Shown here: one piece after another, positions 1 to 64,000 of the stretch
Layout of the letters: every line of letters starts with the position of its first letter
Numbering within the stretch: position 1 is the first letter of the stretch
NCBI GenBank assembly: GCA_963730605.1
Contig: CAVSSM010000002.1
Span: 256,001-320,000 of the forward strand
Source: an uncultured Chlamydiae bacterium
GTDB lineage: Bacteria > Chlamydiota > Chlamydiia > Chlamydiales > SM23-39
DNA: 64,000 bases
Direction: 5' to 3'
Translations under genes and position numbers: made by a program
The notes under the pieces: generated by a model
The model's database searches: none
What the model saw: the letters and a program-made list of their open reading frames with translations, nothing else
What the model was told of the DNA's origin: nothing

Positions 1-672
1 ATAGGCTGTTCCCCGAGTTGTATGGTCCCCGCCATAAAAGCTAAGTCCTTTCACGGAGGTAGGCGTCCCGACTCGATATCCTGAATAGAGACGGGCTTCG
101 AAGTAATGATTTTCGCTCACTTGCCATAGTTTCGAGGAGACGAAGGCTAGCTCGGGATACCAGCAGCCATTGCCGAAGGCATCGGTTCCGAGTTTGCTTA
201 GGCTCAACTGCTGATACTTGCCGCAAGGGATCGAGGCCCCGACGATCAACTTGATGGCAACCCAAGGATCGTCGATGTCAGCAGTGAGAAGCTGGAAGTT
301 CAGATTGCAGACGAGATCCTCAAAGCCGGTGGAGCTTTTCCCTTGGGTGGTCTTATAGCTGACTATGGGGAGAGTTTGCACATCCAGCCAAGACGTTACT
401 CCTGCCCTGAAACGGGTGCGGAGATGGACGTTGTAGAACTTGGGAGCCGATTTCTTTTTCCATTCCGAATCGTAGAAACCGACATCCACAAAGGTATTGA
501 AGAAAGACTGCAAGAGAAAGTGACCCGGTTTAACTGTATATCCCGAAGGGGAAATGAGGGGACCGGTGAACCAGGGCGGATTCAGCCCTTCGAAATCAAT
601 GTTTTCGGTCTCTTCTTCGTCAGCAAGAAGCGGCAAAGAAAATAGGACAAAAAGAAGGGAGATTTTTTTCAG
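1..672 (-). CDS. Putative exported/outer-membrane protein (PWFTGPL motif), 3' end outside window
   Basis: Own translation from CTG at 672: LKKISLLFVLFSLPLLADEEETEN...PPWFTGPLISPSG..., open to the window edge, with a signal-peptide-like N-terminus. Confidence 0.6.
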   Translation of the reverse strand, partial: MKKISLLFVLFSLPLLADEEETENIDFEGLNPPWFTGPLISPSGYTVKPGHFLLQSFFNTFVDVGFYDSEWKKKSAPKFYNVHLRTRFRAGVTSWLDVQTLPIVSYKTTQGKSSTGFEDLVCNLNFQLLTADIDDPWVAIKLIVGASIPCGKYQQLSLSKLGTDAFGNGCWYPELAFVSSKLWQVSENHYFEARLYSGYRVGTPTSVKGLSFYGGDHTTRGTAY

Positions 673-674
673 TC

Positions 675-1652
675 TCAGAGCAGCTCAACCTCTCCTGTCT
701 GGAGATTGTAATAGGCGGCTTCGATATCGATTTCTTTCTTTTTGGCCAGCTTGCCCAACTTCCCAGAACGGAAGAGAAGATCCTTCATATGAAGGGCATT
801 GGCTTTGATCGCTGCTTTGAGAACCCCTGCGGGATCATGGTCTTTCGCCCCTTTAACCGCGGGGCCAATGATCAGAGCAAGGGCAGGGATCTCTTCCGTT
901 TTTCCTTGAATGACGGCTTTGATCGCCCCGCAGTTTTCATGTCCGAGAACCAAGATCAAGACCGATTTCAAGGCAAAAGTGGCGAACTCGATGCTTTCCA
1001 ACTCGAGGGGGCCGATGACGTTTCCCGCCACTCGGACAATGAAGAGATCGCCGATCCCCTGATCGAAGATGATTTCCGGAGAGACCCTCGAGTCGGAGCA
1101 TCCGACGATCACGGCAAAAGGAGTTTGCTGTGCAAGGGTCGCCTCCCTTCTCTCCGAGGTCCGGTTCGGATGCTCTAACTCATCGTTCACATACCGCTGG
1201 TTCCCTTCCAGGAGACGGCTCAAGGCCTCTTGAGGAGAGAGGTACGCCCCAAGAGCTGTGCTGGCAAATAGGATAAGACCTAGCGTTACTACCCCGCTAT
1301 TCAAACAGGTGACAAATGGCGGGCTGCGGCTCCCTTCGGGCCGATTCGCTTCGCTCATCTGCTCTGCGCTGCGAAGGTCCACTGGACCTTCTCGCGTTTC
1401 CGCAGCCATATCGATTCTCGCTCGGAAGCCTTCGTATTCAAGAATGTTCCCTCCGGACCGGTTCACTTCGTTCGCCTGCTCCGCACTCCGAAGATCCACT
1501 GGACCTTCTCCGTGTTTCCGCAGCCTCGCTCGAAGCGCTTCGCTTCGATCTGGCTTTCACACCCCTTCCGACGATGCGTCGGCGGGGACCCCGTGCGCCT
1601 CGCAGCGCCATTTGTTGCCACCTATTTGCATAGCGGGGTAGCAGGATTCTCA
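675..1652 (-). CDS. Beta-class carbonic anhydrase, signal peptide interrupted by a MITE (1290-1640)
   Basis: GCSDSRV, RVAGN and GHENCGA motifs. Removing the MITE restores TTG-RILLVTLGLILFASTALG. Confidence 0.9.
1290..1640. mobile_element. TA-flanked MITE-like palindromic element (family A)
   Basis: TA-CCCCGCTATTCAAACAGGTGACAAATGGC ... GCCATTTGTTGCCACCTATTTGCATAGCGGGG-TA; internal duplicated module; homologous to 5878-6125. Confidence 0.85.
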
Positions 1653-1806
1653 AGCTGCTCTCTTTGCTACACAGCTCCATATGTCGATTACTTATAGTAA
1701 GTAAAAATTTTTTTAAAGACATTTTACGAATTTCCGGAGCAAAAGATGGCCTTGAATTAAATCGATTCACCATCTAATATGACTCCGATTTAAGGGAAAA
1801 AAAGGA

Positions 1807-2271
1807 TTGTCTATGGCAGTTTTGATCGATGCAGTCAACAGTCAAATTGAATATTCAGTTTATGAAAATCAGTCCAAAGAGGCCAAATACAAATTGGCAT
1901 CTCAGTGTGAAGCTATAAAAAAAATTGCAATTGTCGCCGCGATCGTATCTCCCGTTTTTGCGTTTTTTCTTCCGACTGCGTTCCGCTTAGTGGCATGTCT
2001 TGCGATCGGACTCGTAGGCTACGATATTTTCAATATGGCTGACAACCTGGGCGATGCGGCTAAATTGTCTGCGGAAGGGGGAACTCCTGTAGATGGGTCT
2101 AATATGGAAATGCTTGTGGAGTCGACCCTAATAGCGAAGCCGCTCTACAAGAAAATCGCAAGCCAAGCGGACTCGCAAATGGATTTGCCGCAGGAATCAT
2201 CAAATTTAGCTCCTGTCGATGCTCAGGAAGAACAAGCTGAAGTAGAAACGAACCTAGAACCTGAATTCTAA
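1807..2271 (+). CDS. Hypothetical membrane protein with a bilobed hydrophobic segment (Inc-like)
   Basis: 154-aa ORF with two adjacent hydrophobic helices and an acidic tail. Confidence 0.6.
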   Translation: MSMAVLIDAVNSQIEYSVYENQSKEAKYKLASQCEAIKKIAIVAAIVSPVFAFFLPTAFRLVACLAIGLVGYDIFNMADNLGDAAKLSAEGGTPVDGSNMEMLVESTLIAKPLYKKIASQADSQMDLPQESSNLAPVDAQEEQAEVETNLEPEF

Positions 2272-2289
2272 GACGGTTTTATCCCTGGA

Positions 2290-2474
2290 CACGAGAAAAA
2301 CCCAGTCCTTGATGACTAGGATGAATCGTGCCTTTAAGCCTGAGGCGATTCTTGCTGTTCGACATACCGCCGACTCACAGCGAGTGGCGTGTTTCCGTAG
2401 TCTTGCCTTTGGCAATGTCCCCCTCCCCAGGGGGCTTCGCTCGCGGGACGCACTCGAAAATCCCTCGCGCATTA
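2290..2474. repeat. Degenerate palindromic element(s); possible IS200/IS605-type end plus TA-flanked MITE
   Basis: CACGA..CCCAGTC..GACTAGG..TCGTG hairpin, then TA-bounded 2335-2474 with weak TIRs and several hairpins. Confidence 0.35.
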
Positions 2475-2489
2475 AATGGCCAAAGTCCA

Positions 2490-3125
2490 GTTGAAGAAAA
2501 CCTCATCCCCAACGAGAAACTGATCCCTATCAGGAATATCCAATACGGGACAATCGGCAAAATATTAGTCCCATTTGCAGAGCCGCCTCCAAAAAGAATC
2601 TCTTTTCTCCATGATCGCATCGCCGCTTTTTTTGATACCGAATGCACCATTTTAACTCTTTATTACAAGGGCGAATCAGGGAGATTTTCCAAGGACTCAA
2701 TTTTGGACGCTTACCTCCAAGAACGCTCTATGCTCGAAGCGGGATTTGGAGAGCTATGCCCTCCCCTATCGCCCCCGTCGTACGCTCAAGACGGATCTCT
2801 CATTTCGTACGTTGGGCCTGTCGGCTATAGTTGGCCGAACGACCCCTTTGCGAAAGGCTCCTATTCTTACGTGGCCGCCGGCCAAGAAGCCCTGCTGACA
2901 GCCGCTCAAGAAGAGGAGGGAGAAACCGTAAAATCTCTTTTTGCTCCCATTGACCAAACGCTCTTTTTTGCAGGAGAACATGCCTCTATTTTAATGGACG
3001 TAGGTGGGACGATGGAGGCCGCTTGCGAATCGGGAGAGAGAACCGCTCGCATGATTGAGAAAGTTCTACGTTCGTTTGCATCCATGTCATTCTTCCCATC
3101 AGCCATCTCCAGAACCCGATTCTAA
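2490..3125 (+). pseudogene. C-terminal fragment of a flavin monoamine oxidase-family protein
   Basis: WPNDPFAKGSYS, LFFAGEHAS and GTMEAACESGERTA motifs; N-terminal FAD-binding GxGxxG absent. Confidence 0.75.
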
Positions 3126-4610
3126 CCTTTTGGAAGTGGGTTTCAAGATCAAAATCAAGCAAAGGAGGACAAAAAGTCCCGCTAATATCCATCCCATGAG
3201 ATAAAAAACATCATCGAGTGCAAGCGATGCAGAGCGCCGATCGAGAAAATGATTTAGCTCGGCCAAAGGATCTCCCGGGACGTGGAGCGTTTCGACCTTT
3301 TTAAAAAAAACCTGCGTCGGGATCGATGTCCAGTTGAGCTTCTCACCGAGCCTTTCATGATAAAAGACCGATCTTCTTTGCCACGCGATCGTAAAACCTG
3401 CGGCCCCAAGGGAAGAAGCGACACTCCGAAGGCACTGGAAAATATTGAAGCCGTCAATCCAACGTTGAAGCTCGCAGCGCTCCGAGAGCATTTTAAAAAT
3501 CGGAGGCAAAAATAGAGCAATGCCAAACCCTGCGAGGATCCTTGAAAAGGCGATGCGGCCAAAATTAATTTCGGCGTCGAACAGGGTCGTGTAAAAGCAT
3601 GAGATCCCTAATAGAAAAGTTGCCAGAGCAATGAAAATCAAAGGATCGATCTTGCCCAGCCTCTCTTGAATGATGAAGCGGGGAAAAAGCCCTGCAATTC
3701 CCATCGTCCCAAGCAAGACCCCGATCCAAATGGGAGTGAACTCGACATCGAAGGTCAGCCAAATCGAGAGCAAAACAATGATCCCAAAATAGACGGCAAA
3801 AAGAAGAGTGAGGCAAACCATCGCAATGGCAAATACCGGGTCCCCAAAAAGACGGAGATCGACCGAGGGCGCCTCATGGTAGAAACTTCTAACCAGAAAA
3901 TAGCCAAAGCAAGGAAGGCCTATCAAGACGGAGGCCACGAGAATGGGAGAGCGGACCCAATCAAGCTGCTGGGCCGTGGTCAGAGCAAAAGCTAGGAATG
4001 AGATCCCAACCGCATAAAAACTCCAACCCACCCAATCAAACCCAAGGGAGAGTGGCGGGATTTCGACCTCTTTGAAATAGACGAATAGGGCCAGCGCCAA
4101 AAGGGATGCAATTAGGGCATTGCCCAAAAACGGGGCGCGCCAATGAGAGAGATAGGCGACCGTTCCGCCATAGGCGGCTCCAATGACAGGAACGACAACG
4201 AAGATCGTAATGAAGATCCAAGAGAAAACGACTTTTTTATCTTCAGGAACCAAGCAAGAAAAAGTATGGGACAAAAGGGCATAAAAGGGGCCAGATGCTA
4301 GCCCCATCAAAAACCGGCCTGATATAAAGAGGAAATAGGTGGGAGCAAGGCCAGTGAAAAGAGCGGTTAATGAAAACGCCATCATACAATAGACAAACAA
4401 ATTGGGGATGTTGAAACGGGCGCCAAGAGGTTTGGCCAAAGGGATCGTAACGGCAGCTCCAAAGCCGTAGAAGGCAAGGCCGTACACGGTGACGTACCGG
4501 TCGCCGCCAAGATCTCCCACAATGTACGGCGAGGCCAATGCTGTGATGGTAAAACTTTGGACAATCATAAAGAGAGAGGCATAAAGGGAGACGATGAGGG
4601 AGCGAGTCAA
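3099..4610 (-). CDS. emrB: EmrB/QacA-like DHA2 MFS efflux subunit
   Basis: About 14 TM segments, downstream of an EmrA-like gene. Confidence 0.85.
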   Translation of the reverse strand: MTRSLIVSLYASLFMIVQSFTITALASPYIVGDLGGDRYVTVYGLAFYGFGAAVTIPLAKPLGARFNIPNLFVYCMMAFSLTALFTGLAPTYFLFISGRFLMGLASGPFYALLSHTFSCLVPEDKKVVFSWIFITIFVVVPVIGAAYGGTVAYLSHWRAPFLGNALIASLLALALFVYFKEVEIPPLSLGFDWVGWSFYAVGISFLAFALTTAQQLDWVRSPILVASVLIGLPCFGYFLVRSFYHEAPSVDLRLFGDPVFAIAMVCLTLLFAVYFGIIVLLSIWLTFDVEFTPIWIGVLLGTMGIAGLFPRFIIQERLGKIDPLIFIALATFLLGISCFYTTLFDAEINFGRIAFSRILAGFGIALFLPPIFKMLSERCELQRWIDGFNIFQCLRSVASSLGAAGFTIAWQRRSVFYHERLGEKLNWTSIPTQVFFKKVETLHVPGDPLAELNHFLDRRSASLALDDVFYLMGWILAGLFVLLCLILILKPTSKRLESGSGDG

Positions 4611-5866
4611 TCGGAGTCCTTTGGCATTGGAGGCGCTAAGAGATTTGCGCTGTTTTGCGAAAGAGCTTCTTGAATCAGCGATGGGATGGTCATGTGGATT
4701 TGGGGAAGGGAGAGCGCCTCCACACTATATTTGAGTAAGTTCGGATCGAGGTTTGCTGAGATGATCTCCTCGATGCACGCCTTGTCCCCTTCCTCTTCAT
4801 CTCGATAAATCCTCGTGCTATAGGTCGGCGAGCCTTTTCCGGTGGTCGGCAGGTAGGAGCCCCCAGTCGTTAGATCGACGGTCACTTCGGAAGAAAGGCC
4901 GAGGCGCAAGGGATGGCTTTTGAGCTCTTCGGAATCGAGTTCGATCCTGACAGGAAGGCGCTGTACGATCTTAATCCAGTTTCCGGAGAGGTTTTGGGGC
5001 GGCAATAAACTTGTGACGTTGCCTGCGACAGCTGGAAGGCCGACGATTTTTCCATGGAAAACGACCCCTTTCCCATAAAGGTCTACAGTGATTTTCGCCC
5101 TTTGGCCGATCCGCATCCGTTTCATTTGCGTTTCTTTAAAATTGGCGTTGATCCAGATCTGGTCCATGGGTACGACGCTCATGAGAGGAGTCCCTTCCTT
5201 GATCCACATCCCTACTTGGATCGCCCTTTGGGCAGCGATTCCCTCTGTGGGCGCAAAGAGGCTGCAGCGTCGTAAGTAGACCCATGCGTCGCGGAATCGA
5301 TCTGCAGCCCCTTTGACGAGCGGATGGCTCCGGATCGAGGTGTTTTGGACAAGAGACAGGGCTTTTTCGTAGAGGGAGCGGAACTTTTGCAGCTCATGAA
5401 AGCTCTTCCGCAAAGCCGCAACGGCGTGCTCATACTCCTCGAGAGATACGGCTTGGGCCGTAAGAACGCGGAGCCGATGCTCGAAATCCTGGGCATCGCG
5501 GATGAACTTCGCTTTTATAGCTTCGATCTGGGACCTATAGGCAAACACCTCGTGGAACATCTCGCAGGCCCTTCTTACCGTTTGAGCCAAGTCTTCTTTT
5601 GCTCGATCGAAGGCAATGAGGGCATCGGTCCGGTCCAGTTCGACAAGGACCTGGTTTTCCTTGACAAGGTAGGTATCGTCGGTATGGATTGCCGTAACGA
5701 ATCCGGAATGCAAAGGAGTGAGATATACCTGGTTTCCCTCCACATAAGCGTCATCGGTCCAAGCGACCCCTTTCCAAAAAATCAGCCAATATAAAAATCC
5801 CAAAAGACCCACTGCGAGGCAAATGGTCCAAAAATAGAGGGAAGCTTTCCTCCTTTTTTCCATCAT
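4607..5866 (-). CDS. emrA: EmrA-like membrane fusion protein
   Basis: TDDAYV, ANFKETQ and LLPPQNLSGNWIKIVQRLPVRI motifs. Confidence 0.9.
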   Translation of the reverse strand: MMEKRRKASLYFWTICLAVGLLGFLYWLIFWKGVAWTDDAYVEGNQVYLTPLHSGFVTAIHTDDTYLVKENQVLVELDRTDALIAFDRAKEDLAQTVRRACEMFHEVFAYRSQIEAIKAKFIRDAQDFEHRLRVLTAQAVSLEEYEHAVAALRKSFHELQKFRSLYEKALSLVQNTSIRSHPLVKGAADRFRDAWVYLRRCSLFAPTEGIAAQRAIQVGMWIKEGTPLMSVVPMDQIWINANFKETQMKRMRIGQRAKITVDLYGKGVVFHGKIVGLPAVAGNVTSLLPPQNLSGNWIKIVQRLPVRIELDSEELKSHPLRLGLSSEVTVDLTTGGSYLPTTGKGSPTYSTRIYRDEEEGDKACIEEIISANLDPNLLKYSVEALSLPQIHMTIPSLIQEALSQNSANLLAPPMPKDSD

Positions 5867-5877
5867 TGCCGTCCTAT

Positions 5878-6125
5878 TAAGCCGAGAGGGAAATAGGTGC
5901 CAACAAATGGGTTAGCGAGGCAAAGAAAAATTGAAGCGGGCTTACCCGCGTTCTTCGCGAGGCTGCGGAAACACGGAGAAGGTCCAGTGGACCTTCGGAG
6001 TGCGGAGCAGGTGAACGAAGTGAACGGGCCCGGAGGGAACATTCTTGAATAAGAAGGACTCCGAGCGAAGATCGATTTTTCAAAGCCGCAGCAAGCCATT
6101 TGTCACCTGTTGAACTCGTGGGTTA
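5878..6125. mobile_element. TA-flanked MITE-like element (family A)
   Basis: Imperfect TIRs (AAATAGGTGCCAACAAATGG / CCATTTGTCACCTGTT); shares about 110 bp with 1290-1640. Confidence 0.8.
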
Positions 6126-7542
6126 ATAAATACCCTCCGCCCACCGCTTTGACTAAGGCGATCGCCGCTGCATATCGGCTATAGGCAAGGTCGAGGTCCT
6201 CGAGCTCTTTTTGCAAAAGTTCTTCTTTTTGCTCTAGGGTATTCAATGCATTATCGAGCCCGTATTTCAAGCGAAGCTCGGAAAGAAAGAGACGCTCGGA
6301 CGCCTGTTTTACGATCGATTCTTGGGCGTCCTTATTGGCAAAAACGGCCCGGGCATTGGCGAGGGTGTCCACTACTTCGCTCGCGCTTTTCAAAACCAAG
6401 TCATTGTAAGCGAAAACAGCGGATTGGAATTCCGCCCGTTTTGCATCAAGGATTGCCTGAATGTCCCCTGCCGTATAAACCGGAAGGGAGAGAGAGGGCG
6501 AGAAGAGATTCTCAAAGCTCGATCCATTGAAGAGCAGATTGTAAATCGTGCTGCTTAAGCCCACGATATTGGCCAGGTTGATGCTCGGGAAAAAATTCGC
6601 CCGCGCCGCTCCCACTTCATGGGCCAGCGCTTCAACTCTCCAGATTTGGGCCATGAGATCGGGCCTCCTCACAAGGAGATCGATGGAAAGATTTTCCGGA
6701 ATAGTCAATATCGGGGCGATGAGAGGAAGATCTGCCTCCACAAAAAGGGGCTCGTCGGGGCCTCTTCCGGCTAAAATATTGATGAGATGCCGGTCGATCG
6801 CTACCTCTTCGGCGATCGAGTTCATCCATTGACTCGCTTCTTCGGCCCTTTCATTGGCAAGAAGCACAATCCTTGCGTCATCGAGCGCCTCATCGAGAAG
6901 AAGCTGCCTGAGCAGCGCGAGTTTCTTTCTCACCTCATAAAGCTCTCGGTAAATTTTCTCCTTAACGAGATTCGTTTTCAGGGCAAAATAGGTCCTGGCC
7001 AAAGAAGTGGCGGCGATAAGCTCGGCTTGGGCAAGTTCTGCCCTTTGAGATTGCTCAAGGCTTAAGTAGGCCCTGAAAAGATTGCGGTATTTGTCCCAGA
7101 AGTCAAATTCGTAGCTAAAGGACAAGGTCAGATCGATGATTTTGGCAAAATGGGGAAAGGAGGGATTGTAGGCGCGCTGGAGCCCTTGCTTGCTGACGAA
7201 ATCCCAATCTCCATCCGCATCAAAGTTGACCAAAGGATAGAGTTTCGATGCTGCGCTAGTTGCCCTCTCTTTTGCCTGCTCGATCTTGAAGCGGACATTT
7301 TGTATCGATGGGTTTTGGGCAATAGCGAGCGCAATCAGTTCATTTAATTCGCTTAACCCAAACTCCTCCCACCAAGCCACTTTCGGCCAACCTCCTTGAG
7401 AAAAAAAAGGCGTTTCCAAACTTTGGCTCACCGACCTCTCCAGGCTCGGCTCTGCAATGAGGTTTTTTCTCTGCTCTTCTTCAGACATCCGAAGGCACGC
7501 AGAGAGAACGAATAAGATGAGAATAGAATTTTTTCTCAGCAA
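6103..7542 (-). CDS. NodT/TolC-family outer-membrane efflux factor
   Basis: WWEEF..LNELI, RRPDL, ANFFPSI and LVKAVGGGY motifs; in an operon with emrAB. Confidence 0.9.
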   Translation of the reverse strand: MLRKNSILILFVLSACLRMSEEEQRKNLIAEPSLERSVSQSLETPFFSQGGWPKVAWWEEFGLSELNELIALAIAQNPSIQNVRFKIEQAKERATSAASKLYPLVNFDADGDWDFVSKQGLQRAYNPSFPHFAKIIDLTLSFSYEFDFWDKYRNLFRAYLSLEQSQRAELAQAELIAATSLARTYFALKTNLVKEKIYRELYEVRKKLALLRQLLLDEALDDARIVLLANERAEEASQWMNSIAEEVAIDRHLINILAGRGPDEPLFVEADLPLIAPILTIPENLSIDLLVRRPDLMAQIWRVEALAHEVGAARANFFPSINLANIVGLSSTIYNLLFNGSSFENLFSPSLSLPVYTAGDIQAILDAKRAEFQSAVFAYNDLVLKSASEVVDTLANARAVFANKDAQESIVKQASERLFLSELRLKYGLDNALNTLEQKEELLQKELEDLDLAYSRYAAAIALVKAVGGGYLLTHEFNR

Positions 7543-7595
7543 AGGGGGAACCTATCCTCTCGAAAGGGATCTTCCCTCTCGATAAGATATTTTTT

Positions 7596-7859
7596 TTATC
7601 CCTTCAAGAGCGGAAGCAAAATAGCGATTCCGAGATTGATCAAAACGATGGATGTGATCGCGACGTAGAGCTTATTTTTTTGGTTGGCGAAGAGAATGAT
7701 GGAAAGAGCGACCCGAATGACTGGTATGCACAAGAGCACAAAAACCCCAAAAGAAGCCCAGGAGCCCTGGGGAAAAATGAGGCCCATGAGAAAAAGGGCG
7801 GCGCTGGCCAGGACACCGATTCTCAAAGTAAGTGCAAGGATCGTATTAAAATGTTTCAT
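7596..7859 (-). CDS. DUF1634-like small membrane protein
   Basis: LRIGV...LLCIPVIRV pattern; typical partner of TauE/SafE. Confidence 0.75.
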   Translation of the reverse strand: MKHFNTILALTLRIGVLASAALFLMGLIFPQGSWASFGVFVLLCIPVIRVALSIILFANQKNKLYVAITSIVLINLGIAILLPLLKG

Positions 7860-8688
7860 AGCCTCTCAAAATCATCTCGATGGCGAGAAGGAAAATAATA
7901 AAAATAAAAAATAACCTTAAGGTCAGATGATGGAGATGCGAGAGGAGCCTGGTTCCGAGAAAGGAACCGAGGAGGATGCCGACCACGGTGGGGGCGACGA
8001 TCGCCGGTTTTATATACCCTGCGGCAAAATAGGTGCCAGAGCCAGCTGCGGCTGTGACGCCGATCATGAAGTTACTCGTAGCGGTGCTGACTTTGAAGGG
8101 AAGACGCATCGCCCAATCCATTCCAATCACTTTTAGGGCTCCCGAGCCGATTCCAAGGAGTCCGGAAATGATGCCAGCCGCCAGCATAATGAGCTCGCCC
8201 ATCCACCACCGGACGCCTGCGTAATGAATGTGTTTTTTGAGGGCCGGATCAAAATAGCTTCCTTCCAATTGGAAGATGCGGGTGGTTTTATCTGGATCTA
8301 GTTTCGCGAGGTTTTTTCTAAAAATGGCCGCTAGGCCCGGGATGATGGAAAAGAAAAGGATGACGCCAAAGAAGATAAACATGAGACCGCGAAGATTTTG
8401 CGAATAGAGGATTGTCGCAAGGATCGCGCCTAAGATAGCGCCGATCGTCGTTGCAATTTCCAGCGATATACCGATTTTCACATTGGTTAAGCGATCCTTG
8501 ATGTAAGCGCTCGCGGCTCCGCTAGATGTTGCGATGGTGGCGACAAGGCTCGCTCCCGCGGCGTATTCAATGGGAATTTCAAAAAGGAGGGTAAGCGTTG
8601 GAATGACAATAATCCCACCCCCCAGCCCGCTTAGACTCCCAATGAAACCAGCCGCGACACCCATGAGAATGAGATAGACGTCGGTCAT
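7846..8688 (-). CDS. TauE/SafE sulfite exporter family protein
   Basis: GLGGGIIVIP, SGLLGIGSG and STATSNFMIG motifs. Confidence 0.9.
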   Translation of the reverse strand: MTDVYLILMGVAAGFIGSLSGLGGGIIVIPTLTLLFEIPIEYAAGASLVATIATSSGAASAYIKDRLTNVKIGISLEIATTIGAILGAILATILYSQNLRGLMFIFFGVILFFSIIPGLAAIFRKNLAKLDPDKTTRIFQLEGSYFDPALKKHIHYAGVRWWMGELIMLAAGIISGLLGIGSGALKVIGMDWAMRLPFKVSTATSNFMIGVTAAAGSGTYFAAGYIKPAIVAPTVVGILLGSFLGTRLLSHLHHLTLRLFFIFIIFLLAIEMILRGYETF

Positions 8689-8725
8689 ATCCTCATTGTA
8701 GGCAGAGATCCATTAATCACTACTT

Positions 8726-9625
8726 CTATTTCCTCCAAGAAAGCGGAAGAAACCCATGATTCTCGAGAAATGCGGTGACCGCCTGAAAACGATTCTCTAC
8801 AGTGGCATCGTCAATGGATCCAAACCAAATACCCCACTTGTCATCGGTGGAGGAAATGGCTTGATAGCTTCTTAAAGATAGGACGTAGGAAGAGGAATCG
8901 TTCAATGTAATCAGATAGGTAGCTCCAACCAGCTCTTGTGGGATTGCGTCGCAATTTAGCTCAACTGCATGTAAATGATCAGGATGGCTTTGCACTAAGC
9001 CATCTAAAATTGCGAGCTGCTCACTCGAGCGGAGACCGCGCCCCTTTTTTGGGTATACTGTATAGAGAAAGCCTCCCTCTTGAAGGTAGTCTCGAATGAT
9101 CTCGGGCCGTTTTTTGACTGTAAGCAATCGTTCTGGATCGTTCTGGATGGCAGAGTCTATAAGGCCTAGGGATATCTCTTCATTCATACAAAGAGGCGTG
9201 GCTGGGGCAGGAGTATGAATGATGCATGTGCATCCAGCAATTTGTTTCGTTTTAAGCCAATAGACAATCGCTCGCTCAAAATCGGCTTGCGCGTTCACAA
9301 AGATGGGCCGCTCATCCGCGTCAGTTCCTTCGCGAATCATCACTGAAGTGACGCTTAAGGTACTGAGCATCTCGCAAATAGATTCTTGAAAGGGGCTGTT
9401 TGCTGCCCGGGTAAATGTCTTGACGCCTTCTATGAACAACGGTGAAGCGATCTGGGTTGGAATCGGGTGTGATGCGGCCATCCGAGGCATAGCCGATAAA
9501 ATGACGAAAATCCCCCATTTTATGAGCCCCAAAAAGGGTTTATAGCCCGCCAAAGAGCCGCTGCTCGGCTGCCCTCCCCTGCTGTCCGCCTTGGGGCTTT
9601 TGTCCGGTCCTATAGATACATGCAT
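8726..9625 (-). CDS. Hypothetical protein
   Basis: Long ORF with an AGGAG RBS before ATG 9625. Confidence 0.65.
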   Translation of the reverse strand: MHVSIGPDKSPKADSRGGQPSSGSLAGYKPFLGLIKWGIFVILSAMPRMAASHPIPTQIASPLFIEGVKTFTRAANSPFQESICEMLSTLSVTSVMIREGTDADERPIFVNAQADFERAIVYWLKTKQIAGCTCIIHTPAPATPLCMNEEISLGLIDSAIQNDPERLLTVKKRPEIIRDYLQEGGFLYTVYPKKGRGLRSSEQLAILDGLVQSHPDHLHAVELNCDAIPQELVGATYLITLNDSSSYVLSLRSYQAISSTDDKWGIWFGSIDDATVENRFQAVTAFLENHGFLPLSWRK

Positions 9626-9914
9626 ATGATCTCTCCTCTTGGAGGGGCGGTTATAACAGCTGCGAGAGTAAATGTGAAGCAATTTTTTAGACCCTTTTGG
9701 GTTGTAACAATCAGGTAGTTAGGGTTATGCTGTCTCTCAACGTCAGAGTCGAACAAGATTTCTTCCCCCGTATTATTGGAAATGTTATGAATACTAACCT
9801 GAGTTTTGGGTTCATTTTTCTATGAGATTCAAGGATATTTCGAGCATATTTTTGCGCTTTGGAGCCGAGAGCAATATCGGGACGAGCATCTTGCCGAGGC
9901 GAAAAGTCAAAAAG

Positions 9915-11192
9915 ATGCCGAAAGAAATTGAAGCTCAGGCAAATGAACCCAAAACTCAGGTTACTAGTGGGATGAAGTACCTCCTTCTCATCATTGTGAT
10001 CTTTATTGCCGCCTGCATTGAGACTGATATTTACCTACCGGCTTTTCCCGATATGATGGCCTACTTTAAAACGACCGAAGCAGAAATCCAACGCCTCCTC
10101 ACCTGGAACTTTGTCGGCATCTGCCTCTCTGGCCCCTTGTACGGCCCCATTTCCGATTCCTTTGGCCGAAAAAAACCTCTCTTGGCCGCGTTAGGACTCT
10201 TTTTGATCGGAAGCCTTCTGACTGTATTCGCGCAAAGTTTTAGCCAAATGCTGCTCGGGCGCTTGCTCCAGGGATTGGGCAGCGGCGGCTGTTTTACCCT
10301 GGGCACGGCGATCCTCTTTGACGCTTTCCGCGCCGAAAAAGCGATCAAGGCCCTCAATCAGCTCAATTTAATCATCCCCTTCATTATGGCCCTTGCTCCG
10401 ATGCTCGGCGGCGCTCTCAACCATCTCTTCGGCTTCCGCTCGAACTTTTTAGCCATCGCCCTCTTTGTCCTATTGAGTTTGGCGATTTGTTTACTCTATT
10501 TCGACGAGAGTTTGCCTCGGGAAAAAAGATCCCCCTTTCAAGTAAGGAAGGTCTTGAGAGATTTTAAAGAGGCTTTTACGTGCCTGCCTTTTTGGCAGTT
10601 GACCGTGATCATGAGCTTTATGTTCGCAGGCTATCTGGCATTTCTCTCAGGCACTTCAGTTCTATTCGTTGTCGAATTTGGGTTAGCCAAGACCTTATTC
10701 CCCTTTTTCCAAGCTGCCATTCTCTTTGCTTGGCTGATTGCAAGTCTCACATGCATGCGGGCCATTGCCCGTTTTGGCATCCAAAGGCTCAAACAAGTTG
10801 GGACAGCCTTCATCGTAATAGGAGGGCTTGGATTGGCCTTAAGCGCTATTTTAGCGCCTATCAACCCCTATTTTTCTACTGCTGCCATGCTCTTCTACAC
10901 CTTCGGCTGCAATTGGACGATCTCGTTTTATTTTCCGGAAGGAATGGAACTGCTTCCCCATATCAAGGGGGTTACCGCAAGCCTTATGACGAGCGCGCGC
11001 CTTCTTTTTGCCGCCTTGATCGTGGGATTGGCCAGCCACCTCTACGATGGAACGATTTTCCCCATCGTCTGGGTCATCCTGGGAATCTTGGGCGTGATTC
11101 TTCCCACCATTCTCTTCTATGAGCGGTGGCGCAAGACCCAACCAATGGCGAGCCAAGCTGAAATTCCCTCACATGCGCCAAATCACCCGTGA
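9915..11192 (+). CDS. Bcr/CflA-type DHA1 MFS transporter
   Basis: TDIYLPAFP and GPISDSFGRK motifs; 12 TM. Confidence 0.9.
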   Translation: MPKEIEAQANEPKTQVTSGMKYLLLIIVIFIAACIETDIYLPAFPDMMAYFKTTEAEIQRLLTWNFVGICLSGPLYGPISDSFGRKKPLLAALGLFLIGSLLTVFAQSFSQMLLGRLLQGLGSGGCFTLGTAILFDAFRAEKAIKALNQLNLIIPFIMALAPMLGGALNHLFGFRSNFLAIALFVLLSLAICLLYFDESLPREKRSPFQVRKVLRDFKEAFTCLPFWQLTVIMSFMFAGYLAFLSGTSVLFVVEFGLAKTLFPFFQAAILFAWLIASLTCMRAIARFGIQRLKQVGTAFIVIGGLGLALSAILAPINPYFSTAAMLFYTFGCNWTISFYFPEGMELLPHIKGVTASLMTSARLLFAALIVGLASHLYDGTIFPIVWVILGILGVILPTILFYERWRKTQPMASQAEIPSHAPNHP

Positions 11193-11197
11193 TGATT

Positions 11198-11515
11198 TTA
11201 CTCGTGGGCGATCTTTAAAATGATGATGCAAGCAATAATTAACAGAATGCAACCAACCCGGATTGGACCGTGCGATTCCCCTAAAAAGAACATGCCAAAT
11301 AACAGAGTCCCACATGCCCCGATCCCAGTCCAAACCGCATACCCGGTGCCCACTGGAATCGTGCGCAAAGCATAACTCAGTAAAACAAAGCTAACAGCCA
11401 TGGCAGCTCCTGTAAAAATGCTCGGCACTAACTTGGTGAACCCTTCAGTAAATTTAAGTCCAACAGCCCAACCGATTTCGAAAAAACCTGCTATGATAAG
11501 AGCGAACCAATGCAT
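11198..11515 (-). CDS. sugE: SMR-family exporter (SugE/Gdx-like)
   Basis: AGFFEIGWAVGLK and GTGYAVWTGIG motifs. Confidence 0.9.
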   Translation of the reverse strand: MHWFALIIAGFFEIGWAVGLKFTEGFTKLVPSIFTGAAMAVSFVLLSYALRTIPVGTGYAVWTGIGACGTLLFGMFFLGESHGPIRVGCILLIIACIIILKIAHE

Positions 11516-11569
11516 TTATTCTTCCTTTGCATAACGACCAATCATAGTAACATATTGGTTGAAAAAATT

Positions 11570-11770
11570 TATACTCAAAGAATATGAAGAATCGGGAATA
11601 TAGCAAGGCTGCGGACACTTGAAAAAGCTCGGGGGTTCGAGCTTTTTCTAAGGAAAGCAGCCCAGAATTTGAGCCAGGCTTTGCCGGCGCCGGGTCCGGG
11701 GTCCCCAAAAACGCATCGTTTTTGGGGTGGGGCGCCGCCAGAAACCGATTCTTCATGTTATTTGAGTATA
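11570..11770. mobile_element. TA-flanked MITE-like element
   Basis: TATACTCAAAGAATATGAAGAATCGG ... CCGATTCTTCATGTTATTTGAGTATA TIRs. Confidence 0.85.
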
Positions 11771-12015
11771 AGTGGTAAATTAGGCAAGCTGAATAGAGAG
11801 GGAACTTTTTGAAGAAATTCACATGCAACAGGGAAACTCTTTCTTTTCGAGAGGAGCCAGAAGATCTCCTGTACCACGAAAGAGGTTGTGTTCCATTTCA
11901 GATCTTTGATCCTTTCTAACGTCTCAATGGCATCCGCATGATGCTCATCGTCAGCGTTAAACACCGCGACCATGAACCCAGTATCGATGAGAATCTTTTT
12001 TGAGAATGCGAACAC
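11758..12015 (-). pseudogene. PIN-domain (VapC-like) toxin, truncated at the MITE
   Basis: ILIDTG..D..H and TTSFVVQE motifs; only 85 aa, stop codon lies in the MITE TIR. Confidence 0.75.
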
Positions 12016-12024
12016 GGAACAGCA

Positions 12025-12276
12025 CTACTCTTTGTGCAAGAGATCTTTGTAATTCGTGCTGGTAACTCCCGTTCCCGTCAGACATCCTATTAAGCCGGAT
12101 TTCTCCAAAATAGAGATTTTGGACATCGCAGTCCTTTTAGGTCTGCGACGCATTACCGCCTTCTTTTTTATCCTTCGAGCAGCTCTTTTCTTCGATCGAA
12201 CCGCTCTCTTCTTATTACGCACAGTCATATCATGCTCACTTACAATGATTATTCGAGAAAAGCTCTCAGCCCTCAA
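12025..12276 (-). CDS. Small Arg/Lys-rich protein, probable antitoxin partner
   Basis: Immediately upstream of the PIN gene on the same strand. Confidence 0.5.
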   Translation of the reverse strand: MRAESFSRIIIVSEHDMTVRNKKRAVRSKKRAARRIKKKAVMRRRPKRTAMSKISILEKSGLIGCLTGTGVTSTNYKDLLHKE

Positions 12277-12361
12277 CGGGCATTATTTCCATGAGACTGC
12301 CTATCATAGCAGGCAGCAACAACAAATGGCACTCTAAAATGGGAGCGTCTGCCATTTGGAA

Positions 12362-13013
12362 TCAAAAAACCTCCAAATCAAGAACATCCAACTTCCCATC
12401 ACCGTTTAGATCAGTAGCAGACAAAGTGCCCTTGTTTTCATGAATTTCATAGAGCAATTTAAGATATTTACCAGCCACTAAACGCGGCAGCTCATCTTTG
12501 CGCTCTATCCCGTACCATTCATAGATCCCTTTGCTACCTTTTGAAGAGTTGCATCGACGACATGCCCAAACATGATTTTCAGCCGTATCCGTGCCATTTT
12601 TCACACGAGGAACAAGATGATCCCATGAGAGATTCTCTGTCGATCTACAATATTCGCAGCAAATTCCATCACATGACATCTGCATTTTTAGTTCTCTCAG
12701 AGCTGCGCTCATTTTTATCTCTCCAGACGCGAGCATTGTCATCTTGCTCATGATGAATCCATGACCATGAATCCCGGAGGATGCAGCAATGATCTTTGCG
12801 TACTGGTAAAAGATCAGATCTTTGATATACCGCGCCCGCTTAGGTTGTGTGAATTTTGACAGCAGATTTTTGGCTCCAGTAGCATTGCGGAGATCGAGTC
12901 CAACTTGCACAATGTTAACGAGATCGAGCAATGCGCTGGAGCAAAAAAGATGCTCAACAAAATTCACTCAAGATAAGCGGGCGCGGTATAGTTTTAACGG
13001 CTGAAGGAGGCAT
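12362..13013 (-). CDS. HNH endonuclease-family protein, 5' end interrupted by a MITE
   Basis: CEYC..DHLVPR...N...CRRCNSSKG; removing 12826-12990 (leaving one TA) gives MPPSAVKTIKDLIFYQYAK. Confidence 0.85.
12826..12990. mobile_element. TA-flanked MITE-like element
   Basis: TATACCGCGCCCGCTTA..GTGAATTTTG / CAAAATTCAC..TAAGCGGGCGCGGTATA TIRs. Confidence 0.9.
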
Positions 13014-13612
13014 TATCCCCTGACAGTTACGTTCAATTTTTTCGGCTGGTTCGTCTCTTGGTCAACTAGCGTAATGGTAAAAGTAGGTTGATATTCATTC
13101 ACAGGGACGAAAAGCAGCTTATTGAAATGAGAATGGCGAAAAATAATCTGATCGCGCGCTACTTTCGCACTGAAATCATTATCTAAAGCTTCATTTGCTT
13201 TAGCAGATTTTACACCATCAACAATGGCTGGAATAGCTAAAGGCCATAGAAAAAGAGCCCCGACACCGTAACCAGTTGCCCTTCCAACAGTCGATGTGTG
13301 AACTTTATCCGCTACCTCTTCTGGTGTAGCAAAGGACACACTAACTCGATTTAAAGCAAAGAGGTAATCTTTTTCAGAGCTATTTTGAATGTATAACTGA
13401 ACGGGCTGATATCCTTCTGCAATTACATCTCTATCCAAATACTTTTTACAGTCAGCCTTGTTGAAGGCCTTAGCTCCGATAAAAACGCTGCCTGCGCCAA
13501 TGATGATTTCAGAAGCAAGGCTGTTTAATGGTGATGCACTGTAGCTTGCGCATCCTGACAGAAGGAGAAGCATTGCTAAAACTGCAATAAAAGGCAGAGA
13601 AATTTTACTCAT
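13013..13612 (-). CDS. Hypothetical lipoprotein
   Basis: Lipobox LLSGC and a GGAG RBS. Confidence 0.8.
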   Translation of the reverse strand: MSKISLPFIAVLAMLLLLSGCASYSASPLNSLASEIIIGAGSVFIGAKAFNKADCKKYLDRDVIAEGYQPVQLYIQNSSEKDYLFALNRVSVSFATPEEVADKVHTSTVGRATGYGVGALFLWPLAIPAIVDGVKSAKANEALDNDFSAKVARDQIIFRHSHFNKLLFVPVNEYQPTFTITLVDQETNQPKKLNVTVRG

Positions 13613-13872
13613 AAGACTCCATAAAATAATGAAAGACTGAATGATTCTAAACAAAAACAAAAAAGATGATCAACTCAAATAAATTATTTCCATTTGAACT
13701 ATTTCCATTTTTGAAACAGTTGCTTCCAGGATGAGTTTCTGGCTTATTTTTTAAATGCCTTGAGAGCAGAAGGACCTGGGACGCCCTCTCGCAGCGCTCC
13801 GCGCTTGCTGCCGGGCCGGCGATCTAGCGCCCTGCAGGGCGCTTCGATTCGAGTCCTCCACGGAAGCCGCGC

Positions 13873-13923
13873 AGGGGGCGGGCGGACTAGAACCGCCGAA
13901 GACCGAAGTCGGGGGATTTACAG
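13873..13923 (-). other. Diverged att copy: 3' half of tRNA-Tyr
   Basis: 44/51 identical to 24311-24361, ending at the anticodon loop; adjacent to a degenerate copy of the 184-bp unit (about 13780-13872). Confidence 0.85.
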
Positions 13924-14175
13924 ACGGATGGAATACAATCTCAACCAATGATTATTCACGCTTATCAACTTGAAAATCAGAATATTGATCACAATAAAGA
14001 GTTGACGACTATTGTTAAAAATTGGGTAAAATAATCTATTGCTGTCCCATTTTTGTCCCACCAGCCCCTGACCTCTCCCTCTTGCTAGGCCCAAGATTCC
14101 AAAGGAAATTTTGCGCATAGCATTTACACAAAAACTCTAAATGAACTAGACTAATGACTAGTCAGACCAGACCAG

Positions 14176-14478
14176 GTGAATATGAAAACTAAACCTTGCT
14201 CAAGAAGAAGGCTTAGCCATCGCAAGAGACATAAAAAATGGCAAGTCCAGGAAGCAAAATCAAAGTTTTCTCAATTGATCAAGGAAACAGCTTCTTCTGG
14301 ATACCAAACAATTACAAAAAATGGCGAAACTGTTGCCTATGTTGTTTCTAAAGAAGACTTTGAGATGTATTTGAAGCCTCAGAAATCGCTTCTTGAAGTT
14401 TTAGACCAATGCCCGTACCCAGAAGTCGATTTCGATACCAAGCGAAGAACGGATACGATTAGGGAAATCGATTTATGA
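14176..14478 (+). CDS. Phd/YefM-family antitoxin
   Basis: WQVQEAKSKFSQLI...QTITKNG; overlaps the toxin start. Confidence 0.9.
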   Translation: MNMKTKPCSRRRLSHRKRHKKWQVQEAKSKFSQLIKETASSGYQTITKNGETVAYVVSKEDFEMYLKPQKSLLEVLDQCPYPEVDFDTKRRTDTIREIDL

Positions 14479-14915
14479 CCTATCTACTCGATACATGTAC
14501 GATTTCTACCCTGAGAAAGAAAGGAACTTCTGAAGGAAAGAAATTAAGAGAGTGGGTATCAAGGATGGAAGATCGTTTTTTTTTCATAAGCGTTTTGACA
14601 ATTGGCGAACTCCTATTCGGAATTTCCAAATTGAGTGAAAAAGAAGAGAAAATAAAAAACGCTTTGCAAAATTGGCTCGTGGGCGACCTCATCCCTAGTT
14701 TCGGAAATAGAATTTTGTCTATCGATCAACAAATTTGCTCTATTTGGGGTGATATGACCGCTCAGGCGGCTAAAAAGGGAGTTATTCTCCCAATGGGCGA
14801 TGCCCTAATTGCTGCAACTGCGATCAAATATGATCTGATTGTCATCACCCAAAACACCAAACACTTCAAATCTTCTGGAGCTCGTCTTTTCGATCCTCTC
14901 ATCCACCATCCATAG
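14475..14915 (+). CDS. vapC: VapC PIN toxin
   Basis: YLLDT, SVLTIGEL, DALIAATA and TQNTKHF motifs. Confidence 0.92.
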   Translation: MTYLLDTCTISTLRKKGTSEGKKLREWVSRMEDRFFFISVLTIGELLFGISKLSEKEEKIKNALQNWLVGDLIPSFGNRILSIDQQICSIWGDMTAQAAKKGVILPMGDALIAATAIKYDLIVITQNTKHFKSSGARLFDPLIHHP

Positions 14916-15041
14916 AAGTTCATGCGGAATTTGATACGCTTGAAGAGGACTTTCTGGCCGCGCTTGTCCACGATTTAGTAGAGGATGTTCAGCCTTCACC
15001 AGCGATCGGACAGGTTCTTTTGAGCGATCTCAAGATCGGTC

Positions 15042-15305
15042 TTATTCATCAACCCTTTCGTTCAGAGGATCAGTGCCCTCGGCGATCGACAGCATCTCAT
15101 AAACCTTCTCGCTGATGGCCTCTATTCCGTAGGCCCATGAGCGGAGAATATCTTCTTTTTCATCATCGGTCTTCGTCTGGAACCAATCCCACGTATCTTT
15201 TGGACGAAGAGGGCGAAAACGTCCTTCACCAGCAAATAGCTCCTGTTCTAGAAGATTTTGTAGCAGCACGGCAAGCCTGCCGAGATCCTCAATTCGTTGT
15301 CGCAT
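15042..15305 (-). CDS. Hypothetical protein
   Basis: 87-aa ORF with an AGGAG RBS. Confidence 0.55.
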   Translation of the reverse strand: MRQRIEDLGRLAVLLQNLLEQELFAGEGRFRPLRPKDTWDWFQTKTDDEKEDILRSWAYGIEAISEKVYEMLSIAEGTDPLNERVDE

Positions 15306-15452
15306 CGTCGTCGACTCCTAGGGTGATAACGTTAATGCGTGGATTCACGAGTTCCCTCGTTTTAGCGTCTTTATGGGACCTTTCCAAGCGGGTTTCAATT
15401 TTCTTGTGGCCTCATTCTTCGCAATGGGCATAAGACCGTCCCAATGGTCTTT

Positions 15453-16715
15453 ATATTTGTTCAGGGGGTATAGCAGGGCTGGCTAAAAATGGTGGGGGCC
15501 GACGAACCTGTTTTCCAGGCGCCTAGGGCTTCCACAAGATAATCTAAACATTTCTTCCCCTGATGCTTCAGGGTAGTTACAACAGTATTGGTCCTCTCGA
15601 TGAACCGATCGCCACGTTCGCTTTTGGAACCGTAGCTAACTCTACGGGTAATCACGATCCCTCTTAGATCCCTTTCAGCCTGATTGTTCGTTGGCTCTAC
15701 GCCATCTCGAGTGGCAAAAATCCACAGATTTTGCGCCCTCCGCAAGAGAGCTCGGGCGAACCGTTTGAGGGAGGCGCTATGCTTGCCTTTCGTAGATGCA
15801 ACCAGTAGCCCATATGCAAAATCATCTCGGTACTGCCTGCTTTTGCGTCTAAATGAACGCCGGCTTCTCCGTTTTTCCCGGTAGTCTCGCCAGAGTTCGA
15901 AGATCGTTTTGAGATATTCTAGCATCACTTGGCCCCACTCGCCATCGAGACCTGCTCGCTCGGCAAAACGCTTTATGTCCCGTTTGAGATGAGCAAGACA
16001 GAACTGATGTGGCCACTGGAAGCGATAAATTGCTAACCTGTCAGTAACGAAGGCTACACGTTTTGTTGCAGTAGTGCCTAATAGGGCATCTCTGCATTCG
16101 GCTCCTCTCCCTTCCTGGATCTTGTACACGGCCCCGGATGCAGTGGACATAATCCATACAAATGCTCGTTTTCCCCAGCATTTCCAACCTGTTTCTTCAA
16201 CATGTTTTGTTTCGTTACTACCATGCACCTGCTTTTCGATCTCTTCGTACGATGGCTTAAGAGCGGCTGACATACGATTTTCTATATTGCTCTGGGTTCC
16301 AACTGCTGCTCGAAGATCGAGCCCTTCTTGCAGGATGCTTAATGCAATCCGACGGCTTAGTCGGCATGTACCAGTCAGGAACCCCATGAAGGCAGACAGT
16401 CGTGTTCCAAATGCCGATGGGCCGACATGGCTGGGAAGTGGGGCTACCCCATCTTTTTTCTTGGGGGCATCATTCTTGCCTTTTTGGTCCGTTGAGGGTG
16501 GCTTGGAACTGTTTTTGGAATTGAGGTTGATCTGTTCTTTCAAACGGGCATTTTCTTCACGTAGTCTGGAGTTTTCGACCTTGAGCGAGGCCACCTCACT
16601 ACGGAGCAATCGAATTTCTGTGAGCAGCTCTTCGTAACTGGCGTTCATGCTGTTCTAGCTTAGCATGTTGGCGAATATTCACCTAAAAAATTTGCTATAC
16701 CCCCTGAACAAATAC
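15453..16715 (-). mobile_element. IS66-family (single-ORF type) element, transposase 15461-16648, probably internally deleted
   Basis: 22-bp TIR TATTTGTTCAGGGGGTATAGCA; NSKNSSKPPS, QFCLAHLKR and PTNNQAERDLR motifs; Cys-rich zinc-binding segment missing. Confidence 0.88.
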
Positions 16716-16860
16716 AGACGACCAGTTAAAACTCTAGGCTTGGTAGAGGGGTACATATCGAGGATGTGTTGGATATTACTGTCCCATGAGAGATCCCTTG
16801 GGAGCTTAAAATATACCGAATTTTATCGCGAATTTCGGCCCGTTTTTTCATAGGGAATTT

Positions 16861-17412
16861 GGGGGCGGCCAGACGCCCTCGCGCTGAGCTGCTTCGCAGC
16901 TCATGCTGCCGGGCCGGCGATCCCCCGCGGTTTTTGCAGAGCAAAAAACATCGACGGGGGATTCGAGTCCGCCACGCGACACGCGCAGGCGTGTCGCTCG
17001 CCCCCAAAAAGCAAAAAGCCCCGCGTGAAGCGGGGCTGCTTTTTGGGGGCGGCCAGACGCCCTCGCGCTGAGCTGCTTCGCAGCTCATGCTGCCGGGCCG
17101 GCGATCCCCCGCGGTTTTTGCAGAGCAAAAAACATCGACGGGGGATTCGAGTCCGCCACGCGACACGCGCAGGCGTGTCGCTCGCCCCCAAAAAGCAAAA
17201 AGCCCCGCGTGAAGCGGGGCTGCTTTTTGGGGGCGGCCAGACGCCCTCGCGCTGAGCTGCTTCGCAGCTCATGCTGCCGGGCCGGCGATCCCCCGCGGTT
17301 TTTGCAGAGCAAAAAACATCGACGGGGGATTCGAGTCCGCCACGCGACACGCGCAGGCGTGTCGCTCGCCCCCAAAAAGCAAAAAGCCCCGCGTGAAGCG
17401 GGGCTGCTTTTT
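16861..17412 (-). repeat. Three tandem 184-bp tRNA-linked repeats
   Basis: Units start at 16861, 17045 and 17229; each has the last 15 nt of tRNA-Tyr and a GC hairpin flanked by A/T tracts. Confidence 0.95.
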
Positions 17413-17465
17413 GGGGGCGGCCAGACTCGAACTGGCGGAGACCGAAGTCGGGGGATTTACAGTCC
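17412..17465 (-). other. att copy: 3' half of tRNA-Tyr
   Basis: 54 bp identical to 24311-24364. Confidence 0.95.
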
Positions 17466-17719
17466 GCCTAAATCCAATTTAACCCCATCCCTACCAATAC
17501 ATATCAACATAACAATCAGAATCTTGCAGCATTTCTTGGGCTGTTAAAAATTGTTTTGAATTGGTAGCTATTGAACCCTGCTGTCCCACCAATGCCCCGT
17601 GACGCTATTAAAGAAGACTTGAATAACAAGCCCTTTTACGTTACCCTTATTGAAGAAAACTTGAATAACGCTCGATTTTCCAAGCCGTTATTCTCGGATG
17701 CTTGAATAAGGAGCTCTGC

Positions 17720-18853
17720 ATGAGAAGCGGCAGATACATTACACAGCCCAACCAGTATAAAGCATTCATTCCAACAGACCTTCCTCCCGAGCCCCCCATC
17801 CGGATAGAAGGAGAAATGCACGGCCTCCTCACCGACGCCAACATTGCCATTGGAAAACTAGACACCATGGGCTATTTGGCACCGAATCTAAGCCACATCA
17901 TCGCCATGTACGTCCGCAAAGAAGCACTCCTCAGCTCTCAAATCGAAGGAACGCAAGCCTCCTTCGAGGATATTTTTGAATACGAAAGCCAAATCCCCGT
18001 GAAAAACGTGAATGACGTCGAAGAGGTCGTCAATTACATCAAAGCTCTGAACCACGGTATGCAAAGACTCAACGACTTCCCTATGAGCATACGTCTCATT
18101 AAAGAAATTCACGCCATCCTCTTGGAAGGAGTGCGCGGAAAAGACAAAACACCGGGCGAATTCAAAAAAAGCCAAAATTGGATTGGTCCAGCCGGGTCCA
18201 CTCCAAGCACAGCTTCTTTCATTCCGCCACCACCAAAAGAGGCGATGGATGCCATGGGACAACTTGAGCTTTTTCTACACAAAAATTCCAGTATTCCACT
18301 ACTGATCAGCTGTGCGCTTATCCATTACCAGTTTGAGACAATCCATCCCTTTCTCGATGGCAACGGCAGGTTGGGCAGGCTCCTAATCACCTTCTATCTC
18401 TATTGGAAAAAGGCTCTTCAACATCCTACGCTCTACCTCAGTTACTATTTCAAAATACATCGCCAAGAGTACTACGACCGCCTCAACCTCGTCCGCGCCA
18501 AAGGCGATTATGAGCAATGGGTCACCTTCTTTCTCCAAGGCGTCATTTGGACTTCCAACTCCGCCCTACAAACCATCAAAACCGCCCTCCAGCTCCAAGA
18601 AACCCACAAAAAGCGACTCATCACAGCCAAACTCTCTACCCCCTACGCTATTGCCCTCCTTGATTATCTCTTTGAAAAACCCCACCTTTCCATAAAAGAC
18701 GCAGCCACCCACCTCAAAACCTCTTATCAAAGCGCAAAAACGCTCATGCAGCAACTTGTCTCTCTCGAAATCCTCAAAGAAATCACTGGTAAACGCCGCG
18801 ACAAACGCTATAGCTATTGGGAATATTTAGACCTGCTGTCAGAAGGGACATGA
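17720..18853 (+). CDS. Fic-family protein with a C-terminal HTH-like region
   Basis: HPFLDGNGRLGR motif, EALLSSQIEG, AAGGAG RBS. Confidence 0.93.
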   Translation: MRSGRYITQPNQYKAFIPTDLPPEPPIRIEGEMHGLLTDANIAIGKLDTMGYLAPNLSHIIAMYVRKEALLSSQIEGTQASFEDIFEYESQIPVKNVNDVEEVVNYIKALNHGMQRLNDFPMSIRLIKEIHAILLEGVRGKDKTPGEFKKSQNWIGPAGSTPSTASFIPPPPKEAMDAMGQLELFLHKNSSIPLLISCALIHYQFETIHPFLDGNGRLGRLLITFYLYWKKALQHPTLYLSYYFKIHRQEYYDRLNLVRAKGDYEQWVTFFLQGVIWTSNSALQTIKTALQLQETHKKRLITAKLSTPYAIALLDYLFEKPHLSIKDAATHLKTSYQSAKTLMQQLVSLEILKEITGKRRDKRYSYWEYLDLLSEGT

Positions 18854-19015
18854 ACAGGTTTCTTTTGCTGTCCAATGAATCACAAACTCCGTTTTCCTAG
18901 CTTAGCAGCGCGAAGGCAGCCGATCCGGTTGCTAGTCCGGCATAGCTAAGAGCGCGCGCAGGCGTGTCGCTCGCCCCAAAAAGCAAAAAGCCCCGCGTGA
19001 AGCGGGGCTGCTTTT

Positions 19016-19066
19016 TGGGGGCGGCCAGACTCGAACTGGCGGAGACCGAAGTCGGGGGATTTACAG
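19016..19066 (-). other. att copy (attR of the integrase island): 3' half of tRNA-Tyr
   Basis: 51 bp identical to 24311-24361; followed on the minus strand by the terminator hairpin of the 184-bp unit (about 18955-19015). Confidence 0.95.
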
Positions 19067-19580
19067 GCGCGTTACATTCTGAGTTTGCCAACACGAGGAA
19101 AATGATAGCAATAAGAGAATTAAAAGTTTAGGTTTCTCTGATGTTTGCTGATTTTTGCTATCCATTCTGATTTGAGCGTATCCCTTGCACTAAAATTGCA
19201 CCGCGGCTCTCGATAGGTCTGCTGATTCCTTCAATGGGAGCCAAGGAGAATGAGACAATCAGAAGACATAAATCTGAAATTGAAGCAGATCACGAGGATT
19301 TTCAGTCCTCCTAAGCCGCTTCCGGCCGTTGCCTTCAAATTCCTTCAATCAACCAAAACAGCCAAATTCTATAGGAGAAGTCGGATGGAAAGCGAGAAAT
19401 TCCGATAATCGAAGCTGATCCCGAACTAGTAAAGGGAATTGGCAATTCCGGCATTTTTCCGGGAAGAACAGCCTTTTCCTTAATCCTAGGGATATAAGAG
19501 GTCACTTTTCATTGATGCACCATTTGAAAAAAAAGTTTATCAGTATACATAAATTACCAATATTGGTAATGATGTATTGC

Positions 19581-19952
19581 ATGCATGATACCTGCCTAAT
19601 GAGACCGTTGCTCTGGATAGGTTCCTCTAAGAAGGATCTCAAGGAAATGCCTGTAGGCGTGCGAAAGGAAATTGGCCACTCGTTGAGAGAACTTCAGAAG
19701 GGAAGAGATCCGGGGAACACCAAGCCTCTTAAGCATCTTCATGAACCAATATCAGAAGTGGTCGTAGACGAACGAGAAGGGACTTTTAGGGCGGCCTACA
19801 CTGTGGAGTTCAAGAACGTCGTAGCTGTATTGCACGTGTTCCATAAAAAAAGCAAATCGGGCATTGCTACGCCGAAGAAGGAGATCGATTTGATTCTCCA
19901 AAGGCTGAAGCAGGCGAGAGTCGATTATCATGAATGGAAGAGGGAAAAATGA
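19581..19952 (+). CDS. RelE/HigB (Gp49-like) toxin
   Basis: WIGSSKKDL...VLHVFHKKSKSGIATPKKEIDLI. Confidence 0.9.
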   Translation: MHDTCLMRPLLWIGSSKKDLKEMPVGVRKEIGHSLRELQKGRDPGNTKPLKHLHEPISEVVVDEREGTFRAAYTVEFKNVVAVLHVFHKKSKSGIATPKKEIDLILQRLKQARVDYHEWKREK

Positions 19953-20311
19953 AAGAAAAAGATTTTGTCACCACCGATAATGTTTTTGACGATCTCGGCT
20001 TAGATGATTCTGTCGAAATGATTACTCGATCAGACCTGATGTCGGAAGTTGTTAATCTTATCCGAAAAAGCGGTCTTAGCCAGAAGGAAATCGCTGGAAT
20101 TTTAGGGATTAGCGCTCCTAAAGTATCATCTCTTATGACTGGTAAAATCAATGATTTCAGCAACGACACCCTTTTGAACTACCTCACGTTGCTTGGCTGC
20201 AACATAGAGATCAAAGTTGTGCCTCAACGGAGAATATCCAAGTCGGTCAAAAGAGGAACAATGACGCTGCGAAAACAAAGAGTAAGACGACGAAGTAGGG
20301 CTAGTACCTGA
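19949..20311 (+). CDS. HigA-like XRE HTH antitoxin
   Basis: NVFDDLG...LSQKEIAGILGISAPKVS; ATGA overlap with the toxin. Confidence 0.9.
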   Translation: MKEKDFVTTDNVFDDLGLDDSVEMITRSDLMSEVVNLIRKSGLSQKEIAGILGISAPKVSSLMTGKINDFSNDTLLNYLTLLGCNIEIKVVPQRRISKSVKRGTMTLRKQRVRRRSRAST

Positions 20312-21507
20312 CCACAAAAGTTTTCATGGGTAGAGCCTCTTCATTTTCACTCGCGCATCTGGGATAGCAAATCCCCAAAGGATCTTTGCCCGTCTAGCAT
20401 TTCTATCTGATACATAAGCGGCCACCTCTCTACCGAGAACTTCTTTTGAGCCTATTCGCCTTTTGAGGCACTGACCGCCAAGAACAGAAATTTCAATCTC
20501 TGCCATGTTCAACCAACTTGCATGTTTTGGCGTATGGCGCACCTCTAATTTCTTAATGATCCTCCTGGCTTCTTCGGGCTCAAACGTCTCGTAGAGATTA
20601 GCCAGTCGATGCGTATTCAAATTGTCCATGACAACCCTAATTTTTTCTGCCTCGGGAAAATGTTTGTCCACCAGATCCTTCATGCACTCGGCAAAATCTT
20701 TTTTTGTTCTCTGGTCTGTGACTTTTATTTCCCGCCAGCCTCCCAAGGGCTGTACAAAAACAAAGAGGTTGCTTGTTCCATTCCTTTCGTACTCATAATC
20801 TCGGCGTTTGACTCTCCCTGGCACTGCGGCAATTGGCGCCAACACATCATCTACCAATTGGACTGGTGTTTCATCAAAACACACAACGGGTTTCTTTTCG
20901 TTCAGCGGCTCCTCATATAAATCTAAAACATCTTCCATCCGACAAATATACTCGTAATCCACTTCTGGAACACACCAACTCTTTACTTGCCATGGCTTTA
21001 TTTCGTTTTTTTTAATGTTCTGCGAACCGTTTCGTCCGATATGGAATCTGTCAACTCTAGCGTAATGCAACGATCCGCAAGTAGCTGCATTGTCCAGCAG
21101 GCGCGTCCTTCGGGCGCCTCGCTGCAAGCAAGCGCGATTAAATGGGCTTTAGCCTTTCCAACCATCTTCTCCGGTCTTCCGGATCGCGCTTTTTCATTGA
21201 GTGATTGTTGTAGCCCGTGTTCACAGTAGGCTTTTCTTGTATTGTAAACGCTCACCTCGCTGCACCGTAGCAAAGAGGCAATCTCTTTATCTGGTTTCTT
21301 CTCATCAGCGAATAACAGAGTTTGCGCTCTTCTGATAATCCGCGCGGATGACTTCCCTTTTCTAACAATGTCCTCGAGTTCGCTGCGCACCTCAACTGTG
21401 AGATGAACGGACCATTTTTTGTTCATAGCTGCCTCCAAATGAAAGGCATATATGGAACACTATTCAAACATTTTTTTAAAAACTTTAAAATCCTATGGTT
21501 TAGTTAA
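20302..21507 (-). mobile_element. IS630-family element; orfA 20998-21438 and orfB joined by a -1 frameshift; ends approximate
   Basis: HTH orfA; DDE orfB (DETP, DNLNTH, WLNMAEIE); A8 run at TLKKT/NEIKPW. Confidence 0.88.
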
Positions 21508-21680
21508 AGAGCCTCGCTTTGCGGCCTTGCATCCCAAGGCATTTCGCAGTAGCACAACTTGCTCTCTTTAACTCACACTATTTCAGACTGATAGGATTTA
21601 AATAAGACGACCGAATTTAATAGGTCAAAAGACAACCCTTTTCATTGAGAAGAACATCTCAAAAAAAAGAGTCGACGATT

Positions 21681-22910
21681 TTAAATGGGAGACTGTTTTT
21701 TGCCCCGCTTCGGCCTCCATCCGTGCCGCTTGTCAAATTGTGAGCATTCTTTTTTAATCAGTTTTTTAGTGCATGCTTTCTGTATTTCGGGGGCAGCTTC
21801 TTTCCATACGAGCACCCGAATGGAATCGTAAGTGCGCTGTTTTCTTTGTTCACGAGACAGTTTCAGCAGCTCCCGTTCAATTATGGATTGGACAAATTCC
21901 CTTGCCTCATTTTTTAGCTGCTGCGGCTTTTTAAGAACGGGCTCATTTAACATCTCCTCTTCAAGCAAGAGAACAAATCGCTGCACCAACCGCCATAGTT
22001 TATCTCGTGGCACTGGCGCCTTGCCCCAGTCCGCTCCAAAGGCGCTCAGAAACGACTGCAACTGCCATTGACAGCTAAGCTCATCGCAACGAATAAGATC
22101 ATTTGGGAGCGGTCCCACAGGCGTGGGCTTTATTTTGCTAAAATGGGCTATCCGGTCGAGCCAACTGAATGTAGATAACAATGAGCTATCTGTGGCTGCC
22201 TCCCAGTCCTTTTCCGTAGTCGTCCTAAGCAATACCGCGTACTCATCTTCTGGATATTGGATCTTTTGAATCACGCCAAACTTTATGTCGTGGTCAATCC
22301 TGTCTGCCCAATCATTCTTCCGGATCACTGCACTAATAAAGCTGTGTCCTAATTTATCATACAACAGACTCCCTTCCGGAGAATCAGGAAAAACTTCTGT
22401 CGGTTTTTCGACTCGGATAGGCGGCTCATCAAACGATAGACACTCTGCTACCACCCGAACCGTGGCAAAACCATCAAAAATCCTCTCATCACCGTATCTG
22501 GCAACCGAATCGCATACCTGCATAAAATCGTTACACACTCCGTGCCAAAACGAGCCCATAAAAATCAATTCGGGACGTTCACCCTTGAGATACGCTTTAT
22601 ACTCCTGTACGGCCTTGGCGCAAGGCCACCATCTGTTTACAGCAGCCTCTTCTAAAATGTTCACCTTTGACAGCAGCCAATCCATCATGCGCTGTTTACA
22701 AGCCTTCTGTTCCTGAGCCTCTTTCTCTACCGCCTTTGTTAAATCGGCACAGATTTTTGCACTGGGAGGACTCCTCTTAACCTTGTCCATCAATTTCGAT
22801 AGAAGGATTAAAAAGCCCGCTGGACTATCTGCCAATTCTAAAAGGTTAAGTGTGGGAAGAATTTGCTCTCGGAATCGATCAATTTGCACTTGTTTTACCG
22901 TTTTGCTCAT
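21681..22910 (-). CDS. Hypothetical protein downstream of the integrase
   Basis: About 410-aa ORF overlapping the integrase 3' end. Confidence 0.7.
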   Translation of the reverse strand: MSKTVKQVQIDRFREQILPTLNLLELADSPAGFLILLSKLMDKVKRSPPSAKICADLTKAVEKEAQEQKACKQRMMDWLLSKVNILEEAAVNRWWPCAKAVQEYKAYLKGERPELIFMGSFWHGVCNDFMQVCDSVARYGDERIFDGFATVRVVAECLSFDEPPIRVEKPTEVFPDSPEGSLLYDKLGHSFISAVIRKNDWADRIDHDIKFGVIQKIQYPEDEYAVLLRTTTEKDWEAATDSSLLSTFSWLDRIAHFSKIKPTPVGPLPNDLIRCDELSCQWQLQSFLSAFGADWGKAPVPRDKLWRLVQRFVLLLEEEMLNEPVLKKPQQLKNEAREFVQSIIERELLKLSREQRKQRTYDSIRVLVWKEAAPEIQKACTKKLIKKECSQFDKRHGWRPKRGKKQSPI

Positions 22911-23985
22911 CTGAAACCTCATCTAATAGATTGGCTTGGGTGCGTTCCATCACGTTAGCGATGTGTTTTTTGCTATAGTGACGGTAGCGGACGGTCATGC
23001 GCGGACTGCGGTGGCCGAGAATTTCCATTAGCTCGCCTTGGGAGGCACCGTTCATCGCCATGTGAGAGCAGGCTGTGTGGCGAAGGTCATGGAAGCGGAA
23101 GTCATCGATGTTGGCCTCTTTGGCGGCCTTGATGAAGGCGTGGCGGATGTCCGCGACGGGTTTGTGAGCGCCGAGGCGGCGGGCGGGGAAGACGTAGCCC
23201 TTGCGTTCCTCGCTGTAGGTTTGGCACTCGCGGAAAGTGCGTTCGATTTCATTGATGATGGGGACGATGCGGCTGTCGCCGTTCTTGGTTTCGTGAAGGA
23301 TGACTTGGCGTTGTTCGAAATCGATGTCGACCCATTTGAGGTTGGCGATCTCGCCAAAGCGCATGCCGCTGAGGAGTGCGAGCTTGACGATGGAGTAGAG
23401 GTAGGGATGGGGTGAACGCTTGCACGCGTCGAGGAGGGCGGCGATCTCTTCTTTGTCGAGGAAGCGGCTGCGTCCTTTCGATTCGCTCGGCTTGGAGACT
23501 TTGGTGACGGGATTCTCTTCGATCCACTGCCATTCTTTGACGGCGATGGTGAAGGCTTTGGAAATGGCGGCCAAGTAACGGTTGATGGTGCTGCCGCTTC
23601 GCTTGGTCTCTCGATGGGTTGTGCCCGCGAGGAGTTTGTCTCGCCCTGCAACGATATGGGAGGGCAGGATGTCGGCAAGGAGGAAATGGCCGATTTCATT
23701 GCGCCACCACATGAGGAGCCGCTTTTGCTTGGCGGCGTACTTTTCGTAACGAGGGCACCACTCGGTGATAAAGCGGTCGATCAGCTCGGCGACGTTGTGG
23801 CGCTTGGCCTCGGCCGTGCGGAAATGGCGGCCGTCGCGGATGGCCGACTCGACGTCTTGAATCCATTTCTTGGCGAGCGTCTTGGTGCGGAAGGAGGCGC
23901 GCTGCGGTTTGCTGCCTTTGATGCGCACTTCGGCATGGAAGCTCACTTCCCCGTCACTTTTCACCACTTCTCTAATCGAACCCAT
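22879..23985 (-). CDS. int: Tyrosine recombinase/phage-type integrase
   Basis: GMRFGEI, TKNG, FHDLRHT and LGH...TVRY catalytic residues; next to the tRNA 3' end. Confidence 0.95.
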   Translation of the reverse strand: MGSIREVVKSDGEVSFHAEVRIKGSKPQRASFRTKTLAKKWIQDVESAIRDGRHFRTAEAKRHNVAELIDRFITEWCPRYEKYAAKQKRLLMWWRNEIGHFLLADILPSHIVAGRDKLLAGTTHRETKRSGSTINRYLAAISKAFTIAVKEWQWIEENPVTKVSKPSESKGRSRFLDKEEIAALLDACKRSPHPYLYSIVKLALLSGMRFGEIANLKWVDIDFEQRQVILHETKNGDSRIVPIINEIERTFRECQTYSEERKGYVFPARRLGAHKPVADIRHAFIKAAKEANIDDFRFHDLRHTACSHMAMNGASQGELMEILGHRSPRMTVRYRHYSKKHIANVMERTQANLLDEVSDEQNGKTSAN

Positions 23986-24310
23986 ATGACTCCAACCTTA
24001 AAGGAATGAATATAGCTCCAACTGTATTAAAGAGCAACAGGGGGATGGGCAATCCCCAATCAACCAAGCTAAACAAGACTAATAACCAACGAGATACGAA
24101 GTGCGTAAAATGCACAATACGCAATCCTTACGCAAATGAAGAAAAAAATGCGGAGAGATTGCGATCTGAAAAAGACATAAATGAGGTTGCGGGCGATGCG
24201 ATGCAGTTTTATGCGGTTTCGTTTGGCCGAGTGCGTAAAATTTGCGTAACGGAAGTGCCGGTGGAGGCACTTTTTAGGTCGGATTTTTTGGGTAATTTTG
24301 TCTATGAGAA

Positions 24311-24392
24311 TGGGGGCGGCCAGACTCGAACTGGCGGAGACCGAAGTCGGGGGATTTACAGTCCCCTGCAATTGCCGCTATGCGACACCCCC
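24311..24392 (-). tRNA. tRNA-Tyr(GTA)
   Basis: GGGGGTG acceptor, GGGGA-CTGTAAA-TCCCC anticodon arm, long variable arm, TTCGAGT loop. Confidence 0.95.
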
Positions 24393-24445
24393 CGGAAAAA
24401 CAAAGAGCTTAAATGTTCAAGATCTCTGCTCTCAACAAGTATTAA

Positions 24446-24517
24446 TGCTGGCGAAAGGAATTGAACCCTCAACCATCCGATTACAAGTCGGGCGCTCTAC
24501 CATTGAGCTACACCAGC
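24446..24517 (-). tRNA. tRNA-Thr(TGT)
   Basis: Cloverleaf with CCCGA-CTTGTAA-TCGGA anticodon arm. Confidence 0.95.
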
Positions 24518-24529
24518 AAAATAGGGTTC

Positions 24530-24808
24530 TTAGCCTATCAAATTTTCTGCTTTCTTCTCAAGCTCAAGCGTTGGTTTCGGCTCAGTATAATGAGACTCGG
24601 ACGGCATGGGTTTCTTAGGCGTCGCCGCTAGATGGGAATGGAAAAGAGAGGTCAATCCCAATGTCTTTTGGATCTGAGGAGGCGCGCTCCCGGCATCGAC
24701 TACTCTCCCGGCCTTATAGCGGCCGCCAATCATCGTGCTTTCGCAACATTTTTTGAACTTTTTTCCAGATCCACAGTAACAAAGATCGTTCCTACCTATT
24801 TTTTTCAT
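24530..24808 (-). CDS. SEC-C motif protein
   Basis: [18 protein letters not shown]. Confidence 0.8.
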
Positions 24809-24924
24809 ATACAGCTCAAATTCAAGATGCTATTTTAACATAGATTCACTCAAAAGTCTATAGGTAATTAATATTTTAAATTTGTAGAAACAAAGGGTTG
24901 TTTGGGATAGAATGCTTTCCGCTT

Positions 24925-25674
24925 ATGGAAATCAAACCTCCCATCGCGCGCCCTCCTTGGACAGGATTGGGAAAAGAACTCGAAAGCCTGGTACGCAAGG
25001 CGCTATTCGATTTTTCTCTCTTGGAAAAAGATGTAAAAAAGGTCGCTGTGGCCTTGAGTGGAGGCAAGGACAGCTTAAGCCTCCTCTATCTCTTGCACGG
25101 GATCCGAGGGCGAGGATTTCCCCTCTTCGACCTTTATGCGATCCATGTCGATGGGGAATTTACCTGCGGCGCCGGGATCGGCGCGGGGTACCTAGGCGCG
25201 ATCTGTTCCGAGCTCTCCGTTCCACTGATACGGCGCGAATCGACGCAGAAGCTTGAAACTTTGGAGTGTTACAGATGTTCCAGGGAAAGAAGAAAGCTCA
25301 TTTTCGATGCTGCCAAAGATGTGGGCGCTAGGGTCGTAGCCTTCGGCCACCACCGCGACGATAGCGCGCAAACGCTTCTTCTCAACTTGTTCCATAAGGG
25401 AGAATTCGCTGCGAATCTTCCCAAAGTGTTCATGCGCGAATACGGAGTGACGATCATCCGGCCCCTTATCTATATCGCAGAGGAATCGATCCGCAGTTTC
25501 GCAAAAGAGTACGGTTTTGCCAGGATCACGTGCCAATGTCCCGTTGGGCAAAATTCGAAAAGGAAAACCGTCGATGGTCTGCTACGCCAGATCGAAGAGC
25601 ATTTTCCTCATGCAAGAGGCAATCTGGCGCGCGCCGGCCTTCTCTACGGCTCAGATAAGGCCGCGACTCCTTGA
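24925..25674 (+). CDS. ttcA: tRNA 2-thiocytidine biosynthesis protein (PP-loop)
   Basis: SGGKDS, CxxC, GHHRDD and IIRPL motifs. Confidence 0.85.
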   Translation: MEIKPPIARPPWTGLGKELESLVRKALFDFSLLEKDVKKVAVALSGGKDSLSLLYLLHGIRGRGFPLFDLYAIHVDGEFTCGAGIGAGYLGAICSELSVPLIRRESTQKLETLECYRCSRERRKLIFDAAKDVGARVVAFGHHRDDSAQTLLLNLFHKGEFAANLPKVFMREYGVTIIRPLIYIAEESIRSFAKEYGFARITCQCPVGQNSKRKTVDGLLRQIEEHFPHARGNLARAGLLYGSDKAATP

Positions 25675-25708
25675 ACTCTTTCCGCATTTTCGATACATTT
25701 GAGTTTGT

Positions 25709-27163
25709 ATGGAATTTCCGGTTGCCAAGCAGTATGTTTTCGTCGAGATCGCAACGTTTTTCGGCTATTTCGCAGTCATTCTCCTGATCGCTTTGGCCTC
25801 TTACCGGAAACAACAATCGGATTCCGATTTTATCATAGGGGGCCGCTCGCTGAATTTTTGGCTGACCGCCCTTTCGGCGCATGCAAGCGATATGAGCAGC
25901 TGGCTCTTTTTGGCATACCCGGCCGAAATCTTTACCCAGGGTGTTTTCTATGCCTGGGCTGCCATCGGCCTGACAGGATTTATGTTTCTGAACTGGCAGT
26001 TCATTGCGCCCCGGATCCGAACGGTCACGGAACAGCTCGGCAGCTTGACGCTAAATTCCTACTTCGAAACGCGCTTCGGAGATAGAAGCGGCGCTATCCG
26101 CGTCGTTTCCGCCCTCATGGCGGTTCTCTTCTACACATTCTACATCACCTCAGGTTTATATGCGCTCGGAATCCTGGTGGAATCGCTGTTCGGCCTGAGC
26201 TATGTTTTCGGGATCTCCTTCGGCCTTCTTGTCGTCGTGATCTATGTCTTCATGGGCGGATACAAAACGGTCGCATGGATCGATCTATTCCAAGGGTTTT
26301 TCCTCTTGGGAGTCATCGTCTTCATCCCCGCCTCCTTGCTCCTAAAATTCGGCGGGACTGGGCCTGTCCTCCATGCCGTTTCATTAAAAGGGATCTCGAC
26401 CCATTTGTTTCCCAATTTCGGTCCAAAAACACTTTGGCAAATCTTGATGATCACGGCGGGATGGGGGCTCGGTTATTTCGGACAGCCTCACATCATCACG
26501 AAATTCATGGGGATTAGCCGCGTGAGCGAAATGCACAAAGCAAAATGGCTCGGCATCAGTTGGCAATTGATCGCACTCCTTTCCGCAACCTGGATCGGAC
26601 TTGTGGGGATATACATGTTCCCCCAAGGGTTGAAGGAATCCCAAGAACTCATCCTGGATATCGTGAAAACGACTTTCACTCCCTTCTTTGCCGGGCTGGT
26701 TCTTTGCGCAATTCTTGCCGCAACGACAAACGTCATGGCCGCGCAAATTCTCGTCGTCGCTTCCAATTTAGCCGAAGACATCTATAAACGGCTTTTCAGG
26801 GCGACGGCAACATCTGTCGAACTTCTCTGGATCACTCGGGGCGGCGTCGTATTCATCTCGCTTGTCGGATTTATCATCGCCTACTTCAAGATTACGACCA
26901 TTTTTCAACTCGTCCTCTATGCGTGGTCGGGCCTCGGCGCTTCCTTCGGCCCCCTCTTGCTCCTCTCTTTATACATGAAAAATCTCAACCGGTACGGAGC
27001 TTTCGCCGGCATCCTCGTCGGCGGAGTGACGGCGGCTATTTGGCCCATTTTTAAAGACCCCCTCGGCGTTGGAGCCATGGTGGCCGGGTTCGCCTTCAGC
27101 ATCGCCGCGATCATAGGAATCTCCTATGCAACCCGCCCAAAAGAAGCTGTGATCGAGCCTTGA
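25709..27163 (+). CDS. putP: Sodium/proline symporter
   Basis: ALSAHASDMSSW, WGLGYFGQPH and AWSGLGASFGP motifs. Confidence 0.9.
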   Translation: MEFPVAKQYVFVEIATFFGYFAVILLIALASYRKQQSDSDFIIGGRSLNFWLTALSAHASDMSSWLFLAYPAEIFTQGVFYAWAAIGLTGFMFLNWQFIAPRIRTVTEQLGSLTLNSYFETRFGDRSGAIRVVSALMAVLFYTFYITSGLYALGILVESLFGLSYVFGISFGLLVVVIYVFMGGYKTVAWIDLFQGFFLLGVIVFIPASLLLKFGGTGPVLHAVSLKGISTHLFPNFGPKTLWQILMITAGWGLGYFGQPHIITKFMGISRVSEMHKAKWLGISWQLIALLSATWIGLVGIYMFPQGLKESQELILDIVKTTFTPFFAGLVLCAILAATTNVMAAQILVVASNLAEDIYKRLFRATATSVELLWITRGGVVFISLVGFIIAYFKITTIFQLVLYAWSGLGASFGPLLLLSLYMKNLNRYGAFAGILVGGVTAAIWPIFKDPLGVGAMVAGFAFSIAAIIGISYATRPKEAVIEP

Positions 27164-27196
27164 AACTATAACAAGTTTTCGAGGATAATTACGTCT

Positions 27197-27992
27197 ATGA
27201 CTCGCCCCTTTTTGCTTATCACCAATGACGACGGGATCCACGCGCCTGGACTAAGGCACCTCTGGCAAGCTGTCGAGAGCCATGCGGAGTCGGCCATTGT
27301 CGCCCCTTTGATCGAAAAATCGGGGGCCGGCCTTTCGATCACGTGGGGTAAACCACTGATGCTCAATTCGGTCCATTGGGAGGGCGCCGAAGCCTGGAGC
27401 CTGAACGGCACCCCTGCGGACTGTGTGAAGATGGCTCTCTCTGTTCTTTTGAAAAAAGCGCCCTCAGCTGATCGTATCGGGCATCAACCGAGGGTCGAAC
27501 TCGGGAAGGACAGCCCTTTACAGCGGAACGGTCGGCGGCGTGATCGAAGGGGCCATGAAAGGAATCCCCGGAATTGCTTTTTCCTATTCCGACTACGACT
27601 CAATTCCTTCGCTTGAGCTGACGAAAAAGTATATTTTTCCTTTGATCCAACATTTCCTAAGCCACCCTCTTCCGCCCGGAACCATATTGAACGTGAATTT
27701 TCCCTATACCTCCAAAGAGATCAAAGGAGTGCGGCTCGCCATTCAAGGAAAAGGTCATTGGATCGAACAGCCGGACAAACGGATCCATCCCGACGGCCTT
27801 CCTTATTACTGGCTCGGGGGCGTCTGGCACACCTGCGAAGAAGAGCCCGAAAGCGATGTAGCTCTCCTCGAACAAGGGTACATCACCGCGGTTCCTCTCC
27901 GAGTTGGCGAATTGACCCATCTGGAAGCCTTTTCGACCCACAAAGAGGCGCTTCAAAAAAAATTCTATACTGCGACCGCTCAAAAAGTGTGA
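27197..27992 (+). CDS. surE: 5'/3'-nucleotidase SurE (frameshift near 27460, probably a sequencing error)
   Basis: TNDDGIHAPG, GTPADCV and SGINRGSN/YSGTV motifs. Confidence 0.88.
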
Positions 27993-28129
27993 AAACCGCC
28001 GAGGAAGCGGCGCAGATTTTTGTGTCCAGAACGAGGAGCGTGTTCATAGACACGGCCCGAAGTGAAGACCAAAAATATGCTGCCAAGCTGACGCCGGCAG
28101 ATTCACATTTTTTGGATGGGAGCAGTATA
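27966..28129. mobile_element. TA-flanked MITE-like element (family B)
   Basis: TATACTGCGACCGCTCAAAAAGTGTGAA / TTCACATTTTTTGGATGGGAGCAGTATA. Confidence 0.85.
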
Positions 28130-28137
28130 TCACGGGT

Positions 28138-28764
28138 CTATTTCGATACCCTCTTAGCACGGTCGAGCCGATGCACCGCTTCGCTTTGGGCCGCCTCGAT
28201 CAAAGAGCGCGCTCCTGGAATCTCATAGACCCGGGCCAGCTCTGCAAACAGGGCCTCCCCTGCCGCTGTCCTTTCTGCAGGCTCGGCCGGAGGGGGAAAA
28301 TGCCTGGTTTCGATGAGCAGCTCCCCGATCCGATTGAAATGTTTTTTGAGCTTTTTCGATCCCTTTTGCACATCCTCGATCGTCTCCATCTTCTTCAGAT
28401 CGCCGGTAAGCTTTTTCATCTGCTCCTCTCCTTCGCAACGGAGCTCTTTCAAGTTTGCCGGGGCGCATCCGGCAAGAAGGAGAAAAATCGGGAGGAAGTG
28501 GATATACTGCGACCGCCAAAAAAGTGTGAAAATGCCAAGGAGGCGCCCCGATTTTGAGCCAGGCGTAGCCGGCGCTGAAGCAGCTAAACTTGAAAAGTTT
28601 AGCGCCGGGGCCCCCGAAGACTCATCGTCTTTGGGGTGGGGTGGAGGCGGGCTCAAAAGCGGTGGCTGTCCGACGCCGCCACCGGGGCCCCCAAAAACGC
28701 ATCGTTTTTGGGGTGGGGCGCCGGCAGATTCACACTTTTTGGGCGGGAGCAGTATAAGTCGCAT
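28138..28764 (-). CDS. Lipoprotein with an in-frame 84-codon MITE insertion
   Basis: Empty site reads MRLIHFLPIFLLLAGC (lipobox). Confidence 0.8.
   Translation of the reverse strand: MRLILLPPKKCESAGAPPQKRCVFGGPGGGVGQPPLLSPPPPHPKDDESSGAPALNFSSLAASAPATPGSKSGRLLGIFTLFWRSQYIHFLPIFLLLAGCAPANLKELRCEGEEQMKKLTGDLKKMETIEDVQKGSKKLKKHFNRIGELLIETRHFPPPAEPAERTAAGEALFAELARVYEIPGARSLIEAAQSEAVHRLDRAKRVSK
28503..28756. mobile_element. TA-flanked MITE-like element (family B)
   Basis: TATACTGCGACCGCCAAAAAAGTGTGAA / TTCACACTTTTTGGGCGGGAGCAGTATA. Confidence 0.9.
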
Positions 28765-28807
28765 TGTATTTTATTCTCGCTCCACTATACTATAGTAGTT
28801 CGTTTTT

Positions 28808-28880
28808 GGGCGTATAGCTCAGTTGGTAGAGCGCCTGTCTTACACACAGGTGGTCATAGGTTCGAGTCCTGTTGCGCCCA
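28808..28880 (+). tRNA. tRNA-Val(TAC)
   Basis: Cloverleaf with CCTGT-CTTACAC-ACAGG. Confidence 0.95.
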
Positions 28881-28893
28881 AAGACTGCCTATC

Positions 28894-28967
28894 GCGGGAG
28901 TAGTTCAATTGGTTAGAGCACCGCCCTGTCACGGCGGAAGTTGCGGGTTCGAGCCCCGTCTCCCGCG
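28894..28967 (+). tRNA. tRNA-Asp(GTC)
   Basis: Cloverleaf with CCGCC-CTGTCAC-GGCGG. Confidence 0.95.
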
Positions 28968-29026
28968 ATTTTTTGACAAACATCATGAAGTCATTATCGT
29001 TAATATTTTAACTCTAGAAGCTGGAT

Positions 29027-29945
29027 ATGCCGCAACCCTAAACTACGAACACGAAATACTTGATCCATATCGCCATCAGCTTCTTCGGAATGACGGTCGG
29101 CGCATTTTTTGCCGCATTGGCCATCCGGATTTTCTTGATTCCCAATGAGTTGATCGACGGCGGCGTCATCGGTATTTCCTGATCCTTGGCCGACTCTATG
29201 GCAAGCTCCTATATTTCCTATTTTCCTCGTCGTCCTCAACCTTCCGTTTATTTATCTCGCGTGGCGGTATATCCGCCGCTCCTTCGTCATCCACATGCTC
29301 GCTGCGATCGTGTTCTTCGCTATTTTTCTTATCGCTCTTAGAACAATCTTCCCTCATTTTCAGCTGATCCTCTCGAGGCGATCGTCATCGGCGGCGCCAT
29401 GCTGGGCGCCGGCGCCGGGACTCATCATCCGCAATGGCGGATGCACCGATGGCACGGAAATCCTGGCGATCATCATCAACCGCAAAAAAGGGTTTACCGT
29501 CGGACAGGTCATTTTCTTCATCAAATCTTCATATTTGCCGCCTATGGTTGGATTTTCAACGACTGGCATATCGCGCTCCGCTCCCTCATGACTCTATATC
29601 GTCGCGTTCAAGATGATGGATATCGTCATCGCAGGTCTCGAAGAGCTCAAATCGGTCCTGATCATGTGCTCCAAACCGGAAAAATTGAGCAAAATCATCA
29701 CCCATGAATTGGGCCTCGGCCTCACCTTCATCAAAGGGAAAGGAGGATATTCCGGAGAAGACCGCGACATCCTCTTCATCATCGTCGAACGCCTCGATCT
29801 CTCTGAACTCAAAGAAATCGTCCTGCGCGAGGATCCAAGCGCCTTCATGGCAATCGAAAATCTCCATGAAGTGGCCTACGGCCGCACGGCAAGAGTCGCC
29901 TTGCGCCGGAAGGCAAGGAGACCTTTTGCAAAAGGTCTCCTATGA
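29027..29945 (+). CDS. YitT-family membrane protein (several apparent frameshifts)
   Basis: LIPNELIDGG, GGCTDGTEILA and KGGYSG...EDPSAF pieces across frames. Confidence 0.8.
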
Positions 29946-30637
29946 GCCTTTTTCCACAGCCGTCACCCCCTCCTCTTAATCCTGGGCAAGTCCCCGATGC
30001 CTGGCGGATTTTCCGCATCATGGCCGAATTCGTCGACGGCTTCGAGATGATGGCCTCCCTTGGGCCGGCGGTGGCGATCTTCGGGTCGACAAATCCGAAC
30101 CCCAAAGATGTAAAATACTACCGGCTCGCCGAGGAAATCGCGAAGAAAATCGCTGCCAAGGGCTTTGGGATCATCACAGGCGGCGGTCCCGGAATCATGG
30201 CATGCGCGAACAAGGGCGCGCAAGAAAGCGGGGGAAAGTCGTGCGGCCTCTGCATCAGTCTTCCTGTCGCAGAAAAAGCCAACGCCTATATCGACACCCG
30301 CTACGAAATCAACTTTCGGTATTTCTTTGTGAGAAAGGTGATGTTCGTCCGGTATGCGAAGGCTCTTGTCATCCTGCCGGGAGGTTACGGGACCCTGGAC
30401 GAATTTTTCGAGGCTTTGACGCTGATCCAAACCCAAAAAATCAAGCCCTTTCCCATCTATCTCGTTGGGCAAGACTATTATAAAGGATTATTGGACTGGC
30501 TCCGCTCTACCGTCCTCGCGCAAGGCAATATCGCGAAGGGAGATTTCGATCTGATCCGCCTGACCGACGACCCAGATGAGATTGCAAACGGAATCGAAGA
30601 GCATCTCCGGCATGTCCGCCACCTCGAGAACTTCTAA
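29942..30637 (+). CDS. LOG-family Rossmann-fold protein
   Basis: TGGGPGIM, FFVRKVMF and PGGYGTLDE motifs. Confidence 0.9.
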   Translation: MSLFPQPSPPPLNPGQVPDAWRIFRIMAEFVDGFEMMASLGPAVAIFGSTNPNPKDVKYYRLAEEIAKKIAAKGFGIITGGGPGIMACANKGAQESGGKSCGLCISLPVAEKANAYIDTRYEINFRYFFVRKVMFVRYAKALVILPGGYGTLDEFFEALTLIQTQKIKPFPIYLVGQDYYKGLLDWLRSTVLAQGNIAKGDFDLIRLTDDPDEIANGIEEHLRHVRHLENF

Positions 30638-30642
30638 GGTGC

Positions 30643-32506
30643 CTAGCGCGCTCGCAGGGCATTTAAAATCACGATGACGTCAATCACCTCTTGCAGAAGG
30701 GCCCCGACCGCAGGGACAATCCGTCCCGCCGCGGCGATGACCATCAAGAGAACGCTTAGGCCCATTCCAAGGATAATGCACTGTTTGGCGATATAGAGCA
30801 TCCTACGGCTGACCCGGATCGCATCTTCGACTTTGGTCGGATCGTCCTCTAAGAGTACGATATCTGCGGCTTCCGCGGAGATGCCGCTGCCATGGGCTCC
30901 CATGGCCATCCCGACCGTCGCGGCGGCCAATGCGGGAGCGTCGTTGATCCCATCGCCGACCATGAGAGTTGGATGGGTTTCTTCGATTTTTTTGATCATC
31001 TCGAGTTTTTGCTCTGGCAAAAGCTGCGATGCGACTATTTTGATGCCCGCCTCCTTTGCGATCGTTTGGGCGTTGCTTTCGATATCGCCGGTGAGCATGA
31101 CCACTTGATCGATGCCAAGTCCGTATAAATGCTCGACCATCTCGGAAATGCCCGGCCGGATCCGGTCGTTTACGACAAAAAAACCAAGAGGGCGGCCTCG
31201 GTCCGCGATGAATACCAGCTGTTTCCCTTCAAGCGTAGTGCGGTCGATGATCCCTTTCCATTTTGCAAGGCAGCCCGCTCCGAGCTCTTCTTCGATAAAG
31301 AGAAAAGAGCCGACCAGGTACTCCTTACCCTCTACCTTTCCTTTAACGCCCCTTCCTGGGATTTCCTTGGGATCTGAGGGCACTGGAAGAGGCTTTGGGA
31401 ATTCGAGCGCCTTATCGACAAACGTCTTAGCCAAAAAATGAAGAGAGCTGTTCGACCGCGGCGGCCTTTTGGAGGAGATCCTCTTCCAACACGTCCTGGA
31501 AGGGGACAGTTTTTTCGATCACCGGGGTTCCGTAAGTGATCGTTCCGGTCTTATCAAAAACGACTGCGCGCGCCTGCCCGACCTGCTCCATTGGAGTGCC
31601 CCCTTTGATGATGATACCCAGCTCAGCAGCCTTATTCATTCCGCTGATGACGGCGAGCGGAGTCGCAAGAATCAGGGGACAAGGAGTCGCGACGACAAAG
31701 ACGGATAAGATCGCGGTCGGATCGCCCGTATAAAAATATCCTATGGCCGCAAATGCCAATGTCATAGGGGTAAAGACGACCGCATAGCGGTCAGCCAAGC
31801 GCTGGATCGGGGCTTTTTCCATGTGCGCTTTCTTGACAAGGTCGATGATTTTCGCGTACTGGCTCTCTTTGCTGAGTTTATCGGCTCTCATCTCGAAAGA
31901 GCCGTTGACATCGATGCTGCCGCTATAGACTCCATCTCCTGGCCCTTTTCCGCGAGCCAGCGGCTCTCCGGTCAGGGCCGATTCGTCGATTTCACAAGTT
32001 CCCTTGAGGATCGTCCCATCGACCGGAACGAGATCTCCGGAGCGGACGATCAAAATGTCCCCTACCCGGATTTGCCCAATCTCGATCTTCTCGATATGGC
32101 CATCCGTTTTACGGAATGCCTCTCGTGGGGCCCTAGCGATGAGAGCCTCTAAGGAAGAGGTCGCTCTTCTTAAGCCGAAATCTTCGATCGCCTCTCCCCC
32201 AGATTGCATCAATACCACAACGGCTCCGGCAAACGCCTGGTCCATCAAGATCGCCGTGACAATCGCGAGCATGGCGACGATGTCGGTGGCGAAATGGCCC
32301 TTCAGCATCCCCAGAGATGTCTTGTAGACGATCGGAACTGCGCCGAGGATCAAAGTCGCAAACCAAATCCAATGGCTAATCGCTGGGTCGGCCACACTGA
32401 ATTTGCAGACGATTCCTAGGATAAGTCCAAAGACTGCGAAAAGAGGAATCGGATAATGACGAGAGAACGTCCAAATTTTATGCAGTGCCGAAGAAGCCGT
32501 CGCCAT
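30643..32506 (-). CDS. P1B heavy-metal-translocating ATPase (frameshift near 31430)
   Basis: TGE, TPCP, DKTGT and GDGINDAPA motifs. Confidence 0.9.
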
Positions 32507-32561
32507 TCCCTAGAATTAGCAAATCGAAAGATTACTTGAAAATTAAACCAACTTCAGTACA

Positions 32562-33188
32562 ATGCATGCAGCTAGGTATGTAATGGCCAGTTTTAGAGTC
32601 CATGCTGTAACGGCCCTAGTGGCCAGTGTCGGCGCAGCAGCCTACACGGTAGCCTTGAACCACTTTCCTCTCTACTTGGGAGGGCTGCTATGCGCTCTAG
32701 GCTTCATTGGGGGGTTGGCGCCAGATATCGATTCCGGGGAAACGAAAATGGCTCGCTACAGCGGCCTTGGATTGGGAGCTTCCCTCGCTCTTTTCGCGTA
32801 CTTGCTATCACATAGTTATCTCATTGCCATTATCGGGTTCATTCCTTTGGTCAAGTTGATTCAAGTAGGGATCAAGAAATGGATGACCCATCGTGGTGTT
32901 TTCCATTCCCTTCCCATGGGACTGCTTCTTTCCATTGTTGTTTTCTACCTTTTCGATTTCCTTGGATTTTCCCCTTTCTTTTCCCTTTTTTGCGGGGGAT
33001 TTCTCGGGGGAGGATATTTGCTCCATCTCGTGTTGGATGAAATATGGAGCTTGAGGAAAGGAATCAGCAAACAATGTTCTTTTGGCACAGCCCTCCAGCT
33101 TTATCGACCCATCTTTTGGAAATCGTTTCTCGCCACCTATGCCTTACTTGGATTTGCCATTTACAAATTGCCGTTTTCCTGGTTCTAA
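32562..33188 (+). CDS. Membrane-bound metal-dependent hydrolase
   Basis: PDID, HRGVFHS and HLVLD motifs. Confidence 0.85.
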   Translation: MHAARYVMASFRVHAVTALVASVGAAAYTVALNHFPLYLGGLLCALGFIGGLAPDIDSGETKMARYSGLGLGASLALFAYLLSHSYLIAIIGFIPLVKLIQVGIKKWMTHRGVFHSLPMGLLLSIVVFYLFDFLGFSPFFSLFCGGFLGGGYLLHLVLDEIWSLRKGISKQCSFGTALQLYRPIFWKSFLATYALLGFAIYKLPFSWF

Positions 33189-33200
33189 AAATTTAGGTCT

Positions 33201-34066
33201 CTACTTCTTCCCTCTCGGAACCCGAATCCAGTCCTTCAGGACAATCTGATTCGTCATCCAATCCCACCATGTGCCGAACCAGCTATCGGGCGTCGCGACG
33301 ATTTTGCCGGATTGCGGTTCAAGTAGGCTGCCCACCATGAAAATGTGGAATTGGCCGTAATGATGTGCTTGCACTTCGTAAGTAAATAGAAATCGTGGTA
33401 GTGTTTGGTGTTTTCGATGAAGATGAGGTTCGGCGCGATGTGGGCAAGGTTCTCCTTGCACCAATCGATCCTGTCGGAGCAGACGACAAATAGCGCTTCC
33501 TTGGGAAATAGCTTGACGGCGTTTTCGTAGTATTCGACCCCTGTAAAACAATGGACTTCGTCAATTGTCGGAAGGTGTCTGTAATCTTTCAAATACGTTC
33601 GGACGTGAAGGCCGACCGAGCAGGGATGGGATAGAATTTCTGGGTAGGTCGCGGCGAGATAGTCGAGAATCTCCTGCGTGGGTGAGAAGGCATCAATAAC
33701 GGCATCCTTATGGTGGGCGAAAAACTTCTCCGATTGGAAATAACCCTGGATTTTCACGTTTTTGAATTCGGGAATGGGGATCGTGCCATTGTCTGCGAAA
33801 AAAACCTCGACCGGCTCGGGGGGATTGTTGGGGTTCAGCCTGGAAAAGAAATGGATCCGGTTGAGGGGCATGTTCCACCAACCACACTCGCTTAAGGAGG
33901 GAAAGTAGGCGTCTAAATCATGATCGAGCGCGTAAGCGATCGTGGCGGCGGCCTGGAACATTTGATTCCCAAGCTCGTATTGCAGATGTCCTACGACGAA
34001 AGGCTTCGCTCCAAGGGCGCTGCAAAAGAGGGAGAGTCCAAAGAAGATCCGACGACAATGCCTCAT
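33201..34066 (-). CDS. GT11 alpha-1,2-fucosyltransferase-like protein (late frameshift)
   Basis: LGNQMFQ, GYFQSEKFF, HVR and ANSTFSWWAAYL motifs. Confidence 0.88.
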
Positions 34067-34104
34067 TTGAAAATCCTAAAAAACCGAGCAAGGATAAAAT
34101 AGAA

Positions 34105-35217
34105 TCACATATTTTTAAAGTGGCGGGCGTAGGCGCTCAGCACACGATAAAGATAAGCGAGCGCCTGTTCATCGGTTAGGGTCGAAACTCCAAACCGATA
34201 GCTCCTTTCGGCGATCGCTTTCGCTTCCCTGTCATTTGCCTTGGCCCAAAGGATCTTTTCCACAAGATCGGCGCTATCGGGGCGGATCTGGATGAAATGC
34301 TCATCGGGCTTTAACGCATCGTAGAACCATTCGATCCGATTCGATTGCGTCTTGAAAATCAGGCTGTGCGTCGTCAGCTCCCATTCAAAACTGGAAGGGG
34401 ATGCGGCGCCGTCGAGCGTTAGGAGATACTTATATGCGGTTTGCTCGCTCGGCAAAGACGCCGCGGCAAGAAGGCGTAACGAGGAGAGCCAATGAGTGTA
34501 ATATTCATTGAGATCGGGGCTCGGGACGAGGTAGGCGTCGATCAGGTCGGGATGGCGGCTCGCGCGGAGGGCGAGTTGGGCGCGGGGACGGAAATCCCAG
34601 TCGAAAAATCCATAGGGGCCATCGGTCGCCCTGCCGCGATAAAAGGCCTTCCCGATTTTTGTTTCCCAAGGGGAGAAGAGCCGCTGAAGCGTCTCTTCGC
34701 GGTCTGGATTCCAAAGTCGCGGAATGAGAATCGCTTTGGAATTATGCCGCTCTTTACTCACGGCAAAGACGGGGATAGTCGTTTGATTGAGGAGAAGGGG
34801 TCGGTTGAATGATGGCGCAACCGTGAGAAGAAATAGGAGTTGGGGAAGTCTTGCCGCCCTATCGAGCGCCTCGAGAGCGGAGATAAAACCGCCGAGAGAG
34901 GCTGTTTCTTTCGGCGTGAGGGGAAAAAGCGGCTCTATCTCCGCTCGGCCGTTTTCGAAGAGAATCCGAACGAGGCCCGCTTTCTCGATGCCCTGCATCC
35001 CTTTGAGTTTTTCCAGACAGGCGGCGATGTCGGAAGAGGAAAACCCGTTTTTGAAGAATAGGAAATCGGCCTCGATCCTCTTTTCCATCCAAACAGGCAA
35101 AGCTTTTTCGAGATTCCTTGCCAAATATCCAGGGGTTAGGTTCCAGGAAAACATTGTGGACTGAAAGAGAAAAACAAACAAAATAGTCCTTTTTGTAAAA
35201 TGGCGAGCTTGCACCAT
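34105..35217 (-). CDS. GT90 (CAP10-like) glycosyltransferase
   Basis: KAFYRG, YKYLLTLDG and EWFYDALKP motifs. Confidence 0.8.
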   Translation of the reverse strand: MVQARHFTKRTILFVFLFQSTMFSWNLTPGYLARNLEKALPVWMEKRIEADFLFFKNGFSSSDIAACLEKLKGMQGIEKAGLVRILFENGRAEIEPLFPLTPKETASLGGFISALEALDRAARLPQLLFLLTVAPSFNRPLLLNQTTIPVFAVSKERHNSKAILIPRLWNPDREETLQRLFSPWETKIGKAFYRGRATDGPYGFFDWDFRPRAQLALRASRHPDLIDAYLVPSPDLNEYYTHWLSSLRLLAAASLPSEQTAYKYLLTLDGAASPSSFEWELTTHSLIFKTQSNRIEWFYDALKPDEHFIQIRPDSADLVEKILWAKANDREAKAIAERSYRFGVSTLTDEQALAYLYRVLSAYARHFKNM

Positions 35218-36342
35218 GGTATGCCTATGATTTTTTTCTGGTTTGCGTTGTTGAGTGCGATCAGATTAATCGCTTTTGAATTTTCTTGGGAAAAAATTCA
35301 TGAGAAGCTCAACCGGCCGCTTCCCGATTGGATGCGCCGGCAGATCGAGGAAGATTTGGAGCCGTTTGCCTCGCAAAAGATCGCAAGCGAGGCGATCGAG
35401 GAGACGATCCGCGACGTTTGTAAGATCCCATCCGGAAGCCAAGCGGGTTTTGTCCGCTACCAGATTCGAAATAACAAGATCTCGGTAACAAGCCCCACCG
35501 AGCGGCAAAGCGATGCGCGTATCGCCCATGTGGTCGAAGTGTTGGAAGACCTGGCCAAAGGACTTACGCTGCCCGACGTCGATTTTCTTGCGGCCCTTTG
35601 GGATTCCTATGACAATCCTATCTATCTCGAAAAAACCCGCTGTCCCGTGTTCACGATTTGCAAGCTGAAAAGAAACCGGCATGGCGTGCTGATCCCTGAG
35701 TTTCGGAATTTTTCCTACCGGCAGCGGCTAGCCGCGGACATCCATTGGCATAGCGAGCGCTCGCCTTGGAATGAAAAGATCCCCAAGGCGTTTTGGCGCG
35801 GCATGACGTCGGGTTGGAACTACACCTTCTACGAATGGGACATGAGGCCCCGTTCCCGCCTCGTTCTGCTCTCGCAGGCGCGCCCCGATCTTCTTGATGC
35901 GGCCTTCACTTCTCCCTTTTCTCTCGATGAATCGGTGAAAAACATTATGGAGCGCTACCGGATGTTCCAGCCTTGGAAGTATCCGGTCGAATTCGTGAAC
36001 TATAAATATTTGGTCTCGATCGACGGCAATACCTTCGCGTCGAACCTCTGGTGGCAGCTTCTCTCGAATTCGGCCGTCATGAAAAACGACTCGGAGTATC
36101 TGGAGTGGTTTTACAAAGGGATCGAACCCTTTGTGCATTATTTGCCCTACGCCTTAGACCTCTCCGATTTTGTAGAGAAAGTCGGTTGGCTCCTCACCCA
36201 TGACAGGGAAGGAAGGCAAATCGCGGACCGCGGGCGCGAGTTTGCCTTGGAGCATTTGAGCAATGAGTCACTCGTCGTCTATTTCTACCGGTTGCTGGAG
36301 GCGTATGCGGCCCTGCAGAAAGGCGGAAAGCCGCATTTTTAG
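35200..36342 (+). CDS. GT90 (CAP10-like) glycosyltransferase
   Basis: KAFWRG, YKYLVSIDGN and EWFYKGIEPFVHY motifs. Confidence 0.85.
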   Translation: MASLHHGMPMIFFWFALLSAIRLIAFEFSWEKIHEKLNRPLPDWMRRQIEEDLEPFASQKIASEAIEETIRDVCKIPSGSQAGFVRYQIRNNKISVTSPTERQSDARIAHVVEVLEDLAKGLTLPDVDFLAALWDSYDNPIYLEKTRCPVFTICKLKRNRHGVLIPEFRNFSYRQRLAADIHWHSERSPWNEKIPKAFWRGMTSGWNYTFYEWDMRPRSRLVLLSQARPDLLDAAFTSPFSLDESVKNIMERYRMFQPWKYPVEFVNYKYLVSIDGNTFASNLWWQLLSNSAVMKNDSEYLEWFYKGIEPFVHYLPYALDLSDFVEKVGWLLTHDREGRQIADRGREFALEHLSNESLVVYFYRLLEAYAALQKGGKPHF

Positions 36343-36374
36343 AGGATGCGCCAAAAAATATTAGTGGGATAGGT

Positions 36375-36677
36375 TCAAGCTTTCTTCAGGTGCTTGCCGA
36401 TCGCTCCGGCCATCTTTAGCATATCGATCGGCCTTTTGCCGAGCACTTCGGAGAGCTTCGCGTCTGGATTGATCATTCTTCTATTTTTCGTATCTTGTAA
36501 TTTTCTCGCCTTGATATACACCCAGATTTTTTTCACGACCTGGGGGCGGGTCGCTTTTTTAGTGCCTACGACCTCCGCAAGCTCGGGAGAGAGATGATAC
36601 TGGAGTTGAGTCAGTCCCGATGATTTTCTTTTTGTTCTTTTTGTTTTCGCTTTCGCTCTTCTTTTTTTGATGGCCAT
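36375..36677 (-). CDS. SWIB/MDM2-domain protein with a basic N-terminus
   Basis: LSPELAEVVG...RPQVVKKIWVYIK..LQD..NRRMINPD. Confidence 0.9.
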   Translation of the reverse strand: MAIKKRRAKAKTKRTKRKSSGLTQLQYHLSPELAEVVGTKKATRPQVVKKIWVYIKARKLQDTKNRRMINPDAKLSEVLGKRPIDMLKMAGAIGKHLKKA

Positions 36678-36737
36678 ATGAATTCTTCCTTTTTTCTTGC
36701 GCTCTCGAGCTTTCTCGGCACGCATCCATTCAACACT

Positions 36738-36938
36738 TTTATGTATAAATTTTTTGAAATGAATGCAAGAAGATATACTGCGACCGTTCAAAAAGAGTGA
36801 AAAATGCCACTGCGGAATCACAAAAAATGTCTGGGAGACATTTTTTGTGCGAAGCAGCGCCCTGAATTTGAGCCAGGCGAAGCTGGCGTCGAAGCAGCTA
36901 AACTTGAAAAGTTTAGCGCCGGGGTCCCCGAAGACGCA
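36738..36938 (+). repeat. 201-bp direct repeat, left copy (IS1634 target duplication)
   Basis: Identical to 38766-38966. Confidence 0.95.
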
Positions 36939-38765
36939 CCTGACTTTGACACTTTGATCACCTAAAAACACATAAGAATTTGATTCTCAATATCTATCGA
37001 AAAAATATGTTGTGCCTAAATAATTTTATTTTCATAAATATAATTTTGTAGTACATTGTTGTGCCATGTATGTAAGACTCAAGTCGTCAAAGAGCTCAAG
37101 GCACTCTACTCTCCAGATTGTTGAAGGCATTCGGGAGGGGAAAAAAGTTAGGCAGCGAGTAGTTGCATCTCTCGGCATTGTCAACGATCAAAAAAACCTG
37201 AAGAACCTTTTGAAGTTGGCTGAGAGTTTAATTCGGAAAATCGAAAAGCAGGGGCTCTCTGTCGCTCCTAAAGTTGAGATCAGCAAGCTCTTTCATACCA
37301 TGACGGTTTACGATGGGTTCGGGACTGTCGTTAGCAGACTGATGCAGCTGACAGGGTTTTCCAAGATCCTTCGAGAAGCTCAGGGGAAAAACGAGTTCGA
37401 TCTCGAAGAGACAATCAAACTGATGATCACCCAACGTCTCGATTTACCCAGCAGTAAACTACGAACATACGAGCGTCAAGTGGACCATGGTTTCGAGGGG
37501 ATCGATTTGCATCATCTCTATCGGGCAATGGACACGATCGAGCCATTGAATGGTCAGATTCAAGAACAGGCATTTAAATCTGCTTGTTCCATAAATAGTT
37601 GCCAAGTTGATTGCTTTTTCTTCGATGTAACAACACTGTATTTCGAGAGTATAACGCAAGATGAACTCAAGGATTTTGGCTTTAGCAAAGATCAAAAACA
37701 TCACAACGTACAGATCGTTTTGGCTCTCGTTGTTGATCAAGAGGGACTGCCACTTGCTTACGATACCTTCAAGGGCAATCTAGCAGAGACAAAAACACTC
37801 ATCCCCGTACTCGAGTCGCTGAGGAGTCGTTTCTCTGTTCAGAACGTGACTGTGGTTTGCGATAGAGGGCTGGCAAGTAGTGCAAACGTCCAAGCTCTCC
37901 GAGCTGCTCAGTTTCATTACGTCATTGCTACAAAACTCCGTTCCATCTCGAAAAAACTCAAAATCAATGACCTATCAGCTTATGTCCCTCTGCCCAACCA
38001 AGACGGCATCCCGGAGGCTGAGCGAGTTTTAGTTCGCACTATGGAGCATCCCCAGTATGAGGATGCCCTACTGATTGCAACGTACAGTCCAAGCAGAGCA
38101 ACAAAGGACAAACAGGACCGAGAACGGCTATTGCAAAAACTGCACAATAAAATAACCGATTCTCCAAACGAAGCCTCCCTTAAAAAAGTGATCAGTAATG
38201 CAGGTTATAAAAAATATACTACCGTTAAAACTGGTTCGTCGATCTCTCTCAATCAAGCAGCGATAGATGCCGATGCTGCCTGGGATGGTTTTCATGGGAT
38301 TGCAGTTTCGAATAGTGCAAAGTTGAATACGACAGAAGCGCTGGGGCGCTACCGAGACCTCTGGCATGTTGAAGAGACATTTCGCGTGGCTAAATCCACT
38401 CTTAAAACCAGACCTATTTTTCATTGGGCACCACACAGAATCCAAGCCCACATCCTCCTCTGTTTTATTACCCTATTTTTCGAGAGATTTTTGGAGGTTC
38501 TCCTACGACAGAAAAGCACGCCGCTTACGCCGGATAGAATCAGGTACTCTCTCTCAAAAGTTCATACGATGTATTTCAAAGACTCAACCACAGACAAACA
38601 AGGAAAAATGGAATCCAGTCTCCCTGAGGATGCTGAGAATATTTTCGTAGCATTGGGAATTTCAGCAGAACGCACAACCGGAATGAACAACGGATGTTGT
38701 GCCTAAATTTTCGTTCTTATCTATTTGTAATCTAATGACTTATCCTAACAAGTGTCAAAGTCAGG
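36939..38765 (+). mobile_element. IS1634-family element, transposase 37066-38706
   Basis: 15-bp TIR CCTGACTTTGACACT; FFDVTTLYFE, GFSKD, DRG and WHVEETFR..K motifs. Confidence 0.93.
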
Positions 38766-38966
38766 TTTATGTATAAATTTTTTGAAATGAATGCAAGAAG
38801 ATATACTGCGACCGTTCAAAAAGAGTGAAAAATGCCACTGCGGAATCACAAAAAATGTCTGGGAGACATTTTTTGTGCGAAGCAGCGCCCTGAATTTGAG
38901 CCAGGCGAAGCTGGCGTCGAAGCAGCTAAACTTGAAAAGTTTAGCGCCGGGGTCCCCGAAGACGCA
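38766..38966 (+). repeat. 201-bp direct repeat, right copy
   Basis: Identical to 36738-36938. Confidence 0.95.
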
Positions 38967-39088
38967 TCGTCTTTGGGGTGGGGTGCAGACGGGTCTCAAA
39001 TTCAGTGGCTGTCCGAGGGTCCCCAAAGATGCATCATCTTTGGGGTAGGGCGCCGGCAGATTCACACTTTTTGAGCGGGAGTAGTATA
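38802..39088. mobile_element. TA-flanked MITE-like element (family B)
   Basis: TATACTGCGACCGTTCAAAAAGAGTGAA / TTCACACTTTTTGAGCGGGAGTAGTATA. Confidence 0.9.
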
Positions 39089-39089
39089 T

Positions 39090-39965
39090 TTAGGAAAAAT
39101 CTTCGGCGGCGATTTGGCAAAGGTATTTGCCGTACTCGCTGTTGGAGTATCGGCTAGCCATTGCGAGAAGCTCCCCTTTGCCGATGTAGCCTTTCCGATA
39201 GGCGATCTCCTCTATGCAGGAGATCTTGATTCCTTGCCTGTCTTGGATGGCTTGGACAAAGAGGGAGGCATGTTGGAAAGAATCGAAAGTGCCTGTGTCG
39301 AGCCAGGCATAGCCTCTGCCGAGCAGCCGCACGGTTAGCTGCTTTTTTTGGAGATAGATCCTATTGACGTCGGTAATCTCCACTTCTCCGCGTGGGCTTG
39401 GCTTCAAAGAGCGGGCGATCTCTACGACCTCCGGGCCATAGAAATAAAGGCCCGGCACGGCGTAGGGAGATTTGGGGGCCGCTGGCTTTTCTTCAATGTC
39501 GATCGCCCGCATTTCCTTGTCGAATTGGACGACCCCATACCGATTTGGGTCTTTGACCCGGTATCCGAAAATCAGCCCTCCGGATGTCAGGTGAGCGCAT
39601 TCTCGAAGGAATTTCTCGAAATCGTGCCCGTAAAACAAGTTATCGCCAAGAATGAGGCAGACAGGACTTGTTTGGATAAATGACGCTCCGACGATAAAGG
39701 CCTGGGCCAAACCGCCCGGATGCTGCTGGACGGCATAAGAAAAACGGAGGCCGAGGTCCGATCCGTCTCCAAAAAGCTTTTCGAAACAGGGCGTATCGAC
39801 AGGTGTGGAAATGATCAAAATCTCCCGGATTCCGGCCATCATGAGAACGGAGAGCGGGTAATAGATCATCGGCTTGTCGTAAATGGGAAGAAGCTGCTTG
39901 CAGACCGCCAGAGTGACAGGATAGAGCCGGGTGCCGCTGCCGCCCGCCAAGATGATCCCCTTCAT
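39090..39965 (-). CDS. rfbA: Glucose-1-phosphate thymidylyltransferase
   Basis: MKGIILAGGSGTRLYP and WLDTGT motifs. Confidence 0.95.
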   Translation of the reverse strand: MKGIILAGGSGTRLYPVTLAVCKQLLPIYDKPMIYYPLSVLMMAGIREILIISTPVDTPCFEKLFGDGSDLGLRFSYAVQQHPGGLAQAFIVGASFIQTSPVCLILGDNLFYGHDFEKFLRECAHLTSGGLIFGYRVKDPNRYGVVQFDKEMRAIDIEEKPAAPKSPYAVPGLYFYGPEVVEIARSLKPSPRGEVEITDVNRIYLQKKQLTVRLLGRGYAWLDTGTFDSFQHASLFVQAIQDRQGIKISCIEEIAYRKGYIGKGELLAMASRYSNSEYGKYLCQIAAEDFS

Positions 39966-39972
39966 CCCTGTG

Positions 39973-41342
39973 CTATTTTGGGATAGTGAATGTACACCCT
40001 TCTGCGATGAGTTGATCGATGTAGTTGATGGTGTATTCATGAGTCAAAAACCGCTTGTCTTCAAGCATGTATTGATGAAATGGAATCGTGGAATGGACCC
40101 CTGCAATATGGAACTCCCGAAGAGCCCGTTTCGCATGGGCGATGGCTTCATAGCGGGTCTTCCCCTTTACGATCAGTTTAGCGATCATCGAATCGTAATT
40201 GGGAGGAATCCGGTAGCCGCTATAGCATGCGCTATCGATGCGGACGTGCGGTCCTCCCGGAGGGATATAATGTTCAAGCTGTCCAGGAGAAGGGGCGAAA
40301 TTGCGGGCCGGATTTTCGGCGTTGATCCGAAATTCGAAGACATGGCCGTTGAACTCGATCTCTTTTTGCTTGAACGGGAGTTTTTCTCCCCGGGCGATCC
40401 GGATTTGCTGCTGGACGAGGTCGATGCCTGTGAGTTCTTCGGTGATCGTATGCTCGACTTGAATCCGGGTATTGACTTCCATGAAATAGAAATTACCCTT
40501 TTCATCGAGAAGAAATTCGACGGTCCCTGCAGAATGGTATTTAGCGGCGCGGACGATGTCGATCGCGCATGTCTCCGATTTTTTTGCGCATCGAATCGTC
40601 GACTTTGGGGCTCGGGGCCTCTTCGATGAGTTTTTGGCGACGGCGCTGGATTGTGCAATCCCTCTCCCCCAGATAGACATAATTGCCCATGTTTATCGCC
40701 AAGAACTTGCACCTCGACATGGCGAGGGTTGACGATCATCTTTTCAAGATAGACGTCGGGATTGTGGAAACTCGCCTCGGCTTCCGTGCGGGCCGCGATA
40801 AATTTTTTTACAAAGTCTTCTTCGCTATAGGCAATCCGGATCCCTTTTCCCCCGCCGCCGGCCACAGCCTTGATGAAGATCGGGAAGCCGAATTTGCGCG
40901 CCTCCTTGAGGCCTGTCTCGACATCGGAGACAATGCCCTCGGATCCCGGAATGATCGGGACATTTCACGCTTCTTGCCGTCGCTTTCGCCTCCGCTTTAT
41001 CGCCGAGGAGCGCGATGGCTTTAGAGGGAGGGCCGATGAAATTCAGGCCGCAGCTTTCGCAGATCGAGGCGAAGTTGGCGTTTTCGCTCAAAAAGCCATA
41101 GCCGGGGTGGACGGCATCGGCGCCGGTGATCTCGCAAGCTGCGATGAGATTGCGATACTTTCAGGTACGATTTTGCAGAAGGGGCTTCCCCGATGCAGAT
41201 CGCCTCATCCGCATGATGGACATGCAGCGCTTCGGCATCGGCTTCAGAATAGACAGCCACGGTCTGCAAGGCCGAGATCGTGGCATGCGCGGATGATCCG
41301 GACGGCGATCTCTCCTCGATTGGCGATGAGTACTTTTTGCAT
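39973..41342 (-). CDS. accC: Biotin carboxylase (multiple apparent frameshifts)
   Basis: [27 protein letters not shown] and [10 protein letters not shown] motifs. Confidence 0.92.
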
Positions 41343-41349
41343 GAGAGTG

Positions 41350-41821
41350 TTACTGTTTGATCCGCAAAAGGCGGGTTCCGAATTCGACAGGCTGGGCGTT
41401 GTCGGCCAGCATTTCGGCCACAGTGCCGCTCAGCCGGCTTTGACTTCGTTCATGACTTTCATCGCCTCGATGATGCAGACGACCGTCTTTTCATCGACCT
41501 TATCGCCCACTTTGACAAAAGCGGGCTGGTCAGGCGCTGCGGAGTGTATAAAAAGTGCCGACCATGGGAGAGGTGACAAAAGTGCCGCTTCAACCTGCGG
41601 CTCTTGGCGAGAAAGACCTCCCCTCTCTCCATGCAAAGCGACATCGGATTGAAACGCCCCTTCGGAAGCGATTTCACCCTGCAGCGCCCTCGAAACGGGA
41701 ACTCTTCTTACCTCCGACTCCTTTTCGAGTTGAATCTCCAAATCCCCTTTCTTAAAAATGAGCTTGGTGAGTTTGCTTTCTTCCAGATAGCCATCAATTC
41801 CTTAATCTGCTCGATTTCCAT
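41350..41821 (-). CDS. accB: Biotin carboxyl carrier protein (apparent frameshifts)
   Basis: [10 protein letters not shown]. Confidence 0.9.
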
Positions 41822-41822
41822 G

Positions 41823-42370
41823 TTATACCCTCTGGATGTATTCGTTGATATGCGTATCGACTTTGATCACATCGCCGCTTTCGATAAAGAGCGGAACATC
41901 GATTTTGCCCCCGTTTCCAGAACGCCTTTTTTCGTCGTTGCCAGCAGCAGCAGCCGCCTTCCGTCTTGACGACCATGATTTCGAGAAATTGAGGCAGTTC
42001 GATGCCGAAGATCGTATCGCCATAGAACATCGCCTTGACTTGGATCCCTTCTTTCAAGATAGTGAACCTTATCCGCTAGAATCGAGGCGGGGACAAGGAC
42101 CTGTTCCAAATTGCCGATATCGAGAAACAGATATTCTTTCCCTTCCGGATAGAGAAATTCCAGAGTCCTCTCGAAGAGAGACACTTCTTGGACCATCTGG
42201 TCGAGCTTGAAGTTCTTCTCGATCATCTCTTCGGTGACCAGATTGCGGAGTTTCGTTTTGACGAAGGGGGTTCCCTTAGCCACGGTGACTTTCACGCTCG
42301 ATTCGACGCGGAAAATCTTTCCGTCGATATTGAGGGTCATGCCTGGAGTGATCTGATTCGCTGTCGTCAT
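41823..42370 (-). CDS. efp: Elongation factor P (apparent frameshifts)
   Basis: KGTPFVKTKLRNL and VPLFIESGDVIKVDT. Confidence 0.9.
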
Positions 42371-43015
42371 TGTATGAGTCCTTTCAATTCCGAAAGGGTC
42401 GAGATCGCATGGTCGATCCAATCGGCTCTGTTTTCCATCTTGCCGCGGCCCCATCGCATGTGGATAGTTTTAAACCCGAGCTCATGGGCAGGCTCAAGAT
42501 CCATCGCGATCCGATCCCCGCAAACCCAGATCTTTTCCGGTTTGATAGAAAATTCTTTAGGCAAACCCTCGTAAAGAGGCCTTTTATTTGAATCTTCCGG
42601 GATGGCTATCTTACTAAAAATTGTGGGTTCAAGACCAGCTTTTTCCATCTTCTCCCGCTGAAAGGGGGGGTATCCGCCCGTCACGATGACAAGGGGGTAT
42701 TTGGAGAAGAAATAGCCTAAAATATCTTTTGCGCCCGGAGTCGTAGGGATCGCAAAATCCTCAGGGAGAGGCGCCGTCAGCTCCGCCAAAGCGCGAGTCG
42801 GCAGGCAGCCGAGCCTCTCTGCGAAGAGGGCGACAGCCTCTTTCGATCGGGAAGAAACGTTCATTGAGGGCCATGAGATCGGAGTAGGCTTGTTCAAAGT
42901 CGTTGACTCTTGCCCCGTCTTCGATCAGCCGCTTGAGACACTCTCTCATTTTGAATGGGGTGACGGCGCCCGAGGTATCGATGAAAGTATCGTCGAGATC
43001 AAAGATGATCAACAA
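42367..43015 (-). CDS. HAD-family hydrolase (frameshift)
   Basis: FDLDDT and GDR..DL..A..LG motifs. Confidence 0.85.
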
Positions 43016-43978
43016 TTTTCATCAACTCCTGCGCAAGTTTTTTCGAATCGTGGCGGATCAGGCTCCTTTTCATGAGATCCTTTTTCGGCTCTTCATACAG
43101 CCCTCCCAACAATTCGGCGCAAATCATCCGCCCATCCTTGAGATCGTTTTCCACTAAATCCCCTTCCGCTGCGTAGACTTCGATGAGGTCATTGGGAGGT
43201 TTTTGGATATTGATCAAAATATGGTCGAAGATATCTTTCCCGATAAAGCGGATGAGTTCGTTCAAATAATGGCTCGTCTTGAAATCCGGTCGTTTGCCCT
43301 TTCCGGTTCATCAAATTGACGACGAACACTTTTTTCGCTCCGCTCTTGCAGATCGCCTCGCACACCCCTTCGACAAGAAGATTGGGGATCAGGGAAGTGT
43401 GCAGTCCTCCCGGGCCGATCACGATGAGGTCGGCGTTGCCGATCTCCTCGATGACGCGCGGATTGACTTTGGGAAACGGCTCGAGATAAATCGTCTTGAT
43501 AGCCCTGATCGATTTCTTGGGAGAGATAGATCTCTTTTTCCCCTTCCAGGATATTCGAATTATTCAGAACCATCTTCAGGCGCACTTGGTGCGTCGTGAC
43601 GGGGATCACTTTCCCCTTGATATAAAGGATCTTACCCGCTTCTTCGACCGCTTTCTCAAAACTTCCCGTCACTTTTTCTAAAGCGGAAAGGAGGAGATTG
43701 CCGAACCAATGGCCGCCGAGGCCGCCATTTTCAAAGCGGTAATTCATCAGGGAGCGCATGAGGCGGCTCGAATTGGAAAGAGCGACGAGGCATTGCCGAA
43801 CATCGCCTGGCGGCAAGACCCCGAGCTCATCGCGCAAAATCCCCGTGCTGCCGCCGTCATCTGCCATCGAGACGATCGCCGTCAGATCGAGCGGATATTT
43901 TTTCAGCCCGCTTAAGACCACGAAATTTCCAGTCCCTCCGCCGATGACGACAACTTTTTTCAAAGCGGAGCGGATCAT
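42999..43978 (-). CDS. YvcK/GlmR (CofD-like) family protein (frameshifts)
   Basis: GGGTG, ADDGGSTG, PPGDVR and GPGGLHTS motifs. Confidence 0.88.
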
Positions 43979-44692
43979 TTCGAAGCACTCCTTAGTTTCT
44001 TGATCGCCTCGGCAAGAGCGGGCTCATGAAATAAATAATTGCCGCTGACCAGGATATTGGCGCCGGCCTGGACGCATGGCTTTCGCCGTTTCGACATTGA
44101 TGCCGCCATCGACTTCAATGTCGAACGGCGCCAGCGAATAAGGCTTTAGCCCCTCTTTGGCAACGATGCCTCCTTCCCGAATCGCATTCCGGTCGCAATA
44201 TTCTCGGGTAAGACGGATCTTTTCGATCACTTCCGGCATGAAATGTTGACCCCCGAACCCCGGGCTTACCGTCATGAGGAGAACCATATCGCACTGATAC
44301 AGATATTTCGGGATCATCGAAAAGGAAGTTTCTGGCCGGAAAGCAAGCCCCGCCTTTTTGCCGCATTTGCGGATGAAAGAGAGCGTATCTTCGACATCCT
44401 CCGTCGCCTCAAAATGGAATGTGAGCCGATCGGCCCCTTCCTGGATGAACATTTCGACGTAATCGAAAGGGTTGTAGATCATCAGGTGGAGGTCAAGAAA
44501 GAGCGATGTTGAACGGTTGATAGCGCCGACGGCCCGTGGTCCTAAGGTGAGATTCGGGACGAAGTGGCCATCCATGATATCGATATGGATGGCATCGGCC
44601 CCCGCCTGCTCCATCCGCTTGGCCTCTTCGGCGAGACGACCGAAATCCCCAGACAGAATGGACGGATTGACCTTGACCTTAAAATTTTCCAT
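43975..44692 (-). CDS. rpe: Ribulose-phosphate 3-epimerase (late frameshift)
   Basis: HIDIMDGHFVPNLT, PGFGGQ and VDGGIN motifs. Confidence 0.93.
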
Positions 44693-45520
44693 TGGACATA
44701 TCCTATCCAGAAACCCATCTTAAGGGCAAGATTCAATGTGAGTGCCGTACTCGCTTTCTCACCCCAATGATGATGCATCGTTAGGGACCCCGGGTACTCG
44801 CACAATACTTCTGTTCAAAGTGGCTCGGTTGTCCTGTCCATTGCGCATAAATAAAAAATTTAATTTTACAATATTTAACCTGCAATAAATTCAGATCTCG
44901 ATTAAGATTGCTTTTCTAAAACCACACAAAAAGTGATCAATGGATATCGGAATAGTGCCGAATGGCGTTGTTGCATAAATCCCAATGAACTTAAATCTTT
45001 AAAGGTGAATGAATACCACCGAGGACAGGGAGGCGTGAAACGCGCACTTTTATTCCTTTCTCGGTGCTCTCAGTGTGCTCGGTGGTTGTTTGACCGGCTT
45101 ATATTCAAGTACTTGAGGCAACATCGAATTATGCAACAAGGCCATTCGACGTCCGAGAGGGTTTCTGTGACGGATTCAGTCCTTTGGATGTAGGGGCGAT
45201 TCTGATGGGGCATTCGGTTGACTCGATCAAGCGAGCAATCGGGACTGCGATTCAAACGGATGAAATCAACAATGTCTTATCATCCATCGTTGTTGTGCCA
45301 AAAAAAATAGCAACCGCATCCCAAGACAGTTGTAGCGCCAACTGATTAAGGCAGCTGCCTGAGAGACTGAGATTCCATGGTTCTCTGTTGGTTCGGACCA
45401 AGGGGTCTGCCTCATCTTGAGCATCTTGCGAGCATCGGTCAACTGCATGTGCAACGGTATGCATTGTCAAAGAATTCTTGTCACCGTTTACAGCCCAGGT
45501 TAGTACTCCTCGCCCTTGCA

Positions 45521-45802
45521 TCAAGAGGCGTGGAGGCCCATTCGCTCCTCGAGGGAGAAGAGGATCGCGTCGGCGATCAGTTCGGCGGACTCCTCGTCGG
45601 TTGGATCGATCGCCTGCCCCCCTGCGGCATCCCAAATCAGCTGATCGATCTTCAGCCGGATATCCTCGGGAAGATTGAGGAGCCCTTCGACCCCCTCTCC
45701 GATCCTTCCGTAATAAAAGGCCTCTGCAATCTCAGCTTGGAGAGAGAGCGCCTTTGCATATTCCTCAATCCCGTAAGCGGCTCCTTCTGGGCTCATGCGC
45801 AC
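45521..45802 (-). CDS. Hypothetical acidic protein
   Basis: ORF coupled to the upstream gene. Confidence 0.55.
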   Translation of the reverse strand: MRMSPEGAAYGIEEYAKALSLQAEIAEAFYYGRIGEGVEGLLNLPEDIRLKIDQLIWDAAGGQAIDPTDEESAELIADAILFSLEERMGLHAS

Positions 45803-46332
45803 CCCCGAACGGCTGCCTGCTTGACCTGATGAATTTGATATTCGCTCAGTTCACCGAGCATAGGGTCTAAAGAATTTCGATTCAGCACCGCCTCCCCGAT
45901 CCCTTTAAGTCGAGCGACGAAGGCATTGAGATCATGCACTAGAGGTTTTGCCTGGGCGAACTGCAAGTGTTCGAGCTGCTTCGTGACCGCTTTTTGAACC
46001 TTGGGATCGCTGGTCAAGGAAGCTTCGAATTGAATTTTGTCTAACTTTTGGTCGACCTCTTGCGGCTCCAGATAGGGAATGAGCGGGGTCAAAAGCCCAA
46101 TTTTCAGAACCGGATCCGCTGTTTGGTCGAGCTGTGTGATTTGCCGATCGATGAGAGGTTGCTTCTTATCCTCGCATCTCTCGAGGATACTAACCGCAAA
46201 CTGTCGGGTTTTATCCGTTGTCTGGACCATGACTTGCTGCTCGATCTCTTCGATGTCTTGCAGCGAGAGGTTTTGTCCCCCAAGACGGACTTCATATTTG
46301 GACAATTCAGAAGGATAGGGTTCTATGCCCAT
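45793..46332 (-). CDS. Hypothetical protein
   Basis: 179-aa ORF with an AAGGAG RBS. Confidence 0.65.
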   Translation of the reverse strand: MGIEPYPSELSKYEVRLGGQNLSLQDIEEIEQQVMVQTTDKTRQFAVSILERCEDKKQPLIDRQITQLDQTADPVLKIGLLTPLIPYLEPQEVDQKLDKIQFEASLTSDPKVQKAVTKQLEHLQFAQAKPLVHDLNAFVARLKGIGEAVLNRNSLDPMLGELSEYQIHQVKQAAVRGCA

Positions 46333-46569
46333 AATGACACTCCTTACTTTTTACGTTATTAAATTATGAGAGAGGTTATTATTAATATATCTCTCCTTTT
46401 TCTATACTACACGAAACAATATTAATTATCAATTGCAAAAAATTATTTTAATCAAATAATCATATAAATAGCAGATAATATGTATTATTGGTATAATTAA
46501 TCCCAAAAAGATACTAAAAAAGCGATGTTTATTTAAAACTTATATGCAAATTTTTATTCGAGATGCTTA

Positions 46570-47649
46570 ATGACTGCTGTAATTCAGCCCTCTAATCCCT
46601 ATAACCCCAAATATGCACACGACCGGCGGATGCGGATCGATGGGACCAACACGACCGCAAGAAGCATCGATAGCGGCGTTGAGAATGGAACACGCATTGA
46701 GGAAACGCCGGAAATAGTGGACGCCAATTTTTTAGTGAGCGTCTTTCCAGAGCTTGAAACCATCGGAGGCCTCTTCATGCTTGGGTCGGCGCTTTATAGC
46801 ACCATTCCTAAGGCTCATAGAGAATACAATCTGTCCTGCGCAGAGAAGACGCGGGCCATTGCTAAAAAAAGGCTGGACCCAACCCCGGAGAGCGAAATCA
46901 GAATCAAGCTTGCAGAAGAGCGGCTCGATCTTTCCAAATTCGGATTAGCCATTCAATATCTCAATGGCGCGGGAGGGGCTGGGTTGACCTCGGCAGGGAC
47001 AGTCGCTTTCTTGAGCCCTCATTCCGCCGAATCATTGGGATTCCATGCCCTGGTCAGCCAACCGGCCGCTTTATACGCGGGTGCGGCGCTAGGAGGCGTC
47101 TACGTTTTGAAGGGGTCTCTCATCATAGGAAGGTCGGTCTATCATCTCCGATATCTGGATCGATTCGAAAAGGATTTCGAAAGCAGTTTGCAAGGCAGCG
47201 AGAAGACAAGACAAGGGTTAGAGCAGGCAGTAGACCGAACCATGAAGCTGATCGAGCGGATCGGCATCGGAAGCTCTGCCTTGGCAAGGCGCGCTAGCAC
47301 CAACTTGCCAGTGCCAGATAGCTCTTTAAAAGGGAGGGTCAAATTCCTTGCAGCGGTCGACAAGGGCATCCATGCGAAAAAACTCCATCATAAAATCAAT
47401 ATCTGCTACGGCAGCTTGATGATTTTAGGGGGGCTCGCAAGCATTGCAGCCGCTATTTTTACTTTTGGAGCGGCGCCCTTTGCCATCCTGATCGCCGCCG
47501 CTATATTCTTTGCGTTGATGGAACTTTCCCATGCAATTTGCGAGGTAAAGCCGATCTTCAATCGATTGCAATCGGCCCTCTATACGCCCTCCCAAGCCAT
47601 CCAAAACCTCGGCTGGCTCTTAAAAAAGCCCAATCTCTTATCTCAATGA
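46570..47649 (+). CDS. Hypothetical membrane protein, paralog of 50089-51360
   Basis: Shared blocks LGGVY..G....G.SVY.L.YL..F.KDF and AVDKGI...KL. Confidence 0.8.
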   Translation: MTAVIQPSNPYNPKYAHDRRMRIDGTNTTARSIDSGVENGTRIEETPEIVDANFLVSVFPELETIGGLFMLGSALYSTIPKAHREYNLSCAEKTRAIAKKRLDPTPESEIRIKLAEERLDLSKFGLAIQYLNGAGGAGLTSAGTVAFLSPHSAESLGFHALVSQPAALYAGAALGGVYVLKGSLIIGRSVYHLRYLDRFEKDFESSLQGSEKTRQGLEQAVDRTMKLIERIGIGSSALARRASTNLPVPDSSLKGRVKFLAAVDKGIHAKKLHHKINICYGSLMILGGLASIAAAIFTFGAAPFAILIAAAIFFALMELSHAICEVKPIFNRLQSALYTPSQAIQNLGWLLKKPNLLSQ

Positions 47650-47708
47650 AAAGTTTGAGGGAACAAAAATAGGGCGAGAAAAATTTTGTTAGACGGCATG
47701 ATAGCCGC

Positions 47709-47995
47709 ATGCTTTTTCTGACTGAACACAAACGAATACAACTCAGAGACCAACACAAGCGATTGGTGACCCATTTGGAATCGCATTTCTATCTCTACGT
47801 TAAATTCGACTTTGTACAATTTTGTGACGGCATCTCCGAGAGAATCGCTGGCCCTTTTTTCCTTTTTTTGCTCATAAATAGTGCCTTCGGCTATGAATTT
47901 CGCAAAAAAAGAAAAAAATTGCAGAGCGCTTCCTCTGGATCTGCTCGCCAAAAATTGTACAAAGTCGAGTTAAAGACATCGTTGCCTATGTGGAT
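47709..47995 (+). pseudogene. IS630 transposase remnant interrupted by a MITE
   Basis: MLFLTEHKRIQL and HFYLYV|KDIVAYV match the start of 48644-49687. Confidence 0.75.
47801..47972. mobile_element. TA-flanked MITE-like element
   Basis: TAAATTCGACTTTGTACAATTTTT / AAAAATTGTACAAAGTCGAGTTA. Confidence 0.85.
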
Positions 47996-48105
47996 ACATG
48001 CCACATCATCGGACATAAAAACTTTTTTAATTGGATTAATATAAATTGAAAGTTAATCATTTTATATGTATGATAAATTCGTTTTTACTTAAAATGGTGT
48101 TTTGA

Positions 48106-49932
48106 ATGACTACTTCGATTCCTGTGAATTCTTATCCCGTTAGCCAGGCTTATAGGGAGCCTTTCACTACCGGCGAAGCCATTATCCAGGAGCTGAGCTT
48201 ATTTCCTAAAAGTAAGGCTCTTATAGATGAAGCTGAAAAAGAACTTCAAGAAAGCGGCTGTCCCAATTTAGAGATACGCTTAGAAAAAACAATATCCGGA
48301 TTTGAGGCTGAAAAACAGGGGAATATAATTAGGATCAGCCCTGATTTGTCAGCTCGTCGGCAACTAAGCCACGCAGTATTTGAGCTCCATAATATAACTT
48401 CCGATAGGAAGCATACAGCGCTAGAGAACGCCGCAAAAAACGGGAGATATAAATCTGCTGAGGAGTATGCAAAAGCTGCAGAGCACCTTGAATTTGAGGG
48501 CAAGATTTCTCGTATTAATCAAATAGTAAGGGAAATTAATCTGCTAAAAGCATGCGAATCTAACACACCCTATATTGAACGTATACCGCTCGTGATTCAA
48601 AATTTTGATGCGTGAAAATTTCCCTTGACTGCACAATGGCTGCGTGAATTTTTTAACCGACTCAGAACGACAGGAACTCAAACTCCGGCACCGGGGGGAC
48701 CGCGATGGGCGGGTGCGTGATCGAATAAAGGCTGTTCTCCTCTATGATGAGGGGTGGGCTCCCAAAGACATTGCCAGGGTTCTGTTGATTTCTGACGAAG
48801 CAGTTCGTCACCATGTTGACGCATACAAAACGTCGAAAAAATTGCGCCCCGAAAGCGGCGGCTCCGAGGAGAAACTATCCCAAACGCAGTCCGAGCAACT
48901 TGAGGCTCATCTTCAAGAACACACGTACCTTTACGTCAAGGATATCGTCGCATATGTAGAAGTGACTTTCGGTATTGTCTATACCGTCCACGGATTGAGG
49001 GATTGGCTGCGAAGACACGGATTTTCCTACAAAAAACCCGCCGTTGTACCCGGGAAAGCCAACAAAGAGCAGCAACAAAAGTGGCTCGCCGGATACGAGA
49101 AACTCAAGGCAGAACTCCTCGAGGATGAGACTATCTGCTTTATTGACGGCGTTCATCCAACGCACAATGTGCAGCCTGCTTATGGGTGGATCAAAAAAGG
49201 CGTGCGTAAAGAGATCCCAGCAAACACAGGACGTGCCAGGCTCAATCTTTCAGGGAGCATCGATGTCATCACCCACAGTGTGGTAATCCAAGAAGACGAG
49301 ACTTTAAACGCAGAATCGATAATCCGGTTTTTCCAAAAGATCGAAGAATTTTACCCGAGTAAACGAAAGATCCATGTATTTTGCGATAATGCACCGTACT
49401 ATCGGAATAGGGCTGTGAGGCAGTACCTAGAAACGGCAAAAGTTTGTTTGCACTTTTTACCGCCCTATAGCCCCAATCTAAACCCGATAGAACGACTGTG
49501 GAAATGGATGAAGGAGCGGGTAGTTTACAATACTTATTACGAGTACTTTGAAGACTTTAGAGGAGCGATTCTTGGTTTTTTCGCTGTATTGGCGACTATG
49601 ACCGCGGAGTCAACTTTAGGCCGGGATTTAAGAAGCCGGGTTAGGGATAAATTTAGTCCCTTTCAGGCACCTGCTGCCAAGTTTTGAATTTCCTTGGGTA
49701 TACTTATGAATACTTCCCTGATAATGCGGAATTCGATCATTTTTACAACCATTACATTCCTGACAATCATAAAGAACACTACCGGAAGGAATGGAGAAAC
49801 CTCAATCCTGGTTGGAGGCATTGCTACCCTTCGAAGATGACTGTTATAGCTGTCACCTGTGCAGCTATTGCTATAGCAGCTCTCGGTTTATGGAAAAATG
49901 ATCTGAGTTCGTTTTCATTCTTATCCCAATAA
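48106..49932 (+). pseudogene. Hypothetical tail-anchored protein split by IS630
   Basis: Removing the IS restores ...PYIER-TYEYFPD... in frame. Confidence 0.85.
48582..49702 (+). mobile_element. IS630-family element, transposase 48644-49687
   Basis: TATACC..ATTCAAAA / TTTTGAAT..GGTATA ends, TA duplication, DGVHP, DNAPYY and YSPNLNPIERLW motifs. Confidence 0.95.
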
Positions 49933-50088
49933 AATGTTTCATATACCATTATAATATACCATTTGAAAATTAATTCAAATTATATTATATTATAATTATG
50001 GATTAAATAAGAGAGTCCCTTATGAGTATAGAACCAGAAACTCAGTAACGTAGCAAATGCTGATTGGTTACGCACTGCAGCAGAAGAA

Positions 50089-51360
50089 GTGGTGTATGGC
50101 ACGATCGACGGGTCTGGCACTTTTCGAAATATTTGTGCAGCCGTAGCTATTACGGTCGCAAAAGTAGCAAGCTTTGTCGCGGGTGGAATTATCCCTATAA
50201 CATTCATGTTTGGAGGGACTCTCGTCTTGGGATCGGCCGCCGTCCATACCATTCCGAAAGCCCTTCAAGAATGTAGGGGCGCCGAGAACGATCGTGAAAT
50301 TGCGATGCGGTCACTGGATCCCGAAGAGAGGAAACAGCAGTTGGAACTGGCTGACGAAGGAATCATCGCCGCGGCGCTCGGCTTGACCAACCAATCCCTT
50401 TATGGTGTGATGGGCGCCGGAATGATTCAGGGCGGAGTTATCACGCTGATGAGTCCGGTCGGAGCCCATTTATTTGGATTTGCTCCTGTTGTTACCGGCG
50501 GAACCGCTGCTGCCTCCGGAGGGGCGCTCGGAGGGGTTTATGCAGTGCGCGGCGCAGTAGTGTTAGGAAAATCCGTTTATAACCTCCTTTATTTGAACAA
50601 ATTTCAAAAGGACTTTAAAGAGTCGCTGAAATTGAGAGGCGATGCAAGGCTTGACCAAACGGTAGATACCGCTATCGAGAAGATCAAAAAGATCGGAACC
50701 TTGCCGAACGCCTTGGGACGGCGAGTTGGAAACAACGCTCCGACACTTCCCGATCCAAGCGCAACTCTCGAGGACAAAATCCGTTATTTAGAAGCTGTGG
50801 ACAAGGGAATCCAGGAGAGAAAACTCCAGGAAGTACTGGGCGTGATCATCGGAGTCGCGATGATCCTCGGCGGCATTGCCGCCATTGCGGCGGTCTTCGT
50901 CTGCGCACCTGCCACCATCGCCATCATCGCATTGGTTTCCGCGGTCTTCTTCGTCGCGATGGAAAGCGTCTACGGAACCTATGATTCAAGCTTCCTTTTC
51001 GGCAAATTGAGAGACAAACTCTACACGCCGTCGGATGAAATCGTAGCACTCAAAAACGCCTACGGGCGCAACACACGCCTTCTCTACACGCCGTCGGATG
51101 AAATCGTAGCACTCAAAAACGCCTACGGGCGCAACACACGCCTTCTCTACACGCCGTCGGATGAAATCGTAGCACTCAAAAACGCCTACGGGCGCAACAC
51201 ACGCCTTAAAGGCCTCGATTTGGCAATTCCCAAAAGACTTGAAGTGTCGGCTCTAAATCAACGCGAACGCGCTCAAGGAGCGAGAATCTCCAAGGGCGGC
51301 GCTCACCTGATTTCAACGAGTGTCCAACCCGGACAAAACGGTCTCAAAAAGACTGCTTAG
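50089..51360 (+). CDS. Hypothetical membrane protein with a 3x21-aa repeat
   Basis: Multiple hydrophobic segments; true start possibly near 50022. Confidence 0.8.
   Translation: MVYGTIDGSGTFRNICAAVAITVAKVASFVAGGIIPITFMFGGTLVLGSAAVHTIPKALQECRGAENDREIAMRSLDPEERKQQLELADEGIIAAALGLTNQSLYGVMGAGMIQGGVITLMSPVGAHLFGFAPVVTGGTAAASGGALGGVYAVRGAVVLGKSVYNLLYLNKFQKDFKESLKLRGDARLDQTVDTAIEKIKKIGTLPNALGRRVGNNAPTLPDPSATLEDKIRYLEAVDKGIQERKLQEVLGVIIGVAMILGGIAAIAAVFVCAPATIAIIALVSAVFFVAMESVYGTYDSSFLFGKLRDKLYTPSDEIVALKNAYGRNTRLLYTPSDEIVALKNAYGRNTRLLYTPSDEIVALKNAYGRNTRLKGLDLAIPKRLEVSALNQRERAQGARISKGGAHLISTSVQPGQNGLKKTA
51019..51207 (+). repeat. 3 x 63-bp perfect coding tandem repeat
   Basis: LYTPSDEIVALKNAYGRNTRL x3. 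Confidence 0.95.
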
Positions 51361-52561
51361 CCAGCGAGATGCAAGCATCGACCGACGCCCCTCGGATGTA
51401 ATTCCCAAGAAGAATTAAAGACGGAAATTTTTCCTTCGCTTCCCTTTCAAATTTAGCCAGCCGTTTCCCATAGCCTACATGGAATTGCGGGATCGCCCCT
51501 TTGGTCAAATGGATGGAGGAAAAAATGGGCCGCGCCGCAACGCCAAGATGCCGCTTCATCACATCGAGCGCCTCTTCCACATCGCAGCCGCGCCGCATCA
51601 TTAAAGTCACCCGCGTCTCCCCTGAAGAACTTTGCTGAGGAAAGACGGCGGAGTCCCAGACCATCCCGAGCAGGTTTTCCTGAAGCCTAGTCGGCACGAG
51701 ATAGCCGAACCCTTTTTTTGTCAGCACCTCCCCTTCAAACGCAAAGTGAACGAGGCTAAGGTCGGTCTCTTGGAAATCGGTCCAAAGCCCGGTCAAGCGG
51801 CCGATGCTAGAGCCGCTCAAGGCGGAGACGATAAGATCGGCGGGATGAAACGTCTCATTGGCAACAACTCCGTCAGAGAGGATCTCAAGGGCTGCCGTTT
51901 CGAGATGGATCTTTGCCTGGGACCTTTGGGCAAGCTCCTCGATGAGCGTCCCCATGCCGCTCTGGAGGGTGAATAAACCGGCAGGACCTCTTTTCTTTCT
52001 GAATCGAGAAAGAAGAGCCCCGAGCACGATCGACCCGCGCTCCTTTTCCCATTGGGTTAAAAAAGGGAAACAAGACTGGATCGAGAGCTTGTGGATGTCG
52101 CCTGCGAAAATGCCAAGGGCGATTGGATCGATCAGCTCGTTTGCAATCCTGGACCCAAGCCGGCGCGCGGCAAAATCATAGATCGACTCATCATCGCCTG
52201 TTCCTTTTGAGATAAACGGCTCGCGAAGAAGCGAAAAGGTCATCATGGGCAAAAATGAGGAAAGTGTCCGGAGTTTGCCGCGGCTATAGAGGAACCGGCG
52301 GCGCGCGGCGGGGTCGGAAAAGATGAGCTTTGCCTCAAGGCCGAGATCATGAATCAATGCGAGAAGATGAGGAGAGCGGTTTGCCATGAAAGTGCGGGGG
52401 CCTTGTTCGAACAAAAAGCCGCCCTCAAAGCTCGTTTGTAACTTGCCGCCCAAGCGGTCCGTTTTTTCCAGGAGGGTAATGGCGGCGGCTGGATATTTTT
52501 TCCGGGCATACCAAGCTGCGCTCAAGCCCGAAATCCCTCCGCCTAGTATCGCAATCCTCAT
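51344..52561 (-). CDS. hemY: Protoporphyrinogen/coproporphyrinogen oxidase (HemY-type)
   Basis: GGGISGL, FEQGP and GFGYLVP motifs; in the hem operon. Confidence 0.9.
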   Translation of the reverse strand: MRIAILGGGISGLSAAWYARKKYPAAAITLLEKTDRLGGKLQTSFEGGFLFEQGPRTFMANRSPHLLALIHDLGLEAKLIFSDPAARRRFLYSRGKLRTLSSFLPMMTFSLLREPFISKGTGDDESIYDFAARRLGSRIANELIDPIALGIFAGDIHKLSIQSCFPFLTQWEKERGSIVLGALLSRFRKKRGPAGLFTLQSGMGTLIEELAQRSQAKIHLETAALEILSDGVVANETFHPADLIVSALSGSSIGRLTGLWTDFQETDLSLVHFAFEGEVLTKKGFGYLVPTRLQENLLGMVWDSAVFPQQSSSGETRVTLMMRRGCDVEEALDVMKRHLGVAARPIFSSIHLTKGAIPQFHVGYGKRLAKFEREAKEKFPSLILLGNYIRGASVDACISLAKQSF

Positions 52562-53934
52562 ACCGCCCTCGAAAACTTGCCGCGGCCAAGGTAAGCGTCG
52601 AAGGCGGAGGCGACGAGGCGGATGAAAAGTTGACCAAGCGGGGTCGGGAGGATTTTTTCCGCCGTCTCTTCGATCAACCCCTCCTTTTTCAACTCCTCGA
52701 GTTTTTCTCTTGCCGCCGCAAAATGGGTATCGAACTCGAGCCCAAAGCGGGAAGCGAACTCGGACTTATCCAAATCGAACTGGCACATCAGCGTTTGTAT
52801 GACCCAGCGGCGCCGGATATCTTCTTCTTGTAAAGAGAAGCCCCTCAGTACCGGAAGTTTGCCGCTTGCGACTTTTGCCTCATAGTCTTCGAACGCTGTG
52901 GCGTTTTGGAAATAAGCGCCCTCGAAAAACCCGATCGATGTCATCCCGAACCCTAGCATGTCTTCGGACCTTTTCACGGCATACCCCTGGAAATTGCGGG
53001 TGAGCCTTTTTTCCCGAAGAGCGGCTGCAATCGAGTCGCCGGGAAGGGAGAAATGGTCCATCCCGATCGGTAGGTACCCCCTTTCCATGAACTTTTCCCT
53101 GGTCTCGATATAAATCTGGAACTTCTCTTCGGTCGAGGGAAGAGCGGAGTCGGGAATCGCTTTTTGGTGGGGTTTGAGCCAAGGGACTTTTGCGTAGGAA
53201 TAGAATGCGATCCGGTCGGGTTTAAGTAGGACGAGTTTTTCAGCGGTTTTTGCAAACGATGATGGCGTCTGCAAAGGCAGCCCATAGATCAGATCGACAT
53301 TGATCCCATTGAATCCTAGATCTCTTGCAAGGTGAACCGTTTGAATGGTCATCTCCTCACTCTGGCGCCGCTTGACCGCTTCTTGAACGGCCGGGTCGAG
53401 ATCTTGCACGCCAAAGCTGACCCGGTTGAAGCCGAGGCGTCTTAAAAGGGCAAGTTTAGAACCTCCGTCTGCAAAAACTGTGCGCGGATCGATTTCGATC
53501 GAAATCTCAGCTTCTTGAGCCAAATCGAAATGCTCATGAAGTCGGGCCATCAAGGACTCGAGCTCTTCCTCGGTCAAAGACGTTGGAGTCCCCCCGCCCA
53601 GATGGATCTCGGAGATGGCCCTTTTCTTCAGAAAATAGCCCGCTGTCCGTTCGATTTCTTGAATGAGATGGACAAGATACCGCGCTTGGCGCATCGGCTG
53701 GCGGTTCAGCACCACAGAACAGCCGCAAAAAAGGCACATCGACTTGCAAAAGGGAATATGGAGATAGAGGGAAAGCGGTTTTTCAGTCCGGTCGAAAGCT
53801 TGGAGCTTCTGGACGAGCTCAACGTGCGCCATAGAGTGAAATTGGGGCGTTGTGGGGTAGCTTGTGTAGCGAGGAACGGGGCGGTCGAATTTCGCAAGAA
53901 GCATTGGATCTAACCGGATGATTTCCCGACTCAT
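52558..53934 (-). CDS. hemN: Oxygen-independent coproporphyrinogen III oxidase
   Basis: PRYTSYP, CxxxCxxC and RNFQGY motifs. Confidence 0.95.
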   Translation of the reverse strand: MSREIIRLDPMLLAKFDRPVPRYTSYPTTPQFHSMAHVELVQKLQAFDRTEKPLSLYLHIPFCKSMCLFCGCSVVLNRQPMRQARYLVHLIQEIERTAGYFLKKRAISEIHLGGGTPTSLTEEELESLMARLHEHFDLAQEAEISIEIDPRTVFADGGSKLALLRRLGFNRVSFGVQDLDPAVQEAVKRRQSEEMTIQTVHLARDLGFNGINVDLIYGLPLQTPSSFAKTAEKLVLLKPDRIAFYSYAKVPWLKPHQKAIPDSALPSTEEKFQIYIETREKFMERGYLPIGMDHFSLPGDSIAAALREKRLTRNFQGYAVKRSEDMLGFGMTSIGFFEGAYFQNATAFEDYEAKVASGKLPVLRGFSLQEEDIRRRWVIQTLMCQFDLDKSEFASRFGLEFDTHFAAAREKLEELKKEGLIEETAEKILPTPLGQLFIRLVASAFDAYLGRGKFSRAV

Positions 53935-54896
53935 GTTTCCTTTAGCGCCTCCACAAGCGTTCTTACGGCCTCCACCGAGACATCGGGCTTGACCCCATGG
54001 CCGAGCCCCGCGATAAAGCCCGGGTCTCCTTGCATACTCATCTTCAACTCGAGCGCCTTTTGCCGGATTACATCATGAGGCGCATAGAGAAGATCGGGAT
54101 CGAGATTTCCTTGCAGGGGCTGTTTCGTTTTCTTTCGAACTTGGGGAAGAGGCGTTTGCCAATCGAGGCTCAAAGAGCAAGGCAGCTCGGAGAGATCGTC
54201 TAAATGAATCCCCGCTCCCCTCATGAAAAGGATCGTTGGCGCATCAACTGCTGCAATCATTTTCCGGTAGTAGGGAAGGCAAAACCGCCTGAAATGCTCC
54301 TTCGACAAGACGTTAGCCCAGGAATCGAAAATCTGTAAAGCCGCCGCGCCGGCTTCCCTCTGGCGCGCCATATAGGCGATCGACACCTCCGAGATCCGAT
54401 CGAGCAGCTTCTCAAAAGTTTCCGGCGAGCGGTAGGCCCACTGTTTGGCGCCAACGATTCCTCCTTCGACAAGATAGGTCGCGACAGTGAATGGGGCTCC
54501 GCAAAAACCGATCAGAGGAACCTTAAGCCGCGGGACTGTCAGTTGGATCGCCTCGATGACGGACCCTAGCTTTTCAAGATCGGAGGAGAGGAAGGGGGTG
54601 AGCTTCGCCGTCACTAAGGGATCGACCCGAGGCCCTTCCGAAAAATCGAGCTTGAGCCCGAGGGCGAGGGCGAGGACGGTGATATCGGAGAAAATGATGG
54701 CCGCATCGACCCCCAATTGTTCCACCGGCATGAGGGTGATCTCCGAGGCAAGTTCCGGATTGAGGAAGAGTGTTTTGAGCGGATATTTTTTTCGAATGCG
54801 CTGATAGGAGGGCATATATCGCCCTGCTTGGCGAAACAGCCAGACAGGGGGGCGGCTTGAGTTAGCGTTCTTTAAAGCATCCTCCAGGAGGCTCAC
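53931..54896 (-). CDS. hemE: Uroporphyrinogen decarboxylase
   Basis: RQAGRY, FSDI, QGNLDP and LGHG motifs. Confidence 0.95.
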   Translation of the reverse strand: MSLLEDALKNANSSRPPVWLFRQAGRYMPSYQRIRKKYPLKTLFLNPELASEITLMPVEQLGVDAAIIFSDITVLALALGLKLDFSEGPRVDPLVTAKLTPFLSSDLEKLGSVIEAIQLTVPRLKVPLIGFCGAPFTVATYLVEGGIVGAKQWAYRSPETFEKLLDRISEVSIAYMARQREAGAAALQIFDSWANVLSKEHFRRFCLPYYRKMIAAVDAPTILFMRGAGIHLDDLSELPCSLSLDWQTPLPQVRKKTKQPLQGNLDPDLLYAPHDVIRQKALELKMSMQGDPGFIAGLGHGVKPDVSVEAVRTLVEALKET

Positions 54897-54926
54897 AAAA
54901 CTCTCTTTTCTGTATTCAAAAAAACC

Positions 54927-55080
54927 AAGGCTGCGGAATCACAAAAAAGATCAGGGATTTGATCTTTTTTGTGCGGAGTAGGTCCTTTGGCGGGTTCAAG
55001 GGCGGAGCCCTGAATCTTGCTCATCTTGTTTTTGCCATTCAACCCCAAAAGCCCTCATAGGGCTTTTGGAGACCCCCTAA
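54927..55080. repeat. Palindromic repeat built from the same modules as the MITEs
   Basis: AAGGCTGCGGAATCACAAAAAA-stem-TTTTTTGTGCGGAG; similar to 59881-59940. Confidence 0.7.
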
Positions 55081-57100
55081 GAGGCTTGGTCATGAGCCTT
55101 TCGATGATGGCGTCGACGGTGAAGCCAAACTCTTGGGCAAGATCGGCTGCTGGGGCCGAATGGCCAAACCCTTCCATGCAGATCGCGACTCCATCCATGC
55201 CGATATATTTATGCCAGCCAAATTCAACGCCCGCTTCGATGGCAACCCGCGTCCCTAAATCGCCGCCGGCGATCGAGTGTTTATACGCATCGTCTTGTTT
55301 TTCGAAAATGGCCCATGCCGGCATCGAGACGACTCGGACGCTCTTCCCCATCTGCTCGAGCTGATTGCCTACATCGAGAGCTAAAGAGAGCTCGGAGCCC
55401 GTCGAAAAGAGGGTAAAATCGGGTTTTCTCTTTTCTTTTTTCACGATATAGGCCCCTTTTGCCATCCCATGATCGTAGGGGACGTTCGTCTCCGAAAGTT
55501 CTGGCAGCGCCTGCCGAGACACGACGATCGCAGTGGGGCCCGTATAGCGGAGGGCCGAGATCCACGCGTGGCGCACCTCATGGGCATCGGCCGGCCGGAT
55601 CACATGCAGATGAGGCATGGCGCGCAAACTGGCTAATTGTTCGATCGATTGGTGCGTGGGGCCGTCTTCGCCGAGGAAAATCGAGTCATGGGTAAATTGA
55701 TAAATGACGTGATAGTGCGAAAGGGCGGCAAGCCGGATCGCATTGCGCATGTAGTCGGAAAACGTGAAGAATGTACCGCAAAAGGGCTGGAACATCCCTA
55801 AGACCGAGAGGCCGCTTGTCATGGTGGACATGGCAAATTCCCTGACGCCGTATTTGATGTTCCTTCCCGTAAAATTTTCGCTCGTCACGATGGGGAACTC
55901 CTTCATCAGCGTGAGATCGGAACAGGAAAGGTCGGCTGAGCCGCCGACGAGCTGAGGCAATAGTTTGCCAAGCGTTTGCAAGAGGGTCTGAGAGGCTGCC
56001 CTCCCCGCGATCGGCGACTTGATCTCTACAAGTTTCAGCGTCTCTTCTAAATCCGTTGGGAGATGCCGCGACTGCATCTTCTGAAATTCGGCGGCCTTGT
56101 CAGGGTAGCTGACGGCCCAGCGCCGGAAAAGATCGTTCCACTCGGCCTCCAAAGCGGCCTCCTTCGGAAGCTTCTTTTCGAAAAAGGAGAGGACCGATTG
56201 GGGGATGTAAAATTCTTCTTTGGGCAATCCAAGAGCTTCTTTTGTAGCGAGAACTTCTTCCGGCCCAAGAGGGTTGCCGTGAACCTTCGAGGTTCCTGCT
56301 TTATGGGGAGAGCCTTTCCCGATCACCGTTCTCAAGACGATCAAGACCGGCTTGTCCTGTTTCCTGCGGATCTCGTTGAAAGTCGTTTCCATTCCGTCGA
56401 AGTCATAGCCATCGATGTCATAGACGTCCCACCCATAGGCTTTATAGCGTCCTTTCGTATCTTCCGATAAACATTCGGAGGTCGGCCCATCGAGGCATAC
56501 ATGGTTGGAGTCGTAGATCAAAACAATATTATCGAGTTTGAGATGCCCAGCGAAGGAAGAGGCCTCGGCAGAGATCCCCTCCATCATGCATCCGTCGCCG
56601 GCGATACAAAACACCTTGCCGGTGAAAAGGGGGTAGTCCTCCTCGTTGAACCTTGCGGCGAGCAGTTTCATCCCGAGCGCCATCCCGATGGCGTTGCCGA
56701 CCCCTTGGCCCAACGGGCCGGTCGTAGCTTCGACCCCGTCCGTATGCCCATATTCCGGATGCCCCGGCGTTTTGGAGTGAAGCTGGCGGAAATTTTTGAT
56801 CTCGTCCAAAGAGAGCTTGAAACCGGACAAATGAAGGCAAGAGTAGAGCCACATCGAACCGTGGCCGGCAGAAAGGACAACGCGGTCGCGGTTCAGCCAT
56901 TTCGAATTTTTTGGGTTGTGGCGTAAATGGACGCCGTAGAGGAAAGCGCCGAGCTCCGCGCATCCCATGGGCATCCCGGGGTGGCCGGAATTGGCTTTTT
57001 GCACCGCGTCCATGCTCAAGCCCCGGATCGTGCCCGCGACTTTGGATAATTGTTTTTTTAGATCGTCGTCCATACGAAAAATTTCCTGTTTTTGAACCAT
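55055..57100 (-). CDS. tkt: Transketolase
   Basis: SGHPG, GDGCMMEG and THDSIFLGEDGPTHQ motifs. Confidence 0.97.
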   Translation of the reverse strand: MVQKQEIFRMDDDLKKQLSKVAGTIRGLSMDAVQKANSGHPGMPMGCAELGAFLYGVHLRHNPKNSKWLNRDRVVLSAGHGSMWLYSCLHLSGFKLSLDEIKNFRQLHSKTPGHPEYGHTDGVEATTGPLGQGVGNAIGMALGMKLLAARFNEEDYPLFTGKVFCIAGDGCMMEGISAEASSFAGHLKLDNIVLIYDSNHVCLDGPTSECLSEDTKGRYKAYGWDVYDIDGYDFDGMETTFNEIRRKQDKPVLIVLRTVIGKGSPHKAGTSKVHGNPLGPEEVLATKEALGLPKEEFYIPQSVLSFFEKKLPKEAALEAEWNDLFRRWAVSYPDKAAEFQKMQSRHLPTDLEETLKLVEIKSPIAGRAASQTLLQTLGKLLPQLVGGSADLSCSDLTLMKEFPIVTSENFTGRNIKYGVREFAMSTMTSGLSVLGMFQPFCGTFFTFSDYMRNAIRLAALSHYHVIYQFTHDSIFLGEDGPTHQSIEQLASLRAMPHLHVIRPADAHEVRHAWISALRYTGPTAIVVSRQALPELSETNVPYDHGMAKGAYIVKKEKRKPDFTLFSTGSELSLALDVGNQLEQMGKSVRVVSMPAWAIFEKQDDAYKHSIAGGDLGTRVAIEAGVEFGWHKYIGMDGVAICMEGFGHSAPAADLAQEFGFTVDAIIERLMTKPLRGSPKAL

Positions 57101-57223
57101 TCTCAGCCAGATGCCCTTATCCCCGCAAGAAGTTCTTGCGGTAGAGCTTGCCGAAGAGCTTGCAAAGGGCGAGCTCCTTGGGTAGACTTGGTAAACTTAA
57201 GACCCAAGTACTGTAGAGTTTTT

Positions 57224-59851
57224 ATGTTGTCCCAAGAAATCCGCCGCTCGTTCCTCAACTATTTCAAAAGCCAGGGGCATACGGTCGTCCCATCGTCGCC
57301 CGTCATTCCCCATGACGATCCGACCCTTCTTTTCATCAATGCGGGAATGAACCAATTCAAGGACATTTTTTTGGGCAAATCCAAGCGGGAATATACCCGG
57401 GCGGTGACCACGCAAAAGTGCATCCGCGTCGGAGGCAAGCACAACGATCTCGATAATGTGGGGCACACTTCCCGCCACCTGACGTTTTTCGAGATGCTGG
57501 GGAATTTCTCTTTCGGCGATTATTTCAAGAAGGAAGCGATCGGGTACGCCTGGGATGTAGTTCTGCACGTTTATGGCTTCGACCCGGAGAAGGTGTGGGT
57601 CTCCGTCTACAAAGACGATGACGAGGCGTTTGCTCTTTGGGAAAAGCATGTGCCGGAGAAGCGGATCGTCCGCTTCGGCGAAAAGGAAAATTTTTGGACC
57701 ATGGGCGAGACGGGGCCTTGCGGGCCTTGCTCCGAACTGCTTTACGACCGGGGCCCGAAATACGGCGCCGCAACGAGTCCCGTAGAAGACTTGACGGGCG
57801 AGCGCTATCTCGAATTTTGGAACTTGGTCTTCATGCAATACGATCGCGGCGCCGGCGGCAAAATGGAGCCGCTGCCAAAAAAATCGATCGATACCGGATC
57901 GGGCCTCGAGCGTGTAGCCTCGCTCAAACTCGGCGTCGATTCCGTCTTCCAGACCGACGTCTTGAGAGGGCTTATCGCCGCTACGGAAAACTTGAGCGGG
58001 AAAAAGTACGACCCTGAAAACGGCCTGCTCGCCCCAGCGTTTCATGTGATCGCAGACCACATTCGGAGCCTTTCGTTTGCGATCGCAGACGGCGTCCAGC
58101 CGAGCAACACGGCCCAAGGCTACGTCCTCCGAAAAATTTTACGGCGCGCCGTCCGCTACGGGCGGATGCTCGGCGTGCAGCGCCCGTTCCTTGCCGATAT
58201 CCTGCCGCGCCTCGTCCAGTCGATGGGAGATGACTTCCCGGAGTTGAAAGCAAGCCAGCTGCGGATTGCCGAGATCCTCACTTTGGAAGAGGAGTCCTTC
58301 ATCCGCACCCTGGTGCGGGGTGGGGAGCTCTTGAACTCCGTCATCGGTGCCTCCAAGAAAGCCTCTCAGAAGATTTCGGGCGAAGACGCATTCAAACTGA
58401 AAGATACGTATGGCTTCCCTCTCGAAGAAATCCTCCTGATCGCCAAAGACGAAAACTTAGGAGTGGACCTTCCCCGCTTCGAAGCTCTTGAAGAAGAGGC
58501 CAAAGAAAAGTCGCGAAAAGCCCACAAGAGTGCCGCCCAAACCTTCGAATCCAATTTCTTCGACGATTTTACGAAGGTACATGAACGGTGTCAGTTCCAG
58601 GGCTATCAAAAGATGGCGGGCGACGCTCGCCTGATCGGCATCGTAGTCGACGGCAAGTTCACCGATGCGATCAAAGAGGGCGAAGAAGGGCTACTTCTTC
58701 TCGACGCTACTCCGTTTTATGCCGAGATGGGAGGACAGGTCGGAGATACGGGACGGATCGGCAAAGGAGAAAGCTCCTTCCACGTCTACGACACCATCGC
58801 CCCCTATCCCGGAGTCATCGCTCATCTCGGGAAAATGACGGGAACACTCCGAAAAAATGACTCGGTCCATGCCACCGTCGACGCCTCCCGCCGCGCCGAT
58901 ATCCAAAACAACCACACCGCGACTCACCTCCTCCATTGGGCCCTGCAGACCGTCCTTGGGCCCCACATCAAACAAGCCGGATCTCTCGTGGATGCGAAGC
59001 GGCTCCGCTTCGATTTCAGCCACCATAAGCCGGTAAGTTCAAGCGAACTTCGCCAAATCGAAGATCTCGTCAACGAAAAAATCCGCGCTGACGTCCCAGT
59101 CCAAGCCTATGAGCTCTCCTACGACGAGGCCCAAAAACGGTCCGACATCAAGCAATTCTTCGGCGAAAAGTACGGATCGAAGGTCCGCGTCATCGACGCC
59201 GATTTCTCGAAAGAGCTTTGTGGCGGCACCCATACCGCCCGCACCGGCACGATCGGCTATTTCAGGATCGCGAAAGAAAGCAGCATCGCCGCCGGAGTGC
59301 GCCGGATCGAAGCGGTGTCGGGGCGCGCTGCCGAACAATTCGTCCGAGGCGAAGAGGACCTCCTCCAATCCCTCGCCACCTCCCTTAAAATCCCCGCCTC
59401 AGCCCTTCCCGAAAAAATCGATGCGCTTCTCGAAGAGAATCGCAACTTAAGCTCCGAACTCAAAGGACACAGGAAAGGGCTCCTCAAGCAACTCTCCGAC
59501 GCGTGCCTTTCCCAAAAAGAAAAGGCGGGCCACATCTCTCTCATTGCGCAGGAAGTGGCCATCGACGCGGATGAGATGACCGCCTTTGCCGAAGAGCTGC
59601 TAAGGCACCTGAAATCGGGCGTCGTTGCCCTTGGAGCGAAAGTGGGAGAAAGATGCCAGCTACTCATTGCGGTCAGCCCCGACCTCGTGCAAAAAAACAT
59701 CCATGCCGCGGCACTGATCAAAGAAGCGGCGCCGTTCATCTCAGGCGGTGGCGGCGGCAAGCAAAACCTCGCGCAAGCAGGAGGAAAGGATCCCAAAGGA
59801 CTCTCCAAAGCGCTCGACAAAATCCGGGAGCTTTTGAAAACCGCGGGTTAA
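57224..59851 (+). CDS. alaS: Alanine--tRNA ligase
   Basis: NAGMNQFK, HTATHLLH, ELCGGTH and GVRRIEA motifs. Confidence 0.97.
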   Translation: MLSQEIRRSFLNYFKSQGHTVVPSSPVIPHDDPTLLFINAGMNQFKDIFLGKSKREYTRAVTTQKCIRVGGKHNDLDNVGHTSRHLTFFEMLGNFSFGDYFKKEAIGYAWDVVLHVYGFDPEKVWVSVYKDDDEAFALWEKHVPEKRIVRFGEKENFWTMGETGPCGPCSELLYDRGPKYGAATSPVEDLTGERYLEFWNLVFMQYDRGAGGKMEPLPKKSIDTGSGLERVASLKLGVDSVFQTDVLRGLIAATENLSGKKYDPENGLLAPAFHVIADHIRSLSFAIADGVQPSNTAQGYVLRKILRRAVRYGRMLGVQRPFLADILPRLVQSMGDDFPELKASQLRIAEILTLEEESFIRTLVRGGELLNSVIGASKKASQKISGEDAFKLKDTYGFPLEEILLIAKDENLGVDLPRFEALEEEAKEKSRKAHKSAAQTFESNFFDDFTKVHERCQFQGYQKMAGDARLIGIVVDGKFTDAIKEGEEGLLLLDATPFYAEMGGQVGDTGRIGKGESSFHVYDTIAPYPGVIAHLGKMTGTLRKNDSVHATVDASRRADIQNNHTATHLLHWALQTVLGPHIKQAGSLVDAKRLRFDFSHHKPVSSSELRQIEDLVNEKIRADVPVQAYELSYDEAQKRSDIKQFFGEKYGSKVRVIDADFSKELCGGTHTARTGTIGYFRIAKESSIAAGVRRIEAVSGRAAEQFVRGEEDLLQSLATSLKIPASALPEKIDALLEENRNLSSELKGHRKGLLKQLSDACLSQKEKAGHISLIAQEVAIDADEMTAFAEELLRHLKSGVVALGAKVGERCQLLIAVSPDLVQKNIHAAALIKEAAPFISGGGGGKQNLAQAGGKDPKGLSKALDKIRELLKTAG

Positions 59852-59854
59852 TCA

Positions 59855-60012
59855 AGGGCTTCGCCCTCGAACACCCAGCAAAGGCTGCGGAATCATAAAA
59901 AAGGCCAGGGGTTTGGCCTTTTTTATGCGGAGCAGGTCCTTTGCAAACCTAATTATGGGTTTCAAAAGGGCAAAGTCCTTTTGCGGAGATCGAGGCGGAG
60001 CCTCGAATGTTA
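59855..60012. repeat. Palindromic repeat module cluster
   Basis: AAGGCTGCGGAATCATAAAAAAGGCCA..TGGCCTTTTTTATGCGGAGCAG. Confidence 0.7.
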
Positions 60013-60065
60013 ACACATTTCTGTATTTCTGTGTATGTGGTATAGTTTTCTACCTTGGAGGGCAT

Positions 60066-60305
60066 ATGAGCACAAGAACAGCTAGGCTGACCATAGACAT
60101 GGACAAATCTGATCACAAACGCCTGAAAATGGCTGCGTCTATGATGGGCGTTACTATTAAAAATCTGGTTTTGATGAGCGTGGACGAGTTCATGCATCGA
60201 AAACCAAACAAAGTGACTGTGAAAGCCATGAAACAGTCAGAAATTGGGAAGGGGATCAAAAAGTTCAATAACCTCGACGAGTTGTTTGACGATCTTGGAT
60301 TATAA
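60066..60305 (+). CDS. DinJ/RelB-like antitoxin
   Basis: RHH-like N-terminus and PNKVT..AM...LDELFDDL. Confidence 0.85.
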   Translation: MSTRTARLTIDMDKSDHKRLKMAASMMGVTIKNLVLMSVDEFMHRKPNKVTVKAMKQSEIGKGIKKFNNLDELFDDLGL

Positions 60306-60577
60306 TGCTAATTCCTGTCAGAACAACCCAATTCAAACGAGATGTCAAGCTGGCCGAGAAACGAGACAGGGACATGTCCAAACTAAAGAAAGTGATGGAG
60401 AAGCTCGCCAATGAAGAAGATCTGGATCCGAAGTATCGCGATCACAAGCTAACTGGCAACTATAAGTTCCATCGGGAGTGCCATATTGAACCCGATTGGC
60501 TTCTTATCTACCGCCTTACCGCAACGGAAATCCACTTCGTCAGAACCGGAACGCATACGGACCTTTTCAAAGAATAA
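60305..60577 (+). CDS. yafQ: YafQ-family mRNA interferase
   Basis: RDHKLTG..RECHIEPDWLLIY..RTGTHTDLF. Confidence 0.93.
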   Translation: MLIPVRTTQFKRDVKLAEKRDRDMSKLKKVMEKLANEEDLDPKYRDHKLTGNYKFHRECHIEPDWLLIYRLTATEIHFVRTGTHTDLFKE

Positions 60578-60578
60578 G

Positions 60579-63500
60579 ATGAAATTAGAGACTAGCCCAT
60601 CGCTTTCGGCATTTCTCGAGGCGCTCAAAAAGGGCGGATCGTTTCTCGTTGAGGGGCTATGGGACACTCCGAAGGCTTGTCTTGCCTCCTCCATCGCCAA
60701 AGCGACTGGCAGGCCGCTCCTTCTCATTACTGGCGGGATGCGGGAAGATAGGCTCTTTGGCGACCTTGGGTTTTTCGCTCCGGGAGACTGCATTGAGTTT
60801 CCGGCTTGGGAAACGTTGCCGGGAGAAGAGATTGCTCCGAGTCCGGATATTTTGGGCAAGAGGTTCGAAGCGATCCATTCGCTCATCCATCGAAAAGCTC
60901 CTCCGATTCTTTTGTGCCCGTTGCCGTCGCTGCTTCAAAAAGTTCTGCCTCAAGCCAGCGTACTGCCTCTCCTTACGGTTTGGAAAAAGGGAACGGAGAC
61001 TCCATTCGAGAGCCTCCCGGAATTTTTGACATTGCTTGGGTTTGAAAGGGCGCCTGTCGTCTCGGATAAAGGGGAATTTGCCATCCGGGGCGGGATCTTG
61101 GATCTTTTTCCTGTCGCCTCCCCCGACCCATACCGGATCGAATTTTTTGGCAATACGATCGAAGAGATCCGCACCTTCGATCCCGTTGGCCAAAAAACGG
61201 TTGGGAAAGCGGAGCAGATTTTCTTATCGCCGGCTGTTGAGCTCCCTTTTTTGCGGGGAGCGAGCCGCCTTTGTCCGATCTTCGATTATCTCGGGGAGGA
61301 TTTGATTGTCCTTTGGGACGACCTTCTTGCCATCGAGGACACCTATGTCGCCTTGAAAGAGATGCCCGCGGCCCGCTCTACCTTTCTTTATTCCCTCGAA
61401 GAGATCTTGAAAAAACTAGGGAGCAAGACGCAACATATTTTCTGCTCGGCCCACAACATCGAAGATCTTTCCCAGGTGGGAAGGGTTGATAAACGGAGCA
61501 AATATTTGGCCCCGATTTCTTTCGAAGCCTTCCAGCAGCCGTTCGTTGCGACGAGGTTCTTCCATCCTTTTTGCAAAATAGAGCCTGTGGAAGAAACTTT
61601 GGAAAGCAAGGAGCTCTCGGTCCTCTTCCTCAATGCGAACGATACGGAAGAAGAAGAGGTGAAAAAGCGGCTGAAATCCTGGCCTGAAAAAAGCCGCTTT
61701 GAAAAAGGGGTTCTTACCTCAGGGTTTCTCGTCTCCGATATTCCTTACGCCGTCATCCCGAATGCGGAGATCACACACCGCTCCCATGTCCGCCGGCAAA
61801 AGTGGCGCAGCACCCACCACACCCCCGCTGCCGAATTCCATGACATTGACCCCTGGCGATTTCGTCGTCCATTTCCACAGCGGCATCGGGCGCTATCTCG
61901 GCACCGAAAAACACACCAACCATCTGGGCGAAGAGACCGAATTTTTATCCTCGAATACGCAGATGAGAGCAAGCTCTTCGTCCCCCTTTCCCAAGCTTAT
62001 CTCGTCTCCCGCTACATCGGCGCCCAAGAAGAACCTCCTCATTTGAGCCAGCTCGGCGGCAAACGATGGCAGGCGACTGCGCTAAGCGCCCAGGCCCAAA
62101 TCGTCGGCTATGCGAATGACCTTCTCCAGCTCTAAGCAGAGACGGGCGGTCAAAGGGGGCTTCCGCTATCCGCCGGATGGCGCCTATGATGCGGCGGTTC
62201 GAAAGGGATTTTCCCTACACGGAAACGGAAGATCAGCTGCTGGCGATCGGTGCCATCAAAGAAGATATGATGTCCGATAAAGCGATGGACCGACTCATTT
62301 GCGGCGATGTGGGCTACGGAAAAACCGAAGTGGCGATGCGCGCCGCTTTTAAAGCCGTCGTCGACGGGGGCAAACAGGTCGCCGTCCTGGTTCCGACCAC
62401 GGTGCTTGCCATGCAGCATTTCGAGACATTTTCAGAGAGGATGCAGGCTTTCCGATCCAGGTGGACGTCGTCTCTCGATTTCCGACTCTCCGAAAGAGAT
62501 GCGAGAGACGCTTGCAGAAAACGGCCAAGGGGAAGTCGACATCCTCGATCGGCACGCACCGGCTCCTTTCTGCAAGATGTGAAATTCAAAGACCTCGGCC
62601 TGATCATCATCGATGAAGAGCAACGCTTTGGCGTGCGCGCCAAAGAACACCTCAAAAAATTCAAAGCGGGCGTCGATTGCCTGACCCTCTCGGCAACTCC
62701 GATTCCCCGCACGCTTTACATGTCTCTCGTCCATGCGCGCGATATGTCGGTCATCAATACGCCGCCGCAAGACCGACTTCCCATCAAGACGATCATCGCC
62801 GAAACCGAGCCTGAAGTTGATGCAAAACGCGCTCCTCCGAGAACTTCGCGCGGACGGCCAAGCCTTTTTTATCCATAACCGCGTCGAGACGATCTACGGC
62901 AAAGCCGAACGAATTCCAAAAACTCGTCCCTGCCGCAAGCAGTTGGGATCGTCCACGGCCAGATGGATGCCGACGAGATCGACTCCGTCTTCCACCGCTT
63001 CAAAAAAGGCGAGATCGACCTTCTCTTCGCCACGACCATCGTCGAAAACGGCATCGATATCCCCAATGCCAACACGATCCTCATCGACCGCGCTGACACC
63101 TATGGACTCGCTGACCTCTATCAGCTCCGCGGGCAGAGTCGGCCGCTGGAACCGGTCCGCCTACGCCTATTTCCTCATCCCGAAACAGTCGCGCCTCCCG
63201 AAATTTCCCGCAAGCGCTTGAACGCTCTCGTCGAATCGGGCGGCTACGGCGGCGGCATGAAAATCGCCATGCGCGATCTAGAAATCCGCGGCGCGGGCGA
63301 CATCCTCGGCGTCCAACAATCGGGCCAAGTCTCGGCGATCGGCTTTCATCTCTATTGCAAGCTGCTCAAACGGGCCATCGACGCCCTCAAGAAAAAGACG
63401 CCCGATTTCCTTCAATGAAACCAAGATGGAATTTCCCTACGACGCCCGTCTTCCCGAAGACTACATCAACGAGGTCTCGCTCCGCATGGAGCTCTACCAC

Positions 63501-63814
63501 CGCCTCGGCGAAGCCGCAACCTGCTGCGAGAATCGACGAACTGCTCGCCGAAATGAAAGACCGCTTCGGCCCGCCCCCGCCGCCCGTCCTCTGGCTCTAC
63601 CACCTCGGCTCGCGTCCGCGCCTTTGCCGCAGCCAACCACTTCACGCTCCTCAAGTTCAACACCGTCTCTTTCCAAGCCGACCAGCAAAAAGGAAAACTC
63701 ATCGACAAAAAGACCCTGCTCCTGGCTAAAAAAGTTCAAACGCCCGAAGCGCTCGAAGCTCACGTCATCGAGGAGTTGAAAAAACATTTCGTATGCGAAA
63801 ACGAGGTGAAGTGA
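60579..63814 (+). CDS. mfd: Transcription-repair coupling factor (multiple apparent frameshifts)
   Basis: [37 protein letters not shown] and RDLEIRGAG motifs. Confidence 0.93.
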
Positions 63815-63843
63815 GAGCTAGGGACGTTAAAACGCCTGCACTG

Positions 63844-63890
63844 AACCTATCTCAATAAATCTATATTAAAAATCTTTATTGAGAGAGGTT
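63844..63890. repeat. Inverted repeat downstream of mfd
   Basis: AACCTATCTCAATAAA ... TTTATTGAGAGAGGTT. Confidence 0.5.
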
Positions 63891-64000
63891 CTTAGACTTT
63901 CAATCGTAAGGATCCAATTCTTTCATCGGAGTCAACGATGTTTAATTTTTCATTTTGCAAAAACGAGCGTAAATCTTTATAAAAGTCTGGGGGCAGTGAA

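Follow-up and report, generated by a model that had tools for sequence, protein, structure and literature searches.

The tRNA-Tyr locus of an uncultured Chlamydiae bacterium carries a stack of three att-bounded units, which probably results from repeated insertion of satellite-like elements with tyrosine integrases of at least three clades, followed by erosion; that is, from tandem accretion and decay to CIMEs. As a mechanism such accretion is ordinary, a known process. The analysed window is a stretch of 64,000 nt (GCA_963730605.1, contig CAVSSM010000002.1, positions 256,001–320,000, forward strand), of which we studied positions 13,613–24,392 and the island-type genes further out. The genome assembly comprises 2.2 Mb and is 83% complete.

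Copies of the tRNA-Tyr 3′ half

The integration target is the intact tRNA-Tyr(GTA) gene at 24311–24392 on the minus strand, whose 3′ half forms the att core of unit 1. Three more 3′ halves lie on the same strand at 19016–19066 (51 nt, 100% identity, E = 1e-20), 17412–17465 (54 nt, 100%, E = 3e-22) and 13874–13923 (50 nt, 88%, E = 6e-12; the apparently oldest one), the E values being computed against the whole 2.2-Mb genome; no further copies were found in this 83%-complete assembly. The resulting units are 5295 nt (unit 1), 1604 nt (unit 2) and 3539 nt (unit 3) long. The CTGTAAA anticodon loop is the exact start of identity for the copies ending at 19066 and 13923, while in the copy ending at 17465 identity reaches 3 nt past the loop, beginning 3 nt into the stem. 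The first-pass annotation had described these halves and breakpoints, taking the copies for att scars of tyrosine-integrase events in the anticodon loop and the stack for tandem accretion, and we agree on each point. The gene contents it gave for the three units were confirmed by Pfam and NCBIfam (integrase, orphan, IS630, HigBA-like, Fic, IS66, Phd-PIN), as was the lack of an integrase in units 2 and 3. The 184-nt repeat, the arm repeats at the boundaries, the broken terminase and the island genes at 11.8–13.7 kb had been overlooked.

We discarded a second tRNA-Tyr called by ARAGORN at 17412–17487, which is an att scar mistaken for a gene. In the Rfam scan of 11–26 kb, the two tRNAs alone exceeded the gathering score.

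Arm-type repeats and the integrase unit

Each boundary features integrase arm-type repeats, arranged in pairs 11 nt apart at −137/−126 (far arm) and +60/+71 (near arm). The chance background for an arm match in such a slot is 1.7% for six of eight positions and 0.2% for seven of eight. The arms are of the TTACGCA type for the unit 1 integrase, GTGCAA at the far end of unit 1, and TGGGACA in units 2 and 3. The pattern of TGGGACA arm plus core occurs in 19 of 401 genomes of the order, the reversed control yielding none. In a tree of 45 integrases, the TGGGACA rows form a starred clade (6 rows, 97/86), and the TTACGCA rows, including the unit 1 integrase, form a second one (6 rows, 98/91). The arm motif tracks the integrase clade, and this code is a simple way of assigning integrase-less scars to a parent clade.

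The near arm of unit 1 (24232–24249, minus strand) is a TTACGCA pair 11 nt apart at +61/+72 from the CCA, followed by an inverted TTACGCA pair near 24102–24134. The tyrosine integrase of the TTACGCA clade (368 aa; 22879–23985, minus strand) is intact, with the R-K-H-R-H-Y motifs present, and shares 92% identity with that of a two-armed element of 8.2 kb in the related genome G001. The slot directly after it is occupied by an orphan ORF of 413 aa (21681–22922, minus strand) that matched no Pfam, PHROG or NCBIfam family; its 0.90 atlas matches to unnamed clusters were set aside for low recognition. Then comes IS630 (20301–21486, minus strand), a recent, independent insertion with six near-identical copies in the genome, and, on the plus strand, a HigBA-like pair (19599–20311) composed of a Gp49/DUF891 toxin (19599–19952) and an HTH_37 antitoxin (19949–20311). 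The far arm (19185–19201, minus strand), a GTGCAA pair at −137/−126, has the motif that goes with the genome's tRNA-Met/Lys integrases rather than with the integrase of unit 1. Since the integrase is of the TTACGCA type and the far end of the GTGCAA type, unit 1 is a fusion. It ends in a foreign arm and has no primase of its own, the one following the 92% identical integrase in G001 being missing. Mismatched arms are likewise seen in G001 (L001) and in G002 (L004).

With one intact integrase next to two small units that have none and carry TA-type cargo, the locus could suggest an integron-like platform, with the resident enzyme shuffling downstream cassettes; the first-pass annotation had proposed that units 2 and 3 are minimal cassettes of an integron-like array anchored on the tRNA. 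We consider this hardly credible. The score of the integrase against the integron-integrase model TIGR02249 is 51.8 bits, far from the cut-off of 265, and neither a RYYYAAC..GTTRRRY pair, the core motif pair of attC, in 13.7–24.4 kb nor an attC-like Rfam match was found. The units are delimited by tRNA halves and arm repeats, and the cargo genes have their own promoters and are oriented against the tRNA. Moreover, the arms of units 2 and 3 point to another clade than that of the resident integrase, which, judging from arm type and clade, would not recombine these units. Finally, unit 3 seems to be decayed, as described below.

The Fic unit

Unit 2 starts with a truncated copy of the tRNA-linked repeat (18954–19015, minus strand), with no clear near arm behind it; neither a recognisable near arm nor a backbone remnant was seen anywhere in the unit. 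The far arm (17582–17598, minus strand) is a TGGGACA-type pair with one degenerate repeat, and this arm type is the sole link of the unit to a parent element. Between them lies an intact Fic gene on the plus strand (17720–18853; HPFLDGNGRLGR), encoding the Fic_N and Fic domains and a C-terminal HTH. The closest solved structures are those of SoFic. The protein has a built-in S-xxx-E-G motif (SSQIEG), which we take to be inhibitory, and no separate antitoxin gene is coupled to this single gene. The first-pass annotation had listed it among toxin or TA cargo; it is predicted to be a self-inhibited protein of the SoFic type and not a TA toxin.

The Fic gene with its promoter and far arm is 89.8% identical to the region in G085, a genome of another genus. 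Across genera and into family f7 the Fic and arm identity is 84–90%, compared with about 66% for core genes there, hence unit 2 has moved recently. Six of the 15 Fic loci examined are arm-linked, and none of the six has an integrase in the DNA compared; in 11 further loci an integrase-bearing parent of the Fic unit was not found either. On their near side, the Fic units are different in each genome compared.

Unit 3 and the intact element of a relative

The near arm of unit 3 (16780–16797, minus strand) is a degenerate TGGGACA pair at +62 from the CCA of the last repeat, being displaced by 552 nt. It is followed on the minus strand by an IS66-family element (15454–16714) with 22-nt inverted ends, whose partial and miniature copies are present elsewhere in the genome, an 87-aa ORF (15042–15305), and the broken start of a terminase large subunit gene (14939–15049), which retains the N-terminal 37 codons, contains two stops and is cut off by the VapBC module. 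The latter is a Phd-VapC (Phd-PIN) pair on the plus strand (14176–14915), 95% identical in DNA to G001, compared with 80.6% for neighbouring core genes. The far arm (14043–14060, minus strand), a TGGGACA pair at −137/−126, is common to G001 (76%).

A relative contains an intact TGGGACA element of 10 kb, L125, with arms at both ends and the gene order integrase, primase (DUF3987/RepB), TerS, 86-aa ORF, TerL. The 87-aa ORF of unit 3 has 55% identity to the product of the gene that immediately precedes terL in L125 (E = 3e-21 genome-wide), and the terminase fragment is 57% identical to its TerL (E = 6e-5 genome-wide). The two are directly adjacent and stand in the same order as in L125; a TerS remnant was sought in unit 3 and not found. 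Given this ORF and the broken terL, unit 3 appears to be what decay has left of a larger element that carried an integrase, which is the very situation named in the first-pass annotation as contradicting its cassette interpretation.

tRNA-linked repeats and the outermost genes

Three identical 184-nt repeats (16858–17411, minus strand) separate the tRNA half from the near arm of unit 3; in total the repeat is present in 3.1 copies with 100% identity, spanning 16858–17426. Each repeat unit closes with a duplicate of the part of the tRNA between the T loop and the 3′ end; an antisense copy of this part and several hairpins lie inside the unit. It matched no Rfam family at gathering score, the weak matches being those expected by chance. 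As far as the available part of the source goes, the repeat fits the definition of tRNA-linked repeats (TLR; RttR-like), and its layout is that of the E. coli tyrT TLR, RttR, a 178-bp unit repeated 3.14 times: in both cases about 3.1 copies follow tRNA-Tyr (PMC8144298). Apart from the layout the sequences are unrelated, and here the repeats are interleaved with att sites. An older, eroded copy is situated at 13780–13873 (minus strand).

The two identical inner tRNA copies might also reflect local duplication, gene conversion or misassembly around the 184-nt repeat. One rare T-stem allele is common to the three inner 3′ halves, whereas the copy at 13874–13923 has the GGCGG/CCGCC allele, as do the intact tRNAs of G001 and other relatives; further, the 19016 copy shares about 62 nt more of the repeat with the 17412 copy (113 nt at 99%). 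Because of this allele and shared repeat, homogenisation between the inner copies probably occurred. As an explanation of the stack itself, however, duplication or misassembly is very unlikely, since every copy has its own upstream arm and the junction of Fic, arm and core in unit 2 is homologous in G085 and G058. Public contigs of runs X1–X3 cover 28–30 of 30 bins near-identically, albeit with low depth and in listed pieces none of which bridges the whole stretch; the number of 184-nt repeats given here is that of the assembly. No unit-skipping joint or circle junction was seen in the short contigs, of depth about 1–4, from four of the nine listed runs (X1, X2, X3, X5).

Beyond the last tRNA copy, at 11758–13660 on the minus strand, lies probable older island cargo: a lipoprotein-like ORF, an HNH gene, and a small ORF with a truncated PIN gene. 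Homologues of the lipoprotein-like ORF and HNH reside inside tRNA-Tyr units of relatives (L071, L067).

The locus in related genomes

The comparison across relatives proposed earlier shows att-bounded variation to be common and tRNA-Tyr to be a hot spot throughout the group: at least two tRNA-Tyr copies are present in 25 of 102 genomes of the family. Integrase-less units, in a set of 30 that is biased to short units fitting one contig, have a median length of 2.4 kb, and 12 of them carry a TA pair. Among half-bounded units, 5 of 26 contain a tyrosine integrase. The layout of one integrase element with two integrase-less units recurs at tRNA-Tyr of G341, from another family, and at tRNA-Met of the source genome, where the integrases have decayed. 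Clear near and far TGGGACA arms are present in four of the 19 integrase-less relative units examined (L062b, L068, L096, L121), and several TGGGACA elements have no terminase. Separately, the integrase of one relative has inserted at a secondary site too, the end of a gene.

These data allow another description of the small TGGGACA units, as non-autonomous mini-elements: after a single loss of the integrase they would have spread, mobilised in trans by cognate satellite integrases and ferrying Fic and TA genes between chlamydial families. The integrase-less units are short and far outnumber intact TGGGACA elements, and integrases of the TGGGACA clade are few, six among the best matches in 401 genomes. 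Two-armed minimal units do exist, namely the 1.6-kb L121 and, at tRNA-Leu, L138 with Fic alone between two arms; units with Fic and an arm, and similarly units with a hydrolase and a TA pair, recur across families. Two-armed units count against simple decay, as do the recent movement of unit 2 and its missing backbone, the lack of an integrase at the six arm-linked Fic loci and the absent TerS remnant in unit 3. On the other hand, unit 2 has no near arm and that of unit 3 is degenerate and displaced, a cognate TGGGACA-clade integrase was sought in the 83%-complete assembly without success (best match 53%), and the variable near sides of the Fic units are what independent deletions predict. We therefore consider spread as mini-elements unlikely, and retain accretion with subsequent decay as the preferred explanation.

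Proposed history and known systems

Under accretion and decay, a newcomer would cross over in the anticodon loop, restore the tRNA and shift older residents outward, so that the oldest insertion is expected at 13923 and the youngest at 24361. Later deletions would strip integrases and replication genes, leaving the far-end cargo (TA pairs, Fic); the TA genes next to the far arm are likely to persist, since cells pay a price for losing them. [quoted passage not shown] Any movement of units 2 and 3 would now have to be in cis with a neighbour, as CIMEs.

In the CIME model, as given in the text available, integration is followed by decay to an att-bounded element without integration and transfer genes, and a new element enters at the restored gene end; tandems in the ICESt1/ICESt3 family of Streptococcus involve distantly related integrases with one target (PMC5704250). 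Units 2 and 3 are similarly bounded by att copies of one target and have no integrase or transfer genes, but their parents would be small satellite-like elements rather than conjugative ICEs. Mismatched arms mark several of the scars as fusions, so that a working attL and attR will not have been kept by all of them. The excerpted account of Dehalococcoides ssrA arrays describes islands in tandem with a copy of the target end at each boundary, 15 of them without an integration module and proposed to be CIMEs; there a serine recombinase, the tmRNA 3′ end and dehalogenase cargo are involved (PMC3146451), whereas here these are tyrosine integrases, crossover in the anticodon loop and TA or Fic cargo. 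L125 resembles PICI-type satellites, in the portion of the description at hand, by its size of about 10 kb, an integrase, a small ORF of regulator size, a primase and terS, with variable cargo behind terS and no tail or lysis genes detected (PMC10085698). It differs in having terL as well and no capsid or AlpA match; the 85-aa ORF in its regulator slot matched no Pfam, PHROG or NCBIfam family.

The first-pass annotation knew of no such structure in Chlamydiae. This holds for a tandem stack at chlamydial tRNA-Tyr, which we did not find in the literature, but not for tRNA-anchored integrase islands, known in Protochlamydia (PMC5010888). Pam100G is a chlamydial tRNA-linked island (PMC548262), and PnaK_GI2 and PnaD_GI1/GI4 of Pr. 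naegleriophila are tRNA-adjacent (PMC5010888). According to the sections available, these islands share with our locus the tRNA adjacency, integrases, terminase large subunit and pseudogenised mobility genes (PMC548262, PMC5010888); they are described there singly, and neither att-bounded tandem stacks nor arm typing nor a hot spot at tRNA-Tyr are mentioned.

A broader interpretation, which we regard as doubtful, combines these observations into an order-wide family of chlamydial satellite-like elements, with arm-type repeats as the code for the integrase clade. Minimal two-armed integrase-less derivatives would be mobilised in trans and form stacks of Fic/TA cassettes, of one or two genes each, at tRNA-Tyr and tRNA-Leu, and tRNA-linked repeats would lock older residents by shifting the near arm.

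Intracellular chlamydiae have long been regarded as poor in mobile DNA. The locus documents busy traffic of small integrative elements at their tRNA-Tyr gene, with TA and Fic genes whose transfer between families outpaces core-gene divergence. A chlamydial integrase that is predicted to be active and site-specific, and whose att arms are mapped, could serve as a genetic tool for these hosts, which lack one.

The tRNA-Tyr gene and its 3' half copies

The host genome, G000 (2.2 Mb in 12 contigs, 83% complete; the window lies on contig C2), has the intact tRNA-Tyr(GTA) gene at 24311-24392 on the minus strand, behind tRNA-Thr. The putP-ttcA-SEC-C-tRNA-integrase neighbourhood is also present in another Chlamydiae MAG (TtcA 81%, PutP 70%), in line with the chlamydial placement of G000. 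The first-pass annotation reported that the 3' half of the gene recurs at three sites and that identity stops at the anticodon loop or 3 nt past it. Both observations hold: the copies at 19016-19066 and 17412-17465 are 100% identical to the gene and the outermost one, at 13874-13923, is 88% identical (E-values 1e-20 to 6e-12), and the matching stretch starts with the CTGTAAA loop itself or with the 3 nt ahead of it. No further copies were found elsewhere in the G000 assembly. In the Islander paper (PMC4383910) a tDNA plus its fragment is the signature of an island, and anticodon-centred islands make up 2083 of the 3919 in its count.

The T-stem of the outermost copy is compensated (GGCGG/CCGCC), an allele that the intact tRNA carries in the relative G001 and in others. 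Since the flanks are also shared with G001 (76% over 289 nt, including the copy), the sequences mark this copy as the oldest, apparently the displaced original tRNA end.

Arm-type repeats and integrase clades

In relatives, most half copies are accompanied, at about -137/-126 from the loop, by two 7-8-nt direct repeats that lie 11 nt apart. The same pair occurs at +60/+71 past CCA in integrase-bearing elements; the upstream pair is absent from copies at apparent secondary sites. The chance of such a pair in a random slot is 1.7% for a 6/8 match and 0.2% for a 7/8 match. The exact TGGGACA pair plus core is found in 19 of 401 genomes of the order, the reversed control yielding none. By analogy with the known anatomy of tyrosine-integrase att sites, the pairs are putative integrase arm-binding sites, near and far relative to the tRNA. 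The arm motif follows the clade in the tree of 45 integrases (30 best loci of the integrase search and 15 collected earlier, six rows having no automatic label and kin not being independent): six TGGGACA rows form one starred group (97/86), and six TTACGCA rows, including the enzyme of the window, form another (98/91). No TGGGACA-clade integrase was found in the 83% complete G000 assembly, the best match being 53%.

Structure of the three units

Unit 1, nearest to the intact tRNA, has near arm TTACGCA, an intact integrase and far arm GTGCAA, the latter being the arm motif of the tRNA-Met/Lys elements of G000. Its relative in G001 (90% identical) is flanked by TTACGCA on either side, and the integrase there is followed by a primase; judging by this comparison, unit 1 is a fusion of two or more elements that has suffered deletion. 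The insertion point of the G001 element is the 3' terminus of an rlmD-like gene that terminates in GGGACTGTAA, and the G000 orthologue has a different end; this is likely a secondary-site insertion, and hence the integrase family of unit 1 would be mobile. Elements of the tRNA-Tyr type away from tRNA occur at GGGACTGTAA look-alikes (L002:4295 in G001, L013:3328 in G017), at the 3' ends of the rlmD-like gene (L002) and a NAD-kinase gene (L013).

Unit 3, the outermost, is bounded on either side by TGGGACA arms, of which the near one is degenerate. An intact TGGGACA element of 10 kb, L125 in G424, has the order integrase - 379-aa ORF - 85-aa ORF - primase - ORF - terS - 86-aa ORF - terL - cargo - far arm. 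G341, G102, G401 and G230 hold further members that combine an integrase with a primase. Unit 3 retains a homologue of the 86-aa ORF (55%). Immediately after it comes a terL start of 37 codons (57%) that contains two stops and is truncated by the Phd-VapC pair. No terS remnant was found in unit 3. The 86-aa homologue and the broken terL, arranged as in L125, mark unit 3 as a decayed remnant of an integrase-bearing element and not the minimal non-autonomous cassette initially proposed.

Satellite-like chlamydial elements (L125 on G424:C5, L178, L180, L182, L183; G000 C7:31.9-56.0 kb and C11:90.9-97.2 kb) carry integrase and primase, some also terS and terL, with no capsid or tail match. In the tRNA-Asn island of G000, terS-terL is intact and accompanied by a helicase, HigBA and ankyrin-type cargo. 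The IS66-family element at 15454-16714 has unusual ends, and its 250-nt miniature derivative is at G000 C1:211228-211484.

Unit 2 has the TGGGACA far arm but lacks a clear near arm. Its gene is indeed a Fic gene, of the SoFic type with an intact catalytic loop, but the toxin label is weakened by the built-in SSQIEG motif, which we take to be self-inhibitory. Upstream of fic (17602-17710), TTATTCAAG/CTTGAATAA-type repeats occur three times at intervals; kept in all Fic homologue loci, they are likely an autoregulatory operator for the HTH domain of Fic.

Small TGGGACA-type integrase-less units might be mini-cassettes mobilised in trans, an explanation that we consider improbable. The Fic gene has matches in 31 of 400 genomes, and the part of unit 2 that holds Fic, its promoter and the far arm is 89.8% identical to G085 over 1416 nt, compared with about 66% for core genes. 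Fic adjoins a TGGGACA arm in six of 15 Fic loci examined, with the tRNA-Tyr core following in three, and none of the six has an integrase within the DNA examined. At tRNA-Leu, L138 has Fic alone between two arms, though the far core is missing, and four of 19 units examined have a clear near arm yet no integrase. However, similarity of the Fic units ends at the Fic stop codon, their near sides being unrelated. Contigs from four of nine listed runs cover the stretch, too shallowly for circles or empty sites.

Stacked units in relatives and at other tRNA genes

In 25 of 102 genomes of the family, the tRNA-Tyr 3' part is matched at least twice (a few may represent one gene split at a contig end); an integrase element accompanied by two integrase-less units, as in the window, also occurs in G341, from another family; and comparable islands are present in G000 at tRNA-Met, Asn, Lys and Thr. 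Hence the stack pattern is real and general. Of the units with a copy on either side, 23 came from relatives and three from the window; five of these 26 carry a tyrosine integrase, and several of the 26 have mismatched arms. Integrase-less units were listed for relatives (30 units, 0.9-10 kb with a median of 2.4 kb) from genomes with several copies or the TGGGACA pattern, a set biased to short single-contig units; a recognisable toxin-antitoxin pair is seen in 12 of them, or in 15 counting also a weak HEPN pair, an antitoxin on its own and a Fic on its own, and the rest contain Schlafen, hydrolase, ankyrin, U-box or unknown genes. Thus toxin-antitoxin cargo is common but not defining.

A second stack, with three half copies, one intact and several broken integrases, is situated at tRNA-Met (G000 C7:195-218 kb). 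Serine-integrase elements share the tRNA-Tyr target (L005:17212-18753, L059:1586-3478, L022, L067, L092), the integrase gene running into the tRNA-Tyr 3' half on the opposite strand. In L023 (G022:C1) the entire tRNA-Thr/tRNA-Tyr pair is duplicated, 12 kb apart.

Repeats

Three identical 184-nt repeats (16858-17411, folding z -7) each close with the final 15-17 nt of the tRNA and hold an antisense copy, interrupted by a hairpin, of its acceptor and T-arm strands; other copies in the window are at 18954-19015 and 13780-13873. Related repeats, each with an antisense copy fitted to the 3' end of its own tRNA, are found in G000 behind tRNA-Ser(GGA) (three times), Ser(GCT) and Leu(CAA), at C2:404.7-405.2 kb, C10:27.8 kb, C1:443 kb and C2:134.9 kb. 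In 15 scored copies, with kin not independent, the antisense T-stem tracks the adjacent allele (52 of 75 letters against a shuffle mean of 42; 7 of 10000 shuffles). The layout is that of the E. coli tyrT/RttR repeat, a described tRNA-linked repeat (PMC8144298). The family sits behind long-arm tRNAs (Tyr, Ser, Leu), and many relatives carry it after tRNA-Tyr. The repeat separates the tRNA half from the near arm in unit 3, L068 and L096, a position that would disable attL.

Two MITE-like palindromic elements (11560-11780 and 12826-12990) have many copies genome-wide, and one of them makes up what look like the first 50 codons of the HNH ORF. An identical 63-nt tandem repeat of in-frame length occurs three times at 51019-51207.

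Relation to known systems

A literature search turned up neither a tRNA-Tyr stack nor satellites described for chlamydiae, although the supplementary island tables of PMC5010888 could bear on the former; the word 'chlamyd' is absent from the available text of PMC10085698. Published work describes a three-step scheme of integration, decay to CIME (an att-bounded remnant without integration or transfer genes) and accretion (PMC5704250), Dehalococcoides arrays with 15 islands without an integration module (PMC3146451), and, in Protochlamydia, islands at tRNA genes that carry an integrase, terL and genes in decay (PMC5010888, PMC548262). The integron-like reading is not upheld: the locus does not qualify as an integron. 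The tRNA-Tyr region is a real, well-marked accretion stack, of an already known kind.
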